A stretch of 64,000 nucleotides of DNA from Caecitellus pseudoparvulus. Its lineage: Eukaryota > Protista > Bigyra: Bicosoecida. A program made the position numbers and the translations under genes. The stretch lies in contig CBFFRQ010000020.1 of assembly GCA_965644315.1 (NCBI GenBank), forward strand, positions 256,534-320,533. The letters are read 5' to 3'. Of this stretch, positions 1 to 64,000 are shown piece by piece; positions within the stretch are counted from its first letter, which is position 1; every line of letters starts with the position of its first letter. Below the pieces are notes generated by a model. That model did no database searches, was not told the origin of the DNA, and worked only from the letters and a program-made list of their open reading frames with translations.

Positions 1-3000
1 GGTCGCGGCTTGAGAGCCCGACGCGGCCTTCCGATGCAATGGCTACAGCCCCTCCTGCAGAGACACTGTGCCCTGCCTGGACCTGCACCCCTCTCATGTA
101 CTGCAGCAACATGCCACCCGACGTTCCCTTGCTTGCGCCGCTGTGCATGTGCACTGTACCTGACGACAGCCTGCCACCCCCTGTTGTCACCGCCACGCCT
201 CTAGCAGATGCGACGCTGACGTCACCACTGGACAAGGAGCCAAGGGATGTCGCCACACTCAGTCGCGCCGAAGCGCCGGAAGTCTGCAGGTGCACGGCAC
301 CACCCCTTGCTCCTGAGCCACTTGATAGAGCAATGGTAGATGCGCCAAAGTGTCCTGACCCAGCAGTCACTTGCACTGAACCACCCTGCACCTGACCACG
401 AGCACCAGCAAAGTGAATACTACCTGTGCCCCCGTCGGCCGGACTAGATGCAAGGCTCACGCCGCCGGTGTCGAAAGCAGAGCTCGATGACAGGCTGATC
501 AGCCCACTCTGCATCACCGCTCGACCAGATCGCAGCAATGCTGTGCCTCCATAGCGTCCAGCGCCAGCATGCCCTGAAAACATGCCACTTGCAGATGCTT
601 GCGTTCCAGCCGCGCGAAACTGTACAGACCCACCGTGCGCACCCTCTGCTGCATACACCAGGGCACTACCGGGGACGCCCACGCCCCCCGTGCTCCCACC
701 TTTAATGACAACTCTACCAGATCCATCTGCCTCTGAAGATCCAGATGCAACAGAAATCAGTCCAGAAGCAAGTGCAGTCCCTGTCACAAAATCTACACGC
801 CCACTGCCGGTCGCACTGCCACCCCTTGTCAACACCGCAAGTGCAGAACAAGCACCGATACCTGCGGACACTGAGCAGCCGGGCGCACGAACAATTGAAG
901 ACCCACCCACTCCCTCCGCTGACTCACCAGCACCAGCCACCACGCGCTCACCAGTGCCAGCCTCAAGCCCCACATCACCCCCCACCAAACCACTACCACC
1001 CGACACCTGCACAGTTGACCCCATACCAGCAAGCACGCTCACTGAGCCGCCCACAAGCCCATCGCCACCCTGCACACCGACAGCCCCTGCAACACCACCC
1101 CCACCTGCGCCCGACACCATGGCTACTGACCCGGCCTGTCCTCCCACGCTTCTCCCCCCCGCCACCGACACAGCACCATGGCCTCGACCAACCCTCGTGC
1201 TCACATCACCAGCACCCAGCACTCCCCCGCCACTGCCAATCGCCACAGCGCCAGACCTGCCCACAGCGCTGTCCCCGCTGCGCACATCCAAGGCCCCTGA
1301 CGCCACACCACCACCTGACATGCCGGTGCCCAATGCCACACTGTCCCCGCCCTCAATGCTGACTGACCCACTCTGTTCGCTCGAGCTTGAGCCGCTCACA
1401 GCCAACACAGTACCTCCACGCACAGCTCGGCCACCACCACCAAGGACTCTGACCTCCGACCCCGCAACAGCAATGCTGCCGCCCTCCACACCCCCGCCAG
1501 CGGACACAGTCACATGGCCGGCTGTCGCCCCTTCCCCGCTCACAATGCGGGACTCCCCCCCATCATCACTGCCATCGCCTCCACCGACCCTGACACCTGC
1601 CGCACCAGCCAACTCCACACCACCCCCTGACCCTGCCCACGCCCCGCCCCAACACCAACACTCGACCCAGACAACACAACTGACCCCGACGCCAGGCTGC
1701 TTTGCCCAGCACCCACCATGATCGACCCTGCCGTGCTGCTTCCCTCGCCCACCCGCATGGTCACATCCCCACTTGCACCTTGCCCGGCACCGCTCCCCAG
1801 CACAACACTGCCGGACAGCCCCCCATCACTTGCACTGCCGCTCCGCACCTGCACACGGCCACCTCCCCCATGCACAGATGCCCCTGCATGTACACTCACG
1901 GCGCCCCCAGCACTCCCCACCACACCGGCATCGCCACCCGCCCACCTCACGCTGCCACCAACGCCCCTCGCCGCCACGCCTCCCCTCATCGCTAGCCTGC
2001 CACCAACTCCTCCATCGCTGACACCGCTGGACACTGTGACACCCCCCCTTCCCACGACACGCACGCTGCCGCCGCTCCCTGCAGCGCCACCAGCAACGAC
2101 ACTGGAGCCACCACCAACACCTGCATCTGATGCTCCACCTGACACACCCACACTGCCTCCCACGATGCCCACCGCCCCTGCCCCTGTACCGCCATGGCCT
2201 GCTTGCACTGACAAGCCACCACTAGTGCCGTTCACACCCCTCCCGCTCACGACGCGCACAGCCCCACTACCACCTGCACTGCTGCCGCTCCCCAGACTCG
2301 CTGCACCGCTGGACCCTCCTGAGCTGGAACCGCTGCCCAGTGTGACGCCCCCACTGGCCCCACTGCCGCTGCTACTCACCGTCACATTGCCTGATGCTCC
2401 ATGCTCAGACCCACCAGCTGCTGCACTCACACTGCCACCAATCACACTGCCATCACCACCGACCAAGTGCAAGGCGCCACCACCCACCGCACCACTCCCG
2501 ACCGCCACCTGCACCGCACCGGACTCACTGCCCTCCCCACTCGTCATCATCACACCCCCTGACGAGCCACCAGAGCCGCCACTCTGCACACCCACGGCGC
2601 CCCCACTCGCCACACCCACACCACCTGCCCCGATCACCGTGACAGAGCCGCTGCTGCCCTCCAGAGCGCTGCCTGTGACCACCGCTAGAGCCCCCCCTGA
2701 CCCACTCCCAGCAGCACCACTGCCAAACACCACGCTTCCACTTGCTTCACCGCCTCCACTTAGCACCGTCACACCACCGCTGCCCGCTGCAGTACTGGAC
2801 CCACTCCTGGTGCTGACAAGCCCGCTCGTGCCGCTCACACTTGACCCGCTGGACACCTCAACTGCAGAGCTTGCATCATCGCCCCCACCTCCACGCACCA
2901 CGGCTCCCCCACCCACATCACCCCCACCACCAGCCGCCAAAGCGTGACCACCGCCCTGACTCCCGGCACCCGCCTCGACAGTCAAAGACTCTGCTTGCAT

Positions 3001-6000
3001 CTGCAAGGCACCGCCCGCGCCCTGCCTGGAGCCCACCATGAGCTTCGCGCCCCCCCCAGCAGACCCGAGCGACACGTCGCCCACTTGCCCACTTGCCAGC
3101 AGGACTGCCTCGCCAGCCACCAATGCCGACCCTGATGCCTGGACGCCGATGTCTCCGCTGCCTGCCACCCCTGTGCCGGTGTGCATGGCCAGTCCTCCGC
3201 TGCGCCCCGATGTGGCCACTCCGCTTGCCAACACAAGCGAGCTCCCACCTGCTTGGCTGCTGCCTGCCTGCGCTGCAACACGCCCACTCCTGCCCCCCGC
3301 CCCGCTGATGACAGCGACGCCGCCCCCTTTGACATGCTCAATGCAAGGCTATCGCCCCCTTGCACCTCCACAGTGCCTGATGTAGTCGTGCCAGGGCCTG
3401 TGCCAATGCGCACCTGCCCACCCTGCCCGCTGGCCCCCGCTGAGCCAACTCCCACCTCCACGCGGCCACTTGAGCCACCAACTGAACCACCGTGCCCGCT
3501 CTCCAGTGTCAAGGCACCTGACCCTCTCGCGCCCTCGGCACTCGACACTGATACCTCGCCTGTCGTCGCTTCCCGCCCTGACAAGGCTTCAGAGAACCTG
3601 AGCCCTTCACCTTGTAGTGCCAAGACCAACCGCCCCACCACATCGTCGTGCAGCATAAGACCACCCTCTCCACTGGACAGGATAGCACGCAAACTATCTT
3701 GTGCGCTGGCCTGACTGCCCCCTGATGCGATGCCTGATACGAGCGGCAGAGACAAAGCCGCGATGCGGCGCGCAGCCACATTGCTCACCGGCGCCCCTTG
3801 CTGTCCACGAGACAAGGCTTGGACGACAGCCCCCACCACCGTCGCCGGGGCATGCACTGAGCCACGCCCATCAACCGACAGCCTGCCTTCTCCCCCTGCA
3901 CTGAGCACCATGCCTTGGCCACTGCCCACAGCCACTGCACCGCCGTCCAACACAGCACCACTGCCAGATACCCCGAGCGCTGTCGAGCCCACACTCAACG
4001 ACCCCCCACTAGACTCCAACACCGACACACCACCCTCCAGTCGCACAGACCCAGTGCCGTGCATGCTGATGTTTCCGCTTGCTTCAACAGCGACGTCACC
4101 GCCGGACTCACCTCCCCCAGCCACACCAACCACGCTCCCACCACCAGCTACACGTGATGCCCCCGACTCAACCCCCACCACGCCACCGCCGCCAACCCGC
4201 ACACCGCTTCCACCGGCCAACCGCAAGCCACCATCAGCATGTGTGCCTACGTCCACATTGCCTGCACCAACCACGCCTACTGACTGCCCAGCGAAAGACA
4301 CCTCACCCCCAGCACCGCTGCCACTGGCCCCCCCGTGCACTCGCACGGCACCACCCAAACCGCCCTCGGCGCGGCCCCCCCGCACGGCTGCATCGCCTGC
4401 GTGCACTGCAGCTGCACCGCTCTCAATGGACACGCCCCCGCTGCCATGACTCCCACTGCCGCTCCCCACATCCACGCCACCGGCCCCCACGACGCTCACC
4501 GCGCCACCCGCCACACTGATGCCGCCTGACTCAACACGCCCCGACCCACTCTCATGTGCAACATCACCACCTGCCCCTGCCTTGCTGCCTCCACCTGCCA
4601 CTTCGATCGCCGTGCCCCTCACATGCACACCTCTGCCGGACACTGCCACACCGCCCGGTCCATGAACGGCAGTACTGCCCCCCACAGCACCCCCACCACC
4701 TGCCACACTCACCAGACCACCCACAGCAGTCCCCGACCCACCCAACAGCCCCACATCACCCGATGCCGTCGACACTGACACATCGCCCGCTGCACTCGTG
4801 CCGCCCCCTGACAGCACTGACACGCCACCCTGGCCCTGCACTTGCATCTCCGTCTGCACCTGCACTTGCACGCTGCCGCTTGCGTGGGAGTCCGCTGAAG
4901 CAAGCGTGGACACTGCCACTGAGCCGGCTGGGCCTGCTGTGGAGCTGCCACCAGCAACGTTGACACTTGCACCCGACATCCCAACACCTTGCCCTGCCAC
5001 AGACAGCGCGCCAGATGCCTCAGCAGCTTTCCCAGAAGAGACAACCAAGCCCCCCCCAGCATTGGCGCCAGCTGCTGTGCCCACATCGACCACACCACTG
5101 ACTGAACCAGAACCGCCTTGCAAGGATGCCACCCCATCACCATCAGCTGACATCACGATGCTCCCAGCGTCACCGGTACCGGAACCCACAAGCAGCGCTA
5201 CCCCACCACCGCCTCCCTGCATCTGCACGCTCCCATTCGTTGCCACAACGTTGTTTGCGCGGTCGCGGCTTGAGAGCCCGACGCGGCCTTCCGATGCAAT
5301 GGCTACAGCCCCTCCTGCAGAGACACTGTGCCCTGCCTGGACCTGCACCCCTCTCATGTACTGCAGCAACATGCCACCCGACGTTCCCTTGCTTGCGCCG
5401 CTGTGCATGTGCACTGTACCTGACGACAGCCTGCCACCCCCTGTTGTCACCGCCACGCCTCCAGCAGATGCGACGTTGACGTCACCACTGGACAGGGAGC
5501 CAAGGGATGTCGCCACACTCAGTCGCGCCGAAGCGCCGGAAGTCTGCAGGTGCACGGCACCACCCCTTGCTCCTGAGCCACTTGATAGAGCAATGGTAGA
5601 TGCGCCAAAGTGTCCTGACCCAGCAGTCACTTGCACTGAACCACCCTGCACCTGACCACGAGCACCAGCAAAGTGAATGCTACCTGTGCCCCCGTCGGCC
5701 GGACTAGATGCAAGGCTCACGCCGCCGGTGTCGAAAGCAGAGCTCGATGACAGGCTGATCAGCCCACTCTGCATCACCGCTCGACCAGATCGCAGCAATG
5801 CTGTGCCTCCATAGCGTCCAGCGCCAGCATGCCCTGAAAACATGCCACTTGCAGATGCTTGCGTTCCAGCCGCGCGAAACTGTACAGACCCACCGTGCGC
5901 ACCCTCTGCTGCATACACCAGGGCACTACCGGGGGCGCCCACGCCCCCCGTGCTCCCACCTTTAATGACAACTCTACCAGATCCATCTGCCTCTGAAGAT

Positions 6001-9000
6001 CCAGATGCAACAGAAATCAGTCCAGAAGCAAGTGCAGTCCCTGTCACAGAATCCACACGCCCACTGCCGGTCGAACTGCCACCTCTTGTCAACACCGCAA
6101 GTGCAGAACAAGCACCGATACCTGCGGACACTGAGCAGCCGGGCGCACGAACAATTGAAGACCCACCCACTCCCTCCGCTGACTCACCAGCACCAGCCAC
6201 CACGCGCTCACCAGTGCCAGCCTCAAGCCCCACATCACCCCCCACCAAACCACTACCACCTGACACCTGCACAGCTGACCCCATACCAGCCAGCACGCTC
6301 ACTGAGCCGCCCACAAGCCCATCGCCACCCTGCACACCGACAGCCCCTGCAACACCACCCCCACCTGCGCCCGACACCATGGCTACTGACCCGGCCTGTC
6401 CTCCCACGCTTCTCCCCCCCGCCACCGACACAGCACCATGGCCTCGACCAACCCTCGTGCTCACATCACCAGCACCCAGCACTCCCCCGCCACTGCCAAT
6501 CGCCACAGCGCCAGACCTGCCCACAGCGCTGTCCCCGCTGCGCACATCCAAGGCCCCTGACGCCACACCACCACCTGACATGCCGGTGCCCAATGCCACA
6601 CTGTCCCCGCCCTCAATGCTGACTGACCCACTCTGTTCGCTCGAGCTTGAGCCGCTCACAGCCAACACAGTACCTCCACGCACAGCTCGGCCACCACCAC
6701 CAAGGACTCTGACCTCCGACCCCGCAACAGCAATGCTGCCGCCCTCCACACCCCCGCCAGCGGACACAGTCACATGGCCGGCTGTCGCCCCTTCCCCGCT
6801 CACAATGCGGGACTCCCCCCCATCATCACTGCCATCGCCTCCACCGACCCTGACACCTGCCGCACCAGCCAACTCCACACCACCCCCCTGACCCTGCCCA
6901 CGCCCCGCCCCAACACCAACACTCGACCCAGACAACACAACTGACCCCGACGCCAGGCTGCTTTGCCCAGCACCCACCATGATCGACCCTGCCGTGCTGC
7001 TTCCCTCGCCCACCCGCATGGTCACATCCCCACTTGCACCTTGCCCGGCACCGCTCCCCAGCACAACACTGCCGGACAGCCCCCCATCACTTGCACTGCC
7101 GCTCCGCACCTGCACACGGCCACCTCCCCCATGCACAGACGCCCCTGCATGTACACTCACGGCGCCCCCAGCACTCCCCACCACACCGGCATCGCCACCC
7201 GCCCACCTCACGCTGCCACCAACGCCCCTCGCCGCCACGCCTCCCCTCATCGCTAGCCTGCCACCAACTCCTCCATCGCTGACACCGCTGGACACTGTGA
7301 CACCCCCCCTTCCCACGACACGCACGTTGCCGCCGCTCCCTGCAGCGCCACCAGCAACGACACTGGAGCCACCACCAACACCTGCATCTGATGCTCCACC
7401 TGACACACCCACACTGCCTCCCACGATGCCCACCGCCCCTGCCCCTGTACCGCCATGGCCTGCTTGCACTGACAAGCCACCACTAGTGCCGTTCACACCC
7501 CTCCCGCTCACGACGCGCACAGCCCCACTACCACCTGCACTGCTGCCGCTCCCCAGACTCGCTGCACCGCTGGACCCTCCTGAGCTGGAACCGCTGCCCA
7601 GTGTGACGCCCCCACTGGCCCCACTGCCGCTGCTACTCACCGTCACATTGCCTGATGCTCCATGCTCAGACCCACCAGCTGCTGCACTCACACTGCCACC
7701 AATCACACTGCCATCACCACCGACCAAGTGCAAGGCGCCACCACCCACCGCACCACTCCCGACCGCCACCTGCACCGCACCGGACTCACTGCCCTCCCCA
7801 CTCGTCATCATCACACCCCCTGACGAGCCACCAGAGCCGCCACTCTGCACACCCACGGCGCCCCCACTCGCCACACCCACACCACCTGCCCCGATCACCG
7901 TGACAGAGCCGCTGCTGCCCTCCAGAGCGCTGCCTGTGACCACCGCTAGAGCCCCCCCTGACCCACTCCCAGCAGCACCACTGCCAAACACCACGCTTCC
8001 ACTTGCTTCACCGCCTCCACTTAGCACCGTCACACCACCGCTGCCCGCTGCAGTACTGGACCCACTCCTGGTGCTGACAAGCCCGCTCGTGCCGTTCACA
8101 CTTGACCCGCTGGACACCTCAACTGCAGAGCTTGCATCATCGCCTCCACCTCCACGCACCACGGCTCCCCCACCCACATCACCCCCACCACCAGCCGCCA
8201 AAGCGTGACCACCGCCCTGACTCCCGGCACCCGCCTCGACAGTCAAAGACTCTGCTTGCATCTGCAAGGCACCGCCCGCGCCCTGGCTGGAGCCCACCAT
8301 GAGCTTCGCGCCCCCCCCAGCAGACCCAAGCGACACGTCGCCCACTTGCCCACTTGCCAGCAGGACTGCCTCGCCAGCCACCAATGCCGACCCTGATGCC
8401 TGGACGCCGATGTCTCCGCTGCCTGCCACCCCTGTGCCGGTGTGCATGGCCAGTCCTCCGCTGCGCCCCGATGTGGCCACTCCGCTTGCCAACACAAGCG
8501 AGCTCCCACCTGCTTGGCTGCTGCCTGCCTGCGCTGCAACACGCCCACTCCTGCCCCCCGCCCCGCTGATGACAGCGACGCCGCCCCCTCTGACATGCTC
8601 AATGCAAGGCTATCGCCCCCTTGCACCTCCACAGTGCCTGATGTAGTCTTGCCAGGGCCTGTGCCAATGCGCACCTGCCCACCCTGCCCGCTGGCCCCCG
8701 CTGAGCCAACTCCCACCTCCACGCGGCCACTTGAGCCACCAACTGAACCACCGTGCCCGCTCTCCAGTGTCAAGGCACCTGACCCTCTCGCGCCCTCGGC
8801 ACTCGTCACTGATACCTCGCCTGTCGTCGCTTCCCGCCCTGACAAGGCTTCAGAGAACCTAAGCCCTTCACCTTGTAGCGCCAAGACCAACCGCCCCACC
8901 ACATCGTCGTGCAGCATAGGACCACCCTCTCCACTGGACAGGATAGCACGCAAACTATCTTGTGCGCTGGCCTGACTGCCCCCTGATGCGATGCCTGATA

Positions 9001-10757
9001 CGAGCGGCAGAGACAAAGCCGCGATGCGGCGCGCAGCCACATCGCTCACCGGCGCCCCTTGCTGTCCACGAGACAAGGCTTGGACGACAGCCCCCACCAC
9101 CGTCGCCGGGGCATGCACCGAGCCACGCCCATCAACCGACAGCCTGCCATCTCCCCCTGCACTGAGCACCATGCCTTGGCCACTGCCCACAGCCACTGCA
9201 CCGCCGTCCAACACAGCACCACTGCCAGATACCCCGAGCGCTGTCGAGCCCACACTCAACGACCCCCCACTAGACTCCAACACCGACACACCACCCTCCA
9301 GTCGCACAGACCCAGTGCCGTGCATGCTGATGTTTCCGCTTGCTTCGACAGCGACGTCACCGCCGGACTCACCTCCCCCAGCCACGCCAACCACGCTCCC
9401 ACCACCAGCTACACGTGATGCCCCCGACTCAACCCCCACCACGCCACCGCCGCCAACCCGCACACCGCTTCCACCAGCCAACCGCAAGCCACCATCAGCA
9501 TGTGTGCCTACGTCCACATTGCCTGCACCAACCACACCTACTGACTGCCCAGCGAAAGACACCTCACCCCCAGCACCGCTGCCACTGGCCCCCCCGTGCA
9601 CTCGCACGGCACCACCCAAACCGCCCTCGGCGCGGCCCCCCCGCACGGCTGCATCGCCTGCGTGCACTGCAGCTGCACCGCTCTCAATGGACACGCCCCC
9701 GCTGCCATGACTCCCACTGCCGCTCCCCACATCCACGCCACCAGCCCCCACGACGCTCACCGCGCCACCCGCCACACTGATGCCGCCTGACTCAACACGC
9801 CCCGACCCACTCTCATGTGCAACATCACCACCTGCCCCTGCCTTGCTGCCTCCACCTGCCACTTCGATCGCCGTGCCCCTCACATGCACACCTCTGCCGG
9901 ACACTGCCACGCCGCCCGGTCCATGAACGGCAGTGCTGCCCCCCACAGCACCCCCACCACCTGCCACACTCACCAGACCACCCACAGCAGTCCCCGACCC
10001 ACCCAACAGCCCCACATCACCCGATGCCGTCGACACTGACACATCGCCCGCTGCACTCGTGCCGCCCCCTGACAGCACTGACACGCCACCCTGGCCCTGC
10101 ACTTGCATCTCCGTCTGCACCTGCACTTGCACGCTGCCGCTTGCGTGGGAGTCCGCTGAAGCAAGCGTGGACACTGTCACTGAGCCGGCTGGGCCTGCTG
10201 TGGAGCTGCCACCAGCAACGTTGACACTTGCACCCGACATCCCAACACCTTGCCCTGCCACAGACAGCGCGCCAGATGCTTCAGCAGCTTTCCCAGAAGA
10301 GACAACCAAGCCCCCCCCAGCATTGGCGCCAGCTGCTGTGCCCACATCGACCACACCACTGACTGAACCAGAACCGCCTTCCAAGGATGCCACCCCATCG
10401 CCATCAGCTGACATCACGATGCTCCCAGCGTCACCGGTACCGGAACCCACAAGCAGCGCTACCCCACCACCGCCTCCCTGCATCTGCACGCTCCCATTCG
10501 TTGCCACAACGTTGTTTGCGCGGTCGCGGCTTGAGAGCCCGACGCAGCCTTCCGATGCAATGGCTACAGCCCCTCCTGCAGAGACACTGTGCCCTGCCTG
10601 GACCTGCACCCCTCTCATGTACTGCAGCAACATGCCACCCGACGTTCCCTTGCTTGCGCCGCTGTGCATGTGCACTGTACCTGACGACAGCCTGCCACCC
10701 CCTGTTGTCACCGCCACGCCTCCAGCAGATGCGACGTTGACGTCACCACTGGACAGG
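1..10757. repeat. Intragenic tandem repeat, unit ~5260-5261 bp, at least 2.04 copies
   Basis: GGTCGCGGCTTGAGAGCCCG occurs at 1, 5261 and 10522, and ORF tracks repeat with the same offset. Identity ends at ~10757. Copies differ by scattered substitutions and a 1-nt C-run indel (1623 vs 6883). Confidence 0.97.
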
Positions 10758-13700
10758 GCGCCGAGCCCTGATGCTACTCTGCTTGCACCCTGATCGACCG
10801 TCTGGATTGCGACAGATCCTCCTGGTCTGGATGATACTGAAGTTCCTGCATGAACAAGTATCGATCCTCTCTCTTCAATGGACCGAGTTGATCCCGCTTG
10901 AAGGTCGATAGACGCGGTGTTGAGCGAGACATCGCCACTTCTGCGTGCCCCGCTACTGGATCTTAGTGACACTACGCCGGAGCTGATGGAGGCGGCACCA
11001 GAACGCATGTCAATCGTAGATTCCGAAAGTAAGTGGAAGCCTGCGCCCTCAGTCCCAGCTCCTCCTTGTAGATCAACTGCTCCGGATGATGCCACACCGC
11101 CACCGCTGGAAACTTGCACCTTTCCTGACCTTTTGCTCGTTCCTGAACCTGCAAGAAGTGCCCCAGAGTGCAGCTTGGATGCTCCGCTCTGTAGGAATAC
11201 TGATCCTGATGCTTGAAAAGCAGACCCTGTCGAGGCATTCGTGTTGCCCCCAGCCGCAATGGTAATGCTCCCGGTCACGACATTGGGCTTTGTCACAACA
11301 GAAACGAGTGAAGATGCCACCATGGTGACAGTCGACGATGCTTGCACACGAACAGTGTCCGCAGTAGCACGCAACACTGCGTTTCTAGCTGAAGCCGCTC
11401 CCACGACAAGGTCTGCAGCACCTCGTGCACCTGCCGACTCACTTCGCAGTTGGACTGGGCCTTGGCCACGAAGCAGCATCCGAGATGAAGCACCTTTGCC
11501 TCCGGACAAAGAAGTACCACGAACTAGCTGCCCTTGAACGCGAGTATGCTGTGAGTGAAGCCCGTCCTGATCTGGTCGTCCGACCACTACCCACGCCCCC
11601 GGCGCCCCCGTTGACCCAACAGCCCCAGCAGTCGAAGGGGACACTTGCACGCTGTCAGGTGCATGGAGGAAAATGCCACCCGACTTGGACAGCCCGCTCC
11701 CAGTCAGTACGCTGACGTTTGAAGCAGTCGCGGACAAGTTTAGGCCGTGACCGTGCAGATCTCTAGAGTTCGTTCGAACCATCACAGTCCCGAACCCCAC
11801 CTGAAGTGTGGGTGATTCCACAAGTCCTCGCTCAAATGAGGCCTGAACATCCTGCCCAGATACTCGCATTGCTGCCCCGGCAAATGCTCGCAGAGAACCT
11901 CCACCCACTGGCCCTGACGAGCCGCGAACATGCACAGATCCTCCCCTGCCGGTCAATGCCGTTCCAGCACGTATGAAGGTTGAGGCCTCTGTCTCTTTCG
12001 TACCTTGGGAGGACAACAACAGCGTGCCTGCGGATTCAAGTGAACCAGCTCGAAACATGACATCGCCAGGTGCAGCTCCATTGCCTGCAGCAGCCACGAT
12101 CCCCGAAGCGGACAGCTGTATGCCTCCAGAAGATGCGCCCGAAAGTGTCGTCACTCGAACCGGCCCTGAACTCTCACTGAATGCCTTGGACTGAAGCAAA
12201 ACATCCCCTCCAGATAAATCCAGGGCCGCGTTACGCCCCGCCTTGGCAGATGCGGTGATGCTTCCTGGTGCGAGGCCACCAGCAAAGAGGTGCACCGAGC
12301 CAGGTCGGGTGCCCTCCTGGGCGGCCATCGCAACGCCACTTCTCCCGCGCAGTGCTAGGGTGCTGTCTGCAGCAAGTGACACGCGCCCGCTCGATTCCTT
12401 CGCCTGCCCTGTATATAACCCCACCTGCTCACCGCGAACGGCGGTCTCACTTGTGTTGAATCCCACTGCACCTGACCGGAAAACAGCCAGGCCACTTGAA
12501 ACCGTCGCCGCTCCAGACGCAGACTCGATTCGCTTACTTGACAACACAGACATTCCTCCCTTCTGGTGAGAAATGCCTCCCTGTCCGTGAATGGTCGCAC
12601 CCAAAACTTGAACACTTCTTTCAGACAGGAAGGTGACATGGCCACTTGCGCCAGCACTGGTCCCACTTGCAATGGTCACCGAGCCAGAGGCAGCAGTGCT
12701 GTTTCCAGATGCAATGCAAATCGAACCACTTTGCGTTGAAGAGTCAGAAGAAAGCTCAACCCGCCCGGTTGCGAGTCCAGGGCCAGACTTCAAGCGAACA
12801 GACTCAGAGCCAGAATCAGAGCTCAGCACTGCCACGTCCCCACTTGCAATTCCACTTCCGGAAAGAAGGCTGACACCAAGCTGACTCAAATCAGATGTTC
12901 CAGAATCAACGCGAATTGATCCTGATTCCAGGCGCAGCCCTCCACCTTCGGGGCCAGGAGCAGTGTGCGCTTTGATGTTTCCGACACGAACCGTAAGCTC
13001 AGACGTGTCCCCAGAAGATTTGAGTGCTGCACTTGAGAGCTCAGTGCCTGAAACTTTGAGTTCCACGTCAGACGCCGCGGCTTGCAGAGATGCTGAGCCC
13101 CGCTGCGCGATCGCGGATAAACTGGAATCTGCTTCGAGGTCGGCTGCGCTAGTTACAGAGAGCTCACGCGCTTGGGTAAGGATACTTCGGCCAGCTACTG
13201 ATGTGCGGTGCAAAGATGACACGGCAATAGTGGCACTTGACACAATTGCGCTGTCTGAGACTACTTTCACCGAGGAGCCAGCGCTGGCCCTGTCGTGTGG
13301 GTCGAAGTTCCCCGCCCCAGAACTGACTTGGATCTCGCCCCCCTTTCCGCCACCTGCCTGAGAAGAAATGTGGGCAAAGCTCGGCGAGGACAGAACCACG
13401 TCGCCTCCTGCGCTTTTTCCTTTCCCTCCAAGCACGGAAATTTCAGGAGATCGCACTGACACTGAGCCTCCCTGTACGGGAGACGCGCCCGCGCCGATCA
13501 AGGCCGAACCAGAGGCGGAAACCTGCACATCCCCCGCTACACCTTGCCCACCAGGCACAGCAATTGAAACATTGCCAGCTGCTGCCGCTGCAATACCACT
13601 TGCAATATGCAGAGAGCTTGTGGCTGAAGCTGTCCCCGTTGCGAGAACGATGGAACCCGACTCTAACGCTTTACCGCTTGCAAGCCGAACTGCTCCAGAA

Positions 13701-16700
13701 GACTCGCCCTCTGAACTCAAAAGCTTGATGGATCCTCTTCCAGCATCACTTCCTGCACTAATTCGTACGTGCCCGAAAGTTGAAGAAGTAGCCCTGCTGA
13801 GCCCGCCCGTTTTGGCTCGAATCGCTGCCTGCTGGCCTGTCGACTGAACGACCACCCTTCCGTTGCTTCCTGCAGTCAAGGACACGCCCGACCCACCCCC
13901 TGCGCCAGACTCAACAAGTACGCTTCCTGCCATTCCAGCATCACCACTTCTTGCACTGACACTGCCACTTGCGTGGTGGGCGCTGCTTGACTGTGCTGAG
14001 ATTTCACCAGAAGAAGGAGCTTCGCCTGACCTGACGCCCACCGTGCCGCTTGCAGACCCGCCGCCACTTCCCAATGTCATCATTCCAGAAAGGGGTGCAC
14101 TTCCAGTCAAGCTTGAGATTCGGCCGCTTGTGCTCAGACCTGCACCTGTTCCAAGTGCTACGGCCCCCGACCTCGCTCCAGGTCCAGACGACACTTGGAC
14201 ACTCCCACTGAATGTCTGCCCACTTCCCGACTCTAGCAGAATGCCACCCGTTGCCAAGTGTGCACCACCACTTGAGATGGAAACCTGGCCACTGTCTGCA
14301 GCACTGTCCTCTGTTGCGATGAGCAGGTTTCCACCAGGGGAGAAAGAGCTCGCCGAGCCAGACAGAATGTGCACGTCGGATGCCGCACTCTCTACGCTCG
14401 ATCCAGACATGATCGAAACGCCAGAGGCTGCAGAGCTGTGTGAGGACCCTGAGTGAAGCAGCAACCTGCCACTGGCGTGCAGGCCTTCTCCAGAACCAAA
14501 AAGCAGCGAGCCCGTACTCGGACCGGGGCCTGTCTTTATTGTCACTCCGCCGGACGGCGCATGCTCGGAACTGCCTGACTCGAATAAAATGCTGCCCCCC
14601 TTGCTGCGACCAGTCCCTGAGGCAACTCGGACGTCTCCCGCCCGAGATCCTGCCGAGAATCCGCCCACCACATCCACCCCCCCAGCCAGACCTGGCGTCG
14701 TGCTAGAGAAGTGGCCGCCTGCTCTAAAGAGAACAGAACCACCTTGAGTAGTGCCCGCCCCTGGCAAGAGCGACAGATCGCCTACAAAGCCATTTCCAGG
14801 GCCTGATTGAAGGGAAACATCCCCACTCTCACGGCCAGCACGTCTGCTGACCAGCTCAATTCCACCTGACGCACGAAGGTTTGAGCTGGACTGAGCTGTC
14901 ACAAGCCCCGAGTTCAATGCCGTGGGAGTATGGAGTAGGATTGCCCCCGAGCTTGCCTTTCCCGTGCCAGACGAAACGACAGTGCTCCCCCCGCCGGCAT
15001 GGCAGTGCGGGCCACTGCAGGAGCCAGCTGAGGAACCCGCCACAAGACCAACATTCCCACCTCGCAGTAAGCCGTCGCCTGCAGCCAAACTCAGGGAAAG
15101 TGGGGCGCTCCCGGCTTCGCTCCCCAAGTGTACTTCGAGTGAGCCGGCAGCGTCACGGGCCAGCCCGGTCTCCAGAGCTATACCGCCACTTCCCACTCGG
15201 AATCCTGCAGCAGGAGCGGTGGTCAAGTTTACCCCAATTCCATGCTGCCCTGCCGCCGTCTGGATGTGCACACTGCCGCCGACATCTCCGCCTCTCCCCC
15301 CCTCCGCCTTCGTCCGTCCACCTGGCCCCTCAACTGCACCCCCGCCTAAAGCGGCGCTGTGCCCAGCGCTGGAGAAGCTGACGTCGCCCGCGCTTGCACT
15401 CCCCGCTGCCATCCCAGACGTGAACACCAAGCTACTCCCGTCACCAACAGCATCGCCTGCAGCTATCTCCAGAACCCCGGAGTCTCCGAGAGCTGCCCCT
15501 GAAGAGACTTGCACATCCTCGGAGCCTGCTGCGGAAGTTCCACTCTGTATGAAGATGCCACCAGCCTGCAGTGTTCCACCAGCAGAGGACAGACGGAGCA
15601 TTCCTGATGCCAGGGAGCCTGTGGGGGTTTGCACGGTGATGGCTGCGTTTTCTTTGGCTCCCTGACCAGCACCAGCCAAAATTGTGGTGTTTCCTCCAGC
15701 CCCTGTCAAGCCTACGCCAGACTGTAATCGAATTGCACCACCGAGACGGTCTCCACTGCCGCCGACAAGGAGACTGTCCCCTTTTAGCCCAGCTTGCATG
15801 AGCAGTCCTCCACTGTGGTCAGCTTCTCCCGTCAGTAGCAAGATGGGGCCGGCCTGCCCGTCGCGGCTTGCTCCTCCGCGCACAGAGACACTGCCAGACT
15901 CAACCGCATCACTCGCGGAACGCAAGTTGACCATTCCGCTGATCGCTGCTTCAGCGGTCATGAATGAGGCGTTGCCACTCCTACCTGATGTGGACGTCCC
16001 TCCGAGCACCAGAAGGCTAGCACCGCGCGAGCTTGGGCCACTCACCGCACCTGCCTCTGCCACTATATCACCTCCACGCATGCTTCCCTTTCCTAACAAT
16101 GCAGACACATCCGCTCCCTGGCGAAGGTCGGCGATACCGCCTAGCACGTGAAGTGATCCTGAGCTGCCACCCATGTCAGCTGCAGCAGTGGAGACCAACA
16201 CCTCACCGCTCTCCTGTCCAGTGCCGGACTTGAGAGTCAAGTGCCCGCTGCTCGGTGACGGCCCAGATTCGAGTGAAGCTGCAGAGCTAGCGCCATACCC
16301 CTGACCGCTTTGAAGGCTGAGCAAACCAGAATCGTCAGCGCTGCCACCCCCCGCAGCAGCGCCAGAAACAACGTACACGCGGCCACCTCGCTCTGAGTCA
16401 GAGTCTCCGGCGGCAAGCGCAAGGGCGCCACCTGCCGTGGAGCCCTTCGACAACGAATTTCCGGCAAAACCGTGAAGTGAAGCTCCGGGGGCAGTGGAGC
16501 TGTTCCCGGCTCGAAGCGTTACCGTCCCCGCACGAGAACCAGATCCAGAGTTGAGGAACAGGCCACCTGAAGTCCCGCGCACAGCGTTGCCAGAAGAGGT
16601 GCGCACCGCTCCAGAGCTCGTCATGGCAGCCTTGGCAGTGCCCAAGTTTATGTCGCCAGATGCTACACCTTGCCCAGAGAGCACCTGCAGCCCTCCCCCT

Positions 16701-19700
16701 CGCTGGGCACCCGACCCAGCAGAAACAATCACAGGTGCTCCATCCCGCTTCACAGCGTGTCCTGACTGAATGAGTATCTTCCCGGCAGATGTTGACGATG
16801 CATCCCCACTCTCAACAGCGAGGGTACCAGAGGCAAGGAGCGCCTGCCCTGAGCCCAAGGACACATCTCCCGTACGCCCACGCCCCCTTGTTGGTGTTGA
16901 CGCGACGTGAACAGCACCAGACTCGCTGGCTTCGCCTGACAGTGCCAGCAGGCTCCCTCCAGAGCCAGTCGAAGCCCGGCCGCCGGCAAGGCTCACAGCC
17001 CCTGCACGGTCACTGAGGCGAGCCAGGCCAGCGCTGGCCCCCCCCACGACGGCCACCTGGCCGCCGTCGGAGTTTGATGCGCCTGCTGCAAGCCGCACAG
17101 CACCACCAGAAACACCGTGTAGAGATGCAGTGCCAGCGGAAACAGTGATGGGGCTGCCCGGACCAGCAGCACTTGAGCCAGCCAGCAGCTGAACTCTCCC
17201 TGCAGCGCCTTGCCCCGTTTCGCCGGATGCGGCCTGCACCCCTCCAGAATTCACCCCCGCCTCACCTGAGAGGAGATGAACCTGCCCTGAAGCTCGACTG
17301 CTTGAAGAAGACATGTTAAATGCCCCTGTCGATGAGCTGCCAGGAGAAGCACCAGTTGTGGCGAAGACCATGCCGCCTGGACCAATGCGCGCCCTTCCCG
17401 CAGCAAGAACGACCACTCCACCGGACGAAGCTGATGATGCACTGTGGGATGCTCCCCCGTGAATGGAAACACTACCTGCAGCGCCCGCTGATCCTCCAGA
17501 GGCACCTGCCTGAAGCATGAGACTGCCACCAGTGCCTCGCGAGGATGCTGAAGCCCCTGCAGACACCTGAAGCTGGCTGCCAGTGGATGCTGTCACTTGG
17601 CTCCCAACTCTGACGTGCACTCCGCCGGCTTTTGGGCCAGTTCCTGCAGACAGAAGCGCTGAGCCACTGCCGAGGGCTCCCTGTGCTTCGCTGGTCATGA
17701 GATTGAGCGGCCCCGACGAAGCCGCTGACGAAGAGGATATGCGCAGGTCACCGGACCCACCCTCACCAGAGAGGCCGGAGTTGACATGCAGGGCTCCGCC
17801 TTGGGCTTCTTGAGAGGCACCTGCAGCGAGGAGAGCAGCCCCAGCGGCAGCCAGCTGTGAGGATCCTGACAGCGCGGTAAACGAGCCAGCAGTGGAGCGC
17901 TCTGTTGCACCGGCACGCAAGGCAACTGCACCCGCTTGCCCTTCGTGGGCAGCACCTCCAAGCAGCTCTACTGAGCCGGCAACAGCTCCCCGGGTCGTGG
18001 AGGCACCCGTTTGGAGCACGGCGTCCCCTGTGCTGCTGCCACTGCCTGCACCTGTGACGAGTTGGAGGGAGCCCGACAGGCCTGTCGCCGCACCCGTGCG
18101 AATGGCCACTTTGCCTGAGCTCAATCGAGCTTGACCTGACAGCACGGTGGCAGTCTCAGACGCGGGGCTGCTGGGACTGGAGCCCAGGAGGAGGGCCCCC
18201 GACTCGTGGTCGCCCAGCCCTGTCTTGATGGTGGCCTCCCCCGCAGCCTGCCCTCCCAGGCCAGCAGCGGTGAGGATGCTCCCCCCCCTGCCCCCAGCTC
18301 CAGCACGCACATGCACTGCAGCTGCTATTGGCGCCGCCCCAGAGGCTACAGTGACACTGCCAGGCGATGCTGCTGCGCCGGACTGCACCCTGACGCCTCC
18401 CGCGCGAACAGCTGGCGCCGACAGCAGACTGAGGTTGCCGCTCTGGGGGGCAGACCCCGTGACAAAGCGAAGGTGCCCAGAGCCTGAAGTCGCGCCGTTG
18501 CCCGAGGCCAGAGAGATGTCGCCAGCCCTGCCGGAGGCTGCTGGACCAATGGTGTCCCCACCAACAATCTGCACGGACCCGCCGGTGCTGCTCCGCCCAG
18601 CCACGAGGGTCACGTTGCCTGCTGTGGGGCCGCTTCCCGCTCGCGCCGTCACTGCTCCTTGAGCGCCCGCCCGGAGCAAGACACCGCCGGCTGCCACGCC
18701 GGCCCCAGTCGAAACGCGCACACTGCCTGTGGAAGGCGCGCTCCCTGATGAAAGAGAAGCGGAGCCGGATGCAGCCGAGGAGCGGGCGGTGCGCACTGCA
18801 ACACTGCCGGATGAGCCCCCTCCCACTCCCGACGCGAGGGTGGCACGCCCTCCACCCTGACGGGCGGCACCTGAGTGCAGGCGAAGAGGCGCCGACGCCC
18901 CCCCTGACTCACCAGCTCGAACCAGCACTCTGGAGCCTTGACCATGTGGGGAGAGCCCGGCTACCAGGGTGACAGGGCCGCCTCTGCCGCCGCCCCCGCG
19001 CCCGCCTTGCACGAGCAGGTCGCCCGAGGAGGCATTGGCGCGGGCTCCTGCGCCAGGCACTAATGAAACAGCACCCTCCGTTGCAGTGACCAGCACGCTT
19101 CCACCGGTCGCCGCTGTGCTGTTTCCAGCGACCACGTGGACGTCGCCGCCCACGTGCCGCCCAGCGCCAGCCTGGAGCTGTGCGTGTCCCGCCGGCGCCT
19201 GGTGCTGGCGGGAGAGCAAGTTGGCGGGGGAGGAACCCGCGAGGAGGCTGACTGAGCCTCCATGGTGGGCGTGCCCAGTGCCGGCGCCGCCCTCCAGCAC
19301 AATGTCTGCGCTGGCATTGGCCCCCTGGCCCGTGGAGGTCAGGGCCACGCTGGGGCCGGTCACGAGGAAGCCAGACGCGTTCAGCTGCAAGCTGAACGCG
19401 TCAGTGGGGCTGCCCGCAAACAACGCTCCGCCCCCAAGCAATGGGTCTGCGACGATTTCGAGGTCCCCTAGCACTCGGCTCACTGTGCAGAGCACCGATG
19501 GAAGCGGGAGGTGGCGGTGGCAGGAGGCGCGTGCGGGGCACGCCGCAGGTACGCACGGGCGAGCTTTCTGTCCTGAGGAGGGCATTCGCTTGGTTCAAGT
19601 AGCAGTCCATGGTCAATGGACTCCTCCCCTCGGCTTGTGGGACAAGAGGGTTGGCCCCAAGTGCCTTGCTTGGCTGCGTGGGCCTGGGCGACACACGTAG

Positions 19701-20399
19701 AGGTCGAGTGACACCAGCCGCACCCGTAGGGGTGCCGCGTGCACGCCTCGCACGTGGCCGCAGCTGCACACACATCTGTGCAAGTGGAGGAGTCCAGAGG
19801 GTGCAAGGGTGCGCTGCGCCTGTCACCTGTTTACAGGAGGAACGCGCCCGCTGGCTGGGTGCGGAAATCGCTCCCTGCACGCCAGCAGACACAACGCCAC
19901 GGTGCAGGGCAGGAGGGGCCAGCACAGCCCTCACACTGGCCGGAGGCCATGCTCCTTGCTAGGGTGCGAGTGTGCACGCAGTGAGGACGCACCGGAATCA
20001 GCGGGGCACACGGCACCGCCTTCAAAGTACCACTCCGCGCAGGCAGGCGGGGAGGGCGAGCCAGGGAGAGCCGGCGCAGCCGGTCCGGAAGCAGTTCCAG
20101 GCAGGCAGCGCAGAGAGTCTTGGCAGAAGCCGCAGGCGCCCGTTGCAACGCAAGAGGAGCACGTCGTTCTGTGGCGTGAGCGTGGGTTTTGGTGTGCGGG
20201 CGCGCGTGCTGGGGCGTGCGGAGGCGCCGTGCAGGTTCTCAGTGCGGAACTTGCGCAGGAGGTGGCAGGAGGCACCGCGCACTCAAACGCCGCCCCCGGG
20301 CGCGAGGACTCACTCTTGGCTGCAGTGGGCGCGCGCAAGGCTAACGAGGGCCAGCAAGGCGGCTGCCCTGGTGGCTGAGAGGAAGCCTGGCGGCCGCAT
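1..20399 (-). CDS. Giant secreted Gly/Ser/Ala-rich repeat protein (signal peptide + 2 PSI-like Cys modules + solenoid-like repeats); 3' end beyond window
   Basis: Phase-consistent exons 20399-20314, 20168-19993, 19826-19557 and 19482-<1 with GT-AG introns. Spliced N-terminus MRPPGFLSATRAAALLALVSLARAHCSQETTCSSCVATGACGFCQDSLRC; second module CAAAATCEACTRHPYGCGWCHSTSTC. Then ORFs 8243..19585, 2982..8495 and 1540..3234 with xGGxVxLxSG-type repeats, joined across frameshifts near 8585, 3325 and 1625. Confidence 0.8.
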
Positions 20400-20895
20400 G
20401 TCAACGTAGAAGCGCGCACAAGCGTGCGTGGCAGCGAGCCGAAACGCGCTGCTCAAAACGCAGGAGCTGCGCCCTGCCTGCGAGGGCAGGCAAGGGGCGG
20501 TCCTGACAATGGGTAATGCAGCAAGGTGGGCCTTGCATGCAAAGGGTGAGTTCATGAGGCATGAACTGCAAAATGGCCGGCGCGGGGAATGGTGCCCTGC
20601 AGGCAGGCCTGACGTGTGTGCTGCAGTGGCGTGGTGCGGAAATTGAGGCGGCACACTCTGAGCACCCTCCAGCGCACCGGGCGGCAGAGCAGCCTGCAGG
20701 GCAAATTCTGGCCTGTCTGAAGCTCGCTGCATGATGCATGCCTGCCGTCACTGCACCTCAGCGCCGGCCACAAACCGTGAACCAGGCCTAGCCCACCGGG
20801 CGAGCTAGCTAGGCCACTTCGAGGCGAGGCTCGCAGCGCCGCGCCCCCGGCGCCACCGACTCCTTGCCGTGGCAGTGCGCGCATGTCAGTGCACC

Positions 20896-22041
20896 ATGGC
20901 ATCTTCTGCTGCTGCTGCTGCTGCATCGGAGGTGGGGGGGCATGGTGCCTCAGGGCACGGCACCGGCGTCGCGCAGTCGTGGGCTGCGAAACGGGACGCG
21001 TTGCTGGCAGAGCTGGAGGAGCCGCCCCCCGTCGTGGGCAGCGAAGAGGAGCGCGCCAAGCGTGAGAAGATCGTGGAGGGTGCGCATTTGGCCTTGATTT
21101 CCCTGTACCGCAACGAGTCGGCGGCGCTGATGCTGCAGGTGAGCAGGCGGGCGACTGTGCGCGATCCTGCTGGCCAACTTCCGCAGGGCTCCTCCCCTTC
21201 CCCCCGCGCAGGGCGAGCACCGTGAGGCGGTGGTGGCCGCCCGGCAGGCGCTGAAGTTCTCCATCAAGGTGTACGGCGAGGGCGCCCTGGAGGTGGTGCC
21301 TGCGTACCTGCTGCTGGCCGAGGCGACGCTGGGCGTGGGTGGGTGTGCCACCGTCGCTGCGACGCGCAGTCTGAGAGGGCGCTCACGCCAGCGCTCCCCC
21401 CCCCTCGCCCACCCCGCACAGGCAAGCACCACCAAGTGCAGGAGCTGTTGAGCATGGCGAACTGGACCGTCGTGCGGGCTGGCGGGCGCGTGAGCCACGG
21501 CCTGCGGTCCGCCATGCACCGCAACTTCGGGAAGCTGTTTGCAGCGCAGGGGCGGCTGGAGGAGGCGCTGGCGGAGCTGGCGCGGGATGTGTACCACTGC
21601 GCCCTGCAGGTGGGCCCCGACCACATCGACACGACGAATGGCTACTTCCACATGGGCAGCATCTTCGCGGCGCAGGGCAAGGGCGACGCCGCCCTCGCCT
21701 TCTACGACAAGGTGGTGGATTGCTGGTACAAGTTCTTGCTGGCGGCGGTGGGGGGGGGGGACCCGCCCCCCTCCCCTGCCCAGGTGGCGGAGGCTGACGC
21801 CATGCTGCAGGGCGTCGCCGCGGCTCGCACGCAGCGCCTGGGCCCGCACCACGTGGCGGTGGGGGAGGCGGCGTACACCCGGGCCCTGCTGCTGGCGTGG
21901 GCGGGGCAGGGGGCGGATGCGGCGGACCTGGCCCGCACAGCGCATGCCGTGTACGTGGAGTGCTTGGGGGCGGACCACCCCAGCAGTGCGGAGGTGGCGG
22001 CCTTTGCGGAGGGGGTGGCGGCGGGGGGGGAGGGGGTGTGA
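20896..22041 (+). CDS. ZMYND12: ZMYND12 / inner-arm dynein p38-like TPR protein (no MYND finger seen)
   Basis: Exons 20896-21138, 21212-21338 and 21422-22041. Motifs ALKFSIKVYGEGALEVVPAYLLLAEATLG, MHRNFGKLFAAQG and ELARDVYHCALQVGPDHIDTTNGYFHMG match the recalled ZMYND12 family. Confidence 0.8.
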
Positions 22042-22053
22042 CCCCCCCGCCCC

Positions 22054-23169
22054 TCACCCCTCCTCCTCCTCCCACTCCCCCCCACACGCACTGCACTCGT
22101 AGTGCATCGTGGCGCCCCCCCGCCCCTTGCTCCCCCACGTCTCGCTCTTGCCCACATCCCGCGCGGAGCGCAGGGTGAGCCTGGACACGGCCCGCTGCCC
22201 GCAGTGCTGGCAGGGCAGGGAGCAGGGCATGGCGGGGTTGGCGGGGGCGGCGGCACGTGCGGCTCGAAATGCATCCCGCGTCGCTGCGACGTGGCGTGGG
22301 GCCAGGGCGGACGGCGGCAGCGCCACGAGGGCGGTGGGGGTGAGGCCCCCCCCCGTCACCCGCCCCACCAGGTCTGCGTTGCCGTCGGCCCGCAGGTTCA
22401 GGATGAGAGACTGGGCGGCGGCGGCGTAGGAGGGAGGGGGTGGAGGGGGGTGCCCCCCCTCCCACCCCATGGGCCACCGCCAACGCGCCCTCCACTGCCA
22501 CTGCCAGGGACAGGAGGGTGGGGGTGGGGGGGTCCGCCGTGGGGGACCACCCCAGAGCACCCGCCAGCAGGGCCGCCACCCTCCGGCGATGGGGGGGCAG
22601 TGCGGCGCCGGCTCCACCCGACGCTGTGAGGGCCGCGTCGGCGGCAGCCACGCTTTGTGCCGTGGTGGGGGGGCTGGAGGGGGGGGGTGGTGGGCGCTTG
22701 GAGGGGGGGGGCACCGGCCCCTGCCCCGGCAGGCGGCGCTTGCGGCGGGGCAGGGGTGCTGGTGGTCGGCGCCCGGTGGTGGCGGCGGCGGCGCCGCCCA
22801 CGTCACCAAAGGTGGTGGAGGGGGCTGGTGCAGACGTGGGTGTGTCGGGCGGTGTGGGTGTGAGGGAGGCCGCGTGGGCCGCCTCCAGCTCCTCTTGCAC
22901 TGCTTGGCGCAACTGCTTGTACCACTGCGGCGGGGCAGGGAGCGGAGCAATTACCGCGGCGCCAGGCAGCGCCGCCCCACCCCACGCACCTTGCGAGCGG
23001 GCGTGATTTGTTCCTGCAGCGTAGCACGGTTCAGCACCTTCCACTTGGGCGAATTCACGGGGTGCTCTGCCGTGTACTTGTGGTAGCAGCAGTAGCAGTG
23101 GCGGCCGGCGTACTGCAGTGCAGCAGGCAGGGCGCAGCGGCCCACGGCACACGGCGTCGGCTGGCTCAT
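22054..23169 (-). CDS. TFIIS-like protein (central helical domain + atypical zinc ribbon, Cys-rich N-terminus)
   Basis: YAAAAQSLILNLRADGNADLVGRVTGGGLTPTALVALPPSALAP resembles TFIIS domain II. C-terminal CQHCG...YECSACGGEW zinc ribbon. One intron at ~22930-22990 and a homopolymer frameshift near 22445. Confidence 0.65.
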
Positions 23170-23260
23170 GGCGTGATGGGGCGGGGGGGTGCGATGGTAC
23201 AGGGGGTGTCCCTGTGCGTTTTGGAGTGTGTTGTGGGCGCTGCATTGGGGTGAGGGGGGG

Positions 23261-26200
23261 TCAGTGCGTGGGCCCCCCTCCGCCGGCCCACGCTGTGAAG
23301 AAGGCACGCCAAGCGGCGGCGTCACCCCCCTGCAGCAGTGCGGCGGCGTCCGCCCCCGCCCGCCCCGCGCGCACCGCCGCCGCCTTGGAGGAGGGGGACA
23401 CCGCCCCCGCCGCCAGGCAGGCTGGTGCCGCCGTCGCTGCGGCCAGGCAGGCCAGGAGCAGGGTGACGGTGGGGGGGGGTGCCGCCGCCAGGGCCGGCGT
23501 GACGAGGCCAGCCAGTGCAGGCACTGCTGCGAGGAGGTGAGGCGCCCCCGCCAAGGTGACATCCTCCAGCTGCGCGGCCGGGGCCCAGGCGGGGGGGAGG
23601 CAGCCCCCCTCCACGGCTGCCAGGAGGGGGGCTCGAGCGGGCATGGCCGTCGCCAGGAGACGCAGCAGGGTGTTGTGCAGGGGGGCGCCGGGGGTGGTGG
23701 TGCGCTTGGACACGGTGGCCAGGGCGGGGCAGGCTGTGGGGGCGCCCGTCATGCCGCAGGGGCGGGGGGGCGGCAGCGCCACGGCGTCGGGGGGCAGGGG
23801 CGGCAGCGGCGGCAGGGGTTCCTGTGGAGGAGGGGGCGTGGCGCACCCCCCCCCTGCCGCCCCACTGTCCTGGCCCTGAGGGGGGGGTGGCGGCCCGCTG
23901 CCCACCCGTGTCAGGCCCTTGCCCAGCGCACAGGCGCCGGACCCGCCCCCCGCCAGGGCGGCCACCTCCCCCCCCGTCAACGCACGATCCCAGGTCATGC
24001 TGCACACCGCCGCAGAGGTGGTGGCCATCGTACCACACGTGCTCGCCTCGTTGACGGGGGCCCCTAACCGCCACGCAAGGGGGGGCAGCGGCGCGGCGGT
24101 GCCGGGTGGCAGCACAGCCGCCACCGTCGCAGGCACCCCCACCTCCGGCAACGCAGCAAGCAGGGCCACCTCGGGGCAGGAGCGGGCATGGGGGGCGAGG
24201 GCGGGGGCCGCCGCCGCCACTGCCGCAAGCACACCCCCTGACACGGCGGGTGCAGCCGCCACGCCCACCGTCAGTAGGAGCAGGGCCCATGCCCTGCGGG
24301 CGGGGGGGGGCGTGTCCGGGTGCGCTGCATGCCCGCAGCAGGCCCGCCACAGTGCCTGCTGCGTGGTAGCGGGCAGGGTGGCGGCGGCGGCGGGGGCTGC
24401 CAGGAGGGCCAGGCGGGCGGGGGCGGCGGCATCCAGGGGGGTGGGGGGGGCACCGCCCCCCCCACTGATGGACAGGGTGACGCCGGCCCCCGCCGCATCC
24501 AGGGGAGATAGGCGCAGGGTGATGCCGCCGCCCCCCAGGGAGAGCGGGGGGGGGACCCCGCCGCCGCCCCCCCCCCGCCCCACCTCCGGCGCCAGCACAT
24601 GCTGCGCTGCCCAGGCCAGCAGGGCGGGGGGCGGCGCCGCACCCCCCCTGCACACCCCTGCCACACTCACCCCCCCCACCCACGGCAGTGCCTGGGGGGG
24701 GGCCGCCGCAGCAGTCAAACCGCCCGCCCACATGCCAGGCGGCCACTGCCGCAGGGCGGCCAGCTGGGAGGGGAGGGGCAGTGCCGTCCACAGGGTGGGC
24801 GGGGGTGGAGGGGGGGTGTCCCGCCGCCCCCCCTGTCCCCCCCCGCCCTACCCCCCACACTGGCTGCCCACCCTCGCACGGCGGACGGCAGGTTGGCGGG
24901 GGGGGCGCCGGCGCACGCAGCTGCCAGCAGGTGCAGAGCAGGTGGCGGCAGGGGGTGGTCCACTGCCGCCAGGGCTGCCGCCAGGGCAGGGGGGGGCAGG
25001 GGGTCCGTCCCCCCCCCCGCCAGCACTGCCGCCAGCACTGCCATGTGCCCCAGGAGGGGGCAGGGGGGGGGAGGGGGGGTCCCCCGGCCACCCCCCATGT
25101 CCCCCCTGCCCCCTCGCTGCCCCCCCCCTGCCTGCACGGCACTTGCAGCCAGGAGGGCCAGGGCGGTGGGGGGGTGCGCCAGGGCGGGGAGGGGGTGCCG
25201 GCACCCCCTCCAGCAGCGCACTGGCGACGGCGGCGTGCAGGGAGGGGAGGGTGGGGGGGGCTGGGGTGGCGCTGGGGGCGGCAGTGCCCCCCCCAGCGGA
25301 GGGGGGGCCGCCGCCGCCCCCCTCGGTGGCGGCGTGTGGGCCCACCCCCCACGCTCGCGGCAGATGGGGCGGCGGCGTGCCTGCTAGAATGCCAGCAGCA
25401 GCGGCGAGGGTGGGGGGTGCGGGGACCCCCCCCACCAGCAGCGCCGGGAGGGGTGGTGGCAGGGTGCCGCCCCCCCCCTCCCGCAGACTGCGCTGCAGGA
25501 CGGGTGCCAGGGGGCCTGGCGAGGCGGCCGCATCGGCGCCCATGTCGGCGCCCGTGTCCACTGCCCGTGCCAGGGCAGTGGACACGGGCGCACTTGTGAG
25601 CAGCACAGCCAGTGCGGCGGTGGAAGGCGGCAGCGGCAGCGGGGCAGGCAGTGACCACGCCTCCGCCAGGATGCGCCGGCTGAGGGGGGTGGCGGCGGCC
25701 CCCCCCTCCCGCCCCACCGCCGCCGCCAGCAGCAGGCGCACAGACAGGGGCACGCCGGGGGCGGCGGCGGCATGCAGCCATGTGCCCAGGGTGGCGGAGG
25801 GGGTGGCCCCACCCGCAGCACGGGCGCACACTGCCGCCCACAGGGGGGGTGTGTCCGCCAGGGGGGGTAAGCCCAGCAGGCCCGCCGCCGCCCAGGTGGG
25901 CCCATGCTGCGGGTGGTGGGCCGCCAGCGCCGCCGCGGCCCAGGCGATGGCCGCTGGCAACGCAGCAGCCAGGGCGGGGTGGCTCGCTGCGAGGAGCAGG
26001 GAGAGGAGGGGAGGGGGGGTCAGTTTCAGGGGGTTGGGGGGTGGGCACCCCCTCCCACCCCCACCTCCCCCAGCACACCCCCCAGCACACACCCCAACAG
26101 GCGCGGCGAGCCACCCCCCCTCACCAAGGCGTGCAGCGCCGAGGAGGGGGGGGGTGGGGGGGCGGACACCCCCCCCCACCCCGCACACGCTGCCACTGCC

Positions 26201-29200
26201 TGTGGCCAGGGGATCCCCCCCACCACCCGCCCTGCCCGCACCGCCGCCAGCAGTCGCGGCAGGGGTGAGCCCACCTCCCGCCACGTCGCTGCGACGAGGA
26301 GGTGGAGGAGGGGTCCGGGGGGGGGCGGGTCCGCGCCAGACAGGTGCAGGAGCCAGGTGGCCAGAGTACTAGGGGGCAGCCCTGCGAAGGTGATGGGGGG
26401 CAGGGGCCCCTCTGCCTCGCACACCAGGCGCGTCAACCAGGGGGGGGGGGTGCACTGCCCCCCCACGCACGCCCACGGCAAGCCTGCCTGCCCCAGGTGC
26501 CCCGCCGCCGCCCCCGCCGCCGCCGCCGCCGCCACCACTGCCGCCACTGCCGGCACCCCCAGCACCGTGGCCGTCTGCTGTGCCGTGGAGGGGGGTGCGC
26601 CCAGCCCGCTCGCCAGTGCGGAAATTGCCGCCGGCGAAACCAGCCCCGCCCGCGCCGCCACGCACGCCGCACGGAGGAACGCCGCCGTGGCGGGGGGCAG
26701 GGGGCCCCCGGGGGGCTGTCCCTCCGCCAGCAGGCTCGCCACGGCGGCGGCATCTGTGGCCAGGGCGGCACACAGGAGCAGGGCTTGGGGGGCAGAGGGC
26801 GGCAGAGCGGCGAGGGAGGCGGCGAGGCGGGCCAGGGGGGGTGGTGAGGGGGGGGCGGGGTCCCCTCTGCCAGGGGGCGCAGGGCCACGTCCCAGGTCCA
26901 CGGGTGCAGGAGGGGGGCGGGGTCCCCCCCCTCCTGCTCATCCGCTGCCTCCCCCCCGGCGCATCCTTCGCAGCCTGCAGCGCTGCCAGCAGCTGCGCCA
27001 AGGCCTGCCCCGCCTCCCACAGGGGGGGGGGGATGGGGGGGGTGACCCCCCTCATCCACCCCCCCACCACCTCCCCCACTGGCGGCGCCAGGGCCAGGAG
27101 GGCCTGTGCGTCCCCTGGGGGGGGGGGTCCCCCGCCCCCGGGCAAGGAGGGGGTGCGCTTCAGGGGGGGGGGTCGGCTGCCTGGTCCCCCCCCCTCCGCC
27201 GCCGCCGCCGCCGCCACTGCCGCTTCCAGCGCCGGCGCCAGGCTGTGCGGCAGCGGTGGGCCCATGCCCCGGCACAGCGCCACTGCCGACAGGGGCAGTG
27301 CGGGGATGAGGTGCGCCGCGCAGAGGAGGGGGGATGCCGCCCCCAGTGCGGATGCGAGGGCGGACGCGGCCCCCTGGCCCAAGGCCAGTGCCAGCCCCAG
27401 GGGGGCAGTGTGGGGGGGGGCGTCACCCCCTAGGTACGGCGCCAGACCCAGGCCCGCCCGCAGAGCCGTGGTGTAGGTGAGGGTGGCGGAGGAGGAGGAG
27501 GAGGAGGTGGGCGCGCCCAGGGTGGAGGGGGGGCGGGGGGTGGCGGTGGCCCCCCCTCCCCCGGCCCCCCGCCCCCGCACTGGCCCTGCGTGCCCGCCGG
27601 CGTTTCACCAGCATGCCTCCCGCGCGGGGGCGTTTCGCCCGCGCGGGGGCGGGGGCGGGGTGGGGTGTCGAGGAGGGGGCGACGCCGCCGCCCCCCTCAC
27701 TGCCCACGCTGCTGACACTGTTGGAGCGGGGTCGCTTCGTGCCGCCGCCGCTGGCGCCTGGACTGTGCTGGCGCGAGAGGGGGGGTGGCGCGGCTCCGGC
27801 ACTGTCCTTGGCACTGGCAGTGGGTGTGCCGCCGCTACCGCCGCCAGCGGTGGACCCCCCCACCGCCACCCCCGCCACCAAGTGTGCCGCCAGCGCCACC
27901 GCCCGCACCCCCGCCACTGCCGCCCTTCCCTCCACAGTGCCAGAGGTGCCCACTCGGTGCCCGCTAGCTTGCACCTGCATGTGGTACTGCAACTCCAATG
28001 ACATGCCACTGCCGCCGCCGCCGCTGGTGCTGCTGCTGGTGCTGGTGCTGGTGGGGGGGCCCCCCACCACATGGCTCGTGCTCACGAACACCCCCAGCGC
28101 ATCCTGCAACGCAGCAGCGCTGGTCAGCGGCGGCTGTGGCGTCTGCAGGGCTGCTAGGGGACTGAGTAGCCCCAGCAGCAGAGCGGCAGGGGGGAGGGGG
28201 GTCCACCCCCCCCCCGCTGGACGAGGGGGGGGGGGTGCCTTCGTCGCCGGGGGGGGGGTGTCCCCTGGCGCCCCCGGCTTGCATGCGGCCTTGAGGGCTT
28301 GCAGCAGGTACACCGTGCTGTGTAGGATGCGGGTGACGGTTTGGATGAGGGGGCGAGTCTGGCCCCAGGAGCTGGCGGTGCGGGTGGGGTCCATGCCGCC
28401 GCCGCCGCCGGTGCCCCGGGGGGGTGCCCCCCCCAGCTGCTCTGACAGTTTGTCATGGATGCGGGAGGTGCCGGCAGCGCTGGAGCCGGTTGCACTGCCC
28501 CCGCGGCGGCCGAGGGAGGTGTGACCCCCCCCCTCCACCCCCTGCGTCTGCAGGGCGTTGGCCACCAGGATGGCCTGCCGCATGGCCTGCCCCACCAGAA
28601 ACGCCACGCCGACACATGGGCCCACCCCCGCCGCCGCCGCCACAGAGGCCTGCAACCACGCAAGGGGGGGGGGCGTGTCGGCCGGTGCTCCCCCCCCCCC
28701 TTGCGCTGCCGCCAGGGCCTGGGCGATGTGCGTGACCCGCCCCCCTTGCACCAGCAGTGCGGGGGCCAGGGCCGACACGAGAGGCATGTCCCCCCCCAGA
28801 CCATGCGCCAGCAGTGCCCGCAGGAAGAGCGGCGGCGCGGCGTGTGCCGTGCGCGCCAGGGCAGCAGTAATGCCGCCGCGCCTATCCATGCGCACTCGCA
28901 CCGCCAGCAGAGCCAGCAGGGGGCCCAGGGTGGGGGCGCTGCCATCCAGCTGCGCCATGGCAGCAGGCAGCAGGGGCGGCAGCGCCTCCTCGCACTCAGG
29001 GGCTGCGGCGCCCACCGCCATGGCTGCTGCCTTCAGGGCGCCGTACCACTTGGGCAGGGCGGCGGCGACACCTGGGAGGGCCAGGCACTGCGTCAGGGTG
29101 GACAGGAGGTTGGACACGGCGGCGGGGGAGGGGGGGGCGGACCCCGTGGTGAGGCGGGAGAGGGCACGGTCCACCGCCCCCACTGCGGCAGCACCCAGGA

Positions 29201-29786
29201 CGGGGGGGCCGTCAGGGGGGAAGGCGGGGAGGGGGGGTGGGGCACCCCCCCCTCATCCCCCCTCCGCCCCCCCGCTGCCGCCAGCAACCCCCCCGCCACC
29301 GGCCCGCTCACCGCCGCCGCCTCCTCCGCATCCACCCACACGCGGCTCTGCAGGGCATCCCGCAGAAACGCCCCCGCCACGCCCTCCGGCCAGGTGTTGC
29401 CCTGCGCCAGACTAGCACCCCCCAACCACGCCAACACCGCACAGGCCGCTCGCAGGAGGGCGGGGGGGGGCGGCGCCGCCTCGCTCCCCGACTCCAACAG
29501 CCCGATGCAAGCGTCCACAGCCCCCGTGTCCAGGAGTTCCTGCGAGGAGGGGCGTGGAGGTCGTGTGCGCCGCTGCGCCAGCCACAGCCCCGCCGCCGCG
29601 CCGCCTCACCTCCGCGCAGCCCTGTGCGTCGACGGTGAAGGCGTCCAACGCAGCGTCCAGCGCCTGCCCCGGCACATACGCCGACGCAAACGCCTGCAGC
29701 ATGGCAGTCCATTCCTTCAGAGTGCATTCTTCCTGCACCAGTGACTCGGTGTACCGCACCAGGGCGGTGTAGTCCCCGGCGGCCAT
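23261..29786 (-). CDS. Large helical low-complexity protein with Integrator subunit 1-like N-terminal part; fragmented by frameshifts, may be more than one gene
   Basis: Starts MAAGDYTALVRYTESLVQEEC, intron ~29610-29540, then DACIGLL...LLRAACAVLAWL...NTWPEGVAGAFLRDALQSRVWVD, resembling the recalled INTS1 WPE..YIEDSLGERIWVD. Continued by Ala/Leu-rich minus-strand ORFs 27423..29183, 26026..26901, 24848..26284 and 23261..24733. Confidence 0.4.
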
Positions 29787-29958
29787 ACGGGTGGGGGGCG
29801 CTCAAATTCCGCACACCAACCCCACGCTGCCCACGCAACGCGCAGCCCCGCCGCCACGCACAACCGCAGGCACAGCGCGCTCAGCTCCGGGTGCCGGCGT
29901 GGGTCACTGGCATTCACGTGTGTGACTTCGAATTGCCCCCCGCCCCGCGCTGCCGGCC

Positions 29959-31014
29959 TCAGTCGCCGCCCTCCCCCGCCAACCACGCTGCCAGGCGGGG
30001 GCAGCTGTCCAGGCTGCTGTCATTGTCCACCGCCTCGTAGTCCACCCACTGCACATCCCGCCCCTGCAGGAACCGCCGCGTCATGAGCCGCAGCAGCGCG
30101 GCCGCCCTCCCCCCCCCCGGCACCTCCCCCAGCTCCTCATCCACATCGCCGTTCACGCACCCGCCGGCGTCGGGGGGGGGGCGCCCCCCCCACCTCCCCC
30201 GCCCACGGACCCGGCACACGCACACCCATGCCTGTGGCCAGGGGGTCCCCGCCCCCCTCCCCCCTGCCGAGGGGGGGGACACCGCCCCCCCCTCCTCCCC
30301 CAACCACGCCTGCGCAGCCGCCTGGTGGGCCCGCACCTCCCGGGACACCAGCGCTTCCCCCTCCACACGCGCCTCCAGACCAGCCAGCAACACTGACGAC
30401 AGCGTGGGCGGTGACCTGGCGGCGCCCTTGGCAGGGGCCGCCGCGCCGCCCTCCACCGCCGCCGCCAGGTCGGGCGCCCGCGCCGCCATGGCAGACGGCG
30501 AGAAGTACTCCCCTTCCTCCAGCAGCTGCAGCAACTTGGCGGTGCGCCGGCGCCGCACGGTGGTTGCCGCGTCGCGCGGCGCCACCGCAGCAGCTAGCCG
30601 GCCATACTGCGCCGCCACGCCGTCGTCCACCACGGCCGCCGGCGCAAAGAGCGCCAGCTCAGGCGGCGTCAGCTGCCCCCCGTAAATGCTGAGGAACGTG
30701 CCTGGTGCAGACGCTGCCAGGGCCCCTGCCGCAGGGGGGGAGCGGCTGGCGGCGCCGGCGCCCGCAGGGGGCCCATTCAATTTCCGCACCCCCTCCGCCC
30801 GCGCCGCCACCGCCTCCCCCACCGCCGCCAACTGCTCCCCGCTCACCGGCTGTGGCGGCATGTCCACCAGCCAGGGCGGCTGGTCCCGCAACACCCTCCG
30901 GTTCAGCCGGGCTGTCGCGGCGCCCTGCAGCGCTGCAGTCAACGCGGCAGGGGGGGGCGCTTGCCGTGCTGCCCCCCCCGCCACCCCCTCCATGAATGCA
31001 TCCAGCGGGTCCAT
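29959..31014 (-). CDS. CCDC97: CCDC97 (DUF2052)-like protein
   Basis: Motifs PGTFLSIYG, VRRRRTAKLLQLLEEGEYFSPSAMAARAP and MTRRFLQGRDVQWVDYEAVDNDSSLD. A possible short in-frame intron lies near 30200. Confidence 0.8.
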   Translation of the reverse strand: MDPLDAFMEGVAGGAARQAPPPAALTAALQGAATARLNRRVLRDQPPWLVDMPPQPVSGEQLAAVGEAVAARAEGVRKLNGPPAGAGAASRSPPAAGALAASAPGTFLSIYGGQLTPPELALFAPAAVVDDGVAAQYGRLAAAVAPRDAATTVRRRRTAKLLQLLEEGEYFSPSAMAARAPDLAAAVEGGAAAPAKGAARSPPTLSSVLLAGLEARVEGEALVSREVRAHQAAAQAWLGEEGGAVSPPSAGGRGAGTPWPQAWVCVCRVRGRGRWGGRPPPDAGGCVNGDVDEELGEVPGGGRAAALLRLMTRRFLQGRDVQWVDYEAVDNDSSLDSCPRLAAWLAGEGGD

Positions 31015-31121
31015 ACCCCCCCCCCTCCACGGTCCTGCAGCGCGGGGGTGGTTGGTGGCGGGGTCAGGCGGGGTCACTGCATTTGGCCCGGGGCGGCGGC
31101 GGCCACGGCGAAGGGGGGGGG

Positions 31122-34100
31122 TCACAGGCGGGCGGAGGTGGAGCCCCCCTGGAGCCCCCCCCCCCCCTGGAGCCCCCCCCGCATGCGGGGGCGCAGCCGG
31201 GCGGAGGACACCATGATGTCCCCCTCGCCGACCTCAGGTCGTGCGTGGGGTGCTCGGGGGTGGCGGGTGGCGGCGCCCCCCCCCTCCCCCACCGCCGCAT
31301 GCACCGCCGCCGCAAAGTCTGCATGCCAGGCCTGGATGGCAGGGGGCCGGGGGGCCAGGGAGCCCCCCCCCTCCCCTGCCCAGCTGTCCCCCGTCTCGGG
31401 GCGGCCCCTCATCCCCCCCTCCTCCTCCTCCTCCTCCCCCCGGGCGTGGCGGGAGGGGCCCCCCCCCAAGCTGTCCGCAAACACCCCCCTCCCCGCCCGT
31501 GACAGGAGCGACGCGTCAGCACCCCCTGCCCAGGGGGCATCGGGGGGGGGTGGCGCTGCACCACCTGGCTCCCGGGGCACACGCTGCCCAATCACGGCGG
31601 TAGGGGCGGCGGCGGCGGCAGCAGCTTGGCCCATGGTGGCGCCACCCCCCCGTCGGGAGGCGGCGGTCACTGGGCCCATGGATGTCGCCGACCGCCGCAG
31701 GGTGCGGCCACCCCCCCGCAAGGAGTAGGTGGAGCCGCCCCCCCCCGCGGCCCGCCCCAAGCGGGAGGGGGGGTCTCCCTCAGAGGAGGGGGGGGGCGCT
31801 ACCATAGCTGGCACGCGGCGCCCAGGCCCGCCACCCCCCCCTGCCGCCAACCAGCCCCCCCACCCTCCGCCGCGTCGAATGCGGGTGCGCGGGTGGTGGA
31901 CCCCCCTCATCCACCCCCCTGCCCCCCGCCCGCAGATCCTGCAGCGTCGGCAGGGACAGCTTGCGCCCTAGGATGCCAGGCAGGGGGCCCCTGCCCCCTG
32001 CTCTTTGCACCCCCCCTCCCCAAGCACCCGACCCCGCCCCCGGCGCCAGCGTCTGGGTGCGGGTGGGCACTGCCGCCGCCCGTCCGGGGCGTCGGAAGGA
32101 ACCCGCGAAGCCCCCCCCTGGGGGAGGTGGACCCCCCTCCACCTGCTCTGCACCCCCCACCCGTCGCAGGGGGTGTCTCCCCCCCCTGCCCCCCCCTCGT
32201 ACAGCAACTGCCGCTGGCGCCGCCCCACCTCCTCCGCCAGCAGTGGACCCGACACCGTCGTGCGCAGACCCAAGCCGCCTGGCAGCTCCCGCGACGCGTA
32301 CGCTGTCTGGTACAGCGTCACGGCGGCGTGGTTGTAGAAGGGGTTCCAAGGGGTGCTGGGGGGGGGGCCGCCCGCCGATGCCGGCGGCCCAGACATGCCG
32401 TGGGGGGGGTACGCCGCCCCCCCTGCCCCCCCTCCACGGCCCACCATGGCCAGTGTACCAGGGGACACCGGTCCCCCCCCCCGCCCCGCCGTCGCAGCAG
32501 CAATGGCCCGTGCCCAATCCTCCTCACTGGCGCTCTGCATGTACCAGGGGGGGGGCAGCCCCGCTGCACCTGCGATGGCAGCGGCGGTGGCGGTGAGGTA
32601 CGCGGGGTGACCCGGCCCCCCCCCGCCCGCTCCCGCTGCTGTGCGCAGGAGCGATGAAGGATCGTACGCCCCCCGCCCCCACCCCGGCGCCAGGGTGTAC
32701 GCGGGGGGGGGGCGCCTCCTCATCCTCCCCCCTCCCGCCATCCACACACCCCCTGCGCCGGCGTGGCTGCCACCGCCCCCCCGTGCAGCGGCCGCCCGCG
32801 CCCCCCCCCACAAACTGCCAGGGGGGGGTGGCGCGCCCCCTCCGCCACCCGCCACAGCACTCGCCCCCCACCACCCTGCAGCAGCAGCAGCAGCGGCGGA
32901 TGCGGACGCGGCGGGTGATGCGGACGCCCCCCCTGAAGTGCTTGGGGTACCGGCCCCGGGGGGGGGTGGCACGGCGCTGCCAGGCACTGCCCAGGAAGCG
33001 GGGGGACCCCCCACCCCCCCTCCCCCCTCTGTCGGAGGGGGCCCTGCCCACGTGACACCCCCACCCCCCTCCACCCCCTCCCCGCACCCATGGCGCCAAG
33101 TGCACCAGTGTCCCCACCGCCGCCAACAGACGGTGCGAGGCTTCCCGCACCCGCCGCCGCACCCGCCCAGCCGCCGCCGCCGCCAACGCAGCAACAAGAG
33201 CCTTGGCGGCAGCCGCCTTGGGGTGTGCTGTCCGCCCCCCCTCATCCCCCCCCCTCAACGCAGCGGCCAGTCGACGCCACTTGGCACGGGCCGCCGCCGC
33301 CAGCGCGCCCTGCCACTGAGCCGTGGCGGCGGCGAGATTGAGCACGAGCCAGGGCACGGTGGGGGGGGCGAGGGGGGGGGCGGGACCCCCCTCGCGCCCC
33401 GGCTTGGGCCGTGCACTGGGGGCATAGGGCAGGGCGCCCCCCCCCCCGAACACCTGCACCAACGCACTGGACAGGCGGGTGAAGAGACTGGCCTCCCGCA
33501 GAGCCGCAGCGCCAGGGGCAGTGCCCCCCGCCACACAGGCCAGCCAGGAATGGCGGGCGGACACGGGTCCGTGCAGGGCGGCGCCGGCATCCCCCCCCCC
33601 CTCCTCCAGCGCCCCCGTCACCGCCGCATGCTGCGCCAGCACCGCAGTGGCGTACGCGCCCAGCGCCCGCTGCAGCCACGGCGGCTGCTGCCGCAGGGTC
33701 CGGGCGATGTCGGCGGCATCCGCTGCAGCCAGGGCGGCGGCGGCATCCCCCTCTGCTCTGGCGTACGCCGACAGGGCTGTTGCCATCACCACGCCCTTCA
33801 TGTGGCGCTCCGAGGAGGAGGGGGGGGGGACACCGCCCCCCCCCTCGCCCAGGCGCCACCGCTGCGAGGAGGGGGGGCGGGTGGGGGCACCCCCCCTATC
33901 CCCCCCTCGACTGGCGGCACGGTCCCCCGCCCCCGCCACGGCGCCATATGCCGCCGTGGCCTTGCCCAGCGTCACCAGCGCCTCCGCCGCCACACCCGCC
34001 TCCTGCCCCCCCAGGCTCCAGGACCCCGCCCCCATGAACGCCACCACCACCTCCTCCAACACCCGCACCCGCGCCAGAGTGCTGGACACCACCGCCGCAG

Positions 34101-36212
34101 ACTGGGCAATGGCAGCAGCAGCAGCAGCGGCGGTGTCCCCCCCCGCACCCGCCCCACTCGCAGACACATCCCGCGGCCAGGGCTGGGCAGTGCTGCCGCG
34201 AGAGGTGGAGGCGGAGGAGGGGGGACGGGTGGACCCGCCCCCTCCTCCTCCTCCCAGCGGGAAGGACCCCGTCGTGGCAGCGCCCAGCGGCATGCCGGAG
34301 TGCCGGAACCGCGGCGCCGCCTCCCCCCGCACATCCCCTGCCAGCTTGCCGTAGTCGGTGCTGGGGGGGCGCCGGCCCAGCGGCGTACTGGCGCGACTGC
34401 TCTCGGTCACGTGGTACTTCCACCGCGCCACCTCCCGCTTCAGACGCAGCACCGTCTCAGCCAAGTCTTCACGGGTGGGCCCACCCCCACCCGTGGAGGG
34501 GGAGGAGGAGGGGGTGGGGGACCCCCCCCCCCTCACGTTCAACTCCGCCATGATGGCTGCCAGGGCCGCCTCCTCCTCCTCCTCGCCACCGCCCTCCCCC
34601 GCCACTGCCAGCACTGGCCCAGACACGGCCGTCTGGGTGCCGGCGCTGGATGAGGCGGGGGCGGGGGCAGGGGCCTCCCACCAGGCACTGCCCCCCACCC
34701 CCAGCGCCGAGCCGTCAGCAGCATAGGCGCGTCGGCGGGGGGAGACGGAGGTGGAGGGGAGGGGGGGTCGACCCCCCCTCGCAGGGGGCGGCACCACCTG
34801 CACCCCCACACTGCGCATGGTGACAGCCCAGGACTGCACAGAGCGCAGGGGGGGGGCGGGCGCACCCACCCGCCCCCCTCCCCCACTGCCAGTGCTGGCA
34901 CCCCCCCTGCACCCCCCTCCTCGTCCTCCACACTGGACAACTGCCCCGTCCAGGTGCTGCCAGTGGCGGTGCGGGGGGGGGGCGGGGCCCCCCCCTCCTC
35001 CCCTCCAGCAGCCCCCCTGCACCCCCCTCCCCCCGGCACACTACGCACCACCACATGGGGCACCTCCACCTGCACATCCCCCCCCGCGGCGCCCCACTCT
35101 GGCGCAGTGGGGGAGGCCACCACCCGCACCCCCCGCGGCGTCACCCGCCCATCCAGGCTGGCGGTGTCTCCCCCCCCACTGTCTGGGCGCAGGGTGAGGG
35201 AGGGGGAGGCGCCCCGGGCAGGGGGCTGCGGCGAGGGGGCGGTGTCCCCCCCCCCCCCTCTCGCCCTGGGGCTGTCTGCCAGCAGCTCCGCTTGGGGCCC
35301 CGCATACCCCTCCAGCACAGACAGGGCAGCGGAGACGGCGTCAGCAGCAGCGCTGGCACCCCCCTCCGAAGCCGTGTCAGGGGGGGCCGACCCCCCCTCG
35401 GAGGACTCGGCACCCCCCCCCCTCCTCCATGTGCACCCCCCCCCCGCCCACCGCCATGCCCTGCAGCCGCTGCCGTGCCGTCTCCACCGCCGCCACCGCC
35501 GCCCGCAGCTCGCGCTTCAACGTGGCGTTCTTGCCCACCAACTGCCCCACCTCCTCCCCCAGCCGCGCCACCTTGCGCTCCAGCATGGCCGAGTACGCCT
35601 CCTCGTCCCGCAGCTGCGCCGTCAGCGCATGCACCGCCCGCATCTCCCGACTCTCCTCCACGCTGCGCACGGAGCGGGCGGACTCAGAGGTGCCGGGGCG
35701 GGCAGGAGCTGGGGCAGGGGTGGACCCGGGGGTGGACAGGGGGGGGCCGCCGCCGCCACGCCGCCCTGCCCCGGACCCTGCTGGGGCAGGGGCAGGGGCA
35801 GGGGCGTCCTCCGCCCCCCCTTGCAGAAACGCCCAGGGACCCCGCCCCGCCGAGTGGCTGGTGGAGGCGCCCTCGCGGCCACTGGATGAGGTGGGACTGC
35901 CCCCCCCCCTGCCACTGCCACTGGGGCGGTAGGAGGAGGAGGAGGTGCCGGGGCGGGAGGGAGGGGGTGACCCCCCCTCCCGTGGCGATGGCTGTGAAGG
36001 GGGGGTGGACCCCCCACCCCCCGACCCGAGGGGGGGGGGCTTGCCTCCCGCCCCCCCCCCTCGGCGCCGGTCTGACCGCATGAGGGGGCGACCTGACCTG
36101 CGCCCCTGCGACCCCCCTGCCCCCCCTGCGACCCCCCCCTCCGCTGGCGCCCGTGATGTCCACAGCTGACACTCGGCTGGTGGGCGTGCTGCTGCCACCG
36201 TCACTGTCCGCT

Positions 36213-36245
<33 letters not shown>

Positions 36246-38436
36246 TCGCCCAGGGCCGACTCCGCCGTCTGCACTGCCACTGGCGCAAACACTTGCGCCT
36301 CCCGTAGCGCCCGCGTCGCCTTCAGCCGCCGCACAGTGTTCTGCAGCTCCCGGATGGACCCCTGCGCCTCGTACAGCTGGGCCTGCAGAGACTCCACCTC
36401 CCCCACCGCCTCCGCCAAGGCTTCCTCAGCACCCCCCTCCTCCCCCAGCGTGCCGCCGCTGGAGCCGTGGACACCGCCCCCCCCCAGGAACCCCAGGCCG
36501 GGGCCAGCGGGGGCGGGGGCAGGGGCGGTGCCCCCCCCTGCCTTGCGCGACAGACCCCCCCCCGGGCCGTGCGGCGACGGGTGCCCCGCAGCGTGACCCC
36601 CCCACACTGACCCCCCCTCCCCCTGTGGACCGCCTGCAGAGACCCCCGACGCCACTGACGCGGAGTCGTCGCCACCCCCCCCACCCCCTCCCCCGACAAC
36701 TCCACCGCCCGGTACGCATCCTGCACTGCACTGCGCAGGTCCGCATCCATCAGCAGCTCCACCACCGCCCCTGCAGCGGACCGCCAGTGCGCCTTGCCCC
36801 CCCGCACAGCGGACCTCAGGGCGGTGCGCTGGGCACGCCCCCACGCTGTGGCGCCGGGGCCCCACCAGGGCTTGGAGGACCCCCCCCCATCCCCCCCTGA
36901 CGAGGGGCCGGCGAAGGCCCCCCCCACCCCCCCATCAACCCCCCCGTCAATGACACGTGGCCGGGCGTACCCCCCCCCGCCGGGAGCCGCCACCCCCCCC
37001 CCCCTTCAGCCCCCCCCCACCTCCAACTCCGCCAGCAACGCTTCATTCTCCGCCTGTGCCGCCGCCAGCGCCTCTTGCGCCTCCACCAGCTCCACCCGCA
37101 AGTCCGCCACCTCCCCCGCCTGCCCGCTCACACTGGCCCGCAACGCAGCAGCCTTCTCCCGCAGCTCCACCACCTGCTTGTACCGTGTGTTGGCCTCCGC
37201 CGCCAGGCGGGAGATGGCAGCGTGGGCTTCATCCAGGTCCCCCCGCAGGCGGTCCGCCTCCTCCTCCGCCTCCCGCAGCGCCGTCGCAGCGGCCGTCTCG
37301 CTGGCGTCGCTCAGCTTGGCGGTGCTGGCTGCGATGCGGGCGGCCAGGTTGCTGACGTTGCCGGAGATGCTGTCTTCCAGTCGGGACAGGGCGGCGAGAC
37401 TGCGCCGCGCCTCGGCCAGGGCGTCACGGCGGGGGGCGGGGGGGGACCCGGGTCCCCCCCGCCCCCGCCCCCGGCCCCCGGGGGGCTGGACGCGGACAGG
37501 CGCAGGAGGGTGCTGTTGCGCCCGCCCCCCGCTGTGTGTGCGACAGCACGGTCGGACCCCGCCCCGCCCCCCGCCTCCGCCTCCTCCTCCAACGGCTCCA
37601 GCACCCCCGCGGCCAGCAGTGCCTCCGCCGCCGCCATGCGAGCAGCCTTCACCTCCTCCCCCAGCTGCAAGAGGTTCTTGTAGAACAGCTTGCGTTCCTC
37701 GTTGAACAGCGCCACGGTGCGGTGCAGGGTGGCGGCAGAGGTGGAGGCGGCGCCCTCCGCCGCCTCCATGCGCTTGGTGCTCTCCTCGGCCCGCGCCAGG
37801 CTGCCCTGCACGGCGCGTTTCAGCTCCTTCTTGAACGACCCCAGCATCATGCGGTAGAAACCCGCCTCACGCTGCCGCACGAGGGTCATGATGATGCCGT
37901 GGAAAAAGGCGTCCCGGTCTTCCTCTGTCCCCGTCAACGCCTGCGCAGAGAGGAGGGCAGGGGGGGGGGAGAGTGACACGCCGTGCATCCGGCGGCTGAA
38001 GTGGTCGCACGCGACGAGGGGCTCCCACAGCCCCCTCCCGCCCGGCGCCCGCCACGCACCAAGTCGATGAACTTGTCCTTGGCCTCGTCAATGGCTGCTT
38101 GAAAGGTGGAGTCCTGCGCCTCCAGCTCCTTGGCGCTGGCCCGCCGTGCCGAGTCCAGCGCCATCTGCGCCGCACGCGACGCGTCAACGGGTGCGCACGC
38201 ACAGCGGGGTGCGCCGCGCCCCACAGCCCACGCACCGTGGCTGTGATGAAGGTCTCGTCAAAGGCGCTGCCGCCAGGCTCCACGGCGCGCAGTGGCTCCT
38301 CACCCCGCACCACCATGCGAGCAATGGCGGCGGCAGAGGCAGAGGCGGCCAGGCCCCCCTCCCCCTGCCGCCCGGGGGGGGGCCTGCCGCTGCCGCTGCC
38401 GCCCTCGCCACCGCTGCTGATGGCGGCGCTGAGCAT
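31122..38436 (-). CDS. Hypothetical large coiled-coil/low-complexity protein(s), multi-exon, frameshift-riddled
   Basis: 5' exons at ~38436-38237, ~38165-38060 and from ~37940 give heptad-rich segments (KELEAQDSTFQAAIDEAKDKF, SFKKELKRAVQGSLARAEESTKRME). Further coiled-coil pieces at ~37050-37400, 36290-36430, 35460-35660 and 34400-34470. Gene number and 3' end are uncertain. Confidence 0.4.
36213..36245. repeat. (GCC)11 microsatellite, poly-Ala on the minus strand
   Basis: Read directly from the sequence. Confidence 0.9.
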
Positions 38437-38866
38437 GGTGTGGGCGAGGTGCGCCCCTCAGAACCGGCACTCTGGCCGTGCCAGCGAGCGGGGTCAGAGT
38501 GCACCCCCTGCGACCACACCTCGCAGAGGGACACGAGTGTTGTGTGCTGTGACGAGACACGCCTGCACTCGGGCGTGTCGTGGTTTCGTGTCGCATGGAC
38601 GTGTTTGGCATGCGCGTGGCGCTGCAAAGCGAGGGGGGGTGGCAGGGGGGTGCACTGGGCATCGCTCGTCCCTCCGTCAAATACCGCACACACACCCACG
38701 CGCGCACGCCACCCCGCGCCACCCCTCCCACATTCCACTCCCCTCCACCCCCCCCCTTGCCCCTGCCCCAGTCCCGTGCTTCGCACACAGTGCTCAGAGC
38801 CCACGTGCCGCCCCGGCTGCCCGTGTCGCACCAGCAGCCTCAGCGAAGCGCCAGGCGCCCAGCACC

Positions 38867-40094
38867 ATGGCCAGCGTCATGCGCAGCATCGAGAGGTTGG
38901 TGGCGGGGCACTCTGCCAACCCCGCGGCACTGCGCAGCCCTGCCCACACCACCGCTGATGGCAAGGTGGTGGCGTACTCCACCGCCAACTCCCAGAAGGA
39001 GAGCCCCCTGGCCAAGTTCTGTGCGTGCCGCCCAGCGAAGATGCAGTGCACCTGCTCTCAGACCCGGCAGTGCCCGGCAACCCGCCCGCGCCCCCGGCCG
39101 CACCGCCGCCCCTGCCTCCCTGCCCAGTCATTTCGGGTGGTGTCACCATTTTCTTCGAAACCTTCGCCTTTGGCCGTGCGTGCTCCCGCCGCCTGCAGGC
39201 AGCCACCGGCTGGCCTTCACACACACACCCCCCCCCTCTCAGACTTCCTGGAGATCCTGAAGATCGCCAAGGTGAGGTGCAGGAGCCAGGGCAGACGCCA
39301 CCCCCCCCCTGCACACCCCCCTCCTCCCCCCTCCCCAGCAAACCTCCTCCGACTCGTACCCCACCATCATCAAGCGCTTCACAGGCAGCAAGGGCCTGGC
39401 CGGCACGCTGGACGGCTTCTTCCCCTGGGGCTTCACGCAGTGCCTGGTGAAGGGCTCCGTGTTCGGGCTGGGGCAGGCCACCGCCAAGTCCATGCTGACG
39501 CCGCCGCCCTTCGGCATGTCGGACTCCGCCGCCATGGTGCTGAGCGGCGGCGTGGGGGGCTGGGTGCAGGGCATCATCATGTCGCCCCTGCTCCTGCTCA
39601 AGACCCGTGTCATGACCGATGCCTCCTTCCGCGCGACGGGCGGCGTGTGGGAGACCGCCCTGGCGTCTGCCCGAGTGGGGGGGCAGGTGGTGGCCAAGGA
39701 GGGCGTGGGCGCCCTCATGAAGGGCTCCCCCACCTTCGCCATGAAGCGCTTCTTCGACTGGACCACGCGCTTCTTCTTCGTGGTGCAGCTGGAGGAGGCA
39801 CTGCGGCCGGAGCCGGGCGCCGCCCTGAGCCACACCACCCGCATGCTGTGTGGGCTGGGCGGCGGCACGCTGTCTGCGCTGGCCACCATCCCCGTGGACG
39901 TGGCGGTGGCCACCATCCAGGACGCCAGCAAGGCGGGGCAGAAGGTGAACCTGGTCAAGACGTTCATGGAGCAGGAGAACCTGCTTGCATTCGCGACGCG
40001 GGGGCTGGTGGCGCGGGTGGCGCACGTGGCCATGACCACCATGCTCATGAAGACGGGCAGCACGCTGGTGTACGACAAGCTGTTCAGGGAGTGA
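38867..40094 (+). CDS. Mitochondrial carrier family protein, Yhm2-like
   Basis: Three short GT-AG introns (~39020-39127, ~39176-39242, ~39272-39338). Spliced product IFFETFAFGHFLEILKIAKQ...GFFPWGFTQCLVKGSVF...SPLLLLKTRV...IPVDVAVATIQ has three degenerate PX[DE]XX[KR] repeats. Confidence 0.8.
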
Positions 40095-40137
40095 GCGCCA
40101 GGCGCGCCCCCGCCCACTGCAATGCACGCGGGCCAGT

Positions 40138-41165
40138 TCACTCCGGCGCCACGTACACCTTGGGCTGCGAGAAGATGGCCACTGCCTCGCTCACATCCGC
40201 CAGCTGTGCCTCCAGCTCCTCCGCTCGCCGCCGGGCCGCACGTGTCTCCAGCACCAGCGGCAGCCGCCCCAACTGCGCCTTCACGTCCGCCTCCGCCGCC
40301 TGCATGCGCTGCAGCATGGCCACGCGCTCCTCGTCAGGCATGGCCACCAGGCCAGGGGGGCAGGCAGGGTCGCCTGCCGCCGCTGCTGCTGCCTCTGCCT
40401 GCACCTGCCACTCTGCCTGCCGGCTGCGCAGGTATGACGGCACCTTGCCGTACCCTGGCCGCTCCACTGCTCTCTTGGGTGCGGCGCGTGCTGGCGGCTT
40501 CAGCTTGCTGGCCTGGCTGGCGTTGGCCTTGATGAAATCCACTGACGCCACGCTGCCACTGCGCGAGCCGCCTTCTGCCACGGCTGCTGCCAGCTCCTCC
40601 CGTGTCGGCACGGCTGCTTTGCGGCTGCTTCTGCTGCGCCGGCTGTGCTGCACTGCACTTGGGCCGTCCGACGCCTTGCTCACGGCGGGTGCCTTGGACG
40701 TCGCCAGCGTCACGCCTTCTCCCCGGCGCAGGAACTTGCTCTGGGGACTGCCCCGCGCCGCGCCGCCACTGGGCGCTGCGCTGCCTGGACCACCCGTCGC
40801 GGGTCTCGTCGTGGCAACTTTGGCTGTTGCCCCGGCGAAGCGCTGCATCTTGAACGGCTCAGGGGCAGGCTCGCCTGCCGCTTGCTGCGCCGCCTTGCGC
40901 TGCCTGGCAGCAGCACGCATGGCAGCGACGTTGGCAGCCATGTGGTTCTTGGGCTGGCCGCCTTGGCCTGTGCAGCGGGGGGGGGTGGGTGGGTGCATGC
41001 TGGTAACGCCAGAAACGCCTCCAGGCCCTCCAGGCCACGGGCACGCTGCACGACTCGCTGCCCTGACGCACGGCGGACGGAATCCCGAAAGCCCCGGTTC
41101 TCTTGGTTCAGCGCGTCTGCCATGGCAGAGCCTGCCATGAGGCGCTGCCTGTTGACATACGCCAT
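40138..41165 (-). CDS. ENKD1: Enkurin domain-containing protein
   Basis: C-terminal YGKVPSYL...DPACPPGLVAMPDEERVAML...ELEAQLADVSEAVAIFSQPKVYV. First exon MAYVNRQRLMAGS with an intron at ~41070-40969. Confidence 0.85.
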
Positions 41166-41753
41166 GTGGAAGCGAGGCTTTGCAACTGGCTTGCTGCGAA
41201 CGCCTGCACTGGCCTGACAAGTGCCGGCACCGCAGGCACGAACAGAGGGATATTAGAAGGGGGGGATTTGGGCGACAGGAAGGGCCTCGACTTGCTCACT
41301 TGCCGTCAGTCTTCCTGTGGGCGGGTGGATATTGGCCATTGGCACAGCACCTTCAGACTGAAACGCACCCTGTGCGCTGCTGCGGCCCTAGCACCGCCTC
41401 TTGCACAACACTGCGCCAAGAACAGCACGCCTTCCGTGGGATGGTGCGAGCAAGACGCCTGTATCTCTCCATTTCGAAAGTCTGAGCTGCCAGGTGCACG
41501 ACTGCGTGCTTGCAGTCAAGCGATAATACAGTGAATTCAAGCGTTTGCCAACTTGCCTGGTCGTTTTTAGCGATTGCGCCGGATCAACGCGTACATTGTC
41601 CCCAAAAACCACACCCCCCTCTCAGTCACACCACATTGCAACTACCCATGTCATGTGCCTGTGCGCTTCCCCGTCCAGCTGCCCTTTGCACGGCGTGACT
41701 GCGCCGCGCCGCACCAGACGCCCTCCGCACCCACCACGCCGGCCGGCTCAGCC

Positions 41754-42465
41754 ATGTCCAGCAGCGACGAGGACTTGTCCAGCGCTTCGGGCTCGGAAGC
41801 CTCTGGCTCTGGATCGGAGTCTGAGGAAGCTGCCGCGTCTGGTTCGCAGCCCTCCGCCATCTTCGCCATTGGGGCGCGGCTGCTGCAAACCATGTCCACG
41901 GCGCAGGGTGTCGTGCTGGCTGCAGCAGCCTCTGCGTCTGCAGGTGAGGCATGGCGCCGCACAAGCCACACACGGCACGCTGCACTCCCCCCTCCTTGAA
42001 TCCTCTTTGCCCCATGCAGCCCATGCAGCGGCGGCAGCTGCCGCGACAAGTCAACGTGCTAGGTGCGAAACGCCTGCCCGAAACGCCGCTGGTCCCTGAG
42101 CGGCACCCTCGCGCACTTGCCGGCACGCCTTGCGCAGCGAACAAGGGCCAGGGCCGAGCCACTCTCCAGCCAGGCACAACGGTCGAGAAAAAACGACAGG
42201 GCGGCAAGGCAAGTCCCGGCGGCGCCGTCACCGCCGGGACCGTCTGCCAGCCGTTGCAGCGGTGGACACCGCCACGCAGCCCGTGCCTGCCGAAGCCCTC
42301 ATGCGGCGCAGCCTGGGGCTGCCAGGCGGCGAGGGCAAGTCCGATGAAGGACTGCTGCTGACGCCTCGCACCCGTGACGACCTCATCACGGCCGCCATTG
42401 CCAAGTTGGTGGGGGGCGGGGCAGGTGCAGGCGGCGAGCGCCGGCACCGCCGACACCGCCGCTGA
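41754..42465 (+). CDS. Hypothetical small protein with acidic Ser-rich N-terminus
   Basis: ATG in GCCATG context (MSSSDEDLSS...), donor GTGAGG at ~41944, and a plausible last exon ending ...LITAAIAKLVGGGAG...RRHRR at 42465. Internal structure is unresolved. Confidence 0.35.
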
Positions 42466-42496
42466 CGCCGACCAGGTCAGCATGCATTGCGCCGCC

Positions 42497-43585
42497 TCAG
42501 TACATGAAGACGGGGTCCGCCACGGTCATGGTGCGCGTCTCTGCGGCGATGGCGTCCCGGACAGCCTTGGGCAGGCCAATGACGCCCTTGAGGGCAACCG
42601 CATCCATGAAGCGGAGTGGCGTGGACACCGCCGCAGCGATGGCGGCATCCACCTCGTCCAGGGGCTGCGTCATGAGGTGCTGCAGGGGCGTGAGGCCCGC
42701 CGCGGCGGCCGCCTGTGCGACGTCGGCCTCCTCCGTGAAGGCCATGTTGAAGGCCCAGTTGGAGCCGAAGGAGGGGATGTCGGCTGAGTACGGCACGACG
42801 TGGGGGAACACGCTGGCCAGGGTGTGGTTGATGACGCTGCAGCACTCGGTGATGTTCATGACGGAGCCGGGGCCCGACTGCGTCACGAGGATGCCGCCCG
42901 GGTTCAGCCGGCTGATGGCGAACTTGTAGAACTCCTGTGTGTACAGGACGTACCCGGGCCCCGCCTCGATGGGGTCGGCGATGTCCATGATGATGACGTC
43001 ATACTTGTCCTCGTGCGTCTCCAACCACGCCTTGGCGTCGTCATACTCCACCTGCAGGCGGGGGTCCTCAATGCACCCGCCGTGCCACTCCGGCAGCTGC
43101 TCCTTGCAGATGTCCACCACGACGCCGTCGATGTCCACCATGACGCACTTCTCCACGCCGGTGTGCCGAAGCACTTCCCGCGCAGTGGCCAGCTCCCCGC
43201 CGCCGCCGATGAACACGGACTTCGCCTTGCCGTGCGCCAGCATGGCGGGGTGCACCAGGCTCTCGTGGTACACGAATTCGTCTGCCTGCGCGCTCTGCGT
43301 CTTGCCGTCCAGCACCAGTGTCTTGCCGAACGGCGCCGTGTGCACGATTTGCGCGCGCTGGAACTCGGACTTCTTGTCGAAGGTGATGGTGTTCAGGCGC
43401 ATCTTGATGGCCAGGTCGGGGGACACCTCCTCCGTGAACCTGGGGGGGGGGAGTGGCGCCCACAGTGTGCGGCGTGCCTGTGCAGGCCTGTCCAGAACTG
43501 TGCTGGCGCCTCACCAGAAGCCGCTGGTCATGATCTCCGCATCCTTCGCGGCAGTGGACACAGTGGTGGTCGTGGTGGCAGCCAT
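42497..43585 (-). CDS. Aminopropyltransferase, thermospermine synthase (ACL5)-like
   Basis: Exons 43585-43515 and 43439-42497. Motifs LVLDGKTQSAQADEFVYHESLVHP, FIGGGGELATAREVL, DID and DVIIMDIADPIEAGPGYVLYTQEFY. GGGE and DPIEAGP are typical of the ACL5/bacterial clade. Confidence 0.88.
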
Positions 43586-43860
43586 GGTGGCAAGTTGGGG
43601 CGCCTGTGCAGCGCGCAGGGGCGAGGGGGGGCGTTCCGCAGCTGCGAATCGACAACGCGGTGCGGCGCCCCTCAATTTCCGCAAACCCAGAACTCACGAC
43701 GAGGGGCGGTCAGGGGCAGCAGCGCAGAGGGGCGCACAGAGTACTTTACACAGTGCGAGCTGGGGGCATTTGAAAAGTGCACCGCGGGCGAGAGTGGCGA
43801 CGCTGACCCCACCCTGCCGCCCACACAAGCCGCACACGGCACCTCACCGCTTGCTGCAGC

Positions 43861-45434
43861 ATGGCTGTTGCTGGCGCCACCCAGACAGGCGCGGCCGCGG
43901 AGCAGTCGCTGAGACTCCGGCACAGCCTGCAGCGGTCCCTGGAGGTCTTCTCCTCCAACCAGCTCGCGCCAGTGTCGCAGTTTGCGCCTGGGTACGGTGC
44001 CGCTGAGCTGGGCAAATGCCGCACCTGCCGCACCACCGCTGCCCCCCTCCCTGCCTGCACAGAGTGCAGACACGGGTGCTGACCAAACTGCACAGCGAGT
44101 ACAATCACATTGTCAGCCCAGCCACGCCACCAGGCGCGCTGGCGGCCTCCGTCACAGTGGGCGGGCAGTTGCCAACCGCTGGCCTGCTGACGGATGGACG
44201 GCCCGCTGGCGCCGGCGCCGGGGGGCCAGCCCCTGACAGTGGCAGCAGCGCCAGCGACGGCTCCACCAGCAGCGCGGGCGTGGTGGCAGGTGTGGCGGCG
44301 GGCGTGGCGGCGGCTTCCCGCCCCTCTGGCGTGGCGGCAGACTCCCTCGTCGCGTACAACCGCATGGCGTCGCTGGGGGAGGCGGCGGCGGCGTCCTCCA
44401 CCGCCCTGGCCCGGCGCCGGGCCCACCGCAACGTGCCGCAGCCAGCGTGGCACGCGCCCTGGCGCCTCATGCGGGTGATTGCAGGGCACACGGGCGCCGT
44501 GCGGTGTGTGGCGGTGGAGCCGGGCAACAAGTGGTTCGTGACGGGGGGTGCCGACCGCACCGTGCGCCTGTGGGACTTGGCCTCTGGCACGCTGAAGCTG
44601 ACGCTGACGGGGCACATCTCCACAGTGCGGGGCGTGGTGGTGTCGGCGCGGCACCCGTACCTGTTCAGTGTGGGGGAGGACAAGACCGTGCGGTGCTGGG
44701 ACCTGGAGGCCAACAAGGTCATCCGCAAGTACCACGGGCACCTGTCGGGGGTGTACTGCTGCGCACTGCACCCGACGCTGGACGTGTTGATGACGGGGGG
44801 GCGCGACGCCACCTGCCGTGTCTGGGACATCCGCACCAAGGCTCAAGTGCACAGCATGGGGGGGCACCGGGACACCGTCGCCACGGTGGCGTGCCAGGCC
44901 GCAGAGCCACAGGTGGTCACGGGCAGCCACGACCACACGGTGAAGCTGTGGGACCTGGCTGCCGGCAAGGCCCTCACCACCCTCACGCACCACAAGAAGA
45001 GCGTGCGGGCACTGGCCCTGCACCCGACACAGTACACCATGGTGACGGCGTCCCCCGACAACATCAAAAAGTGGCGCTTCCCAGACGCAAACTTCATGCA
45101 CAACCTGTCAGGGCACTCCGCCATCATCAACTCCCTGGCCCTGAACCCGGATGGCGTGCTGGTGTCGGCGGGGGACGACGGCACCATGCGCCTGTGGGAC
45201 TACGACACCGGGTACGCCTTCCAGCGCTGGGAGACGCAGGTGCAGCCGGGCTCCCTGGACTCGGAGGCTGGCGTGTATGCCTGCACGTTCGACCAGACGG
45301 GCGCGCGCCTCATCACGGCAGAGGCGGACAAGACCATCAAGGTGTACCGGGAAGACCCCACGGCGTCACCCGAGTCAGACCCCATCGACATGGCAACGTG
45401 GACAAAAGAGTTCCGGGCACTGCAGAGATTCTGA
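43861..45434 (+). CDS. PLRG1: Pleiotropic regulator 1 / Prp46 WD40 splicing factor
   Basis: [37 protein letters not shown], 7 WD40 repeats and [12 protein letters not shown]...[12 protein letters not shown]. One intron at ~43992-44062. Confidence 0.96.
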
Positions 45435-45515
45435 TTCCGTGTCACCAATGCACCCCACCCCTTTTATATGCTGCCAGCCCCGCAACGGCTGCCTGCTGGC
45501 GCCCGGTTGGACGAC

Positions 45516-46823
45516 ATGCGGTTTTTGCGCCGGTGGTCCAGTTTTGCAACCCTCACAACCACCTGCGCTGCTCTCCTCCTACTCAGCGCCCAAGGCAGTG
45601 CAAAGCCCACAGAGTCAGACAAACTGATACATGGGAGTCAGTGCTCCCGCCCGTTGCTGCAGCCCAGCCCTCCTGCGTGCCGCGGGACGCCTGTGCAGTG
45701 GCAGGTGCAGCCAACGCAGGAGGCGCAAGGCCTGCTGCAGCTGACGACGGTCGGGCCCTGCGCGTGGGGCGTGCAGCAGGTCGGACAGGGCGCCTTTCAA
45801 TTCTTCCTGCCCCTGCCCTGGCATGCTGCGTGGAGTGAGCACTCTCAAGCCCTGCAGGCCACCCTGGCATGGCACCGGCGCTCGCGTGGCGCTGACGTGC
45901 CCGTGTCGCTTGCTCTGCACGGCTGCAGCCTGGCGCCCCTGGCGCTGCAGGCACACCTGCTGGGGGCAGTGCACATCCTTGTGGCGTGCGCCAGCGACTG
46001 CCAGCGACGGGAGATGGCCGGCATGTTCGCTCTGTTCGCGGCGTCGTTCGCCAGCCCCACACCCGGCACGCCAGGTGCTGCCCCCGGCCCCCTCCCCCGC
46101 ACCCGGGACATCCTTGTGCTGCAGTACCAGGAGGGGGTGGATGTGGTGGACACCCTCTCCCAGGGGCACGAGCGTGGCGTGTTGCTGCTGGGCCTGCCCC
46201 CCTCGCAGGCTGCCCGCGTGAGGGGCGGGTCCCCCCCACCCTGTGCATCCCTGCTGGCCCTGCCCAGTGACGGCGGCGCCCAGGCCATGCTGTGCATTCG
46301 CGACGTGCCCCAACTGCACACGCCCGCTCACGTCTCCCACATCGTCGCCAGGGGGCGGGAGGTGGTGGTGAAGGTGGTGCCGCAGCAGTACGCGGACATG
46401 GGCGCCTGGGCCCGGGAGGTGTGGTGGCTCCAGCGCACAGCTGCCGAGCCGTGGACACCGCCCCTGCTCTCGGCTGACGCAAGCGACCGCAGCATCGTCA
46501 TGGCATGGGCGGGGCACCCCCTCAACGCCAGCAACCTCCCCGCTGACTGGCATGCGCAGGGCGCGCGCCTGGACGCAGCCCTGGCGGCTGCGGGCTGCAC
46601 GCACAATGACTGGCACGTCGGCAACCTCGTCGTGGGCGACGGTGGCGCCCTGACAGTGCTGGACTTTTCCTGGGCAGCCCACGGCAACGACAGCACCTGT
46701 GGCGGCCTGTGCCCCCCCGCTGCCGCCAAGCCGTACGCCGCAACACCCGCCACCTCCTTCCTCCAGGCGCTGCAGGACTGGGTATCCAACACACGCCCTC
46801 CCCACGGGGCCCACGGCGCATGA
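45516..46823 (+). CDS. Signal-peptide-bearing protein with C-terminal kinase-like (APH/RIO/Kdo-type fold) domain
   Basis: Hydrophobic N-terminus MRFLRRWSSFATLTTTCAALLLLSAQGSA. Kinase-like motifs VVVK, REV, HNDWHVGN and LDFSWA. Confidence 0.6.
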   Translation: MRFLRRWSSFATLTTTCAALLLLSAQGSAKPTESDKLIHGSQCSRPLLQPSPPACRGTPVQWQVQPTQEAQGLLQLTTVGPCAWGVQQVGQGAFQFFLPLPWHAAWSEHSQALQATLAWHRRSRGADVPVSLALHGCSLAPLALQAHLLGAVHILVACASDCQRREMAGMFALFAASFASPTPGTPGAAPGPLPRTRDILVLQYQEGVDVVDTLSQGHERGVLLLGLPPSQAARVRGGSPPPCASLLALPSDGGAQAMLCIRDVPQLHTPAHVSHIVARGREVVVKVVPQQYADMGAWAREVWWLQRTAAEPWTPPLLSADASDRSIVMAWAGHPLNASNLPADWHAQGARLDAALAAAGCTHNDWHVGNLVVGDGGALTVLDFSWAAHGNDSTCGGLCPPAAAKPYAATPATSFLQALQDWVSNTRPPHGAHGA

Positions 46824-46826
46824 GCT

Positions 46827-49800
46827 TCACTCCCCCTTGTGCTCGCCCTCACGCTCCTCCTGCACCTGCGCAGCGTGCACGGTGGCCGGCGCGCCTGCCC
46901 GTGGTGCGGTGCAGTCGCACTTGGACCGCCACAGCACCTGCCGCCGCCCCGCCAAGGAGTACACCTCCTCCGCGGGGATGGCGATGTCGCCGAAGGACAG
47001 GTCCACCACGAAGCTCTGCATGCTGGGCAGCAGGGTGACTTCGCACCAGGTGTGGTCATCCCCCTCCCGCATCCAGCCGGCACCTTCCCCGCCGCCCCCA
47101 TGCACTGTGCCCCCCCGGAACTTGACCTCCAGCCCCAGCAGGGCGCCGAACGGCAGCAGCATGGCGCAGCAGACAGAGGCCTGTGTGTGGCAGTGCCCCT
47201 GCCCATAGTGCACGAGGCGCCCCACCTCCGGCCGGCTGCTGCGACCCACCTCCGCGCCCTGGTTCGGGATGTGCCGGCAGTCGATGACGCCGGTGATGGC
47301 AGTCACTGCCTCCAACTGTGCCTGCAGTGCACCTGCATCGCCTGGGCTGGCATCTGCCAGGTGTGGGCAGATGGTGTCCGCCAGGTGAGCCACGGCCAGC
47401 GCCGCCTCCATCACCTTGCCCCGCGTCAGCAGGTCGGAGTACTTCGCCTCCACGCCGTCCTCGAACAGCACTGCGCCCCGCACGGTCCTACGGAAGCGCG
47501 TCGGCTCGTTCAGCTCAAAGACAGCGGAGCTGGGCACGCTGCGCAGGTCAGTGCCCCCCCCCGGCGTGTCCACTGCCACCAGCATGCGGTGGGGGCTGGC
47601 GGGGTCGGGGCCCTGCACCCGTGCGCGGTGTGTCACCGTCACTTTGCCCTGTCCAGGCGGCATGCCTGCCAGGAAGCGGTCCCCACCCGCCTCCAGCCGC
47701 GCAAACACCTCCGTGCGCACCAGCACGCGCCGCCCACGAGGGTACCGCGGCAGGGCCTCCAGAGCCCCAGACGGCGGCCCCTGCACACTGCACGGCCAAA
47801 CCCCCCAATCCACCAGGTCCTGAGTACTCACCTCTCCAGGGGACAGCGACGGCAGTGCCCCCAGCAGCCGCACAGCTGCCGGGCGCAGGGGCGTGCTGGT
47901 GAGCAGGTGCTGGTATAGCTCCTTCACCTGCCCCCCCTCCACCAGGCCCCGGAAGGCACCCACTGCCCAGCGGGTCAGCGCCTGTCCACTGCTGCAGTCA
48001 GCAGGCGGCGCCAGGGCCTCTGCAGACAGCGCAGGGCTGCTGGCCTGTGCCGTGGTGGTGGGTGCCGGGGGCACTGCCCTGCCTAGCCCCATGGCCCGCT
48101 CAGCCCCCGCGCCAAACACCAAGTCGGCCAAGTCCTCGTCGTCCGTGGCTGACAGCAGTCCGCACAGGGCGGGCGGCGCGGTCGGCAGGGCCACACCAGC
48201 CCCGCTCGCTGACGCACCGCCCGGTGCGGCAGTCGCCCCTGGCGCCCCCTGCAGCAGTGCCTGGAGGATAGCCTCCTCCTCCCGCACAGGCTCGCCCGCG
48301 TCGGTGACAGGCTGGGCCTGGGCGGTGCCCGCCACGTCACTCTTGGGCGGGCGGGTGGCAGGGCCAGCGTCCCCCGCCACCTTCAGCAGCCCCACCACCA
48401 CCTGCTGCAAGACGCTGTCGTCGTACGCCAGCCCCGCGCGAAAGGGGCCTGCTCTGAGCTTGGTGAGGGTGCCCTTGGGCAGGGCGCGGACAATCTTATT
48501 CCCGACCGCCATGGGATGGTTCTGGTCGCTGGTCATCCACATCACTGCCACCGGCACCGACACCTTGTTCAGCGCCACCACCGAGTCTGTCCAGTTGGCA
48601 TGGTACACGCACGCCGCCCTGACCAGGCGGGCCTTGGCGGGGCGGGAGGCCAGTCCGAGGGCCAGGCTGCCGCCGAAATCAAAGCCAAACACCACCGCGC
48701 GTTTCTTGGGCGTCACGCCAAACGCCGCCAGCACACTCTCCACGCAGACCAGCGGGCCACCCTCACCCCACATCTTCTCCGTCCTGCCGCTGCACCTGGG
48801 CACGGCGCGCGAACCGGAAAAACCAGGCAGGTCAATGCCCACGACATGGAAGCCCCGCTCAGCCAGGGCCCGCGCCTCTGTGGCCAGGTTGCTGGCGCCG
48901 CAGCCGGAGCCATATCCGTGCAGCAACACTGCCACCCGCTGCCCCCACGCGCCGTTGTGGTGCACGCACAGCTCCCCTGCTGGCGTCGGCACGTACTGCA
49001 CCTCAAACTGCTGCCAGCACTCCGCGTCCGCCTCGGCCCCCATGGTGAAGGCGGCGCCAGAGGCGGGTTTCCCCGCACGTCGCCCGCGCAGGTCCAGCGT
49101 CGCCGTTTGCACGCGGTCAGCATCCCGCAGCTTGCCTGCAGCGCCCCCCCCCGACCGTGAGACATTGTTCACTGTCTTGTTCACGACCCGCTTGGCCACG
49201 GACCCGAAGCGCAGCGTGCGGGTGGTGAAGCCGGCGTGTTCGCTGGACAGGCTTGCCGTGCACAGCAGCACTGTGCGGGCGTTGCCGCCGAGGGAGTTGG
49301 ACAGGAGCTTGGTCAGGGTGGAGTTCCGGTAGGGGACGAAGGGTGCCTTGTCGGCCAGCGCGTCAATGACTGCTTTGAGGTTGAACAGGCTCAGGTTGAT
49401 GGCCTTGCTCTCGCTGTGGTGCGTGTCGCCGCCGCCCGCCATCAGCACTTCCGCGCCAGCCAAGTCCACGATGTTCAACTCCGAAATGCGCGCCTCGCCG
49501 GTGTCGTTCAGGGCTGTGGCAAGGGTCATGCGGAAGATCGTGTGGGACCGGCTGCTCTTGCCGTGCACGTAGCTCTCCCCCATGCGCTTGTTCGCGCTGC
49601 CGGCAGCCAGCGTCCGCAGCACGGCATGCCGGCTGCTGCAGCTGACCTGGGTCAGCCCAGCAACCCTGAACGCGCCGTCAACTTCCCGAACTGGCAGCGC
49701 CGGCTGAGGTGCGGCGGTGGACGCCTCGGGGCACAGTAGGTCTGTCACGCCCTCATTGTACACCTCCACGAAGGATGCCGACAGCAGCATGCGGGCGCGG

Positions 49801-50253
49801 CCAGCAGCCTGGGCGGCAGCGAAGAAGGCAAACGCCTCATCCAACACGTGCTTCATGACCCCCCCCGCCTGTTCCCCGTCTTCCCCCCTGTGCCCGAACA
49901 TGGTGAAGGTCTTGCCGGACCTGGGCGGCGCGGGAGGTGGACGTGGAGCCAGGCAGCGCAGGGGAGGTTGCTTGTGCGCCGGCCGGCCCGCAGCCTCACC
50001 CAGTCTGCCCAAAGGCGAACACGGTTCCATTGAATCCCGCAAGCCACGACCGGACACAGTGCCTCACCGAGCCCGCGTACACATCGGCGTTCGTCGCGTC
50101 AGGACCGTACACCTGACTGTAAGTCCGGTGTTTGGAGTCTGGGCCCCCACTCACGCCACATGCCGTTGTCTGCCATGGGGGGGAACAGGGCGCCTCGCCA
50201 GAAAACAGTGGTCTGAACCGCACTGCCACTTGGACGGCATCTGCTTGGGGCAT
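46827..50253 (-). CDS. Kinesin motor fused to an alpha/beta-hydrolase and a transglutaminase-like domain (~1115 aa)
   Basis: Exons 50253-50000 and 49920-46827; splicing rebuilds the P-loop GQTGSGKT. Kinesin motifs VAVRFRP, EVYNE, SSRSH, DLAGAE, INLSL and VPYRNSTLTKLL. Then LLHGY...DLPGFSGS...GFDFGG, then GQGHCHT...HTWCEV...VVD. Confidence 0.9.
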
Positions 50254-51209
50254 CGTGGGAGAAGCGCCGGAAAGTGCCGGCCCACCACGCCAAACAAAAA
50301 CCGCAGCGCACCAGGCGTGCAGCCAACCTAAATGCAGCACGATGAGCAAGTGGAGCAGCAAGCATTTCGATGAGCACGTCTTGGACTCTTGAACGAGTGT
50401 GTTATGGGCCCTTTCCTCTCTAGTCAAAAAAGCTGACAAGGCAGCCTCGGACACTCCGAGTGCTGCCTCAGCCTTTGCTGTCGGGGTGTCGAATTAGCGT
50501 TTGGGCCGTCTTCTTTCTTGCCAAGAAAAGGTTGCCCATTGCTGTGGCCCCGACGATGGACTGCCACATCCGTGCTTTGTAAGGCTCGTGCAATGCTCGC
50601 CGTTGATGTCCCTCGCAGTGGGCACCAACCGTAGCACCCGGCAGGTGCTTGCCTCCCACGGCCCGCGGACCACTACACCGTGCGTGCGTCGCGCACAATG
50701 CAGAGCACTACAAAGCAATCACCCCCACGATGCCCAACGTGCGGTTGGGCAAAAAGCGTGCGTTCCTCACTTGTGCAAGCAAAAACGGAAGCTGAACTTC
50801 TCGTCTCCCGGGGTGTCGAGTTAGCGCTGCGTACCGTCGCCTGTCTAGTCAAGGCAAGGTTGTACTTGGCTGTGGCCCCGGATAAGTGACCTCAGTTCCA
50901 GCAAAGTATATATATACCAATGTAAAGGGTCGACCCCCCACCAATCCAGTGGGCGACGTCCTGCTCGACAGCTCTCCTTGCAGGGGCCCAGCCCACAACA
51001 AAACCCCCTCAACTGCTTGCACAATTTGCGTAGTGTTGTATTCATTGCGGTACTTGCACCCTCACCACTGCCCTGCCTCGTGGAGGGGTGTGCCATTGCT
51101 TGCGGATTTTGCTCGAGCAAGACAGGTGCGAGGCACGTTCCCTAGCTACGTATTGGCGCACCTGGATCAGCTGTGTTGGAAATAAGCGGTCTCCGTAACA
51201 CTTGGGACT

Positions 51210-54200
51210 ATGTCAGGAGCAGCAGATGCCCTGGGCGATTTGCTGGGTGAGCAGCGGCGAGTGTGCTGGCGTGCGTGTGGCTATTTGAATGCACCTCTCC
51301 CGCCCGGTGCCCAGCCGAACTGTCGGACGAGTCCGAGCAGGAAGCAGAGGCAGGGAGTGACCCACCCAGCAGCTCAGGAACTGGCTCGTCAAGGGCCCTC
51401 GTGGACCTGGGCGCCAATGCCGCCCCCCAGCGCACAGGGGTGCTGCCCAGCAAAGCAGCTCGGCACGCGGCGCCCTTGCCAAGGCAGCCGGCGCAGCAGC
51501 AGCAGCCGCAGGCGGGGGCCCATGGCGACACCACCGGCAGCGTGGAAACAGAGCGCGTGTCTGGCTTCCGCCTGCGTCAGCGCAAGGTGTCGCAGGCGGA
51601 GATGGACGCGGGGCTGGTGGGGCGCACCTACCTCTCCCTGCGCAAGCTGGCGCGCATGACCGTGGGCGCTGTGGGGGACGTGGCGGCGGGCGGGGAGTGG
51701 CTGACCATCGGCGTCATCGAGACGTCTCGGGGCGCCCGGGACTCTGCCCGTGGCAACCGCTTCGCGTCGTGGGTACTTAGCGACTTCACGCACTCTGCCA
51801 CGGTGCTGCTGTTCGGCGCCGCCTGCGGCACCTTTGGGGCGCTGTCCCCAGGGCACGTCGTGCTGCTGTTCGCGCCCAAGGTGCTGCCGTCCAAGTCTGA
51901 CCCCACGGCCTTCAGCCTGGCCGTGACGGAGGAGCACCAAGTCACGTTGCTGGGGCGCAGTGCAGACTACGGCACCTGCGCCGGCACACGCCGCGACGGC
52001 CAGCCCTGCACCGCCATCGTGAACACCTCCACGGGGCGGTTCTGCAGGTACCACATGGCTGCCGAGTTCAAGCGCCTGGCGTCGGGTCGGGGGGCCTTCT
52101 CCTCCTCCGCCTCAGGCGGCCTGCGCACGGTGGGGGGCACCCGCCGCGGCAACATGTCAGCGGGCGCGTACTCTCGAGAGGCCTTCGCCGTGGCTGACAT
52201 GTCCATGGGGGCAGTGTTCTCTGCAGGCGCCAGCGGGGCGGGGCGGGGCGACGCGCCAGTGCCCCGGGGCGCGTATGGCGGGCAGGTGGGCAAGGCTGCC
52301 ACAGCCATGCGCGCCCTGCAGAAGAAGGTGCGGACAGTGGCCTCCCAGGCCCCCGCCGCGTCACGTGGCGGGGGGGCAGTGGCGCTGCGCATCGCACCCG
52401 ATGGCTCTGCCCGCGCCCCGGGCATGGCCAGCAGGGGGGTGGGCCCACATGCCGCACCCCGGCGCCCCGCCTCCGCCGCCGCTGCCCACCCCTCTCGGGA
52501 CTCCAAGGCCACGCAGGGTCTGGTGCAGGCTGCCCGGGCGAGGGGGGGCGGTGCACAGGCCCTGCGCCGCCCAGCGCCGCGCTCTGGGGGTGGCGGAACA
52601 GGGGCCATGCTGGCCCGGGTGTCTGCGGCGTACAAGCGAGGGGGGGAGGGGCGGGCCGTGGCTGGGCGAGTGGCGGATGCACTCTTGGACTCGGCACGCC
52701 CCCGCAGTGCCGCCGCCCCCCGGCACATGTCACGAGGCGTCAGCCGGGCAGTGGCGGCGCTGAACGCTGTGCGGGGCGGGGTGGGTGTCCTGCACCTGGA
52801 CGACGACGACGACAACAACCCTGGTCGCAGCGCGCGCCGCCTCATGAGCACGCTGACACACGGCATGTCCACGTCCCAGCGCCTGCAGACGGTGGCGCCC
52901 CCCGCAGCCAAGCACTCGGCCTTCCTGGAGTCGCTGGATGCGGCGCGGGGGCGGTGGGCGACAAGGGGTGGCGGGGGGCGGCCCCAGTCACCCGCACCCG
53001 CACCCGCACCGGCCGCCGCTGCCGCACCTACCCCTCACAGCCGACACCATGCACAGAGCAGGGCCAACCCCCCCTCACAACCTGCGAGGGCACCCGCCCC
53101 CCACACGGCGCGTGAGGTGGCGCCTGAGCCCCCCCCTCCCGCCAGCCCCAAGGCCATCCCCCACTTGCAGTCACGGTCGCAGAGCGACTTCCTCGCAGCG
53201 GGGCGGAGCGGCCACTTGGAGGCGCAGGCGTGGGCACAGCGGGCGCTGGGAGGCGGGGCAGACTGTGCGCCTGAGCAGCCGGCAGCGGCACGCGATGCGC
53301 TGGGGGCAGCGCTGACGGGGGATGCAGCTGGCCCAGGTCCACGCCGACCCCCCCCCCGGGCCGCCGCCACCACCACCACCTTCTTGGCTGTCAACACGGC
53401 CCGCGGCCAGCAACGGGAGGTGCTGGCTTCCCGCGTGCAGCGCTCGAACACGCCCTCCCCGTCGCAGTGCGACGTGCTGGACCTGGACGACGACCAGTGC
53501 CTGGCCGCTGCCATGGCTGTCATGGATGCCCTGCCCCAGCACGGTCACCAGCGACCGCCCACGCCGCCTGGGCGAGATGGCGGGGCGACACGGCAGCAGG
53601 GGCCCCCTGCATCGCCCCCCCGCCGCCGCACCAAGTCTGCCCCCCGTCGCCCCACACGGCAACCGCGGCAGCCGGCTCCCTCCCACCCCCGCCCACAGCA
53701 GCCTCAGCGGGCAGACAAGGTGCCAGCCACAGTGGCTGCCTCCTCCCGTGCCGGCGCCATGTTGGGCCTGCACTCTCGTGTTGCCCCGGGCTCCACCCTG
53801 GTGCAGGTGCGGGGGGGGGCGTCCCCGCCTCCTGCCCCCCCCTCCCAGGCGCCGCCACCCCCCGCCCGCCATGGACCCCACACACTGCCCGCCAAACCCC
53901 GCCCCTTGGCGGCCGCCCCGCCTTCCGCCGGGGACATGGTGGTGCAGCGGGGGCTGTACGGGCCCGGGAGGGGGGGGCAGCCCCCCCCCTCCACCTCCAC
54001 CACCGCAACGGGCGGTGTCAAGCGGCCCCGGCCAGCCGACGCGGCCCTCCTACGGCGCCTGGCAGCTGAGCGAGGCAAGAGCACGCCGGCAGCCCAGGCC
54101 AAGGCGCCGCGCCAGGCCGGCGCCATGGGCCCCGGCAGCTTCCTGCGCACAGCCAGCGCGCCAGATGGGCAGTTGACCGCCGCTGCCGCCGTGAGCATTG

Positions 54201-54625
54201 CCGAGGCGGCCTCGTCCATGGAGGGCGAGGCGTCAGCGGCCCGTGTGGAGGGCGTGCTGGCTGGCTTCTCCCGTGCCGAGCGCCTGGAAGCCATGTTCGA
54301 GGCGGCGCCCACGATGCGCAAGGTGCCAGTGTACCAGTGCCTGACCTGCCGCGGGCAGCCGTGCACGCTGGCACCGCCGCCCCTCTGCCGCTCGGAGGGC
54401 CACAACGTGCAGCGCAAGACCAGGAAGCAGTTCGGGTTCCGCTGCACCTCCTGCAGCGCCTTCCTGGCCACCTGGACCGCCGCGCTGGCCACCCCCTGCC
54501 GCCGCTGCGGCTGCCGCTCCTGGCAACCCGCCCCCTTCCTGCACCTGCACAAGGGCCTGGCAGATGTCAGCCACACTCAGCTCTCCAGCACCGGCGGCGA
54601 GGAGGTGCGCTCCCTGCGCCAGTGA
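51210..54625 (+). CDS. MCM10: DNA replication factor Mcm10
   Basis: ERVSGFRLRQR, OB-fold WLTIGVI...FASWVLSD, CCCH finger GTCAGTRRDGQPCTAIVN...FCRYH, and C-terminal zinc motifs CLTC...CRSEGH...CTSC...CRRCG. Short first exon with an intron at ~51247-51315. Confidence 0.9.
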
Positions 54626-54664
54626 GACCCGGGGCCGGGGGCCGGGGGGGGCTGCCTGCCTGCA

Positions 54665-56089
54665 TTACAAGTCGGTGGCCCACGCCAGCAAGGCATCCAG
54701 CTCTCCCTCCCCGGGAGACTCCCGCCCACTGCTCGAGCCGGGGGACTGCCCCCCAGGGGGACCCGTGCGGGGACCCAGGCGCAGCACGGACAGTGCCGCG
54801 TCCACTGCTCCTGGCTGCCCCCCCCCCGCCTCGCCAGGGGGCGCAGGGCTGTCGGGGGTGGCCTCAGCCGGGGCGGGCGCCGGAGGTACCACCGCTGCGG
54901 CTGGTGCAGGGGTGGGAGCGGGTGCCTGCAGCGACAGCAGCGCATCCAGCCGAGCCTGCAGCGCCGCTTGCGTCGCGGCCTGGGCCGCCAGCTCCTCACG
55001 CAGGGCACGCTGCTCTGCTGCCTGCTCCGCCAAGGCCCGCAGCAAGTCAGGGTTGCCAGCTGGTTCGTCTGGGGGGGGAGCGGTGGAGGCACCCCCCCCC
55101 GCAGAGCCAGCAGCACCCACTGCCTGGCCTCCGTACAGCGCCGCCCTCCTGCGCACCTGTTGCAGTGCCGCGGAGGGCTTCACAGCCCTTGCATGGCGCT
55201 GGGCCAGTGCGCCAGACCCGGCTGGGTGCGGGTCGGCCTGGCCTGGCCGCTGAGCATCTGCGGCCTGCTCCAAAGCATACGCCCGCGGCTGGACACGGGT
55301 ACCCTGGGCCTGCATGGACCTGTGTCCTGTGGGTACCCGCGGCAGGCGGCTAGCAGCTGTCATGGCGAAGGCGGCGTGGGTGGCCCACTGCGGAAGGGAC
55401 CCTGTCAGGCTCGGGACTGGAGGCAGGGGGCGGGGCCCGGGGCGCCGCCCGGTGCCAACGCGGGCAGCAGCGGCACCTGCCCGGGCAGGGGCGGATCGCG
55501 TCGTGTCGGGGCTTCCAGCCCGGCGGCGTGCGCCGCTGCTGCTGCCTGCAGCCACACTGGCGGAGCCGGCGCGAGCCAGGGGTGTGGAGGGCTGCCCCCC
55601 AACAAGCAGGGCGCCCCCCCCCTCCCGCAGCGTCTGCGACAAACCACGTGCACGCTGATGTGATGGAGGAGCACGGAGCGCAGGCAAGGCGTGCACAGCT
55701 GGGCCCTGCAGCTCTGCCGAGGGGTGCGTGAGCGCCGCTCCCCGTGGAGGTTGCCGCGACCAGGGGGCTTGCTGCGGAATGCCTGCCTGGCCCGCCGCAG
55801 AGCTGCCCTGTGCATCATGCTGGCGAAGGCGTGAAGCGCCTGATTCCCCACGCAATGCACGCGTGAGCTCCAGCTCTCGCCATGGCGAGATGTGCATGGT
55901 GCACCCCTGCCCCTCCTCAGGCACACGCCTCCAGCACCGAAACACTGCGCTGCGAGCTCGCACCTCCGAGGGGCTAGCGTTCAGGTGTCGGAGCCGCACT
56001 TCGCAAGGGGGGTTGGTGCAAGGCACTTTCATCCAGGGGCAAACCTCAGAACTCTCGAAGGCTGCCCGCTGCAGAGATTTTGACACCAT
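54665..56089 (-). CDS. Hypothetical low-complexity protein with short coiled coil
   Basis: Long minus-strand ORF with LLRALAEQAAEQRALREELAAQAATQAALQARLDALL and terminal ELDALLAWATDL. Start and introns are uncertain. Confidence 0.4.
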   Translation of the reverse strand: MVSKSLQRAAFESSEVCPWMKVPCTNPPCEVRLRHLNASPSEVRARSAVFRCWRRVPEEGQGCTMHISPWRELELTRALRGESGASRLRQHDAQGSSAAGQAGIPQQAPWSRQPPRGAALTHPSAELQGPAVHALPALRAPPSHQRARGLSQTLREGGGALLVGGQPSTPLARAGSASVAAGSSSGARRRAGSPDTTRSAPARAGAAAARVGTGRRPGPRPLPPVPSLTGSLPQWATHAAFAMTAASRLPRVPTGHRSMQAQGTRVQPRAYALEQAADAQRPGQADPHPAGSGALAQRHARAVKPSAALQQVRRRAALYGGQAVGAAGSAGGGASTAPPPDEPAGNPDLLRALAEQAAEQRALREELAAQAATQAALQARLDALLSLQAPAPTPAPAAAVVPPAPAPAEATPDSPAPPGEAGGGQPGAVDAALSVLRLGPRTGPPGGQSPGSSSGRESPGEGELDALLAWATDL

Positions 56090-56251
56090 CACGTGCACAG
56101 CGTTTTGCTGCCTGGTGCCACCACGCCGGCACAGCACACGATCAGATGCAAAATATGAACACCCCTACCGTGAACCCGCACCCTGTGTGTTGAACAGCAT
56201 TTGCTCGAGTGCATCTTCGTGCTCCCTTCCCAAACACCTCCCAGTGTCATC

Positions 56252-57024
56252 ATGGTGAGTGAGCGGTGGAGAGTACGCCGCTGCAGCCGCCCGGGCACAC
56301 TGACGCCGCTGCTCGCAGGCGTTTGCTCGCGCCACCACCTCTGCCATGTCGCGCATGGCCATGGCCAAGCCCCACCCAGTTGCCATGCAAGCTGTTCCTC
56401 GGCGGTTTGCTGGCGGCTCCGCTGAGGAGTTGGCAGGTGAGCGCAGGCGCAACCAGTCCAGCGGCGGCCCGGCTGCGGGCTGCCGCTGTGCTTGCTCGTG
56501 TTGAGATCTGTCCATGCACTCTTCTGCACTTGATCACTGACCTGTACCCGACCTATCCCCGCAGCTGGCACCCAGATGTGGCTGAAGGCAAGGTGAGTGC
56601 AGCGGAATTTCGTCCTCATCACAAGCCGCAAGCCTCGACGCGTGGGCCCGCGAACCTGCCTCTTGAGGCGACCTTGCACTAAGGTCATGCGGGTAGCAGT
56701 TTATGCTCGTTGGATCTCCTCCTTTGGGTGCTTGCGCTGTCGCCATGGCTCGGTGTCTCTGATGCGTGCCTGACCTGTGTGCTGGTGTCGGCCTGCACCC
56801 TGAACGGCACCTCCTTCCTTCGCAGCATCGTTGGCCTGGTGGCTTTCACCATTCCCTACTCAGTTTGGATGGCATACGTTGAAGGCACTCACGAGCACCA
56901 TGGATCCAAGGTCATCTACCCTCACATGAAGACACGCGCCAAGAAGTTCCCTTGGGCCAATTCCGACTGTGACTTCTTTGACAGCGAGTGCCACGCGGAG
57001 GCAAAGAAGGCGGCCGCTCAATGA
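56252..57024 (+). CDS. COX6A: Cytochrome c oxidase subunit 6a
   Basis: Phase-consistent exons 56252-56254, 56319-56436, 56565-56592 and 56826-57024. They give a mitochondrial presequence (MAFARATTSAMSRMAMAK...), then MWLKASIVGLVAFTIPYSVW (TM), HEHH and YPHMKTRAKKFPW. Confidence 0.85.
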
Positions 57025-57108
57025 TGCCTGTCTGCGCCCTTGCTGCAATGTGGTGCTGAATGCATTCCCCCCCTCGTGCAAAGTGTGTGGCACCAGCCAG
57101 CAGGAGTC

Positions 57109-57903
57109 TCACATCCCCCGAGGCGGCGGCATGCCCGGCATAGCCCCAGGCGCCGGCATCCCACGCGGTGGCATGCCCGGCATAGCCCCAGGCGCCGGCA
57201 TCCCCCGCGGTGGCATGCCCGGCATAGCCCCAGGCGCCGGCATCCCCCGCGGTGGCATGCCCGGCATAGCCCCGTGCGGAGGCACTGGGGCGGAGCCGCC
57301 AACGCCCGCAACAGGCCCAGCAAGGCCAGCCGGTGCCATGCCCATAGGTGCTGCTGATATCCCACGGCCAGCAGCCTTCGCCACGCCTGGGCCCACGACG
57401 CGGGCATCTTCCCGCCTTCCCTTCGACGCAGGCGGCGCCTCCACTTGCAGGCTGACAACCGTATCACCGCGCAGCAGAATCAGACCCAAAGGCCTCCGCT
57501 CCGTTCGCTCTTCGGCTGCGAAGGGTGGGGCATCGCAGGGCATGTGCAGCATGCTGCCAGCACGCGCATTTGCGCGAGAGCCAGCCGCACCTGTGCCTCC
57601 GGACTTCTTGTTGCGCACGATGCGGAACTCCTCAGTATCGGACAACACAAGATTCATGTGCTTGTCAAAGGCCAGGAACGTCCCAATCAGGGTCCGCCTG
57701 CGCTAACGCAGGCAAGGAGGTGGGTGCGCTGCATGGCAGCGTGCGGAAAAGGGGACACAAGCTCACGTGTCGGCGAGCGTCACTCTCATCCGGTAGCTGA
57801 TGTAGTTCAGCAACTTAGAGGACTTGTTCATTGCCTGCAAAGCACGATGGCTGGGAGTTGTGGCCAGACTGAGGCTGGGGAGGGAGGCGGGGCAGCGCAC
57901 CAT
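57109..57903 (-). CDS. SNRPB: Small nuclear ribonucleoprotein SmB/B'
   Basis: Spliced [49 protein letters not shown]...[20 protein letters not shown] with a Pro/Gly/Met tail. Introns 57900-57835, 57766-57698 and ~57590-57517. Confidence 0.95.
57112..57273. repeat. 42-bp coding tandem repeat (~3.5 copies; [14 protein letters not shown]) in the SmB tail
   Basis: GGCATGCCCGGCATAGCCCC recurs at a 42-nt period. Confidence 0.92.
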
Positions 57904-58683
57904 CTTGCGTTTCAGACTTGCGTTTCACGCAGCAACTTGGCCAGCACCTGTGCAGCCTGACATGCTTCCCACAGCCGACGCAAGGCAATTCGCACCCCTG
58001 CTTCTGTGTGGGAATCGTTGTTGAATTTGTGTGTGCTCTGCCAGTGCGGAGTGGGTGGAAGCTGCAGGTTATCGCCACAAGCAGCACACACACTCGAGCT
58101 GCTAAAGCACAAAACAATGAAGGCCTGCCCAACTCCCGCGATGAGTCACCCCACGTTTCCACGAACCATCCACCGAATGTGGTGGGGGATTCACAGCGAT
58201 TGTGACAGCCAAGGCGGTGCACGGCGCATGCAGTGCAAGCACGCGTTGGGAGAGGGATTTCCGCACCTCACATAATGTCCTGGGCACTGCGCGTTTTCCC
58301 ACATCGAAGCAGAGATGTGAAGCGGGCACTTGCTCGGAGACATGCTGATATCATGCACGTTCAGATGCCACCGCAGTTTCCCCGCCTTTCGAAGCTCCAC
58401 CTGGTCCCCCTGCCTGGCAACTCTGGTTTTCGGCCACTCAACTTTGCAGTCCTGCCATCTACCGAGCAAGGTCACAGCAAGTCCCAATCCCTGAAGCAGC
58501 CAGCATGCACTGAAAGGCACCGTCTTCTCACGAGGGTGGTTTCTTTGTCTCCGCTTCCGTCTATTCTGAAGCCAGGCGGTACACTGCATCGTCAGCCCGT
58601 GCGGCATTTTTCTTCACACAAGCACGGACTGCAGAACTTACCAAAGTGGGTTTCGAAAGTCGGATACATTTCCATCGGCACAG

Positions 58684-59853
58684 TTGCTTTGGTTGGCGTC
58701 TCTTTTGCAGGCTGTGAGTTGGTCTTCCCTCAGTGCCTCGCCCTCCTGCAGCCTCAGTTCCTCTCCCTTTGCAGTTGGAGTCCTGGCTCTCAGCGCAGCC
58801 GCCGTCACAGCTTGGGTCGGATACAGGCTCGTATACCCGGCCATTCAAGCCTTTTCCAGTTCCCGTCGAGGTGCTTCGAACTCGGTTCGAGCTGCCTTTG
58901 CCCGTGCTCGAAGGGGCGACAACGTGTCCGGCATGGACTTCTTGAAGGGAGGGCGCTTGGACAAGCTGCTTTCGATCTTGCGGGATGCGGTAGTTGTGAA
59001 GATTGGAGCAACCCTGCTCACGGGAGAGTATGCAAACTTTGCGCTCGCTGAACTGACGGAGAAACTGTTGAACGCAGACGGTGGGGTTAGGCGAGTCGTC
59101 AACGAGCAGCATTTGACGGCACTTCACTTAGAGCACGGAGTGAATCAATTGCAGCAGGTGAAGGACGGAAGCGGTGGGGTACACCACTGGAATCCTACTT
59201 TGACGCTAGCGGTTGTTGTGCTTGATGAGCAGGGAAGGCCGTGCGGGCGAGCTCGAGTGCAGGCAACCTACGAATCGGTGGAGGTGACCCCGCCGCGCAG
59301 CTGGAGTGAGTGGGCCAAGACTGTGGCGAGAAAGACGGGAGCGGCTCTGAGTTCAAAGCCCCAAGGCAAATCCGATTCCGAGAAGGAGGGGGCAGAAGAA
59401 TGGGCCGATCCAGTCTTCATGGGCCAACTTCGAGAGGCAATTCTCAATCTACCAGAGATTGTCTTCTCACCACAGGAACTCACATTCGAGGCCGGCACTT
59501 GGAGTTCTGACTTCGCCACATTCATCCCAGACCCTCACAGAGATCCAGTCATTGTGGAACTTAACCAGCACGCGACATATGCGGCTGTGGATTTCATCCC
59601 AGGGCAGCTTCTCATCAACCAAGCTGCAGAACAGGCTGCAGCCTCAGGAAGTGCGGCACCTGAATTTCAGAGCGGCCTGGAGAAAACGTGGGAAGAATTC
59701 CAGTTACGCAGGCGGGCTGTTCTTGAGAGCAAGTCTGAGAACACAGCTCGCCGTGGAACTCATCGAGCTGCTTGCCAGTCTGGACAGTTCAGGTCCACAG
59801 TGCTCGAAGCAGATTTTAAAGTCCAGCAACCTGGCCATGAATCACCACAGTAA
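58684..59853 (+). CDS. Hypothetical membrane-anchored protein
   Basis: 389-codon ORF of normal complexity with a hydrophobic segment (FAVGVLALSAAAVTAWVGY). True start or upstream exons are unresolved. Confidence 0.5.
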   Translation: MLWLASLLQAVSWSSLSASPSCSLSSSPFAVGVLALSAAAVTAWVGYRLVYPAIQAFSSSRRGASNSVRAAFARARRGDNVSGMDFLKGGRLDKLLSILRDAVVVKIGATLLTGEYANFALAELTEKLLNADGGVRRVVNEQHLTALHLEHGVNQLQQVKDGSGGVHHWNPTLTLAVVVLDEQGRPCGRARVQATYESVEVTPPRSWSEWAKTVARKTGAALSSKPQGKSDSEKEGAEEWADPVFMGQLREAILNLPEIVFSPQELTFEAGTWSSDFATFIPDPHRDPVIVELNQHATYAAVDFIPGQLLINQAAEQAAASGSAAPEFQSGLEKTWEEFQLRRRAVLESKSENTARRGTHRAACQSGQFRSTVLEADFKVQQPGHESPQ

Positions 59854-59885
59854 TGCATTCTATTGCCCTTTTGTTGCCGGCGACA

Positions 59886-62800
59886 TTAGACATCGCGGCG
59901 CTGGAAAATCATTATTGTAGCCATGGCTCCAGGCGTCTTGTGAGATGTTGTCGGGTTTGCTCCCAAATTGATCAGCTCCACTTCAATGGTGCACAGAGTG
60001 TCATCAACAAGACGAGCGTTCATAGCTATCATCTCTCCTGTTGTGGAGTGCATGAACGTTGGCTGGAAGAAGACAATGTCCTTTGTTGAGCAAAATGCGT
60101 ACCCAGGCAGGGGGTAGTCCGCACCACCACTCTCCTTGAACGTTTTGGAAACGGTCGTGGTTGCCATGGAAGCCAAGGAAGCAGGGAATGGCCAATCGCT
60201 CACCATGACTCCACCTGTGACAATCCCGTGAAAGCCCTCTGCAGTGTTGGCCCCCAACTTGATGACGCCAGCAGTGCCTCCGCCCCCATCCACAGCCCCT
60301 GGTGAAATAACAACATTTCCACCATTTGCACCGCCTTGGCCATCTCCAGCGACGAGTGATATGGACCCAGCTGTTGCCACACCGGCTGAAAGGATCACAT
60401 TCCCTGCCGCCCCCGCAAGATCCGCCGCTGAAACCAGCTCCACATCTCCACCCAAAGAGGACTTTATCTCGACACCGGAGCCCTCCACCGAAACATCATC
60501 AGCAGCCGTCAGCGTGAGCGCTGACGAGGCAGAAATGGAAACTCCACTGGCCGTTATCAGCATCGATGACTCAATGGCACCACCAGAAAACATGTTCACG
60601 GAACCGTCACTGGCTCCGGAGCCAGAGCCTCTGTCCCCCGCACGAATGGCGATGCTCCCCCCCGCCCCGGCAGTGCCACCATCTCCTGCAGAAAGCTCAA
60701 TACTTCCACCAGCGCCCCCTGCTGCTGTTCCTGCAATGATGGACAAAGCTCCCATTGAGCCAGTGTCTGAACCGCCGCCTGAGAGAAGCAGCGACCCTCC
60801 TGCAGCTGACCCGGAGCTGCTACCTGCCAGGATAGACACAGAGCCTCCGTTGGTGTTTCCTGCTCCTAGAGCTTGACCCGCACTGAGAAGCAGCCCACCA
60901 ACAGACGTGGAAGCATCACCTGAGATGAGTGAGATACCTCCTGAAGCGCCCGCAGTTGAGGCGCCAGTTGAGAGTGTGATGGACCCTGTACCGGCTGCAG
61001 AGTCAGCAGTGAGAACGCTGATTGCGCCTCCAGTGGCAGAGCCGGAAGACCCAGACAAAATGCTCACGTCCCCTCCCACAGCTGCACCACCGGATGATCC
61101 CGCAGACAGGGTGATCTCTCCTCCAGTCCCAGAGTCAGAATCCCCGCTAGAAATGAAAACGTCAGCTCCATTCCCACCTGCCGTGGAGCCTGCAGTCATC
61201 TCAAGTGACCCCCCAGCACTCCCACTGGAACTTCCAACAGCCAAAGTAACGTCTCCAGCCTTTGCGGTCACAGCATTGGAAGAAGAAATGAGGATGCGAC
61301 CAGTGGTTGCTCCTGCACCAGCCGTTCCAGTCAGAACAGACACCGAACCAGAACCAGTTTGACCAACCCCCGATGCCATGGTCACACTTCCTGACGCAGC
61401 ACCAGATGACGCACCAGATGCAACTAGTACGAGCCCTCCAGCACCAGTACCTCCCGCCCCAGCTGTGAAAAGCGCTTGTCCTCCTTGAGGTCCAGACCCA
61501 GCTGTCAGGCTGACATGTCCGCCTGTTCCTGACGCAGAAGAGCCTGCTTCAACGACAATGTTGCCCTCAACAGACCCAGAGTTGTCACTGTTTCCGGCAA
61601 CTGACAGCACAATGCCACCAGCTTGCCCAGCTGCCGTACCAGACGCAGAGCCTGAAACAAGACTGATGGACCCAGATGACCCTGATGTGCCAGGCGATGC
61701 GGAGGAAATCAGGATGGAGCCCGTACTCCCACCAGTTGACGAGCCTGTCAGCACACTCAGGGAACCTGATGTTCCACTTGAAGAGGTACCTGATGCCAGC
61801 ATCAAGTGTCCACCAGTGCCAGGTGATGAACCAGCTTGAATGGACACAGCTCCACCAACACCAGAGGTAGTGGATGCTCCGACCTGCAAAACTATGTTCC
61901 CACCCCCCCCGCTGTTTGCCCCCGTGAGAAGAGAAATGCCCCCCGATGTTCCACTCCCTGCAGATGCGCCAGACCCAGTGCTCAACAAAATGCTGCCGCT
62001 ATTCTGCCCGGAGTTCGCACCTCCTGTGAGGAATTCCATAGCTCCCGAGTGACCATCATTCGTGGTTCCAGTCTCAAGAAGAATGCTCCCGCCGGAAAAC
62101 GCACCAGCCGCTGCCGAGCCTTGAAGTCCCTTGCCTGACTTGATTGTCACTGAGCCCCCACCGGCAGTTCCCTGTCCAGCAAGAAGCTCAATACTGCCGC
62201 CGGTCTGACCTGTGCCAGTCGCTTGCCCACCTTGGACAGAAACATCACCCCCCACAGAGTCTCTCCCAGAAGGTCCAACAAGAAGACTGATGCCCCCAGC
62301 GGGCCCAGTATCCCCAGCTGTAGTTGACCCACCCCGACCGGTGGACAGCACAATGTCGCCCGATGACAGAACGTCCGAAGTGGCGCCATCACCGGTAGAC
62401 GCAGCTTGACCCGTGATCAGAGAGATACTTCCTGAGCTGCCTCCATGACCCAATGACCCAGAGGGCTCTGCGGTACTCAGTAGAATAGAGCCGGACGTCG
62501 TAGCTGATGCAACGTCAGCCACAGAACCAGACACCAAGCTTACGCTACCTCCGGCATGAGCCCCTGTGCTGTCTCCAGCAGAAATTGATACGTGTCCTCC
62601 AGACCCTGCATCAGACGAGCCTACAGCAACCCTTATGTTTCCAGCGACATCAGCATCGCCCGTTTGAACAATCGCAGCTCCAGATGAAGAAGTGCCAGAG
62701 CCACTGCCAAACGAGACTGCCCCAGAAGTCACTCCCGATCCGCTCGTGATGGAGAGATCTCCACCAGTTCCAGATGGAGCTTGGCCGCTCGAAAGCGCAA

Positions 62801-64000
62801 TATGTCCACCTGAGGTCCCACTCCCTGCAAGCAGTGAAATGCTACCAGCCTCAGAGGTTGCTGCTCCCGTTGACACAAGGATTGCTCCACTTGTTGCCGA
62901 AGAACCCCCCGAAGTCAAGCTGACCGAGCCACTCGAAGCTCCCCCGGCAGTGGCGGGGCCGGTGCTGAGCAGAATACCTCCTGACGCAGACGCATCACTC
63001 GCAGTAAGAACTGAAAGGCTGCCTGATCCGCCTCCGCCACCGGACGGCCCCGTTGAAAGAACAACTCCACCACCTGTTTGCAGGCCGCCCGCGCCAGCAC
63101 CACCTGCTCCTGCAATTAGCGAAATAGAGCCACCGCTTCCAGCCAACGAACCAGCATCTGAGCCATCATCACCCCCGTCTCCAGCTGACAGCAAAATGTG
63201 GCCACCATCAGCATCATCACCTCCAACTCCGGCCACAATGTTTACTTCCCCACCCTTGCCGGCCGAGCTTGCACCCGCAGCAATTTCGACCGTTCCTGCA
63301 TCTCCAGTCCCTGCGCTACCTGATCCAAGCACAAAGTCTCCTGAAGCGCCAGAAGCAGCACCTGAAAGGATCGATACAGATCCTGAAGAGGTTGCAGTTC
63401 CAGTCGAAACCAAAATGCTTCCTGACTGTGTCACCCCGTCGCCGCTTAGAATGCTGACTGAACCCCCAACTGTCCCTCCATCACCCGCAAAGAACTCCAC
63501 ATCTCCGCCAGATGTTGCTCCCGTACCGGCGGAAAGAAGCACTGAGCCTCCTGTGCCTGTCGATGATGTTCCTGCATCAACCACAACTGAACCACTCGAC
63601 AATGAACTGTCACCAGTTCCAACAAACAAACTACCACTATCGCCCGATGTCGACCCGCCCGACGCCAGTGTCACGGCCCCGCTGCTGCCCGACTGTGTCG
63701 TGCCAGTGCTCAGCACCAGCGACCCCGACACACCCGTGCCCACAGCGTTGGCACTGCGCACCACCACTGCACCAGTGCTGGACACCGCACCACTCCCGCT
63801 CACCACACTCACCACACCGCCCACACTGCCACCAGCAGTGCTGGCGCCAGCTGACACGTACAGGTGCCCGCCGTCGCCCTGGTCAGTGCCGCCCACAGTC
63901 ATGGACATGCTGCCGGCGGCCCCCGATGTGGCGGCCCCCGTGGCCATGTGCAGGTACCCGGCGTCGCCCGTGAGCGCGGTGCCAGTGCTCAGCACCATGG
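59886..64000 (-). CDS. Second giant Gly/Ser/Ala-rich repeat protein, C-terminal 1370 aa (5' end beyond window)
   Basis: Uninterrupted ORF of SGxIxLxTG/GGxVxIxAG repeats, ending in a ~120-aa non-repetitive domain. Confidence 0.88.
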   Translation of the reverse strand, partial: MVLSTGTALTGDAGYLHMATGAATSGAAGSMSMTVGGTDQGDGGHLYVSAGASTAGGSVGGVVSVVSGSGAVSSTGAVVVRSANAVGTGVSGSLVLSTGTTQSGSSGAVTLASGGSTSGDSGSLFVGTGDSSLSSGSVVVDAGTSSTGTGGSVLLSAGTGATSGGDVEFFAGDGGTVGGSVSILSGDGVTQSGSILVSTGTATSSGSVSILSGAASGASGDFVLGSGSAGTGDAGTVEIAAGASSAGKGGEVNIVAGVGGDDADGGHILLSAGDGGDDGSDAGSLAGSGGSISLIAGAGGAGAGGLQTGGGVVLSTGPSGGGGGSGSLSVLTASDASASGGILLSTGPATAGGASSGSVSLTSGGSSATSGAILVSTGAATSEAGSISLLAGSGTSGGHIALSSGQAPSGTGGDLSITSGSGVTSGAVSFGSGSGTSSSGAAIVQTGDADVAGNIRVAVGSSDAGSGGHVSISAGDSTGAHAGGSVSLVSGSVADVASATTSGSILLSTAEPSGSLGHGGSSGSISLITGQAASTGDGATSDVLSSGDIVLSTGRGGSTTAGDTGPAGGISLLVGPSGRDSVGGDVSVQGGQATGTGQTGGSIELLAGQGTAGGGSVTIKSGKGLQGSAAAGAFSGGSILLETGTTNDGHSGAMEFLTGGANSGQNSGSILLSTGSGASAGSGTSGGISLLTGANSGGGGNIVLQVGASTTSGVGGAVSIQAGSSPGTGGHLMLASGTSSSGTSGSLSVLTGSSTGGSTGSILISSASPGTSGSSGSISLVSGSASGTAAGQAGGIVLSVAGNSDNSGSVEGNIVVEAGSSASGTGGHVSLTAGSGPQGGQALFTAGAGGTGAGGLVLVASGASSGAASGSVTMASGVGQTGSGSVSVLTGTAGAGATTGRILISSSNAVTAKAGDVTLAVGSSSGSAGGSLEMTAGSTAGGNGADVFISSGDSDSGTGGEITLSAGSSGGAAVGGDVSILSGSSGSATGGAISVLTADSAAGTGSITLSTGASTAGASGGISLISGDASTSVGGLLLSAGQALGAGNTNGGSVSILAGSSSGSAAGGSLLLSGGGSDTGSMGALSIIAGTAAGGAGGSIELSAGDGGTAGAGGSIAIRAGDRGSGSGASDGSVNMFSGGAIESSMLITASGVSISASSALTLTAADDVSVEGSGVEIKSSLGGDVELVSAADLAGAAGNVILSAGVATAGSISLVAGDGQGGANGGNVVISPGAVDGGGGTAGVIKLGANTAEGFHGIVTGGVMVSDWPFPASLASMATTTVSKTFKESGGADYPLPGYAFCSTKDIVFFQPTFMHSTTGEMIAMNARLVDDTLCTIEVELINLGANPTTSHKTPGAMATIMIFQRRDV

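What the first reader, a model, noticed from the sequence alone, without database searches (positions are those of the whole stretch)
46827..50253. Kinesin carrying two enzymes: motor + Asp-type alpha/beta-hydrolase + transglutaminase-like domain
Seen: one intron, then a single uninterrupted 3.1-kb frame, so the fusion is not a frameshift artefact. Order: complete motor (to ~49170); hydrolase (~48970-48380; LLHGY, DLPGFSGS, nucleophile elbow GFDFGG); Pro/Ala linker; unknown beta-rich segment (YPRGRRVLVRT...); terminal GQGHCHTQAS...HTWCEV...VVDL (~47210-46990). Known: GxDxGG marks the epoxide hydrolase/dehalogenase branch, and G-x-C...H-x-W-x-E...D is the transglutaminase/cysteine-protease triad (PNGase, vasohibin-like fold). 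Kinesin tails are normally coiled-coil or cargo-binding; no long coiled coil is evident here. Inference: a monomeric microtubule-targeted enzyme, for example one modifying tubulin or axonemal proteins.
Basis: partly seen in the sequence, partly recalled or inferred. Interest (0 to 1): 0.88.

Follow-up and report, generated by a model that had tools for sequence, protein, structure and literature searches.

The report
Kinesin with hydrolase and transglutaminase-like tail
This is a real two-exon gene of a marine flagellate that joins a kinesin motor to an alpha/beta-hydrolase-fold domain and a transglutaminase-like domain with an intact Cys-His-Asp set. The same layout recurs in distantly related flagellated eukaryotes, and I found no description of it in the literature I could search.

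Summary
On the minus strand, exon 1 (50253-50000), a 79-nt GT..AG intron (49999-49921) and exon 2 (49920-46827) encode about 1115 aa. The domains, in order:
- An N-terminal kinesin motor. The splice rebuilds the P-loop GQTG|SGKT.
- A lid-less alpha/beta-hydrolase domain. It has an Asp nucleophile (GFDFGG) and an invariant DQxH, but no histidine at the usual position.
- A Pro/Ala/Gly linker.
- A helical plus beta-rich segment.
- A transglutaminase-like (TGL) core with C-H-D conserved family-wide.

The fusion is not a read-through artefact. About 50 protein clusters carry all four segments, including ORFs from transcriptome assemblies of Fabomonas, Mastigella, Lacrimia and Diaphanoeca, and proteins of Paratrimastix, Chromera, Prorocentrum and Breviolum.

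The family's motors fall outside kinesin-1, -2, -7, -12 and -14. A single clade is not rejected (p-AU 0.69).

The C-terminal module also occurs alone in bacteria, in a conserved cluster with a PPDK_N protein.

The host genome has 19 dynein heavy chain matches and no light-harvesting proteins.

No paper describing this architecture was found. Enzyme activity, substrate (tubulin or axonemal proteins) and oligomeric state remain inference. An earlier first-stage read of this scan noted the same stretch.

The parts
50000..50253 (-). Exon 1: start codon at 50253-50251 and the N-terminal part of the kinesin motor (RFRP motif, up to GQTG).
   Evidence: Sequence read. Pfam Kinesin E 3.5e-9, profile positions 40-85. 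The N-terminus matches the family consensus V..R.RP.
49921..49999 (-). Intron, 79 nt, GT..AG, phase 2. It splits the P-loop Gly codon.
   Evidence: removal gives GQTG|SGKT. No read or contig spans it, so the splice is inferred from motif restoration and from homologues.
46827..49920 (-). Exon 2, 3094 nt, one open frame to the stop codon at 46829-46827.
49163..49920 (-). Rest of the motor domain plus a neck-linker-like end (KRVVNKTVNNV). Contains SSRSH (switch I), DLAGAE (switch II, with Ser replaced by Ala) and VPYRNSTLT.
   Evidence: Pfam Kinesin E 5e-58. Best solved relatives are kinesin-1, OSM-3 and CENP-E at about 1e-35, with an alignment.
49008..49162 (-). Linker 1 between motor and hydrolase, Gly/Ala/Arg-rich.
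   Evidence: Composition. No Pfam match.
48378..49007 (-). Lid-less alpha/beta-hydrolase-fold domain. Key codons: His of LLHGY at 48920-48918; Asp at the nucleophile elbow (GFDFGG) at 48680-48678; Asp at the acid position at 48527-48525; invariant His of DQxH at 48518-48516.
   Evidence: Pfam. Profile against PDB: Ta0194 4e-24, EphB 5e-21, soluble epoxide hydrolase 3e-18. AF2 pLDDT 89.1 with canonical strand order. Foldseek E about 1e-10, and TM 0.80 on the target to lid-less 3bdi. Residue counts; codons checked.
47988..48377 (-). Linker 2, Pro/Ala/Gly/Ser-rich (56%), low complexity.
   Evidence: Contigs from runs labelled metatranscriptomic are colinear with the genome across it (records 4 and 5).
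47805..47987 (-). Small helical subdomain at the start of the conserved C-terminal module.
   Evidence: AF2 helices at model residues 24-84, pLDDT above 95. Conserved in alignment A1.
47442..47759 (-). Beta-rich domain (contains YPRGRRVLVRT). It always precedes the TGL core, in the kinesins and in the bacterial stand-alone proteins.
   Evidence: AF2 strands at model residues 110-175. The 'mid' segment co-occurs with 'tg'. R104, G108 and R109 are near-invariant or invariant.
46932..47432 (-). Transglutaminase-like (papain-fold) core. Cys 47192-47190 (GQGHCH), His 47054-47052 and Trp 47048-47046 (HTWCEV), Asp 47003-47001 (VVDLS).
   Evidence: Transglut_core E 0.011 for this sequence. 31 of 64 family members hit it, best 6.7e-5. 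All top Foldseek and VIA-align matches are transglutaminase-fold proteins, Z up to 7.2. All atlas rows are Transglut_core. C/H/D align with a PNGase-like protein of the same genome. Conservation; codons checked.
46830..46931 (-). C-terminal tail, low-confidence and charged.
   Evidence: pLDDT below 55 from model residue ~380.

Best explanation
Shown: this is a genuine single gene for an N-terminal-motor kinesin of an unnamed family that is conserved but patchily distributed across eukaryotes. Its tail is built from enzyme-fold domains instead of a coiled-coil stalk.

The motor keeps all nucleotide-binding and microtubule-binding motifs and a neck-linker-like end. It should therefore bind microtubules and probably walk toward plus ends (inferred).

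The tail carries two modules:
(i) A lid-less alpha/beta-hydrolase domain derived from the epoxide-hydrolase-like branch. It has a conserved Asp at the nucleophile elbow, an acid residue, and an invariant His three residues after the acid, in place of the usual post-beta8 His.
(ii) A helical plus beta-rich plus transglutaminase-like module whose Cys-His-Asp set is conserved across the family (Cys invariant, His and Asp in 90% or more of the aligned fusion proteins).

Most likely mechanism (inferred): the motor places a thiol enzyme of the transglutaminase/papain fold (peptidase, deamidase or transamidase) on microtubules, where it acts on tubulin tails or on microtubule- or axoneme-bound proteins. 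The hydrolase-like domain would serve either as a second, non-canonical catalytic site or as a binding module.
For: One gene:
- The intron restores the P-loop.
- The four-segment layout recurs in about 50 clusters at 50% identity.
- It includes ORFs from transcriptome assemblies (Trinity/TSA): Fabomonas P0008, Mastigella P0011, Lacrimia P0030, Diaphanoeca P0062 and TSA GFYU01004794 P0013.
- It also includes proteins from Paratrimastix P0015, Chromera P0025, Prorocentrum P0022 and Breviolum P0037.

Motor: Pfam 5e-58. The family consensus keeps GQTGSGKT, SSRSH, DLAGSE and VPYR.

Distinct family: the motor tree puts the family outside the kinesin-1, -2, -7, -12 and -14 groups and outside the side of the tree holding 16 of the 17 sampled kinesins of the same genome. 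The tree with all family motors held together is 7 lnL units better than the free search, p-AU 0.69.

Hydrolase. Asp at the nucleophile elbow in 45 of 46 members, acid D/E in 46 of 46, His of DQxH in 46 of 46.

TGL. Cys is invariant, and His and Asp are present in 90% or more of the 38 fusion proteins aligned.

Context: the genome has 19 dynein heavy chain matches, so it probably builds flagella (inferred), and only one copy of the C-terminal module. TGL-fold chains from solved axoneme structures appear among the structural neighbours (9y6s, 7n6g, 9e5c). A published prediction holds that active ciliary TGL domains act on tubulin tags or ciliary proteins (PMC3495828).
Against: - No activity, localisation or substrate data exist.
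- The window's own TGL match is below Pfam's cut-off. Fold matches are middling (Foldseek E at or above 0.012, Z about 7).
- Triad geometry could not be inspected because the tool returns no coordinates.
- The hydrolase domain lacks the canonical His and the lid, so it may be a pseudo-enzyme.
- No read or contig crosses the intron. The covering runs are labelled metatranscriptomic but flagged 'probably DNA', so there is no direct transcript proof for this organism.
- Vasohibin, the known tubulin-acting TGL-fold enzyme, was not among the 50 matches listed by each search.
- The tree lacks labelled kinesin-3, -4, -5, -6, -8, -9, -13, -16 and -17 references.
Confidence: 0.68

Rival explanations
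1. The tail domains are pseudo-enzymes. The hydrolase-like and TGL domains would only bind cargo or peptides, as inactive TGL domains do in Rad4, Cyk3 and CC2D2A. The protein would then be an ordinary transport kinesin with unusual cargo adaptors.
For: The canonical hydrolase His is absent and the post-beta8 loop is not conserved. There is no lid. Inactive TGL domains that bind peptides are documented in ciliary proteins (PMC3495828).
Against: The TGL Cys is invariant and His and Asp are near-invariant across supergroups. The hydrolase Asp, acid and DQxH His are kept in 45-46 of 46 members. That pattern is typical of retained chemistry rather than binding alone.
Confidence: 0.22
2. Gene-model artefact. 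In DNA of 70% G+C, stop codons are rare, so two or three neighbouring genes (kinesin, hydrolase, TGL protein) are merely read through as one frame.
For: Long spurious ORFs of 300-480 aa occur in other frames of the same stretch. No transcript evidence spans the whole gene in this organism.
Against: The same order in one ORF appears in transcriptome-derived proteins of several unrelated species and in AT-rich relatives such as P0146. Contigs from the covering runs bridge the motor-linker, hydrolase-linker and linker-module junctions colinearly (records 15, 5 and 4). There is no internal start context or terminator.
Confidence: 0.03
3. The middle domain is a working epoxide hydrolase or dehalogenase-type enzyme acting on a small molecule, and the kinesin merely localises that metabolism.
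For: The profile matches EphB and soluble epoxide hydrolase at 1e-18 to 1e-21 over the N-terminal half, with GYDWGG aligned to GHDWG. An HG motif is present.
Against: Matches stop before the lid. The model has no lid domain, so the lid Tyr or Trp residues that such enzymes need are missing (established knowledge). The catalytic His position is not conserved.
Confidence: 0.07

Closest known systems
N-terminal-motor kinesins (kinesin-1, kinesin-2/OSM-3, kinesin-7/CENP-E are the closest solved motors)
   Same: P-loop, switch I, switch II (DxxGxE), the VPYR microtubule-binding motif and a neck-linker-like sequence. About 1e-35 to solved motors.
   Different: It does not group with any of them in the motor tree. 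There is no coiled-coil stalk, and the tail is made of enzyme-fold domains. The Pfam score of about 200 bits is low compared with most kinesins of the same genome.
Ciliary/centrosomal TGL proteins (CCDC135/DRC7, CEP76, CC2D2A; Zhang and Aravind 2012, PMC3495828) and TGL-fold chains in solved axonemes
   Same: A transglutaminase-like papain fold in proteins tied to microtubule structures, a predicted bacterial origin, and some versions with an intact triad.
   Different: Those proteins carry C2 domains or coiled coils, not a motor or a hydrolase. No sequence-level link to them was found here. This module has its own helical plus beta-rich N-terminal part.
Vasohibins (tubulin detyrosinases of the transglutaminase-like cysteine protease fold)
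   Same: A TGL-fold thiol enzyme that works on microtubules (established knowledge). It is the model for the proposed mechanism.
   Different: No vasohibin among the 50 matches listed by each fold search. Vasohibins rely on SVBP and have no motor. The similarity is functional analogy only.
Animal transglutaminases (factor XIII, TG2, TG3), PNGase, LapG and arylamine N-acetyltransferases
   Same: They are the best structural neighbours: Z 5.4-7.2, 135-182 aligned residues, rmsd 4-5 A. The C/H/D set aligns in register with a PNGase-like protein of the same genome.
   Different: Identity is 7-14%. No sequence hit to any solved chain. Which chemistry applies (cross-linking, proteolysis, deamidation, acyl transfer) cannot be told from the fold.
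Ta0194 of Thermoplasma acidophilum (PDB 3bdi), a lid-less minimal alpha/beta-hydrolase, and epoxide hydrolases EphB and soluble epoxide hydrolase
   Same: Same fold and size as 3bdi (profile E 4e-24; TM 0.80 on the target). The N-terminal half, including the nucleophile elbow, resembles epoxide hydrolases.
   Different: The nucleophile position is Asp, where the aligned 3bdi sequence has Ser (GASMGG against GYDWGG). The lid of epoxide hydrolases and the canonical His are absent. An invariant DQxH is found instead.
Bacterial stand-alone homologues of the C-terminal module (for example a 536-aa hypothetical protein of a deltaproteobacterial MAG)
   Same: The same helical, beta-rich and TGL module, E 1e-106 to 1e-118 to the family profile.
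   Different: No motor and no hydrolase domain. They are encoded beside a 1160-aa-class PPDK_N-domain protein, an SCP2-like protein and a conserved protein of about 73 aa, or fused to PPDK_N (P0023).

Membership tests
Kinesin superfamily (Pfam PF00225) | Profile score above the curated cut-off | tested here: met
   197 bits for exon 2 and 36.6 bits for exon 1, against a cut-off of 29.3.
Kinesin superfamily (Pfam PF00225) | P-loop GQTxSGKT, switch I SSRSH, switch II DxxGxE | tested here: met
   GQTG|SGKT across the splice; SSRSH and DLAGAE at model positions 207 and 237. Switch II has Ala where most kinesins have Ser; the family consensus is DLAGSE.
Named kinesin families 1, 2, 7, 12, 14 | Motor domain groups inside the family's clade | tested here: not met
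   Kinesin-7 (96*), kinesin-12 (98*) and kinesin-1 (80) each form their own group, all on the other side of a 90-support branch that holds no fusion-family motor.
Kinesin-17, kinesin-9, kinesin-16 and other cilium-linked families | Motor domain groups with labelled reference members | not tested
   No labelled reference sequences were available as session objects. The Wickstead 2010 tables list Kinesin-17 members as KISc only, and no hydrolase or transglutaminase architecture appears among 1624 kinesins.
Alpha/beta-hydrolase fold | Canonical beta-sheet/helix order with a nucleophile elbow after strand 5 | tested here: met
   AF2 pLDDT 89.1 with the strand and helix order listed. Foldseek E about 1e-10 to many hydrolases. 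G-x-D-x-G after strand 115-120 of the model.
Alpha/beta-hydrolase fold | Catalytic His in the loop after the last core strand | tested here: not met
   The columns after strand 190-195 hold no conserved His; the window has Pro there. An invariant His sits three residues after the acid instead.
Epoxide hydrolase / haloalkane dehalogenase branch | Asp nucleophile in sm-x-D-x-sm and an HGxP-type oxyanion motif | tested here: met
   D in 45 of 46 members. The family consensus LHGxPS aligns with EphB and soluble epoxide hydrolase. The window itself reads LLHGYGS.
Epoxide hydrolase / haloalkane dehalogenase branch | Lid domain carrying substrate-activating residues | tested here: not met
   Only one short helix lies between strands 6 and 7 of the model. 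The best target-side match is lid-less 3bdi, and profile matches to epoxide hydrolases stop before the lid.
Transglutaminase-like superfamily (Pfam PF01841) | Profile score above the curated cut-off | tested here: not met
   14.7-16.4 bits against 23 for the window. 31 of 64 family members match at E below 0.1, best 6.7e-5.
Transglutaminase-like superfamily (Pfam PF01841) | Papain-like fold with Cys on a helix, then His and Asp on successive strands | tested here: met
   Model pLDDT 91.9. Cys 289 starts helix 289-307; His 335 and Asp 352 lie on strands 335-342 and 347-352. All top structural matches are of this fold. C/H/D align in register with a PNGase-like protein. Spatial adjacency was not inspected.
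Vasohibin family | Sequence or fold match to vasohibin | tested here: inconclusive
   No vasohibin among the 50 matches listed by each of Foldseek and VIA-align. Weaker matches were not listed.

The most novel reading that the evidence does not exclude
This would be a kinesin family dating to the early radiation of eukaryotes. It is present in Opisthokonta, Amoebozoa, Metamonada, Discoba, Alveolata and Ancyromonadida, and lost from animals, fungi, plants and the usual models. It would carry its own thiol enzyme along microtubules as a motor-coupled modifier of tubulin tails or axonemal proteins. Its catalytic module would descend from a bacterial gene cluster (TGL module, PPDK_N enzyme, SCP2-like protein, small 73-aa protein) that modifies a small protein or peptide.
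Probability: 0.2. Interest if true: 0.85.

Novelty: new variant of a known kind. Interest (0 to 1): 0.66.

Why it matters
Kinesin tails are normally stalks and cargo adaptors. In the 2010 survey of 1624 kinesins, no hydrolase or transglutaminase tail was recorded. This family carries two enzyme-fold domains with conserved active-site-like residues, and it is kept across at least six major eukaryotic lineages.

If the TGL domain is active, this would be a motor that delivers a protein-modifying enzyme directly to its track. That makes it a new and directly testable candidate for enzymes that edit the tubulin code or remodel axonemal proteins.

The family also links a eukaryotic cytoskeletal protein to an uncharacterised bacterial gene cluster. 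That link gives a second experimental route to the module's chemistry.

Tried and rejected
- Sequence searches of the C-terminal 491 aa and of its family profile against solved structures gave nothing meaningful.
- The ESM Atlas feature search of the exon-2 product gave no usable hit.
- hhalign of the module profile against two further Transglut_core proteins of the same genome found no alignment. Only the PNGase-like one aligned.
- Looking up assembly accession GCA_024449685/JAANST and the protein accessions Cvel_4014, A0A0G4G145 and CAK0904714 in the paper library gave nothing relevant.
- Paper searches combining kinesin with hydrolase, abhydrolase or transglutaminase-like terms found no description of the architecture.
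- Read laying reported a 'joint' 47673>49800 in all four runs. Each side is only 20 letters with 59 foreign letters between, and it also occurs in the DNA assembly run. I take it as a chance or short-repeat match from another locus, not splicing.
- The runs labelled metatranscriptomic could not be shown to be RNA, because no contig crosses the intron.
- The organism could not be named. 18S copies were located, but no tool compares them with a reference collection.
- The spliced full-length protein was assembled only inside a local script, for length and motif numbering. All database, family and structure searches were made exon by exon or domain by domain by reference. No search or fold of the joined protein was made.
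Full report
**1. What is in the sequence**

The minus strand carries an open frame of 1076 codons at 46827-50057. Upstream of it, in another frame, a short frame starts with ATG at 50253 and reads MPQADAVQVAVRFRP...FAFGQTG before a stop.

The DNA shows GT at 49999-49998 and AG at 49922-49921. Removing these 79 nt joins GG|G and gives GQTG|SGKT, the kinesin P-loop. The gene model is therefore:
- exon 1: 50253-50000
- intron: 49999-49921
- exon 2: 49920-46827
- product: 1115 aa

I assembled the spliced product only in a local script, for numbering. Every search and fold was done exon by exon or domain by domain by reference, and no search of the joined protein was made.

**2. Domains**

Motor:
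- Pfam finds the kinesin motor in both exons (E 5e-58 and 3.5e-9).
- Pfam finds an alpha/beta-hydrolase after it (Abhydrolase_1/_6 at about 1e-7).
- The motor keeps RFRP, GQTGSGKT, SSRSH, DLAGAE (Ala in place of the usual Ser), VPYRNSTLT and LGGN. It ends in a neck-linker-like KRVVNKTVNNV.
- Its best solved relatives are kinesin-1, OSM-3 and CENP-E, all near 1e-35. None is clearly closest.

Hydrolase domain (46 family members aligned):
- It matches lid-less Ta0194 (3bdi, 4e-24), and epoxide hydrolases EphB and soluble epoxide hydrolase over its N-terminal half.
- It folds confidently (pLDDT 89.1) with canonical topology and no lid.
- It matches many hydrolases by Foldseek at about 1e-10.
- The elbow Asp is kept in 45 of 46 members, the acid position in 46 of 46, and a His three residues later (DQxH) in 46 of 46.
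- The loop after the last strand, where the catalytic His normally sits, holds no conserved His.
- It is therefore an epoxide-hydrolase-derived, lid-less domain with a non-canonical residue set. It is not a typical epoxide hydrolase or dehalogenase.

C-terminal module (409 aa):
- It folds at pLDDT 91.9, pTM 0.90.
- It consists of a small helical part, a beta-rich domain, and a core in which Cys289 opens a helix while His335 and Asp352 lie on successive strands.
- Pfam Transglut_core is below cut-off for the window (E 0.011). It is hit by 31 of 64 family members.
- Every top Foldseek, VIA-align and Atlas neighbour is a transglutaminase-fold protein: factor XIII, TG2/3, PNGase, LapG, arylamine N-acetyltransferases, TglA and three TGL-fold chains from solved axonemes. 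The scores are middling (Z up to 7.2).
- A profile-to-sequence alignment with a PNGase-like protein of the same genome puts C, H and D in register.
- In 38 aligned fusion proteins the Cys is invariant, and His and Asp are present in 90% or more.

Linkers: the two linkers are 36% and 56% Pro/Gly/Ala/Ser, and no coiled-coil stalk is apparent. No coiled-coil predictor was run.

**3. Is the fusion real?**

A search of 1.84 billion representatives with the C-terminal 491 aa gave 158 hits. A local phmmer run with four separate pieces showed about 50 clusters that carry motor, hydrolase, middle and TGL segments in that order.

Named members:
- Transcriptome-assembly ORFs (Trinity/TSA): Fabomonas tropica, Mastigella eilhardi, Lacrimia lanifica, Diaphanoeca grandis and TSA GFYU01004794.
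- Other sources: Paratrimastix pyriformis, Chromera velia, Prorocentrum cordatum and Breviolum minutum.

Single transcripts in several unrelated species rule out read-through of neighbouring genes.

For this organism itself, contigs from three seawater runs labelled metatranscriptomic cover all domains in pieces and bridge the domain junctions colinearly. None crosses the intron, and the runs may be DNA. A 19.6-kb contig from another run is about 98.9% identical over the 5.6 kb laid, probably a second strain of the same organism (inference).

**4. Family placement**

I built a motor-domain tree of 84 rows: family members, 17 kinesins of the same genome, and named kinesin-1, -2, -7, -12 and -14 sequences.
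- All named groups and 16 of the 17 own-genome kinesins fall on one side of the tree, with no fusion-family motor among them.
- The family motors lie on the other side, in two well-supported subclades plus a few unresolved members.
- Holding all 30 family rows together gives a better likelihood than the free search, p-AU 0.69. A single origin of the fusion is compatible with the data.
- Labelled references for kinesin-3, -4, -5, -6, -8, -9, -13, -16 and -17 were not available, so identity with one of those is not excluded.
- The Wickstead 2010 tables of 1624 kinesins list no hydrolase or transglutaminase architecture.

**5. Organism and context**

- The assembly is 30.6 Mb in 215 contigs and G+C-rich.
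- It has 19 dynein heavy chain matches, 88 kinesin-motor matches and no light-harvesting proteins.
- The runs that hold the sequence are seawater samples.
- It is probably a marine heterotrophic flagellate. The name is undetermined.
- The C-terminal module occurs once in the genome.
- All named taxa with the family build flagella at some stage (my own knowledge, not tested).

**6. Bacterial relatives**

The helical, beta-rich and TGL module also occurs alone (440-540 aa) in bacteria, for example in a deltaproteobacterial MAG.
- In three independent contigs it lies in one cluster with a PPDK_N-domain protein of about 1165 aa, an SCP2-like protein and a conserved protein of about 73 aa.
- In P0023 the module is fused to the PPDK_N protein.
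- This points to an ancestral role in an ATP-dependent modification of a small protein or peptide. That is inference.

**7. Mechanism and comparison**

Shown:
- a motor with intact motifs
- two enzyme-fold tail domains
- family-wide conservation of active-site-like residues

Inferred:
- the motor tethers a thiol enzyme of the transglutaminase/papain fold to microtubules
- tubulin tails or microtubule- or axoneme-bound proteins are the substrates

This parallels vasohibins functionally and fits the prediction made for active ciliary TGL domains (PMC3495828). No vasohibin match was listed, and no activity is known.

The main rival is that both tail domains are binding-only pseudo-enzymes.

**8. 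Verdict**

The architecture is real, ancient and apparently undescribed in the searchable literature. I rate it a new variant of a known kind (a kinesin with an enzyme-fold tail), of moderately high interest.

Noticed in passing
L005:3929-9611, L008:3946-9623, L009:7769-13820, L010:5709-12476: Bacterial stand-alone homologues of the C-terminal module sit in a conserved cluster with a PPDK_N-domain protein of about 1165 aa, an SCP2-like protein of about 105-114 aa and a conserved protein of about 73 aa (invariant HS, P and YW). One locus adds a Gln_deamidase_2 gene. In L010 the module and the PPDK_N protein are fused into one 2062-aa protein. It looks like an uncharacterised protein- or peptide-modification system.
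   Followed up: partly
window 45468-46823 (+): A 451-aa ORF on the opposite strand ends 3 bp from the kinesin's stop codon, so the two genes converge with essentially no intergenic DNA. One contig from a run labelled metatranscriptomic (46281-47062) spans both gene ends.
   Followed up: no
G000 whole genome: For a 30.6-Mb genome the motor repertoire is large: 19 dynein heavy chain matches in open frames of 3400-7000 aa, and 88 kinesin-motor matches. Open frames of this length suggest very few introns.
   Followed up: partly
window 1-64000: G+C swings from 55-60% (10-16 kb and 58-64 kb) to 75-79% (22-38 kb), with a strong negative GC skew in the first 10 kb. The composition is very uneven within 64 kb.
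   Followed up: no
window 51263-54625 (+): A 1120-codon open frame, rich in Ala, Pro, Gly, Ser and Arg, lies just upstream of the kinesin on the other strand. Its C-terminal part has Cys-rich, zinc-finger-like spacing (C..C...C..C).
   Followed up: no
P0036, P0084, P0095, P0135, P0055: Some family members of 630-760 aa carry hydrolase, middle and TGL segments but no motor. They may be truncated gene calls on intron-containing genes, or true motor-less paralogues.
   Followed up: no
G000:C38:134864-135772 (L038): One kinesin of the same genome (open frame 1381 aa) falls in the unresolved polytomy next to fusion-family motors rather than with the other kinesins. It might be the nearest paralogue without the enzyme tail.
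   Followed up: no
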